DNA of 32,000 bases from Prochlorococcus marinus str. NATL2A (GCF_000012465.1 NC_007335.2:360001-392000); one strand, 5' to 3'. Positions 1 to 32,000 are shown, numbered from the stretch's first letter. Notes: generated by a model from the letters alone, not told the origin. Program-made: numbers and translations.

Positions 1-361
1 CAAATCTAGCTGGTTTTGAGGGGCTGAAAATTGAGAATAGACAGTCGCAGACTAGAAAAAATTAAAAAAAAAAGAAAAAGAAGAATTTTTCGAATTTCAA
101 TTGATTTTGTAATTTTAAGACGTTTTCTTACCAAATTAATTTTAAAAAATTAAAAATCCGAGCTTAAATCAACATGAAATCGATAGTTTGAAAATTATTT
201 TTCTTGGCTTTTCAAATCTAAAATAATTGACAAACTTTTTAAAATTATAATTTTTCGGCAAATTACAAAATCTCAGTCTCTTTGATTTAAAACCCAGTTT
301 TTCTGCTGAAGGGATATATAGTTTATTTCAGTAAAATTTGTTCTGAGTAAAAACCTCGGTT

Positions 362-520
362 ATGGAAACCACTAGTTTTGGCTTTGCCGCAAGTCTTTTA
401 TTTGTTGGAGTACCAACTATTTTTCTTATCGGTTTATTTGTTTCTACCAGTGATGGTGAGAAATCAAGCTTTTATTCTGATACCAGCAAGGGTAGATTGA
501 GCCCTGAGCCTAAAAAGTGA
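362..520 (+). CDS. psbM: Photosystem II reaction centre protein M (PsbM)
   Basis: 52-codon ORF below the ORF-track cutoff. Translation is METTSFGFAASLLFVGVPTIFLIGLFVSTSDGEKSSFYSDTSKGRLSPEPKK. The N-terminal GF-A-x-LF-x-x-VP-x-x-FLI single TM helix pattern is typical of PsbM. Stop TGA at 518-520. Confidence 0.85.
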   Translation: METTSFGFAASLLFVGVPTIFLIGLFVSTSDGEKSSFYSDTSKGRLSPEPKK

Positions 521-654
521 TTTAGGACTTTTCTAATCAAAGATCTCAAGTTTTTGCTCGAGGTCAATATCACTACTGAGGTTTTACCGTAAAGGTATTG
601 CTTCAAAGTTTTAATATCAAATTAAACGACTAAGATAATTGGTTCTTATTGAGG

Positions 655-1095
655 ATGAGTTCAAAAAATAATAGATGGATATTAACAAAAACAGTTCTTC
701 CCCAGCACACTGACCATGCAGGGGTAATGTGGCATGGCTCTTATTTAAACTTTTTAGAAGAGGGGAGAATTGATGCTTTGGATAAAATTGGACATTCGTA
801 TACAAAACTATCTGAAAAGGGTTTCGAAATTCCAGTCGTTTCAATTCAACTTAGATATAAAATATCTTTTATTCATGGTGAAAAGATTCTTTTAGCGAGT
901 CAATTTAAGCTGGAAAATAAAATACGACTTACTTGTAAAACTTTATTCTTAAAATCAAATGGTGATATTGGCGCTGAGGCAATAATAGGACTTGTTGTTG
1001 TAAGAAAAACAAATGAATCTATAAAGTTAGTAAGAGAATTACCAGTACAAATTAAAAATATATTATTAATGCTAGAAGAGGGACCAAAACTTTAA
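655..1095 (+). CDS. Hotdog-fold acyl-CoA thioesterase (4HBT/YbgC family, possibly the phylloquinone-pathway DHNA-CoA thioesterase)
   Basis: ORF 649..1095. The motif VLPQHTDHAGVMWHGSYLNFLEEGR is typical of 4HBT-type thioesterases. ATG at 655 is preferred over the TTG at 649. Confidence 0.7.
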   Translation: MSSKNNRWILTKTVLPQHTDHAGVMWHGSYLNFLEEGRIDALDKIGHSYTKLSEKGFEIPVVSIQLRYKISFIHGEKILLASQFKLENKIRLTCKTLFLKSNGDIGAEAIIGLVVVRKTNESIKLVRELPVQIKNILLMLEEGPKL

Positions 1096-1113
1096 GGAAT
1101 TGAAGAATCTATT

Positions 1114-1983
1114 ATGTTTAAATCCATTCCAGGTGACGCTTTTCTTAAATGGAGAAAAAAAATGATATTGATAGGCGGTAGGAAAGTTGATTTTGATTGG
1201 CTTTTGGATATGGTCGCTGGAGTCTCTTGGGCTAAATTGCAAAGCATTATTTTGAATCCTGAGAAGTTTATTTCCTTAGATATCTCAACTGATGAATTAG
1301 AAGTTATTTGGAAATCTCATTTAAAAGATCAAACCCCACTTCAGTATTTGATCTCTAAGTGCCCTTGGAGAGATGTTGAGTTAGAGGTTTCAGCAGAGGC
1401 TCTTATCCCTAGGCAAGAAACAGAATTTTTGATTGATATTGCTTTGAAAAAAATTATTAATTTTGATTCTGGAAGATGGGCTGATCTTGGTACAGGCTCT
1501 GGAGCTATTGCAGTATCTTTAGCTAAATCTCTTCCTAATTGGAATGGATACGCAACTGATATTAGTAATGAAGCATTAGAACTAGCAAAAAGAAATTTAA
1601 AAGCTATTGTGCCAAATGCGAATGTGAGATTTTCTTTGGGTGATTGGTGGGAACCTTTGAAAAGATGGAGGGGAAGATTTGATTTGGTTTTAAGTAATCC
1701 TCCTTATATACCCTCCTATTTAGTTGAAGAGTTAGAACCAGTTGTTAAAAACCATGAGCCAATTATTGCTTTGGATGGTGGAGAGGATGGAATGAATGCT
1801 TCTAGAAAAATCATCCTTGGAGCATTAAATGGACTTGCCAAAGGAGGTTGGTTGATTCTTGAACATCATTATGATCAAAGTGAAAAGATAACTAGTTTTA
1901 TGAAGAATATTGGAATGGAAGAAGTTTCTTTTGAAAAAGATTTAAGTGGAATCAAGCGCTATGCAATTTGTCGCAGAAAATGA
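1114..1983 (+). CDS. prmC: Peptide chain release factor N5-glutamine methyltransferase (PrmC/HemK)
   Basis: SAM-binding DLGTGSGAI motif and catalytic NPPY motif (LVLSNPPYIP). Length 289 aa. Confidence 0.85.
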   Translation: MFKSIPGDAFLKWRKKMILIGGRKVDFDWLLDMVAGVSWAKLQSIILNPEKFISLDISTDELEVIWKSHLKDQTPLQYLISKCPWRDVELEVSAEALIPRQETEFLIDIALKKIINFDSGRWADLGTGSGAIAVSLAKSLPNWNGYATDISNEALELAKRNLKAIVPNANVRFSLGDWWEPLKRWRGRFDLVLSNPPYIPSYLVEELEPVVKNHEPIIALDGGEDGMNASRKIILGALNGLAKGGWLILEHHYDQSEKITSFMKNIGMEEVSFEKDLSGIKRYAICRRK

Positions 1984-1984
1984 A

Positions 1985-2560
1985 ATGATCACTCAGCAAT
2001 TTGGAATCTTTGACTTGGCTTTAAAGTTGAAAAAGGGATCTTTAGCTTTATTTCCTACTGATACTTTGCCAGCACTGTGTTCATACCCAAAATACTCAAA
2101 AAAAATTTGGACTATTAAGAAAAGGCCTTCAAGTAAGCCACTTATCCTGATGGGAGGTTGCTCGGATGATTTGTTTGAATTTGTTCATCCTTGTGCTTTG
2201 GAAGAAAGCTTGCAATTGGCAAAAATCTATTGGCCTGGAGCATTAACAATGGTTTTGCCAACAATAGGCAATTTTTCTAAATATTTGAATGCTAATTCAA
2301 ATGCTGTTGGTTTCAGAGTCCCCGCACTAAGAATTGCAAGAGATTTGCTTATGCAAACTGGTCCTCTTGCAACTACAAGTGCAAACATTTCTGGAGAAAC
2401 ACCTGTCAAAGATGCGATGGAAGCTTCGATTCAATTCCCGGAGATTCCAATACTGGCTCCTATCCCTTGGCCAAGTTCTTCTGGCATGGCAAGCACAGTT
2501 GTTGAATGGAAAAATGGCAAGTGGAATTTGTTAAGGCCTGGTTCAGTCGTTTTGAAATAA
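1985..2560 (+). CDS. tsaC: L-threonylcarbamoyladenylate synthase (YrdC/Sua5/TsaC family)
   Basis: ORF 1946..2560 with YrdC-like motifs (FPTDTLPAL, RPSSKPLILM, TSANISGE). The in-frame ATG at 1985 starts one nt after the prmC stop, so it is the likely start. Confidence 0.8.
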   Translation: MITQQFGIFDLALKLKKGSLALFPTDTLPALCSYPKYSKKIWTIKKRPSSKPLILMGGCSDDLFEFVHPCALEESLQLAKIYWPGALTMVLPTIGNFSKYLNANSNAVGFRVPALRIARDLLMQTGPLATTSANISGETPVKDAMEASIQFPEIPILAPIPWPSSSGMASTVVEWKNGKWNLLRPGSVVLK

Positions 2561-2569
2561 AAGTAACGA

Positions 2570-2728
2570 ATGATTTATCTTTTATTAATAGTTTTGATAG
2601 TGCAATCAATTTTTTGGTGGCTTTTTAGACTCCCCATAATGAGTTTTGATTGGATTTTTCAATTAAAATTTTTCAACCTGTTTATTGCAGCTTTTTTGAT
2701 TTGGATAATCTCCGGTAAATCTAAATAG
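2570..2728 (+). CDS. Hypothetical small membrane protein (52 aa)
   Basis: ATG..TAG ORF found by hand: MIYLLLIVLIVQSIFWWLFRLPIMSFDWIFQLKFFNLFIAAFLIWIISGKSK. Two hydrophobic segments. No homology recognised. Confidence 0.3.
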   Translation: MIYLLLIVLIVQSIFWWLFRLPIMSFDWIFQLKFFNLFIAAFLIWIISGKSK

Positions 2729-2750
2729 TTCCTTCAGTTCTTTTTTTAAA

Positions 2751-2822
2751 TGCCGGCTAACAGATTTGAACTGATGACCTTCGCTTTACAAAAGCGCTGC
2801 TCTACCGCTGAGCTAAGCCGGC
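2751..2822 (-). tRNA. tRNA-Thr (anticodon UGU)
   Basis: The reverse complement GCCGGCTTAGCTCAGCGGTAGAGCAGCGCTTTTGTAAAGCGAAGGTCATCAGTTCAAATCTGTTAGCCGGCA folds as a cloverleaf. Anticodon loop is TTTGTAA. There is one U-U mismatch in the T stem. Confidence 0.85.
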
Positions 2823-2930
2823 AATCTTTTTATCCTACCTAAAAAAGTAATCTAAAAGTTAATCCATTTAAGAAATTTGTGGAAATACTTTTTAATCTCA
2901 TCCAACAAATCAATGCCATTTTGAAATTGA

Positions 2931-3278
2931 TTAAGAGTTTTGATCTTTGCCTTCAGTTTCTGGAGAATCTACTTCTGACTGATTCTTAGGCTCTTTAAGT
3001 TGGATTTGCCCAGTCATAGTTCTTTTTATTGGTAGGTTTGCAACTAATGCGGTCATGCGATCCTCTGTCTCAAGACTTACTGCTCCTTCATCCACATCTA
3101 TCTCTACATACTTTGCGACCACCTCAAGTATTTCTTTTCTCATTTGATCTAAAAGTTCTGTACTGAGATCTGATCGATCATGAGCCAGAACAAGTTGCAA
3201 CCGCTCTCTCGCGGTACTAGCGCTAGCAGGCTGTCTACGTAGTAACTTGTTGATAATGTCTCTAAGTGTCATTGCCAT
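2931..3278 (-). CDS. minE: Cell division topological specificity factor MinE
   Basis: Sits directly downstream of minD. Contains the MinE-like segment [12 protein letters not shown]...VVAKYVEID. Confidence 0.9.
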
Positions 3279-3282
3279 TGCT

Positions 3283-4119
3283 TTAGAAAATTTTTGTTTG
3301 CATTAGTCTTCTAAATTTCGCACCAAATCCAGAAATCTCCTCTGCTGGATCAATAAGTGGAATATCTTCTCCTTGTAATCTCTTTGCAATATTTAGATAA
3401 CATTTAGCTGCTGGGGAATTAACGCTATTTAAAGTTAGTGGCTCACCTCGGTTTGTACTTACAATTACTTGTTCATCCTCTAGCACAAGGCCAAGTAAAG
3501 GTAAGGCTAAAATATCAGTCACATCATCGATAGAAAGCATTTCTTGGTTGGCCATCATCTTTGGCCTAACTCGATTAAGAACTAATTGGACTGGTTTAAT
3601 GGAATTTGTGTTCAGTAGACCAATTACTCTGTCTGCATCTCTTACTGCTGATACCTCAGGGTTGGTAACTACAATTGCTTCTTGAGAGGCTGCCATAGCA
3701 TTTTTAAATCCATCCTCAACTCCTGCAGGGCAGTCAATTAAAACGTAATTGAACTGTTCTTTTAACATATCTACTATGCACTTCATATCATCGGGTTTTA
3801 ACCAATCAAGCATTCTTGGATTCCCCGCAGGAAGTAAAGATAGATTGGATTCTTGCTTGTGCTTCACTAAGGCCTGATCAAGTCTGCATTCCTCCTCTAG
3901 AACTTCTTGAGCCGTATATACAATTCGATTTTCAAGACCTAATAGTAAATCCAAATTTCTCAGACCAAAGTCTGCGTCTAAAACAGCAGTGGTTAACCCC
4001 TGCCTTGCTAATGAAATGCCAAGATTAGCTGTCAGGGTTGTCTTGCCAACCCCACCCTTTCCTGAGCAAATAAGAATGACACGTGTATCTGTCGCCACTG
4101 ACCTCCTTGGATTCGACAA
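3283..4119 (-). CDS. minD: Septum site-determining ATPase MinD
   Basis: Deviant Walker [11 protein letters not shown], and ParA/MinD family similarity throughout. C-terminal amphipathic helix [10 protein letters not shown]. Confidence 0.95.
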
Positions 4120-4261
4120 ACTTTAGTTCGATTTTGATGAAGAAAAAAGCTTTATTGTTAGATCGGTTGCATTGGGTTTGCTTTTGAAGACATCTTTAAG
4201 CATTTATGAAGTAATTTTTTCTTGCTTTTTGTCCAAAACCATACTGGTTTTTGTTTTCTAA

Positions 4262-4906
4262 TTATGTGGTCTCCAGTGGGGAAATTATAATTTCTTCAGA
4301 ATCGATTCTTGCTTGTTCTGCAAGACCAAATTGAGGCTTCTCCTTAGGACCTCTAGCAACTTTATTAGCGATTCTTAGTTGAACAGGGCTAAGTTGAAGT
4401 GCGGATATTTTTGCTTTAGAGTTTCCTTTGTTGCCTGCATGAGCAATCCCAAGTAATCTTCCCCAAATAATTATATTTCCCTCTGCGCTAACATTTGCCC
4501 CTGGATTAACATCTCCAAGGATTAACAAATCCCCAGGACTTTCAATATATTCTCCTGACCTGACAGTTCCTTGATGAAAGTGAGTTTTTAAAAAAGTTGG
4601 ATTTCTCTTGTTTATCTCTGAGGTATTTTTTGAAGAACTTTCAATAAATTGAGATTTATAACCTAGTGATTGAGAGCTTACAATCGTCTTTGGAGATGAT
4701 GAGCAAAAACAAATAATCTTACAATTATATTGATTCGCAATTTCAATGATTTCTGATATCTCTTTACATGAAAGATCGATATTTTCAGCATCTATTTCTA
4801 AATTATTTGACTTAAGTGTATTTAATTTATTTTTTAAATCTATTTTCCAATTAGGATAGTTTCTACCCTCTATATTGATTATTATTTTTTGACTTTTTGA
4901 ATTCAT
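4262..4906 (-). CDS. minC: Septum site-determining protein MinC
   Basis: Upstream of minDE. The C-terminal beta-helix region (GDVNPGANVSAEGNIIIWGRLLGIAHAG) is typical of MinC. Confidence 0.85.
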   Translation of the reverse strand: MNSKSQKIIINIEGRNYPNWKIDLKNKLNTLKSNNLEIDAENIDLSCKEISEIIEIANQYNCKIICFCSSSPKTIVSSQSLGYKSQFIESSSKNTSEINKRNPTFLKTHFHQGTVRSGEYIESPGDLLILGDVNPGANVSAEGNIIIWGRLLGIAHAGNKGNSKAKISALQLSPVQLRIANKVARGPKEKPQFGLAEQARIDSEEIIISPLETT

Positions 4907-4908
4907 TT

Positions 4909-6168
4909 CTAATTGTGTTTCATTTTTAGGTTCTCAATTTCTATTTTTAATTCAATTTCTATTTCTTTTGGATAAATCAACCATGAAGATTGATTAGGCT
5001 GAATTAATCTATCAACTAATGGTGAAACTCTCTCTAGAGCTTGTAACTTATCTCCGTCCCATAAACGAAGTCCATGTTTATAAGGATGGTAACTTTTCAC
5101 TACTTGTTCTCTTAATCCACAGGATATATCTGGCTCAAGGTAATATTTTTCAGATAGTTTTCTAGCTTTTGCTAGAGATTCTAGTCTCGTCTCTAAAGTA
5201 AAGGAGGATATATTTAGTGCTTTTAATAAATTTCTATGTATAAAGCGCTTACAGAGATTAGATAGATTGTTGGAACTACAATCTTGCCATTTATGGATAT
5301 GATATCCAGTTACTGTGTCATCATTAGATAAAAAACTTTCTAGGCTCATTTTTTCATGATTCCAAAGCCATTCAGACATGCTTTTATCTGCCCATAAGCT
5401 TTGTGGCCCAATTTTTCTTGCTGTTTTTATAATTTGCTCTAATAACCAATTACAAACTTCATTTAATCGATGATTGTACACGCTTCTATACATTAGATTC
5501 CTTATAACTAAATAATGCTCAACTGCCATTAATCCTTTTGGGTGTATTGCTAAATCTCCATCAGGTGAAATTGTCATTGCTGAAATTATCCGGTCTATAT
5601 CTAACTGACCATATCTTGCCCCAGTTGTATAACTATCTCTCATTAAATAATCAAGTCGATCACAGTCTAGCTGACTACTAATTAACGAAATTATTGATTT
5701 TTTTTCAGCTTTTCCCGATTGAATTAAATCTGAAATTGCTTTTGCATTTCCTTTCCCATATTTATTAAGTATCGTAGTTATTTCTTTACATGAATTTATT
5801 AATTTAGCGGTCCAATATTCATGTTTTATCTTGAAAATTTCCTCACTTGTGTGACTGAGTGGTCCATGACCTAGATCATGTAAAAGCGCAGCACCATAAA
5901 TAATGAATTTATGCTCTTTTAATCCAGAATCAATACTTAATAAATGATTGATCGCTCTTCTTGCCAGATGAAATACACCAAGAGAATGAGTGAACCTGCT
6001 TGATTCTGCACCATGAAATGTCAAGTAAGCAGGACCTAACTGTTTGATTCTTCGTAACCTTTGAAATGGGGAGGAATCTATTAATTCCATCACCATTTTT
6101 TCCTCTGGAATCGAACTATTTAATGTAATGGATTGATGAAGAGGGTCGTAATAAGTTCGTGACGACAT
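4909..6168 (-). CDS. HD-domain metal-dependent phosphohydrolase (dNTP triphosphohydrolase-like)
   Basis: HD motifs RFTHSLGV and ALLHDLGHGPLSH, plus DCDRLDYLMRDS, which is typical of SAMHD1/dGTPase-like HD proteins. Confidence 0.85.
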   Translation of the reverse strand: MSSRTYYDPLHQSITLNSSIPEEKMVMELIDSSPFQRLRRIKQLGPAYLTFHGAESSRFTHSLGVFHLARRAINHLLSIDSGLKEHKFIIYGAALLHDLGHGPLSHTSEEIFKIKHEYWTAKLINSCKEITTILNKYGKGNAKAISDLIQSGKAEKKSIISLISSQLDCDRLDYLMRDSYTTGARYGQLDIDRIISAMTISPDGDLAIHPKGLMAVEHYLVIRNLMYRSVYNHRLNEVCNWLLEQIIKTARKIGPQSLWADKSMSEWLWNHEKMSLESFLSNDDTVTGYHIHKWQDCSSNNLSNLCKRFIHRNLLKALNISSFTLETRLESLAKARKLSEKYYLEPDISCGLREQVVKSYHPYKHGLRLWDGDKLQALERVSPLVDRLIQPNQSSWLIYPKEIEIELKIEIENLKMKHN

Positions 6169-6171
6169 GAC

Positions 6172-7482
6172 TTATTCAATTTCTTGGCTTATTAATTGTT
6201 CTTCTTTCACTAAAGTCTCTTTTGATAATTTTTCTGAGACTTCTTCTTTGTCCAAGGTGGCTTGCATTATCAGCTCTGCATCTAAAAGCCATCTATCTTC
6301 ATCAGAGCCTGGATTAAGTGGCTCTGGCATTTCCAAGAGGCGATCAGGATCAATTCCTAGATTTTGTATGTCTCTTCCACTAGGAGTTAGATAACTAGCA
6401 ACTGTTACAGCTAAACCACTGCCATCACTAAGATTGGTCAAAGATTGTATGAGGCCTTTCCCAAAAGTTTTATTACCTATGAGTTCAGATCTTTTATTAT
6501 CCTGAAGAGCACCAGCAAGAATTTCACTAGCACTTGCTGTCCCCTCATTTACAAGAGTAACCATTGGCCCATCATAAATAGTTTCTAGTCCAGAACTGAT
6601 GGGATCATTTATGGAATCTCTTTTTTTTGTTTCAACAATCGGCATATCGCTGAGGAAATCGTCAGCAACTGCGAGTCCAGAACTTACAAGACCTCCAGAA
6701 TTATTTCTTAGGTCCAAAATTAGTCCATCTATGTCTTTCCCAGAAAGTTCTTCCAATGCTTCCTTGACTTGCTCAGGGACTCCCTCACTAAATTGTGTAA
6801 TTCTTAAATAACCAAATGTATGTGATTCGTTCCTTATTCTCTTAGTTCTAACTGGTCTTAAATCAACACTTCTTCTTTCTAAAGAAATTTCTTTTATTTC
6901 ATTGTCAGGTTGCTCTAATTCAACGATTACTTGTGTTCCAGTTTGGCCTCTCAATTTTGCGGCTGTTGCTTCTAGACCTAGTTGTTTTGGGGATTGCCCG
7001 TTGACTTTTTTTATAATCGTTCCACTTGTAATTCCTGCATCCGATGCTGGAGAGCCTTCAAGAGGAGATATTACGACTATGTCTCCATCTTCTTTTCTCG
7101 CTCCTAATTGAAGTCCAACTCCATTGATTTCACTACCTATGTTACTTTTCTTCATCGCCTCGTAATCAACTGGTCTTAATAAGCGCGTATATGGATCTCC
7201 AAGAGGAAGAAGCATTGCTTCAATAGCTGAATAGGCTTGTTGAGAATTGTTTATTGGCTTTTCAAGAGCTTTTTGACGAAGTTTTTTCCATTGAATTTCA
7301 TCAAATTTCTTAGGATCTAAATAACCCGCATTTACTTGATTCCATGCCTCAATAACAAGCAATTGTCCATCATTTAGGGCAAAAGCGGGCTGAGTAAAGA
7401 CTTGAAATAAAATCCCAAAGCTAATTAATACTGCAAAAAGTCTTTGCAGTGGCTTAGTTAAAGATTTAACAGATGAGAGCAT
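6172..7482 (-). CDS. ctpA: Carboxyl-terminal processing protease (S41 family)
   Basis: N-terminal signal-like segment, a PDZ region and S41 motifs ([19 protein letters not shown], GxxTFGKG). Confidence 0.9.
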
Positions 7483-7551
7483 TGGATTGATCTTTTGCGG
7501 CGACCAAGGGGCACATCGAGTAAGATATTTGAAAGTACAGTGAATAAGTGG

Positions 7552-8208
7552 ATGGCGAACTCTTCACCGGTTTATGACTGGTTCCAGGAACGTCTTGAGA
7601 TACAGGACATAGCTGATGATGTCACTTCAAAATACGTTCCTCCACATGTCAACATTTTCTATTGTCTTGGTGGCATAACACTGGTTTGTTTTTTGATTCA
7701 ATTCGCGACTGGATTCGCGATGACCTTTTACTACAAACCTACAGTAACTGAAGCTTATAGCTCTGTTAGTTATCTGATGACAGATGTGAGTTTTGGTTGG
7801 TTGATTAGATCAGTCCACAGATGGAGTGCCTCAATGATGGTACTCATGCTTATTTTGCATGTTTTTCGCGTTTATTTGACTGGTGGATTTAAAAGACCTA
7901 GAGAATTGACATGGATAACTGGAGTGGTTATGGCAGTAATCACAGTTGCTTTTGGAGTTACAGGATATTCATTGCCTTGGGATCAAGTTGGTTATTGGGC
8001 AGTTAAAATTGTCTCTGGAGTCCCAGCAGCTATCCCAGTTATTGGAGACTTTATGGTCGAACTTCTTAGAGGTGGTGAGAGCGTTGGACAGTCAACTTTG
8101 ACAAGGTTTTATAGTCTTCACACTTTTGTGATGCCATGGCTGTTAGCAGTTTTTATGTTGATGCATTTTCTAATGATTAGAAAACAAGGAATCTCCGGTC
8201 CCTTATAA
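7552..8208 (+). CDS. petB: Cytochrome b6
   Basis: [41 protein letters not shown] is the canonical cytochrome b6 N-terminus. The track ORF begins at TTG 7495, but ATG 7552 gives the standard 218 aa. Confidence 0.95.
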
Positions 8209-8267
8209 TTAAAAAAAGATTTATCTAAACAACCCTTACCTTAATTCTTTTAAACCTTTCTTAAACC

Positions 8268-8750
8268 ATGTCTACTCTTAAGAAACCTGATTTAACCGAT
8301 ACAAAATTAAGAGCAAAACTTGCTAAAGGTATGGGACACAATTATTACGGAGAACCAGCATGGCCTAATGACCTATTATATATCTTCCCAGTGGTTATTC
8401 TTGGGACTATTGCTTGTGTTGTCGGTTTAGCAGTTTTAGATCCTGCATTCCTTGGAGATAAAGCAAATCCTTTTGCAACTCCATTAGAGATTCTCCCTGA
8501 ATGGTATTTATATCCTGTTTTTCAGATTTTAAGAGTTGTACCTAATAAGTTACTTGGAATTGCTCTGCAGACTTTGATACCATTAGGATTAATGATTCTT
8601 CCTTTTATTGAAAACATAAATAAATTTGCTAATCCTTTTAGAAGACCAGTTGCAATGTCATTATTTTTATTTGGAACTGTTTTGACAATGTATTTAGGTA
8701 TAGGAGCCTGCCTACCAATTGATAAATCTCTTACTTTAGGTTTGTTTTAG
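8268..8750 (+). CDS. petD: Cytochrome b6-f complex subunit IV
   Basis: KKPDLTD...[20 protein letters not shown] and [13 protein letters not shown] are the canonical PetD sequence. Sits downstream of petB. Confidence 0.95.
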
Positions 8751-10198
8751 AATTCTTCCTCTAAGTCCAGCATCAATACATCATCAGGCTCAGCTCTTAA
8801 CAAATGATGCATTAATAAAAATCCAACAATAGTCCATGTTTGATAAGTCCTAGATTGTTGTCCTACCCAAGTACCAGTTGGCCCATCAAAATATTCTGCC
8901 CATTTTTGTCTTGGGAGTTGGTTCAATTGACTCCAATAACATTCTTCAATAAGAGCCCGCATTTGTCCCATGAGTAAAACATCAGCTTTTGGATATCGTT
9001 TTTCATGAAGCAATATAGAAGCACCAAAAAACCATAAAAGACTAGGCCAATGTCCCCCATTGTGGTAGCTCCATGGCCAGTTTTTTGGGTCTGAACCTGT
9101 TTTGTTTTGCCATTCTTCGATATCCATTGGAGGATGGCATATCCTCATTGGCATTTGTGCCATGAGGTGTTCACGGTTATGTAGAACCAGACGAAACAAT
9201 GCTCTCTGTTGAGGTGCTGTCAATACTCCAAACATGCATGCTAATGAATTCCCCAAGCTGTAAAAACGAAAATCTGGTCTACCAGTTCTTATATTTCCAA
9301 TAAGGTATCCACCTCTATTTTCAAGCCAATCCTGAAGCCATGAAGGGACTACTTGGGGTTGGACATTGAATTCATTTTGATGTTGATCTTCACCGTATTG
9401 TTCTGTAGGCCTTCTTCTAAGAACTTGCATCGTTTTACTTGTAACCCAATAATGCTTCAAAAGAAATTGGCGAAGATCATGCACCCACTGACGTGTTAAA
9501 ACAAGCCTCTGATCGAGCAATCGACTTTTTTGATGTTTTCTGCTTAGTTCCATTAGTTGTATGCAGCTTTTTAAAGATGCATGCAACAAAACTTCTACCT
9601 CAAGAGGAGCTCCCCAAACATCCATGGGTCGATCGATCATAAATGAACAATCTGGCACGAATAAAACTGGATTTCCCTCGAAAGTTGGATGCAAAACTAA
9701 ATCAAGAAGAAGTTGCACACCTCTTTGCACTTGTTGACTCGTCCCAAAACTTTGATCACCACTTTTTCTCACATACAGCCAACAAAGGATTGGCCACCAC
9801 AAGCTTGCATCAGCAGAGGTAATTCTTCCAATAGACCTCTGACCATAATCTGCTATTAATTTCCCTTTTTCTTCAACAAAACTTGTTGGGAAAACCCCTC
9901 GAGTTTGATAAGTGGTACTTTGCAAATCGAGACTTACTGTCAAAAATTTTTTGACTATGTCATATCTTTTTTGAGTTAAGAGATAGATCATTACAGGGAC
10001 GTTATCCCTTAAAAAGATTTCTCCGTAATTAAGAGCATCATTTTTTGTTGGATGCTCTAAGGCCGCGACACTGCCTGCAATATCTCCAGAAATTTGAATC
10101 AGAGTTTTTTCAAAATGTTCTTTAGCTCTTGCAACAACTTTGTCTTCATTCGAGTTGGGGCGTACCCTTTGGTTCTGTTGGCTAAAACGTGCGGGCAT
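8747..10198 (-). CDS. Alkaline/neutral invertase-like glycoside hydrolase (GH100)
   Basis: 483 aa with GH100-like blocks ([42 protein letters not shown]). Confidence 0.8.
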
Positions 10199-10845
10199 TA
10201 AGATAATCTGTTGCCATCGCTAAAAGCTAGTTATGGCTTACTCATTTGATATTGATAGTAAGAGGTAAAACATTTCATTTGCAACTTTGTTGCAAGTAAG
10301 TACTTCGAGGGTCTAGAATATTCTTCTGCGCAAAAGTTATTCTGGAGCGTACTCAGTTAGCGAAAATTACGAAAGTTTTTTTAGTTAAGTGGGAGTTTTA
10401 CAACATTTGAAGACTAAACCCTTCCGTGCTGTAAGCTGAAAAACGGTCGAAAGATCGAAAATGTTCTTGGCTTTTTAAGTCAAAAACATTGCACCTAGAC
10501 AACTTAAAAGTTTAGGAACTGACGCTTTTATCGCGTCTGATTCATTTTTGAATCGGATGTATTGCGATAAAGGTGTGAGGTCCCGTCAAAAAGAAATTAG
10601 TTGCATGATTTTGTCACTATTTCGAATTGGAGTTTCACGGCTCTTTTTTGATATATGGTGTTACAGACTCAGAGCAACGACGGATCTGAGATCCGGGAAA
10701 GTCACGAAGATAAAACTTAGTGCACTCTTTAGAACCCTTATTAAAACCAAGGTGGCAACAATCACAATCAGTACGCCAGTGCTGAATTAAGTGGGAGAAG
10801 CAAATCAGACTGAGTAGAAATTATTTTTACAATAGGGCCTGACTA

Positions 10846-12328
<1,483 letters not shown>

Positions 12329-12496
12329 ACAGGGAGACAATAAATTGATTGTGATGTCTAAGTCATTTATTCTTAGGCCACAATCCTGTCACCTTAAGGT
12401 CGATCGGTACCTCAGGTTTTTGAATTAGTTTTATAATTAATTCTTTGATTTCAGTTCCTAAACTTGTCTAGGTCACACCCAACAAAGGTTTCTCCT

Positions 12497-12570
<74 letters not shown>

Positions 12571-12579
12571 TTCGTTGTT

Positions 12580-12652
12580 GGGGGTATAGCTCAGTTGGTA
12601 GAGCGCCTGCTTTGCAAGCAGGATGTCAGCGGTTCGAGTCCGCTTACCTCCA
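12580..12652 (+). tRNA. tRNA-Ala (anticodon UGC) in the 16S-23S spacer
   Basis: GGGGGTATAGCTCAGTTGGTAGAGCGCCTGCTTTGCAAGCAGGATGTCAGCGGTTCGAGTCCGCTTACCTCCA. The G3:U70 identity pair is present. Confidence 0.95.
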
Positions 12653-12801
12653 CTGAAAACTATCCTGATAACTAAATTTCGGAGAAAAATTTGTAGAAGT
12701 GGCTTAGAATTGTCTGTCTGAAAAGAACCTAGCTTCTTGTCATCTTTTTATAGTTGATAACATGCTGGGCTCGCATGGATTAATTCCATGAGAAATCAGT
12801 A

Positions 12802-12813
12802 GAACCTTGAAAA
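12802..12813 (+). promoter_or_regulatory. rRNA antiterminator box A in the ITS
   Basis: GAACCTTGAAAA matches the box A sequence conserved in cyanobacterial 16S-23S spacers downstream of the tRNAs. Confidence 0.5.
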
Positions 12814-12961
12814 CTGCATAGATTAGAAAGAATAAAGCATCTCATGGATGCATAATTCTGATTTTTTTAATTTAGCCTCAAAACTAAATTACTTAGATCT
12901 AGAATTCATGTTTAATTCTTGAGTAAAAGCCGAGCACAATTGATTTTGTGATTGTATTTAA

Positions 12962-15838
<2,877 letters not shown>

Positions 15839-15926
15839 TTTTGCTTTTACTCAATTTATTGCTTTATTCTTTTTGTTTATTTTTTAATAATTTCTATGCA
15901 GTCTTCAGGGTTCATAAATAACACTA

Positions 15927-16043
15927 TCCTGGTGTTCATGGCGATGTGGAACCACTCCGATCCATCTCGAACTCGGTTGTGAAACGCATCAGCGGCGACG
16001 ATATTTGGGGGGTAGCCCCCTGAGAAAATAGCTCAATGCCAGG
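15927..16043 (+). rRNA. rrf: 5S ribosomal RNA
   Basis: TCCTGGTGTTCATGGCGATGTGGAACCACTCCGATCCATCTCGAACTCGG...GCCAGG. The terminal helix CCTGG/CCAGG closes the molecule. Confidence 0.9.
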
Positions 16044-16055
16044 TAAAATATTATA

Positions 16056-16083
16056 AAGAAGGGTCTCTAGGGGCCCTTCTTTT
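16056..16083. terminator. Bidirectional intrinsic terminator between rrn operon and mutM
   Basis: AGAAGGG (16057-16063) pairs with CCCTTCT (16074-16080). It is flanked by an A-rich 5' side and TTT on the 3' side, and lies between convergent 5S and mutM. Confidence 0.6.
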
Positions 16084-16091
16084 ATGGAAAA

Positions 16092-16940
16092 TTATTTTTG
16101 GCAATTAGGACACCAGTGTGTGCTCCTTCCACAGATCTTTTCTCGCAATATCTTTTCTCCACATTTTTTACAATTTTTACCGCTTCGTCTATATACCCAA
16201 GCTTGTCCGCCATAATTTCCATTAATTCCCTCTAAATCTCTAAAGTCACTAAAAGTTGTGCCTCCCTCTCCAATACTTATATTTAAAATTTTGACCAGAC
16301 TATTGCAAAGCCTTTTTAATTCAGTACTTTTTAAATTTCTACTTTCTTTTTTTGGATTAATCCCTGCATCAAATAATGTTTCATCTGCATAGATATTTCC
16401 AACTCCAGCAACAGTTTCTTGATCTAATAAAGCAGATTTAATTGAGCGAGTTTTTTTCTTCAAATATTCTTCTAAATAATGACTATTAAAATCATCACTA
16501 AATGGCTCTGGGCCTAATCTTTTAATTCCAGATACTATCTCCGGAATTGATCTTGACGAGGGCACGTGCCACATTTGCCCAAAATTCCTAATATCTATAA
16601 AACGGAGTTCTCTCCCTCTCTCATCAAAAAATCTCACTCTCGTATGCTTGCATGCTAAAACTTCTTTCTCAAGTAATTTAAATTGGCCTGTCATTCTTAA
16701 GTGAACAACTAAAAAACCTTTGCTAAATTTTTCTTTTGTAAGCAGGGATCCTATTAAATATTTACCTCTTCTTTCCCAACTACCCAAATAACTATTTTTA
16801 ACACTAACTATGAAACTTTTTGATCCCCCATTACTTGCTATTGATCGCTCTTTTAATACTTCTATTCTTTCAATATAAAAATCATTTAAAAGTTTCTCAA
16901 GTCCTTTTCTAACTGTCTCAACTTCAGGTAATTCTGGCAA
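16092..16940 (-). CDS. mutM: Formamidopyrimidine-DNA glycosylase
   Basis: N-terminal MPELPEVE, and a C-terminal zinc finger CKKCGEKILREKICGRSTHWCPNCQ. Confidence 0.92.
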   Translation of the reverse strand: MPELPEVETVRKGLEKLLNDFYIERIEVLKERSIASNGGSKSFIVSVKNSYLGSWERRGKYLIGSLLTKEKFSKGFLVVHLRMTGQFKLLEKEVLACKHTRVRFFDERGRELRFIDIRNFGQMWHVPSSRSIPEIVSGIKRLGPEPFSDDFNSHYLEEYLKKKTRSIKSALLDQETVAGVGNIYADETLFDAGINPKKESRNLKSTELKRLCNSLVKILNISIGEGGTTFSDFRDLEGINGNYGGQAWVYRRSGKNCKKCGEKILREKICGRSTHWCPNCQK

Positions 16941-16954
16941 AAGTATTAATACTG

Positions 16955-17173
16955 CTAACTTGCTGCAGCTTCTAATTCTTTTACTGAAAATTGACTGGTA
17001 TTGGCTCCACCATCAACACCGCTAAAAGCTTTGAAATCACATTTATCGAATTTGACAGTTACTGGGTATCTCATTAATGGAGATTTATCTATAGAGACTA
17101 TTTCTCCAATTTGATTGAACCAGTATGATTCTTGGCGCAAGATGCGAACCTTATCTTTTCTTGCAAAGCTCAT
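16955..17173 (-). CDS. psaE: Photosystem I reaction centre subunit IV (PsaE)
   Basis: 72 aa. KVRILRQESYWFNQIGEIVSIDKSPLMRYPVTVKFDK matches the PsaE SH3-like core. Confidence 0.9.
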   Translation of the reverse strand: MSFARKDKVRILRQESYWFNQIGEIVSIDKSPLMRYPVTVKFDKCDFKAFSGVDGGANTSQFSVKELEAAAS

Positions 17174-17375
17174 CTGACTTACCTAAAAGACTTTAATATC
17201 ATTATTATCTATCAGAACAGGAGATATTTGTAGATGTGTCACAGACTGTCGCTGGCATTTTAAAAAATTAGATCTTTTTTAAAAGATTTTTTACTTAAAG
17301 ACATAAATAATTCATATTGATTCCTGGGCAAATTTTCAATTAGCTTTGAAATGTTAATCCTTTAAAGATTTTTTT

Positions 17376-18425
17376 GTGATACCACAGCCATCGTTAGACC
17401 CATCTTCTCTTAGCTTTGATTTGCCTGACCCTGATCAAGATGACCTAAGTAATATTGATTTCATAAAGAGATTAGAGAATGCATGGTCAATATGTGAGCA
17501 GTTTGATTTGCAAACAGAAATTTGGCGAGGAAGAATCTTACGTGTTGTAAGAGATAGAGAAAAGAGAGGCGGGGATGGCAGAGGTACAGGTTTTTTGCAG
17601 TGGCTTAGGGAGATGGATATTAGTAAAAGCAAAGCCTATTCCCTTATCCAACTAGCTGATTCCTCTGATAATCTCGTGGTTGATGGAATTCTTGAAGAAG
17701 CGAGTGTAAATAATTTTTCTAAAAGAGCTTTTATAGAAACAGCCCAAGCTGAGCCTGAGATTCAACATATGATTTCTGAGGCTGCTAATGAAGGGAGGGA
17801 CATAACAAGAAGACAAGTAAAGAGTTTAACTGATCAATTCATGGCCGCAACCAGCACTCTTTTGCCTGATGAAATTAGAGAAAAAACACAATCAAATTTA
17901 TTGCCAGCCAAGTTTGTGGCGCCACTAGTAAGAGAATTATCCAAGTTGACGCCTATTCAGCAGGAAGAAATCTGCGAAACTTTAAGAGAAAATCCTGAAA
18001 TTGAGTCAGTAAAAGATATGACGAATACTGCTAAATGGATGGGCAAGTCTTTAGATGCATCTTTAGCATTGAGGGCTTTTCAAAATAAGAATTTAAATTT
18101 AGATAAAGCTACTCAAGAAGCTCTCAGGTTGGATTCCTTAGGATTACTTTCAGATGCTTTTGGACAAGCAAAAACTATAGAGAGTTCTATTTTGAAGTTT
18201 CATTCTGCTTGGAAAAGATTAGAAGGCTTGCAAGAGAGACTATGGGTCGAGTCGGGTAGTAGCACTCCATATTTAAGAGAGCTTTTAGACACCCTTCAAA
18301 CGCTCACTGGTTCAACAATAAGAGTTTCTCTTGGAGAACTTTCAGGAGGAAAAAGATTGAGATTACAACTTGTTGAGGAAGACTCTGAAAGATTGGAACC
18401 TCCCTCTCTTGAAATAAATAAATAA
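17376..18425 (+). CDS. Conserved hypothetical protein with a possible N-terminal helix-turn-helix
   Basis: 349-aa ORF with a GTG start and no in-frame ATG for about 78 codons. The segment GFLQWLREMDISKSKAYSLIQLA looks HTH-like. No family recognised. Confidence 0.6.
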   Translation: MIPQPSLDPSSLSFDLPDPDQDDLSNIDFIKRLENAWSICEQFDLQTEIWRGRILRVVRDREKRGGDGRGTGFLQWLREMDISKSKAYSLIQLADSSDNLVVDGILEEASVNNFSKRAFIETAQAEPEIQHMISEAANEGRDITRRQVKSLTDQFMAATSTLLPDEIREKTQSNLLPAKFVAPLVRELSKLTPIQQEEICETLRENPEIESVKDMTNTAKWMGKSLDASLALRAFQNKNLNLDKATQEALRLDSLGLLSDAFGQAKTIESSILKFHSAWKRLEGLQERLWVESGSSTPYLRELLDTLQTLTGSTIRVSLGELSGGKRLRLQLVEEDSERLEPPSLEINK

Positions 18426-18426
18426 T

Positions 18427-19287
18427 TTAAAAATTAAAATCCTGATCACAAAAATCGTTAATTAATTTAAATTCAAAATCAGTTTCAGGGAAATACCAAC
18501 TTGTCCAGTAAGAATTAATTAATGTATTGTTTAAAACTCTCTTTTTGCAGCTAAGAGCTAAATAGAAAGTTTTATTTTTCTTTGTTTTTGATTGAGCAAT
18601 ATAGTTGCCATCAAAATATGTCCAATCTGACCAATTGATCATTAATGATCCATATTTTATCCATTTTAAAGGTTTATCTTTTCTTAATCTTAATTTAATA
18701 TTAGGCTTGATTTTTATAGGATCAGTTAATTTATTTAAAGTCTTAAGTTGCTCTATAGGTATTTTGTGCAGATATGCGATGGTTGAAAGATCTTCTGTCT
18801 TAGTGGTTTTATGATAAAAAACTTTTTTACTTGCTACTTTAATATTTTCAATATTAATTTCTTTCTTATATTTAGCTCCTTTTGGTAATAAGATAATCTG
18901 ATTAAGTTTAAGATAAGAATCTTTTCTTAGATTATTCACGGAAATAATATCATTTAGACTTACGTTGTAATCTCTTGAAATCTTGTAAAGAGTATCTCCT
19001 TCTATCACTTTATAAGTTAGGTGTTCATTCTTTTTGTGTTTATCAATTCCTGTATGAGGTATAATTATAACTTCACCTTCTATTATTTTTGTAGCATCAT
19101 TGAGATTGTTTTTATACATTAGTTCTTTTAAAGTAACTCCATATTGCTTGGATATTTTGAAAAGGGTGTCCCCACTTTTTGCGACAATTTTTGTTTCTGA
19201 ACTAACTTTTAAAGGAAATATTGATAAGAGAAATATAATGCTATTTATATAAAATAAACCGATAGGTGTTTTTATATTTTTGATCAT
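18427..19287 (-). CDS. Secreted LysM-domain (peptidoglycan-binding) protein
   Basis: N-terminal signal-like hydrophobic segment. Two LysM repeats: VAKSGDTLFKISKQYGVTLKELMYKNNL...IIIP and YKVIEGDTLYKISRDYNVSLNDIISVNNL...ILLP. Confidence 0.8.
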   Translation of the reverse strand: MIKNIKTPIGLFYINSIIFLLSIFPLKVSSETKIVAKSGDTLFKISKQYGVTLKELMYKNNLNDATKIIEGEVIIIPHTGIDKHKKNEHLTYKVIEGDTLYKISRDYNVSLNDIISVNNLRKDSYLKLNQIILLPKGAKYKKEINIENIKVASKKVFYHKTTKTEDLSTIAYLHKIPIEQLKTLNKLTDPIKIKPNIKLRLRKDKPLKWIKYGSLMINWSDWTYFDGNYIAQSKTKKNKTFYLALSCKKRVLNNTLINSYWTSWYFPETDFEFKLINDFCDQDFNF

Positions 19288-19331
19288 CTCTAGGCTAATT
19301 GATTATCTATTTTATAGATATTAAATTTACT

Positions 19332-20711
19332 TTAACCTATTAATTTATTAAGTAAAGACAAATCTAACTTATAAGGAGGGTATCTGAAGTTTAGATCTAA
19401 CCAAAAAGGTCTTTTTAGGACTGATTTGTAATGAGTAAAGTTATCAAAACCTGCTTTGCCGTGGTATTTCCCCATGCCACTTGTTCCGACGCCTCCAAAA
19501 GGCAGTTCAGGTATCCCTGCCTGTAGAACAACATCATTGAAACAAACACCTCCTGAAGAGGTCATAGAGAGTACTTTACCTTGTTCTTTCTCACCTCCTC
19601 CAAAAAGATATAAAGCAAGGGGTTTAGGCAATAACTTGAAATCTGAAATAGCTTGGTCGAGATTTTTAATACTTAAAATAGGCAGCAATGGGCCAAAAAG
19701 TTCTTCCTTCATAAGAGGATCATTTCTATTGTCAATTTTGATCAATGTAGGGCTAATTCTTTTCTCTTTTTCATTGCTATCTCCTCCATAGATTATCTGG
19801 TTATTCTTTTTAGCTTGTGTTAGTAAATTATTAAGTCTATTAAATTGCTTTTCATTGATAATGCTCCCCAGATGTTTTGAATCTAAAGGCGTATTTCCGT
19901 AGAAATCATTGATCGAATTTATTAAATTAGAAATTAATGAATCAAAAAGTTTATCCTCAACCAGTAAATGATCCGGAGCAATACATGTTTGACCAGCGTT
20001 TAGACTTTTTCCCCATATAACTCTCTTTGAAGTTACTTCTAGATTTGCACCATCGATAACAACAGCTGGGCTTTTGCCACCAAGTTCTAAAGTTACTGGA
20101 GTGAGGTTTTTTGAGGCGGCTTCCATTACTTTTTTCCCTATATTTTCTCCACCTGTAAAAAAGACGTGATCAAATTGTCGAGTCATTAAATCAGCAGCAA
20201 TATTTCCATCTCCTTCAAAAACTTGCACGATCTCTGGTGGGAAATATTTTTCTATAAGTTTTTTTATCAGATTTGAAACGTTAGGAGCATGCTCTGATGG
20301 CTTTAAAACAGCAGTGTTTCCAGCGGCTAATGCTCCTACTAGTGGTTGAAGGGTAAGCGAAAAAGGATAATTCCATGGCCCAATTATCAAAATGCAGCCC
20401 AACGGATCCGGCTGGACCAATGCTTGAGCTGGTTTAAGAGAGACAGGCACATTGATTTGCCTCGTCTTCATCCAATTAGATAAACTTTTCTGCGCCAGTT
20501 TTATTTCTTGCTTTACTGCAATAATCTCGAAGAACGCTTCTGTAGCTGGCTTCCCTAAATCTTGACTTAAGGCTTTTAATATTTCTTGCTGATGATTTTC
20601 TAATAAAGTTGATAAGGATTTAAGCTGTGCCCTTCTCCATTTCTCATTTCTTGTTTTGCCTGATAGAACTAGATCTTGTAATTGATGAAGTACGAAATTT
20701 TCTAATGACAT
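19332..20711 (-). CDS. NAD(P)+-dependent aldehyde dehydrogenase (class 3-like)
   Basis: 459 aa with ALDH motifs (GPWNYPF, FTGGENIGKKVM, ELGGKSP, catalytic GQTCIAPD, EELFGP). Confidence 0.9.
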   Translation of the reverse strand: MSLENFVLHQLQDLVLSGKTRNEKWRRAQLKSLSTLLENHQQEILKALSQDLGKPATEAFFEIIAVKQEIKLAQKSLSNWMKTRQINVPVSLKPAQALVQPDPLGCILIIGPWNYPFSLTLQPLVGALAAGNTAVLKPSEHAPNVSNLIKKLIEKYFPPEIVQVFEGDGNIAADLMTRQFDHVFFTGGENIGKKVMEAASKNLTPVTLELGGKSPAVVIDGANLEVTSKRVIWGKSLNAGQTCIAPDHLLVEDKLFDSLISNLINSINDFYGNTPLDSKHLGSIINEKQFNRLNNLLTQAKKNNQIIYGGDSNEKEKRISPTLIKIDNRNDPLMKEELFGPLLPILSIKNLDQAISDFKLLPKPLALYLFGGGEKEQGKVLSMTSSGGVCFNDVVLQAGIPELPFGGVGTSGMGKYHGKAGFDNFTHYKSVLKRPFWLDLNFRYPPYKLDLSLLNKLIG

Positions 20712-20793
20712 TGCTCATTACGATTTTCAATCCTTCTAACAAAATAAATCATAAGTTGAGGCTAAGGTCAGAGAAGATATTCCTATAAGTATT

Positions 20794-20821
20794 TTGACTT
20801 AGTCTTTGACTTCCGTATTAT
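20794..20821 (+). promoter_or_regulatory. Candidate sigma70-type promoter
   Basis: TTGACT (20794-20799), a 16-nt spacer, then TATTAT (20816-20821). The -35 is part of a direct repeat TTTGACTT x2. Lies about 95 nt upstream of the 20919 ORF. Confidence 0.3.
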
Positions 20822-20918
20822 GAACAGCTGCAGTGTTTTTTCTTGATTCTTGATAATATAAATTATGAAAACTTCAAAGATAAATGGATATTCACAGTAA
20901 ACAAGAAGAGAAAGATTT

Positions 20919-21242
20919 TTGAGTATTATTTACGAGTTACTTTTTTTGTATATCGGGCCTAAGATAGCAATCCTTACAAGTGAAAGATTGATTAATCATT
21001 TGTTAGTAGTCATTATATTCTCTTTGGCTTTTATAGGTGTTGCCGAGGTGATGTACTGGTTATATAAAAAAGAATATCTCAGAGCGAAAGCTAAATATCT
21101 AAGAGAATTAATAGATCAAAAAAATGATTTGAGTAGTTTAAATGAGCCTTTCTATGCATGTGTATATGAGAAATGGAACTCCGGAGAAATGCCTTTAACA
21201 GAAGCTAATACAATGTGCAGTCTAAAGTTTGAACATAATTAG
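20919..21242 (+). CDS. Hypothetical membrane protein
   Basis: 107-aa ORF with a TTG start (start uncertain). Two hydrophobic segments followed by a charged tail. No family recognised. Confidence 0.4.
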   Translation: MSIIYELLFLYIGPKIAILTSERLINHLLVVIIFSLAFIGVAEVMYWLYKKEYLRAKAKYLRELIDQKNDLSSLNEPFYACVYEKWNSGEMPLTEANTMCSLKFEHN

Positions 21243-21320
21243 CAAGTCTTCTAGAGATTGTTAATAATTTTATTGCTGTAAATTTAAGATAGAATTATAT
21301 TCTATTATGAAAAATATTTT

Positions 21321-22070
21321 ATGACTAACAAGTTTATTATTAGTAAATATTTTAGTTATGTAATAATAATTTTCTTCGTTGTTATTTTAAGTATTACTTT
21401 TATTCACTTGGATGTTAATATTATTGCTGATTTCTTTTATGATATTGTTAGCAGTTTAAATACGAATAACTTTTTCAGCTTAATATTAATTTTCTTATTA
21501 TTTATATTAAGATCCACTAGTATCATAATACCAGTTTTACCTGGAACAATATTTTCCGCTGCTGCTGGGTTTCAGTTTGGCTTTACGCAGGGGTTAGTTA
21601 TTATATTTTTTGCAGATTTTTTCTCTTGTTCAATATCATTTTTATTGGCTAGAAAATTAGGAAGAAAATTTATTACTAGATTACTTGGTTCAAGACAAAT
21701 GAGAAGAGTTGAAAGCATTAGTCAAGATTATCTAGAAAATAATTATTTCCTTATGACAGCTCTTTTGATGTCAGGGTTCTTTGATTTTGTTTGCTATGCC
21801 ATAGGACTGACAAAAATAACATGGAAAAGGTTTATGCCTGCTTTAATTTTTAGCATAATAATCTCAGATTCACCCTTTGTCGCCAGCGGTGTTGCCGCAA
21901 GAAAAATCAAGGATATTGGATTAAAAAATTTTTTACAAAAAATATTAAATGGAGAATTAGATACGATTTCTGGAAATTATCTTTTTCTATTCATAACATC
22001 GTTTTTAATAATATTTAGTTTGGCAATGATAAATATATATTTACAAAAAAGACCTAATATTATTAAGTAA
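21321..22070 (+). CDS. TVP38/TMEM64 (DedA-related, SNARE-associated) family membrane protein
   Basis: 249 aa and polytopic. The block PVLPGTIFSAAAGFQFGFTQGLVIIFFADFFSCSISFLLARKLGR resembles the TVP38/DedA core. Confidence 0.7.
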   Translation: MTNKFIISKYFSYVIIIFFVVILSITFIHLDVNIIADFFYDIVSSLNTNNFFSLILIFLLFILRSTSIIIPVLPGTIFSAAAGFQFGFTQGLVIIFFADFFSCSISFLLARKLGRKFITRLLGSRQMRRVESISQDYLENNYFLMTALLMSGFFDFVCYAIGLTKITWKRFMPALIFSIIISDSPFVASGVAARKIKDIGLKNFLQKILNGELDTISGNYLFLFITSFLIIFSLAMINIYLQKRPNIIK

Positions 22071-22080
22071 TTTATTGGTT

Positions 22081-22108
22081 AAAAAAAGCCCCTTCAGGGG
22101 CTTTTTTT
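22081..22108. terminator. Bidirectional intrinsic terminator
   Basis: A7-GCCCC-TTCA-GGGGC-T7, perfectly symmetric, between the convergent genes ending at 22070 (+) and 22125 (-). Confidence 0.75.
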
Positions 22109-22124
22109 GATTTGGTTATAGCTG

Positions 22125-22226
22125 CTAGCTTTGGTAAGACTTACCTCTATAGGTAAGTTGTACATGCTGCTTTTCTACAGCTGCTTTTTGCTGATTGTAC
22201 TTAAGACCTCTGTAGGTTAAAGACAT
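22125..22226 (-). CDS. Small DUF4278-like protein (YRG repeat, 33 aa)
   Basis: Hand-found ORF MSLTYRGLKYNQQKAAVEKQHVQLTYRGKSYQS with GGAG 8 nt upstream of the ATG. The twice-repeated TYRG motif is the hallmark I recall for cyanobacterial DUF4278. Confidence 0.6.
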   Translation of the reverse strand: MSLTYRGLKYNQQKAAVEKQHVQLTYRGKSYQS

Positions 22227-22487
22227 TTTTTTTCTCCGAAATATGCTCAAGTCCCCGTTCCTTGGCCTGAGTCAAACTGCGGCTCATCATTTGATGAGTT
22301 GAACGTTTTTTGTAGTTTTCGCTACACAATAATCATAAGCCTATTATCCTTTCCTCGGTGTTCAGCTTGTTACATAAAGCTTATTGTCCTTGCTGAAGTG
22401 AACTTTCTAAATTCTTATGATCTGTGACAGTTGAAAAACTTTACTGCTTGTTGCTTTCATTGGTATTAATCAACTTAATATTTATAT

Positions 22488-22579
22488 GTGAGGAGTTGAG
22501 ATCCTCCGCAGTGGAAACAAGGAAACACTTGCGACTGATCTCACAAAAAACCGCCTTGTTCAGAACGGGCGGTTTTTTT
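22488..22579 (+). ncRNA. yfr2: Yfr2-family sRNA (copy 1)
   Basis: GTGAGGAGTTGAGATCCTCCGCAGTGGAAACAAGGAAACACTTGCG... carries two GGAAACA motifs. It ends in the intrinsic terminator CCGCCTTGTTCAGAACGGGCGG-T7. A near-identical paralog lies at 26964. Confidence 0.8.
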
Positions 22580-22586
22580 GTGCCTA

Positions 22587-22889
22587 TTAATGCTCGTATC
22601 CAATATTGTTTTCAGGATTAGTAATAAAGAGAATCATTTGAAAGACTAGGTTTGAAGGTAATGAAATTTTTTTAAGAAGCAAAAGAGTTATGCCCTGCGT
22701 CACATTGAACTTCTCCTTCTTCTTAATCATGTCTTTTCTCCCAAAATTTATACATGTTGGAGAATTGTTTGCTCCTTTCAACAATAAAGGCATAAGAAGA
22801 ATTTGCCTCCTTTTGGTCATTAGGAATTTCTTCTGATGCAGACCCTTTGTGGATTTGATTAGAAAGTCAAAAGCAGAACAACTCCTCAT
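22587..22889 (-). CDS. Doubtful hypothetical ORF (100 aa, lysine/leucine rich)
   Basis: Open frame only. No SD and no recognisable family. Its 5' end overlaps the hairpin sRNA candidate on the other strand. Could be a chance ORF. Confidence 0.25.
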   Translation of the reverse strand: MRSCSAFDFLIKSTKGLHQKKFLMTKRRQILLMPLLLKGANNSPTCINFGRKDMIKKKEKFNVTQGITLLLLKKISLPSNLVFQMILFITNPENNIGYEH

Positions 22890-22952
22890 ACAATTCGTTC
22901 TGCAAATGAAGAGAGGGACTCAAGGTCGCTGATGCAGTAGGGTCCCTTTCTT
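22873..22952 (+). ncRNA. Yfr1-like hairpin sRNA variant (loop AACUCCUCAUAC)
   Basis: The 7-bp stem GCAGAAC/GTTCTGC encloses a 17-nt loop containing ACTCCTCATAC. A second hairpin AGGGAC/GTCCCT is followed by TTTCTT. Paralog of 26833..26892, with compensatory closing-pair change. Confidence 0.45.
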
Positions 22953-22989
22953 AATGCAATTAAAATGAGTTAAATCAATCTCATTTGTA

Positions 22990-23388
22990 GTGAGTATCTC
23001 CTGAATAAGATTGAGTTCCTATCTCTGATGGTGGATTATTGCCGAAGTCATCAACTAAGGCATCTGCTTCACTAGTGAAAAGTTTAGAAAACCATTGTCT
23101 AGCTCAATGATTGCAGTCCAACCTTTGTCTCTTTTTCTAGTCATAGAGATACCTCGTAGGAAGTAAGAGAGTGTTTGTTTGCCCCCTTCGAGTCCATCAG
23201 CCTTGGCATTGAACTAATTTACTAGTGTTCTCATTTTTACTCCTCTTAAGTGGACATCGATAGGGCTGAGGCCACCAAAGTATTTCTACGTTTTGGTTGG
23301 CTTCGTAGATCTTTTTTGGTAAGTGTAGATGTAAATCAAGATTCATAGCACTCTTGAAGATATAAAAAGGCAGATCTGTTAATGACAC
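22990..23388 (-). pseudogene. Possible degraded coding region (several short frames that can be joined by frameshifts)
   Basis: Three short minus-strand frames abut each other in different frames. They are the 63-aa GTG ORF 23197..23388, the fragment ...LEGGKQTLSYFLRGISMTRKRDKGWTAIIELDNGF..., and the fragment ...QWFSKLFTSEADALVDDFGNNPPSEIGTQSYSGDTHYK. No family recognised. Confidence 0.25.
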
Positions 23389-23596
23389 TAGGGAGAAATC
23401 TCACACCTCCTCATGTGAACAGAGAAAACTTTTTGTTCGGTCTCTGCAACGGTCCGAACAACCCCAACCTCTGATTCATTTCAGGAGTTTTTCTTTATGA
23501 GGCCAATGAGAGTTAATACTTTAGGGCTTTTATCCTATAGATATTTTCAATTAAGAGGAGTAGATATAAATCAAAGCACTATTAGGAGGTTAAACC

Positions 23597-23782
23597 ATGA
23601 CATGCGGCAATCCTTTTAAACATGCAATCGAAGACGTAAAGGAAACATTCTCGAAATCTTGTGGGGTTCCTATCCAGGGGAACGATTGGTGTGGTCTGGT
23701 TTCTAATTATGAAACTGATTTTGATGAGGTCGATTACGAGAATGAGTGTTTGCAGTTTGGTATCTGCTCAATGGACTACTAA
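23597..23782 (+). CDS. Small acidic cysteine-rich protein (61 aa), unknown function
   Basis: MTCGNPFKHAIEDVKETFSKSCGVPIQGNDWCGLVSNYETDFDEVDYENECLQFGICSMDY. A strong SD AGGAGGT (23584-23590) lies 6 nt upstream of the ATG. Contains 5 Cys. Confidence 0.55.
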   Translation: MTCGNPFKHAIEDVKETFSKSCGVPIQGNDWCGLVSNYETDFDEVDYENECLQFGICSMDY

Positions 23783-23809
23783 AAAATCCAACTAACAGGA
23801 GGTCTAATT

Positions 23810-23944
23810 ATGCCAGCAACCCGTAGTTTCAGATCTAATGGATCGAATCCCCTTTCATCAGTCTTTCTTTGGTTTTCTGTTCTTTTGATCTCGCTTGGAA
23901 TGCTTCCACACTTAATTCCTTATTACTTTCAGTTGAAATATTGA
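23810..23944 (+). CDS. Small membrane peptide (44 aa), unknown function
   Basis: Hand-found ORF MPATRSFRSNGSNPLSSVFLWFSVLLISLGMLPHLIPYYFQLKY. It has the identical SD geometry, AGGAGGT (23797-23803) then 6 nt then ATG. One TM helix. Confidence 0.45.
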   Translation: MPATRSFRSNGSNPLSSVFLWFSVLLISLGMLPHLIPYYFQLKY

Positions 23945-24150
23945 GGTCACAAGAATGATTCTCGATCTTCTCAAACTAATCCTCAGAAAGCACAAAGATT
24001 ATTGGATCGTTGGTTAAACAGGAGTTTTTTCTCATGTTCACCTGATCTGAATTTGTTAGAAATGAATTAGGAGTTCTAGCACTTCCGATCCAGTAGATGG
24101 TTGCTTAGTCAGGGTGGAAAGTTCAGATGGATAGAAAAGTGCTGAACTCA

Positions 24151-24182
24151 AAAGGGGCGACCAAAATCTCGCCCCTTCTTTA
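24151..24182 (+). terminator. Intrinsic terminator closing the small-ORF locus
   Basis: AAGGGGCGA-CCAAAATC-TCGCCCCTT followed by CTTT. Confidence 0.6.
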
Positions 24183-24200
24183 ATGGGAAAAACCAGTCGC

Positions 24201-24228
24201 TTGACTAACCAATACTAATTAGTATATT
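24201..24228 (+). promoter_or_regulatory. Near-consensus promoter overlapped by a 14-bp perfect palindrome
   Basis: TTGACT (24201-24206), a 16-nt spacer, then TATATT (24223-24228). The palindrome ATACTAATTAGTAT (24212-24225) spans the spacer and the -10. Confidence 0.45.
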
Positions 24229-24234
24229 TGTATT

Positions 24235-24293
24235 AGTCGAATCCCCGTCGCAAAAGGCAAAGAAACCACCTGCTCGCTGGTGGTTTCTTTTTT
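24235..24293 (+). ncRNA. Candidate ~60-nt sRNA or terminating leader
   Basis: The predicted TSS is about 7 nt after the -10. A perfect 10-bp stem AGAAACCACC/GGTGGTTTCT with an 8-nt loop is followed by a T-run ending at 24293, 15 nt before the next ATG. Confidence 0.4.
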
Positions 24294-24307
24294 CTTTAAT
24301 TAGGAGA

Positions 24308-24583
24308 ATGAACCAACCAGTAAGAGAAGTATTGCCAACTCCAGCAGGATGGTTGGTCGCACCTGCCAGAGACTTTTGTTTGTTTTTTATTCGTGACCCT
24401 AAATCTGTCATGGTTGCACCGACTGTCTTAACTCAACTTTGGTATTGCACCGAACAAGGTATCCCAATCCAATTGAAAAATACAAGAAGACTGGACTATG
24501 AATCTGCACATGAAACTTGGAATGAACTGCTATCTAATGATTGGGAATTAGTTGAACATCAGATTAATGATGCAGCTGCCTAG
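24308..24583 (+). CDS. Hypothetical protein, DUF1651-like (marine picocyanobacterial family)
   Basis: 91 aa. The pattern GWL...RRLDYESAHETWNELLSNDWELVEH resembles my recollection of DUF1651. The start is uncertain because AGGAG is only 1 nt from the ATG. Confidence 0.55.
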   Translation: MNQPVREVLPTPAGWLVAPARDFCLFFIRDPKSVMVAPTVLTQLWYCTEQGIPIQLKNTRRLDYESAHETWNELLSNDWELVEHQINDAAA

Positions 24584-24814
24584 CGGGAACATTGACCTAG
24601 GAATATCGCGACTAGGTGCAAGAATATCTACCTATTACTTGACCCTGCTATTTAATTTCGATACCTTCGCAGCTTGACATCTTTGATTGACACTAATCGA
24701 ATATATATCCGATGAGACGACTTGCTAAATTTTTTTAAGGGAGTACTAGATCTGTTGAAAGTCTATTTTTTAGTGCTTTTTATCCACTCGTAAATTCACT
24801 TCCTATTTGTTCAA

Positions 24815-25264
24815 ATGCCTCAAATTACACATCCTGATTCACTGAGTTGCTCCGATCATATACATTTTAGAAAATTGTCTTCTGATTCACAGCAGCTAGA
24901 AGCTCTTATACAAAGTTTTGCAGACAGGTCTCAAAACAAAACATTTTTACTAGCCAACACCACAAATGATTTCTTGGCTATCAGACCAAGTTGTAACCCA
25001 ATAATCGCGAAGGGTCTTGCAGGAATGTATGACAGTGATGATTTGGTTATTGAACTTTCCGAATTAGTCAAGATTCATCGGCTTGAGGCTGATTCTGATT
25101 GGGGCTTTACTGCATTTACCTTGAAAGAGGTGTTTAGCTACAAAGGTGACCTGAATAATGATTTATCTATTTATTCATTGATTTTCAAGAAAATTGATGG
25201 CATATGGAAGATTGTATGGATGCAAAGATCACAAGGAACTACGGATATTTCAACGTGGGACTAA
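24815..25264 (+). CDS. Hypothetical protein, possibly NTF2/SnoaL-like fold
   Basis: 149-aa ORF. The C-terminal beta-rich segment LIFKKIDGIWKIVWMQRSQG is reminiscent of SnoaL/DUF4440 proteins. The functional assignment is weak. Confidence 0.5.
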   Translation: MPQITHPDSLSCSDHIHFRKLSSDSQQLEALIQSFADRSQNKTFLLANTTNDFLAIRPSCNPIIAKGLAGMYDSDDLVIELSELVKIHRLEADSDWGFTAFTLKEVFSYKGDLNNDLSIYSLIFKKIDGIWKIVWMQRSQGTTDISTWD

Positions 25265-25297
25265 CTGATACAACAGCTTCTGAAAGTGATATGGCTT

Positions 25298-25657
25298 TTA
25301 TTTCTTGAATTTTAGAAGCTGTTTAATAACGGCTTTAACACTAAAAATCCATCTACCAGCTCGTGAAGAAGAAGTGAGGGATTTAGTTAAAAGTTCTATT
25401 TGTTCTTGTCTCTCTTTGTATTTAATTTCCAGTTCGGTTTTTGCAATAGCAAGGCTTTGAGTTTGAATTGGGCAATCATTTTCTTTATCCCAGTTATCGA
25501 TATTTGCTTCTAATTCATATATGTCCATAGTTCTGTACTTACTGATAAGTGTTTGTAAATTATCAGGTTCGAAACTCATGAAAAGTGACTTATTTGGCCT
25601 AGATTTGATTATCGAAATATAGCCTCTAAACAAAATATCAATGGTGGGTAAACTCAC
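25298..25657 (-). CDS. Hypothetical protein (coiled-coil-like)
   Basis: 119-aa ORF. The internal start MSFEPDNL is possible. No family recognised. Confidence 0.4.
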   Translation of the reverse strand: MSLPTIDILFRGYISIIKSRPNKSLFMSFEPDNLQTLISKYRTMDIYELEANIDNWDKENDCPIQTQSLAIAKTELEIKYKERQEQIELLTKSLTSSSRAGRWIFSVKAVIKQLLKFKK

Positions 25658-25850
25658 TCGTGTTCGGGCTATTTATACTTATTAGAGTCATCAATAGATC
25701 TAATCATTGAATAAATATCTCTCCAATCAGTTGCTGTCATTAGTGTTTAAGACTTATTTTTATTGATTATTAGAAGAAGCCGTACCCGACCGTATCTTTG
25801 CGCTACAAAGTTAATACTTTACATTTGTTCACATCAACGCAATTCCAGTA

Positions 25851-26066
25851 ATGACAACTTCTTCCAACGCAGCTTCTTCTCAGGTAATCACTGAGTACGG
25901 CAAGCAAAACATCTTTGGCCGTGAAACACAGCCACAGCTTGTAGAGGACTACACCAGCTATCCAGAAGAAGCTGAGAAGACAAATGGCCGTTGGGCAATG
26001 ATCGGGATGGTCAGCCTTTTGGTTTCATACTTCACAACAGGTCAAATCATTCCTGGAATTTTCTAA
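25851..26066 (+). CDS. hli: High-light-inducible protein (HLIP, one-helix CAB-like)
   Basis: The C-terminal AEKTNGRWAMIGMVSLLVSYFTTGQIIPGIF contains the ExxNGRxAM chlorophyll-binding motif plus a TM helix. Confidence 0.9.
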   Translation: MTTSSNAASSQVITEYGKQNIFGRETQPQLVEDYTSYPEEAEKTNGRWAMIGMVSLLVSYFTTGQIIPGIF

Positions 26067-26100
26067 ACCAATAACTACTAATAAGTAACTATTAAAAACA

Positions 26101-26220
26101 ATGCAACCATCTAACAAAACAATCCTAGAAAGAAGCATCGGCAGACCAGCCATGATGGCATTCGTTCTTCTAACAGGTATCTACCTAACAACCGGTCAAC
26201 TTATCCCAGGTGTTGTTTAA
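26101..26220 (+). CDS. hli: High-light-inducible protein (39 aa, variant motif)
   Basis: Hand-found ORF MQPSNKTILERSIGRPAMMAFVLLTGIYLTTGQLIPGVV. Confidence 0.8.
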   Translation: MQPSNKTILERSIGRPAMMAFVLLTGIYLTTGQLIPGVV

Positions 26221-26366
26221 TGAAAAACCAAACGACTGAAACTCCAAGAGTAGAAGAAGGCAAAGTCATTGCAGAAAGACTCAATGGCCTAGCTGCATCC
26301 ATTGGCTGTTTAGCCCTTGTTGGTGCATATCTAACAACAGGTCAAATTATCCCAGGTGTTGTTTAA
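26220..26366 (+). CDS. hli: High-light-inducible protein (48 aa, variant motif)
   Basis: Hand-found ORF MKNQTTETPRVEEGKVIAERLNGLAASIGCLALVGAYLTTGQIIPGVV. Its ATG overlaps the previous TAA (TAATG). Confidence 0.8.
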   Translation: MKNQTTETPRVEEGKVIAERLNGLAASIGCLALVGAYLTTGQIIPGVV

Positions 26367-26515
26367 TGACTACTCAAAACAACAACAACAGAAGAAACAT
26401 TGATCCTGAAAAGGTAACTGCAGAAAGACTTAACGGCTATGCAGCATTGTTTGGATGCATTGCTCTAGTTGGTGCTTATGCAACAACAGGTCAAATCATT
26501 CCAGGTTTCGTGTGA
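26366..26515 (+). CDS. hli: High-light-inducible protein (49 aa, variant motif)
   Basis: Hand-found ORF MTTQNNNNRRNIDPEKVTAERLNGYAALFGCIALVGAYATTGQIIPGFV, with a TAATG overlap with the previous gene. Confidence 0.8.
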   Translation: MTTQNNNNRRNIDPEKVTAERLNGYAALFGCIALVGAYATTGQIIPGFV

Positions 26516-26640
26516 TGAACAAAGAAACTAACTACTGGAAAACAGCCGAGCAAATGAATGGCCGCCTTGCGATGATGGGCTTCTTTGCGGCTGTGATTAA
26601 CTACGGATTAACAGGCTGGATCATCCCAGGAATTGTGTAG
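26515..26640 (+). CDS. hli: High-light-inducible protein (41 aa)
   Basis: MNKETNYWKTAEQMNGRLAMMGFFAAVINYGLTGWIIPGIV, with a TGATG overlap with the previous gene. The track ORF 26455..26640 is the same frame extended upstream. Confidence 0.9.
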   Translation: MNKETNYWKTAEQMNGRLAMMGFFAAVINYGLTGWIIPGIV

Positions 26641-26661
26641 TCCTACCTTTCAAATCAAATA

Positions 26662-26706
26662 AAAAAAAGGCCTCTTCTATGTCATTACGGAAGGGGCATT
26701 TTTTTT
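26662..26706 (+). terminator. Intrinsic terminator of the hli array
   Basis: GCCTCTTC (26670-26677) pairs with GAAGGGGC (26890 is not involved; partner is 26690-26697) and is followed by T8. Confidence 0.65.
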
Positions 26707-26832
26707 GCTTTTAATTTTACTGAATGATCGTGTTTATATAACATGCCCTTTTTGGAACACCAATTTTTGACAATATTTAAGAGATTATTTTTGTTGTTGC
26801 CATCTTGACCTCGGGTGTATCAGAATAGTTAT

Positions 26833-26892
26833 ACAGAACAACTCCTCACACATAGTTCTGTGCCGAAAGAGCATCCAATTGGGTGCTTTTTT
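26833..26892 (+). ncRNA. yfr1: Yfr1-signature sRNA (exact ACUCCUCACAC motif)
   Basis: The stem ACAGAAC/GTTCTGT encloses a 15-nt loop with ACTCCTCACAC (26841-26851). The terminator AGCATCC-AATT-GGGTGCT-T6 follows. TTGACC lies about 30 nt upstream. Confidence 0.65.
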
Positions 26893-26963
26893 AGTGCCTG
26901 TGCCAATCAATAAACCCTCCTATTAGGGGTTTATTCCTAAGCCTGTTCAGATAAATTCATTTT

Positions 26964-27056
26964 GTGAGGAGTTGAGATCCTCCGTAGTGGAAACAAGGAA
27001 ACACTTACGCCTGATCTCACGAAGAACCCGCCCTAGCAGAACTGGGCGGTTTTTTT
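26964..27056 (+). ncRNA. yfr2: Yfr2-family sRNA (copy 2)
   Basis: GTGAGGAGTTGAGATCCTCCGTAGTGGAAACAAGGAAACACTTACG... carries two GGAAACA motifs. The terminator is CCCGCCC-TAGCAGAACT-GGGCGG-T7. Confidence 0.8.
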
Positions 27057-27078
27057 GTGCCTTTCTTAAAGTGGTCTA

Positions 27079-27192
27079 ATGATATTTCCACCCCCACAAG
27101 TTGTTTTTGGCCTTTTGCTTTTAAGCATTGCAGCGACTTTGATTTTTAATGTCAGATACAACCCCTTCGTAAACAGTGAAGATGATATCTAA
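27079..27192 (+). CDS. Hypothetical small membrane protein (37 aa)
   Basis: Hand-found ORF MIFPPPQVVFGLLLLSIAATLIFNVRYNPFVNSEDDI. No SD and no family recognised. Confidence 0.3.
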   Translation: MIFPPPQVVFGLLLLSIAATLIFNVRYNPFVNSEDDI

Positions 27193-27276
27193 TACAGCAA
27201 TACATTCGCCTTAAAAAAAGATACCTTTTGGGTCCTATTGATTGCGATTAAATCTCTTTGATGTCCCTCCGACGAT

Positions 27277-27291
27277 GCCCTCGTCGGGACC
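27277..27291 (-). repeat. 15-nt exact copy of the 3' end of tRNA-Thr(GGU) (att-like scar)
   Basis: TGCCCTCGTCGGGAC at 27277-27291 is identical to 29806-29820, the 3' acceptor/T-stem end of the tRNA, and in the same orientation. Confidence 0.6.
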
Positions 27292-27663
27292 ACCACTCAC
27301 AACACCTGATAGTGCCTGACAAGAGTTGGTAACTGGAAAGTCGATATTTTTAGAAAATGTCCAACTTATGTACAACTTTTTTAGAAAAAATTAAGGGGTG
27401 GCATTAAAAAAAAAGATTAGACATTAGTAGGTCATATGAAATTAATGATTGGACATTTATTTGTATGCCGTTTTTTTGGATTAAAGGACATAACCAAATT
27501 GGATGACCTCAATCAAGTAGTTGATTGGCAAAATAGTTCGTTTTATCAAGCAACTAATCAATCATCTAGCGTTATTAGTTAAGTATCAATAATCTCAGGA
27601 AGAGGTCAAACTGGCACTTGTAGTATTAGTAGAATTACTTCATACACAAGTTCTTAGAAAATA

Positions 27664-29415
27664 ATGGAATCCAGTGATAAAGATCAAGGGAAAAAGAATA
27701 TACCTAAAATCCAAACATTTACTGTTCCATTTGCTTTAGGTGAAATCCAAGAAAATATAACTATTACTACTAATACTCCCGCTAAACCATCTAAACCATC
27801 TAAACCATCTAAACCATCTAAACCATCTAAACCATCTAAAGAACAAATAATTAATCAAGCAATTCAGTTTCATCTACGAGGTAATATTCCAGAAGCAATA
27901 AAATATTATGAATATTTAATACAGCAAGGTTTCAAGAACCACAATGTTTTTTCTAATTATGGACTCATATTGAAAGATCTAGGAAAATTAAAAGAAGCAG
28001 AAATATCAACACGCAAAGCAATTGAACTCAATCCCAATTACGCAATAGCATTTTCAAATCTGGGAACGATATTGAAAGATCTTGGAAACTTACAAGAAGC
28101 AGAAGTATCCACTCGTAAAGCAATTGAACTCAATACTAATTACGCAGAGGCATATTTAAATCTGGGAACGATATTGAAAGATCTTGGAAACTTAAAAGAA
28201 GCAGAAATATCAACACGCAAAGCAATTGAACTCAATCCCAATTCCGCAATGGCATTTTCAAATCTGGGAACCATATTTATAGATCTTGGAAACTTACAAG
28301 AAGCAGAAGTATCCACTCGTAAAGCAATTGAACTCGATCCCAATTACGCAGAGGCATATTCAAATCTAGGAAATATATTGAAAGATCTTGGCAACTTACA
28401 AGAAGCTGAATTATCACTCCGCAAAGCAATTGAAATCAATCCTGATTTCGCAGAGGCATATTCCAATCTTTCATTATTAGAACTTCTAAAAGGAAATTAT
28501 GAATCTGGTTTAGAAAACTATGAGTTTAGATCTCAAACCAAAAAACCTGCTATTACTCACGCAAATATAAAACTAAAAAAAATCAATAATGAAAAATTAG
28601 ACAAAGGAAACAAACTTTTAGTTGTTAGCGAACAAGGTTTAGGCGATACGCTTCAATATATGCGATACATACCTTACCTACGAAAAAAAGATTTTGATAT
28701 TTCTTTTTGTGCTCAAACAAAACTACATTCATTGATCCAATCATCATGTATTGATCTAAATCCATTAACTCCAGAACAAGCAAGCTTAGTGTCAGAAGGT
28801 GAATGGGTTCCATTATTATCTTTACCTAAATATTTAAAAGTAAGGCCAGAAAATCCAATCGTTTCTGAGCCATATATTTCATCAAATGATGAATTAAATA
28901 AAAAGTGGAAAGACATTCTATCTAAAGAGAAAAGACCCATCATTGGTATTAATTGGCAAGGAAGTCCAGAAATAGAAAAAAGCGTTTATCAAGGACGTTC
29001 AATTCCTTTAGACATATTCTCAATCCTTCTTAAAGAAAATGATATAACAATGCTTTCTTTACAAAAAGGATTTGGTTCAGAACAATTAAATGATTGTTCA
29101 TTTAAAAATGAGTTTGTTGAATGCCAACCACAAATTGATGCGACTTGGGATTTTCTTGAAAATGCTGCCATTATTGAAAACTGTGATTTGATTATTACTT
29201 GTGATACTTCAATTGCTCACTTAGCTGGAGGAATGGGAAAGAAAGTTTGGTTACTGCTAAAAGATATTCCTTTTTGGACTTGGGGACTTGAAAGGGAGAA
29301 TACATTTTGGTATCCATCGATGAAATTATTTCGACAAAAAGAGCGACATAATTGGCAAGAGGTTATGGATAGAGTATCAATCGCAATTACAAAAGAAATG
29401 AAAAAAAATGACTAA
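27664..29415 (+). CDS. TPR-repeat protein fused to a glycosyltransferase family 9 (heptosyltransferase-like) domain
   Basis: 583 aa. The N-terminus has a (PSK)6 linker. It is followed by about 7 TPR units (AIELNPNYAEAYSNLGxILKDLGNLxEAE). The C-terminal half has the GT9-like EQGLGDTLQYMRY and TCDTSIAHLAGGMGK. Confidence 0.85.
   Translation: MESSDKDQGKKNIPKIQTFTVPFALGEIQENITITTNTPAKPSKPSKPSKPSKPSKPSKEQIINQAIQFHLRGNIPEAIKYYEYLIQQGFKNHNVFSNYGLILKDLGKLKEAEISTRKAIELNPNYAIAFSNLGTILKDLGNLQEAEVSTRKAIELNTNYAEAYLNLGTILKDLGNLKEAEISTRKAIELNPNSAMAFSNLGTIFIDLGNLQEAEVSTRKAIELDPNYAEAYSNLGNILKDLGNLQEAELSLRKAIEINPDFAEAYSNLSLLELLKGNYESGLENYEFRSQTKKPAITHANIKLKKINNEKLDKGNKLLVVSEQGLGDTLQYMRYIPYLRKKDFDISFCAQTKLHSLIQSSCIDLNPLTPEQASLVSEGEWVPLLSLPKYLKVRPENPIVSEPYISSNDELNKKWKDILSKEKRPIIGINWQGSPEIEKSVYQGRSIPLDIFSILLKENDITMLSLQKGFGSEQLNDCSFKNEFVECQPQIDATWDFLENAAIIENCDLIITCDTSIAHLAGGMGKKVWLLLKDIPFWTWGLERENTFWYPSMKLFRQKERHNWQEVMDRVSIAITKEMKKND
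27784..27837 (+). repeat. Perfect 9-bp tandem repeat x6 (AAACCATCT) encoding (KPS)6
   Basis: Read directly from the sequence. It is in frame within the TPR/GT9 gene. Confidence 0.95.
27994..28401 (+). repeat. Near-identical 204-bp tandem duplication (two TPR units per copy)
   Basis: 27994-28197 and 28198-28401 differ at only a handful of positions. A third, more diverged unit starts at 28402. Confidence 0.9.
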
Positions 29416-29782
29416 AAAATTGAAATCCTTATCTTCTATTCTCGCTCCAGTCTCTTTAGGAGAATTAATCGATAAAATCACGATTCTAGAAATCAAACAA
29501 ATACATATGACTGGAATAAAATTAAAAAATGTAGATAAAGAACTAAAACTACTAAGAAAAATACTTCAAGATGAAAATTTGGAAATTGATATCGATTTAA
29601 TTAATAATCTCAAAGAAGTAAACAATAACCTTTGGGAAATAGAAGATAAAATAAGGATAAAAGAGAGCAATCAAAAATTTGACAAAGAATTTATTCAAAT
29701 CGCTAGATCAGTTTACAAAGAAAATGATAAGAGAGCTTCTATAAAAAAAAGACCCCATTCAGGGGTCTTTGACTCTACTTAG
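29408..29782 (+). CDS. Small conserved protein, DUF6165-like (often next to TPR/glycosyltransferase genes)
   Basis: 124 aa. APVSLGELIDKITILEIK...NLWEIEDKIR...ARSVYKENDKRASIKK matches my recollection of that family. It overlaps the upstream stop by 8 nt, suggesting translational coupling. Confidence 0.6.
   Translation: MTKKLKSLSSILAPVSLGELIDKITILEIKQIHMTGIKLKNVDKELKLLRKILQDENLEIDIDLINNLKEVNNNLWEIEDKIRIKESNQKFDKEFIQIARSVYKENDKRASIKKRPHSGVFDST
29743..29770 (-). terminator. Intrinsic terminator of the tRNA-Tyr/tRNA-Thr transcription unit
   Basis: On the minus strand, AAAGACCCC-TGAAT-GGGGTC is followed by T8. It lies 36 nt downstream of the tRNA-Thr 3' end. Confidence 0.6.
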
Positions 29783-29805
29783 GTGCTCTTGGTAGAGGGT
29801 CTGAG

Positions 29806-29877
<72 letters not shown>

Positions 29878-29888
29878 TTGTGGAAAGA

Positions 29889-29970
29889 TGGGCCGGGTTG
29901 GATTTGAACCAACGTAGGCGTAGCCAGCGGATTTACAGTCCGCCCCCATTAACCACTCGGGCACCGACCC
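29889..29970 (-). tRNA. tRNA-Tyr (anticodon GUA)
   Basis: The reverse complement GGGTCGGTGCCCGAGTGGTTAATGGGGGCGGACTGTAAATCCGCTGGCTACGCCTACGTTGGTTCAAATCCAACCCGGCCCA has the long variable arm typical of tRNA-Tyr. Confidence 0.95.
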
Positions 29971-30078
29971 GTTCCACTTGATGAGATTAACAGTAAATGG
30001 TGCCACTTTTCTCGAATTTGTTGGTCCTTTGTGTTCTGAATCGATACGATCATGAAAGATGTTTAACTTATAAGGACT

Positions 30079-30516
30079 ATGGATCTTTTACTTATTAATG
30101 GTCCAAATTTAAATCTTGTTGGGAAAAGGGAACCATCCATATATGGATCCCAAACTTTAGAAGACATTCAAGCAGAATTATTGACTTTAGCTAGTGAACT
30201 TGATGCAAAGCTCAAATTCTTTCAGAGTAATTCAGAGGGCGAGATGATTGATTGCATTCAAAAAAGTGTTGGCTCCATTGACGGAATATTGATTAATGCA
30301 GGCGCATATACACATACCTCTATTGCTCTTAGAGATGCTTTATTAGGAGTTGCTATTCCTTACGTTGAAGTACATTTAAGTAATATCTATTCCAGGGAAG
30401 AATTTCGCCATAAATCATTCCTTTCAGATAAAGCATTGGGTTTGGTTTGTGGCTTTGGAGCGAATAGTTATCAACTTGCTTTAGAGGGGATAGTTTCTTA
30501 TTTAAAGCGAGTCTGA
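30079..30516 (+). CDS. aroQ: 3-dehydroquinate dehydratase, type II
   Basis: [20 protein letters not shown] and [16 protein letters not shown]...EVHLSNI are canonical AroQ motifs. Confidence 0.95.
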
Positions 30517-30523
30517 GAAGTTT

Positions 30524-31138
30524 ATGAATAATTCAAAATCTCAAGTTGCAGGGCCATCAAAGATTCGCTGGCTAATAAATAAAACTTCTGAAGATTGGAT
30601 AGATCTTGCAATTTCTAACCCGATGGAAATTCTTTTGGATCATGCACATTGTGAAAGGAAGGCTGCTGGAGTGGCTCTACAACTTATGTTTCGTTATGTC
30701 AGTGAACCTGGGCTTTCAGAGGTACTGAGCCCATTAGCGCGAGAGGAACTTGAACATTTTGAGAGAGTTTTATCTATTTTAAATGCTCGTGGACAAAAAC
30801 TTCAAAAATTAGCCTCACCTCCCTATGGATTGACTCTGGCAAAAAATATTTGCAAAGATGAACCATTGCGAATGTTGGATAGCTTTCTTGTCGCCGGACT
30901 TATTGAGGCAAGGAGTCATGAAAGAATGAAATTGTTGTCTATACATTCCCCTGATGTAGAACTTCGTGATTTATACGCCGACTTACTCAAAAGCGAGGCT
31001 AGGCATTTTGGAATTTATTGGAAGTTGGCAGATGAACGCTTTGAAAGAAATCTTCTTACCTCTAGGCTAGAAGAATTAGCTAAGGTTGAATCTGATGCTT
31101 TATTGGAAATGCATCATCAGCCAAGGATGCATAGTTAA
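30524..31138 (+). CDS. miaE: tRNA-(ms2io6A)-hydroxylase (MiaE family, di-iron)
   Basis: LLDHAHCERKAAG, EELEHFERV, LIEARSHERM and SEARHF form ferritin-like di-iron ligand motifs as in MiaE. Confidence 0.8.
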   Translation: MNNSKSQVAGPSKIRWLINKTSEDWIDLAISNPMEILLDHAHCERKAAGVALQLMFRYVSEPGLSEVLSPLAREELEHFERVLSILNARGQKLQKLASPPYGLTLAKNICKDEPLRMLDSFLVAGLIEARSHERMKLLSIHSPDVELRDLYADLLKSEARHFGIYWKLADERFERNLLTSRLEELAKVESDALLEMHHQPRMHS

Positions 31139-31174
31139 TTATCTCTTTTAAGTAGACAGAAGTTATCCAATCAA

Positions 31175-31903
31175 ATGAAAGTTTTGACTATTGCTGGCGT
31201 AGGACCAGGTGATCCTTCTTTGTTAACTTTGGCAGCAGTTGAGGCCATTCGAGAATCAACAGTTGTTTCTTATCCAGTCTCTACTAGAGGAGGAGATAGT
31301 CTTGCTGAAAAAATTGCTTCAAAATGGATAACCAAAGATAAAAAAAAATTACCTTTATACTTTCCCATGGTTGACGATCAGAACACTTTAAAAAGTGCAT
31401 GGCGAGTTGCCGGGAATGATTTAATGAAGATGGTTGACAAAGGTGAAAGAGTTGTTTTTCTTGCTCAAGGAGATATCTCGCTTTTCTCGACAGGTTCTTA
31501 TCTTTCAAAGGAGTTAGAAAAATATCATCCAGAGTGCGTTGTTAAATTAATTCCAGGTGTGACATCTTTTTCTGCCGCCGCTGCGAAAAGTAAATTACCA
31601 CTTGCTTTTCAAGAGGAAGAATTACTTGTCTTACCTGTCCCAGACTCATATGACGAGCTGAAGTCTATTTTGTCTGATGCAGCGTCAAAGAAAAGGGTAG
31701 TTGTTTTGCTCAAGCTTGGTAAAAAATGGGAATGGGTCAAACTTTTGCTTGAAGAACTTGATCTAATAAAAATTTCTATATTTGCAGAAAGAATAGGATT
31801 TTCAGATCAACAAATACTTAGGGCATCTGATCTGCCCTCAGGGACTAGGCCATATTTTTCTTTACTGTTGATTCGACAAAGTTGGCCTTTGACAATGCCC
31901 TAA
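31175..31903 (+). CDS. cobI: Precorrin-2 C20-methyltransferase (CobI/CbiL)
   Basis: N-terminal GVGPGDPSLLTLAAVEAI, plus VVFLAQGDISLFST and IPGVTSF, as in class III tetrapyrrole methylases. Length 242 aa. Confidence 0.85.
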   Translation: MKVLTIAGVGPGDPSLLTLAAVEAIRESTVVSYPVSTRGGDSLAEKIASKWITKDKKKLPLYFPMVDDQNTLKSAWRVAGNDLMKMVDKGERVVFLAQGDISLFSTGSYLSKELEKYHPECVVKLIPGVTSFSAAAAKSKLPLAFQEEELLVLPVPDSYDELKSILSDAASKKRVVVLLKLGKKWEWVKLLLEELDLIKISIFAERIGFSDQQILRASDLPSGTRPYFSLLLIRQSWPLTMP

Positions 31904-31909
31904 AACTTT

Positions 31910-32000
31910 TTAGTTGAATTTAAGCAGTTCGTCTTCCAGTAGTTTAATTGCGTCGTTTGGAGTGCGTGCTCTAACTAATTTATGGCGAAGATTAGACGCA
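31910..32000 (-). CDS. 3' end of an unidentified minus-strand gene (partial, runs off the window)
   Basis: The open frame ...ASNLRHKLVRARTPNDAIKLLEDELLKFN ends with stop TAA (complement of 31910-31912). Only 29 codons are visible. Confidence 0.35.
   Translation of the reverse strand, partial: ASNLRHKLVRARTPNDAIKLLEDELLKFN

Follow-up and report, generated by a model that had tools for sequence, protein, structure and literature searches.

A Yfr10-like–Yfr2 small RNA cassette of low-light type in a mosaic island of Prochlorococcus

Described cassettes and the elements of the window

The closest described systems come from Prochlorococcus MED4, where copies of the Yfr1 motif were reported 150–160 nt upstream of Yfr2 and 128–138 nt upstream of Yfr5, the motif of Yfr1 itself lying in a 16–20-nt unpaired linker between two stem-loops (Voss 2007, PMC2190773). 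Steglich 2008 (PMC2518516) placed Yfr10, Yfr12 and Yfr18 directly adjacent to Yfr2, Yfr4 and Yfr5, respectively, mapped a 270-nt precursor comprising Yfr10 and Yfr2, located this pair in genomic island 1 and proposed base pairing between its members; in Yfr12, a C-to-U change keeps the pairing to Yfr2 through G-U. Working in the same strain, Lambrecht 2019 (PMC6778093) found Yfr1 and Yfr10 enriched with Yfr2 in a CRAFD-Seq pull-down, relief of Yfr1-mediated repression by Yfr2 in a GFP reporter, and blockage of RNase E cleavage of Yfr2 upon binding of Yfr1 or Yfr10, and also reported Yfr10 homologs upstream of Yfr2 in HL strains and a Yfr10-like RNA of SS120 seen by northern blot (Fig. S6). The first-pass annotation had held that such an arrangement was not described as a unit, a claim that these three studies overturn, as they report it in MED4. 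What the stretch of DNA analyzed here (32 kb, hereafter the window) contributes is a low-light-clade (LLI) example of the Yfr10–Yfr2 cassette already known from the 2007–2019 literature, with nothing conceptually new.

The window resembles the MED4 cassettes (Yfr10–Yfr2, and also Yfr12–Yfr4 and Yfr18–Yfr5) in that a Yfr2-family gene is preceded, 100–200 nt upstream on the same strand, by a terminator-bearing hairpin sRNA with the motif in its loop, in that a CGRE1 element (putative in the window) lies between the genes, and in its island location. In both, the loop can form ~11 bp with the 5' end of Yfr2, and both have a degenerate C-to-U variant, Yfr12 in MED4 and the B-type copy in the window. 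They differ in four respects: the window elements are of LL type and fall below the RF02362 gathering score; their duplex has 11 perfect bp in a shifted register (CAA/UUG), whereas a C is bulged in the 11-bp duplex of MED4; the closing pair of the stem is C-G in the window and A-U in MED4; and the B-type copy lies downstream of Yfr2, with an A–Yfr2–B triad in relatives. The individual elements are as follows:

22423–22433, strand unspecified: CGRE1-like proximal half-site TGTGACAGTTG of Yfr2a, proposed from an alignment of 70 Yfr2 promoters and the literature description; distal half degenerate
22488–22579, + strand: Yfr2a, Cyano-1 family sRNA (Rfam RF01701, 64.8 bits)
22873–22952, + strand: Yfr10-like sRNA gene, type B, with degenerate motif ACTCCTCATAC (model R1, 41.0 bits; Rfam Yfr10, 27.5 bits; fold z −4.0)
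26797–26826, + strand: putative promoter of Yfr10-like A, TTGCCA-18-CAGAAT from a consensus scan; the −10 ends 7 nt before 26833
26833–26892, + strand: Yfr10-like sRNA gene, type A (model R1, 64.2 bits; Rfam RF02362, 25.1 bits; MFE fold z −5.24)
26899–26935, strand unspecified: putative Yfr2b upstream control region, comprising a degenerate CGRE1-like half-site TGTGCCAATC (26899–26908) and a palindrome (26908–26935)
26964–27056, + strand: Yfr2b, Cyano-1 family sRNA (Rfam RF01701, 60.4 bits)

The loop and closing base of hairpin A, CAACTCCTCAC at 26839–26849, are the exact reverse complement of GTGAGGAGTTG at 26964–26974, where Yfr2b starts, and the sequence thus reads as first described, with a hairpin loop perfectly complementary over 11 nt to the 5' end of the adjacent Yfr2. 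At the upstream set, GTGAGGAGTTG at 22488–22498 and CAACTCCTCAT at 22879–22889 allow 10 Watson-Crick pairs plus one G-U. Searching the window for the 11-mer with at most one mismatch recovered four sites, which are exactly the four elements (expected 0.32), and four sites were reached in 0 of 100 shuffles; the 8-mer ACTCCTCA led to the same four sites against an expectation of 0.95. These complementary segments are unpaired in the predicted folds of all four RNAs, that is, of the two hairpin RNAs and the two Yfr2. The initial description of two Yfr2-family genes, each with a neighboring hairpin-plus-terminator element that bears the Yfr1 motif and each pair capable of an 11-bp duplex, is borne out as well.

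Hairpin A consists of a 7-bp stem (ACAGAAC at 26833–26839, GTTCTGT at 26855–26861) and a 15-nt loop, AACTCCTCACACATA, which holds the exact 11-mer motif ACTCCTCACAC at 26841–26851. The intrinsic terminator that follows (26870–26887, AGCATCC-AATT-GGGTGCT, then T6) places the end of the gene near 26892 and folds with 12 predicted pairs, a G-C-rich core of seven with an A-U/G-U extension, before U6. The −10 element is imperfect (CAGAAT), and its position aligns with TAGAAA in loci L084 and L109. Syntenic type A orthologs were recovered in L084 (MIT 1012), L145, L146 and L137. From the end of type A to the start of Yfr2b, on the same strand, the gap is 70–71 nt. Small ORFs that run over the hairpins (26815–26913 on the + strand, 26785–26910 and 22587–22889 on the − strand) were dismissed as mechanical ORFs across conserved RNA structure.

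Both Yfr2 genes match RF01701 over its full length (1–69/69, at 22482–22546 and 26958–27022), well beyond the gathering score of 41. Their nucleotides 1–9, with the (GU)nGAGGAG motif, are unpaired in MFE folds, the first helix carries the GGAAACAAGGAAACAC loop, and a terminator with a U-run closes the gene; Yfr2b specifically has a single-stranded 5' GUGAGGAGU, the conserved loop GGAAACAAGGAAACAC, a terminator T-run at 27050–27056 and a −10 TAAATT at 26952–26957. The hairpin RNAs fold with z-scores of −5.2 and −4.0, the Yfr2 copies with −2.6 and −3.5. The two copies (22487–22579 and 26963–27055) are 83% identical over 93 nt, the similarity ending at the gene ends, and their inner stem shows a compensatory C-G to U-A change (CCGCAG...CUUGCG versus CCGUAG...CUUACG). 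The site of Yfr2a, with a glutamine-II riboswitch/DUF4278 gene in divergent orientation, is conserved and recurs in L056, L077 and L142 (MIT 0916). In the window, this riboswitch (67 bits) lies at 22125–22308 on the − strand, upstream of a 41-aa DUF4278 ORF.

Family identity of the hairpins

The window was searched against Rfam; Cyano-1 was recovered twice above threshold, while Yfr1 gave no match at the gathering score, nor up to E = 10 in 21500–28500. The only cyanobacterial Rfam family to match the hairpins in a permissive search (E up to 10) was Yfr10 (RF02362), with two matches that are full-length though sub-threshold: 27.5 bits at 22872–22962 and 25.1 bits at 26832–26902 (E 0.7 and 2.2 in 7 kb), against a gathering score of 43. 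MFE folds of both elements place the motif in the first hairpin, within its loop, and not in a linker between two stem-loops. The Yfr10 consensus, AUCAGAaACUCCUCACACAC...UUUCUGAU followed by a terminator, has the same architecture as the window hairpins, and both types A and B carry the motif (ACUCCUCACAC, with one transition in B) in a 5' hairpin loop that precedes a terminator.

These observations bear directly on the original reading of the hairpins as yfr1 copies. Extra copies of canonical Yfr1 that moved into the island would explain the 11-nt ultraconserved motif ACUCCUCACAC that they have in common, and Yfr1 further shares the complementarity to Yfr2 and, in MED4, has targets that overlap with those of Yfr10. 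Nevertheless, this reading is so improbable that we abandon it: the Yfr1 family does not appear among the Rfam matches up to E = 10, its motif occupies a 16–20-nt unpaired linker (PMC2190773) rather than the loop of the first hairpin, and Yfr1 is a single-copy gene at a conserved guaB–trxA site, whereas neither guaB nor trxA was noticed among the ORFs listed beside the hairpins (hli genes, DUF3804, DUF1651 and a TPR protein). Because the curated gathering score is not reached, we file the window RNAs as Yfr10-like and not as RF02362 members; by sequence and predicted fold, they are low-light-type relatives of Yfr10, "Yfr10-like" in the loose sense of Lambrecht 2019.

For wider comparison, a covariance model, R1, was built from seven LL-type elements, all from other genomes and none from the window. 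Against the window, R1 scores 64.2 bits for type A (E 5.6e-12) and 41.0 bits for type B (E 5.7e-7), and nothing else exceeds 20 bits; it also matches HL elements at 33–45 bits (E 1e-6 to 6e-4 in 556 kb). All nine HL loci checked with Rfam are Yfr10 at 53–100 bits, each directly upstream of a Cyano-1. The structure is conserved at the level of the family: across 53 R1 matches, the cells are paired in 97.7% of cases and each of the 16 pairs varies on both sides, in an alignment fitted to the model, which leans by construction towards the model's structure. This model-guided alignment was used in place of a MAFFT alignment of the HL and LL elements, which mis-registered stem 1, so that RNAalifold recovered the terminator only. 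Covariation of the stem is seen across 48 homologs, and in the raw sequences, the stems differ by lineage yet pair (CAGAAC/GUUCUG, GGAC/GUCC, CGAC/GUCG, CGAG/CUCG and UCAGAAA/UUUCUGA).

The SS120 Yfr10-like RNA is a further low-light-clade RNA with the Yfr1 motif. Its published probe target (GTCCAATAGGGCGCTGCTCGT) closely resembles the L135/L104-type elements, which lie 123–176 nt upstream of a Yfr2 core. It differs from the window RNAs in its shorter stem (GGAC/GUCC), its 9-bp Yfr2 duplex and its clade, LLII/III. Core genes of the window are ~85% identical to MIT 0916 and to single-cell genomes, and the cassette is ~80% identical to MIT 1012; both strains belong to LLI, which points to LLI-type Prochlorococcus as the source. 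The Yfr10–Yfr2 cassette reaches into the low-light LLI clade in a form missed by Rfam Yfr10 at its gathering score, and the elements reported here can help with annotation and with extending the Yfr10 model to a wider range of sequences.

Adjacency, pairing and proposed regulation

Scanning GTDB representative genomes for the Yfr2 loop core recovered at least 120 loci, of which 70 are Yfr2 genes, nearly all from Prochlorococcus; the counts are those of a sample in which every locus was chosen for the exact Yfr2 core. Among the matches listed, and with the two from the window counted, CTCCTCA occurs on the same strand 100–260 nt upstream of the Yfr2 core at 43 of 71 Yfr2 loci, against a background of 0.0066 per interval of that size, an adjacency ~90-fold above chance. 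The proportion varies with Yfr2 subtype among these matches: the upstream motif is present at 32/36 loci of the GUGUGUAGGAG HLa-type and 11/23 of the GUGAGGAG LL-type, the exact motif being missing at the other 12 LL-type loci, and at 0/11 of the GUGUGAAGGAG HLb Yfr3-like genes. The absence of an upstream Yfr10 from these 11 HL loci fits the partner-less Yfr3 of MED4. Approached from the hairpin side, all 48 genuine R1 matches in 556 kb adjoin a Yfr2: 42 sit 0–400 nt upstream of it, four downstream, and two belong to the multi-copy array of L146. The enrichment of hairpin–Yfr2 adjacency beyond chance, posed at the outset as one of the checks, is thus evident, and since a lack of such enrichment is clearly not what we find, the cassette is real and the adjacency no local accident.

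Phage-borne copies were not supported in three scans of viral contigs: the 24 matches to the Yfr2 core included none that was Yfr2-like, and among at least 130 loci matching the LL and HL hairpin 15/16-mers, none listed had a matching 3' arm.

The duplex of the LL-type cassettes comprises 11 perfect bp at −20.5 kcal/mol and is identical in seven of them (the window and six others, L084 being LLI MIT 1012), with a register in which loop CAA pairs with Yfr2 UUG; the HL cassette duplex has 11 bp with a bulged C at −16.9 kcal/mol. Complementarity is therefore retained in LLI and is even cleaner than in HL strains. Duplexes between loops and Yfr2 of different lineages range from −16.6 to −17.4 kcal/mol, and because these values are close to the cognate HL value, cognate specificity is weak. 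Cofolding yields a gain of −9.8 kcal/mol. Full-length duplex prediction gave meaningless long intermolecular structures, and cofolding and short-segment duplexes were used for these comparisons.

We consider it likely that Yfr2 and the Yfr10-type RNAs titrate each other as in MED4, with Yfr2 expression set via CGRE1 and with proximity or occasional read-through favoring the duplex; for the LLI clade, we infer transcription, the direction of regulation and binding of the regulator by analogy with MED4. Each Yfr10-type RNA would be a ~60–80-nt transcript from its own −10 element, with a 7-bp 5' hairpin whose loop, ahead of the intrinsic terminator, would present the Yfr1 motif ACUCCUCA[C/U]AC, an anti-Shine-Dalgarno-like sequence. 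Yfr2 would begin with the complementary unpaired GUGAGGAGUUG, and the binding of Yfr10-like A to Yfr2b is predicted to be sensitive to mutation of CAACUCCUCAC. Once seated on the loop, Yfr2 would keep the Yfr10-type RNA (and Yfr1) off its mRNA targets, and the same binding may shield Yfr2 from RNase E cleavage. A GntR-type regulator at CGRE1 between the two genes would set Yfr2 transcription, while the placement of the genes 70 nt apart on one strand would make for co-localised synthesis and, upon terminator read-through, for a joint precursor that could pair in cis. The principle that one small RNA controls the availability of another is shared with enterobacterial sRNA sponge pairs, but the Yfr10/Yfr2 antagonism is a direct base pairing of two trans-acting sRNAs with side-by-side genes. 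GlmY, by comparison, acts as a protein decoy and not by pairing. The GlmY/GlmZ pair was cited by Steglich 2008 (PMC2518516).

Weak cognate specificity also invites another explanation, in which the Yfr10-like RNAs are ordinary trans-acting sRNAs for mRNAs with Shine-Dalgarno-like GGAG sites, their match to Yfr2 and their adjacency being by-products of one ancestral duplication and joint travel in islands, with no sponge relation in this clade. The motif is an anti-Shine-Dalgarno sequence, and since it would pair just as well with any Shine-Dalgarno-like target, selection is not specific to the Yfr2 pairing; the hundreds of mRNA targets of Yfr10 and Yfr1 belong mostly to one sRNA or the other and not to both (Lambrecht 2019, PMC6778093), and cross-lineage and cognate duplexes hardly differ in energy. 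About half of the LL-type Yfr2 genes among the matches listed have no partner, and the type A body was lost cleanly from L109, which retains Yfr2, so that the partner RNA is dispensable. Against this stand the ~90-fold adjacency among the matches listed, the orientation and spacing kept across HL and LL despite turnover of stems, terminators and spacers, the extension of the LL-type duplex to 11 perfect bp through loop CAA and Yfr2 UUG, and the direct binding and functional antagonism demonstrated in MED4 (PMC6778093). On this evidence we hold an account by mRNA targets alone to be unlikely, and mutual titration remains our preferred reading. At L109 (2840–3070, AG-311-D23), the promoter and CAGAAC run straight into the pre-Yfr2 spacer, and the promoter, the CGRE1-like element and Yfr2 are kept, making it a natural knockout of the partner RNA.

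The precursor raises a further alternative, namely that the hairpin is a cis-acting 5' leader of a longer Yfr10–Yfr2 transcript, whose loop covers the RNase E site and the seed at the 5' end of Yfr2 until processing. In the predicted structure of a 224-nt read-through RNA (−77.9 kcal/mol, z −5.1), the motif pairs in cis with the 5' end of Yfr2; a 270-nt precursor is known in MED4 (PMC2518516), and the two genes lie on the same strand with a 70-nt gap. Yet a strong terminator separates the two elements, Yfr2b comes with a −10 of its own and, at the conserved distance, a CGRE1-like element, no leader is needed for the function of Yfr2a and many other Yfr2 genes, and the B-type copy lies downstream of Yfr2, all of which make a leader role highly improbable compared with two RNAs that act in trans.

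According to Lambrecht 2018, CGRE1 is a palindrome, CAAC-N13/14-GTTG, located ~55 nt or more upstream of the TSS; the Discussion of PMC6191309 adds flanking GTTG/GTTA and the GntR-type regulator PMM1637. The consensus used here was reconstructed from that Discussion text together with our own promoter alignment. At Yfr2b, TGTGCCAATC starts 7 nt past the T-run of the Yfr10-like A terminator and, with 3 mismatches, occupies the position (−65 to −56) of TGTGACAGTT, the element conserved across 70 Yfr2 promoters in the alignment. The CGRE1-like proximal half is perfect at Yfr2a and degenerate at Yfr2b, both at the conserved distance, and we take the TGTGACAGTT-type element between type A and Yfr2b to correspond probably to CGRE1, the GntR-type PMM1637 site. 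The distal half of this putative Yfr2b CGRE1 would fall on the type A terminator tail, as reported for MED4 yfr5/yfr18; PMC6191309 describes a comparable half-site truncated by the upstream terminator at yfr5. The stretch from the type A terminator to the Yfr2b −10 also contains a near-perfect 9+9-nt palindrome, AATAAACCC-N9-GGGTTTATT (26908–26935), which differs from the CGRE1 consensus and shows partial conservation in L109, L113 and L080.

The type B gene and its island setting

The same two element types had been described as recurring 4 kb upstream in reversed order. Both are indeed present, 4.4 kb upstream and with the 10 bp plus G-U given above, but they are not the same cassette flipped: Yfr2a sits at its conserved site, and the hairpin at 22873 matches a degenerate B-type copy that follows Yfr2 in each of three clade-LLI relatives. 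Type B has a hairpin at 22873–22903 with a 17-nt loop, a −10 element TAGAAA at 22860–22865, and a terminator (GGGAC...GTCCC, then TTTCTT) that is longer than that of type A; its degenerate motif, ACUCCUCAUAC, is one transition from ACUCCUCACAC, as in Yfr12. It lies 293 nt downstream of Yfr2a, and so lacks the upstream-of-Yfr2 position of Yfr10. The orthologs in the relatives (L084:5335–5417, L145:2132–2212 and L146:4390–4471) are all downstream of a Yfr2; in MIT 1012, L145 and L146 they carry CUCCUUACA, ~180 nt downstream of Yfr2 in an A–Yfr2–B triad. Both B-type C-to-U changes, that of the window and that of L084/L145/L146, preserve the pairing to Yfr2 via G-U.

The equivalents of window positions 27193 and 22819 are contiguous in L084, L145 and L146, whereas in the window they lie 4.4 kb apart with five hli genes between them. 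Three blocks that precede the tRNA pair in the window, at 22761–24110, 24588–27214 and 27290–29806, have no counterpart in L056. That the sRNA pairs lie inside a variable island, as originally stated, is correct for most of the region, which is a mosaic island; Yfr2a is the exception, being at its conserved edge. The cassette genes thus sit in this mosaic island beside hli genes, and the Yfr network is linked to carbon/nitrogen balance and light stress. Tentatively, and with more doubt than confidence, we suggest that the unit in clade LLI may be, instead of a pair, an A–Yfr2–B triad or an extended alternating array like that of L146, that the sRNA genes may mark, and perhaps mediate, recombination junctions of island cargo (hli), and that co-evolution may have given the duplex a register particular to each lineage (perfect over 11 bp in LLI versus bulged in HL).

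Several further observations concern the island and its relatives. The array of L146 (52–6163, AG-402-I20) comprises four or more Yfr10-like genes (52–125, 4390–4471, 4836–4909 and 5468–5545) and two Yfr2 copies (4644–4751 and a degenerate one at 6071–6163), all within 6 kb of a single strand. Yfr2a and the tRNA pair of L056 are no more than about 0.9 kb apart, and L077 has the tRNA pair twice (2173–2337 and 5899–6063) around ~3.6 kb, which looks like an integration footprint. Directly upstream of Yfr10-like A, at 25851–26640 on the + strand, five short hli-type ORFs are arranged in tandem; they have a TGQIIPG C-terminal motif and are built on repeat families D1/D2 with a period of ~146–154 nt. 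Beyond the cassette, window positions 27664–29415 (+) encode a 583-aa protein, absent from L056, that begins with a PSK repeat, continues with ~5 TPR units and at its C-terminus weakly resembles glycosyltransferase 9; it is followed by a DUF6165 ORF at 29408–29782, island cargo that L056 likewise lacks.
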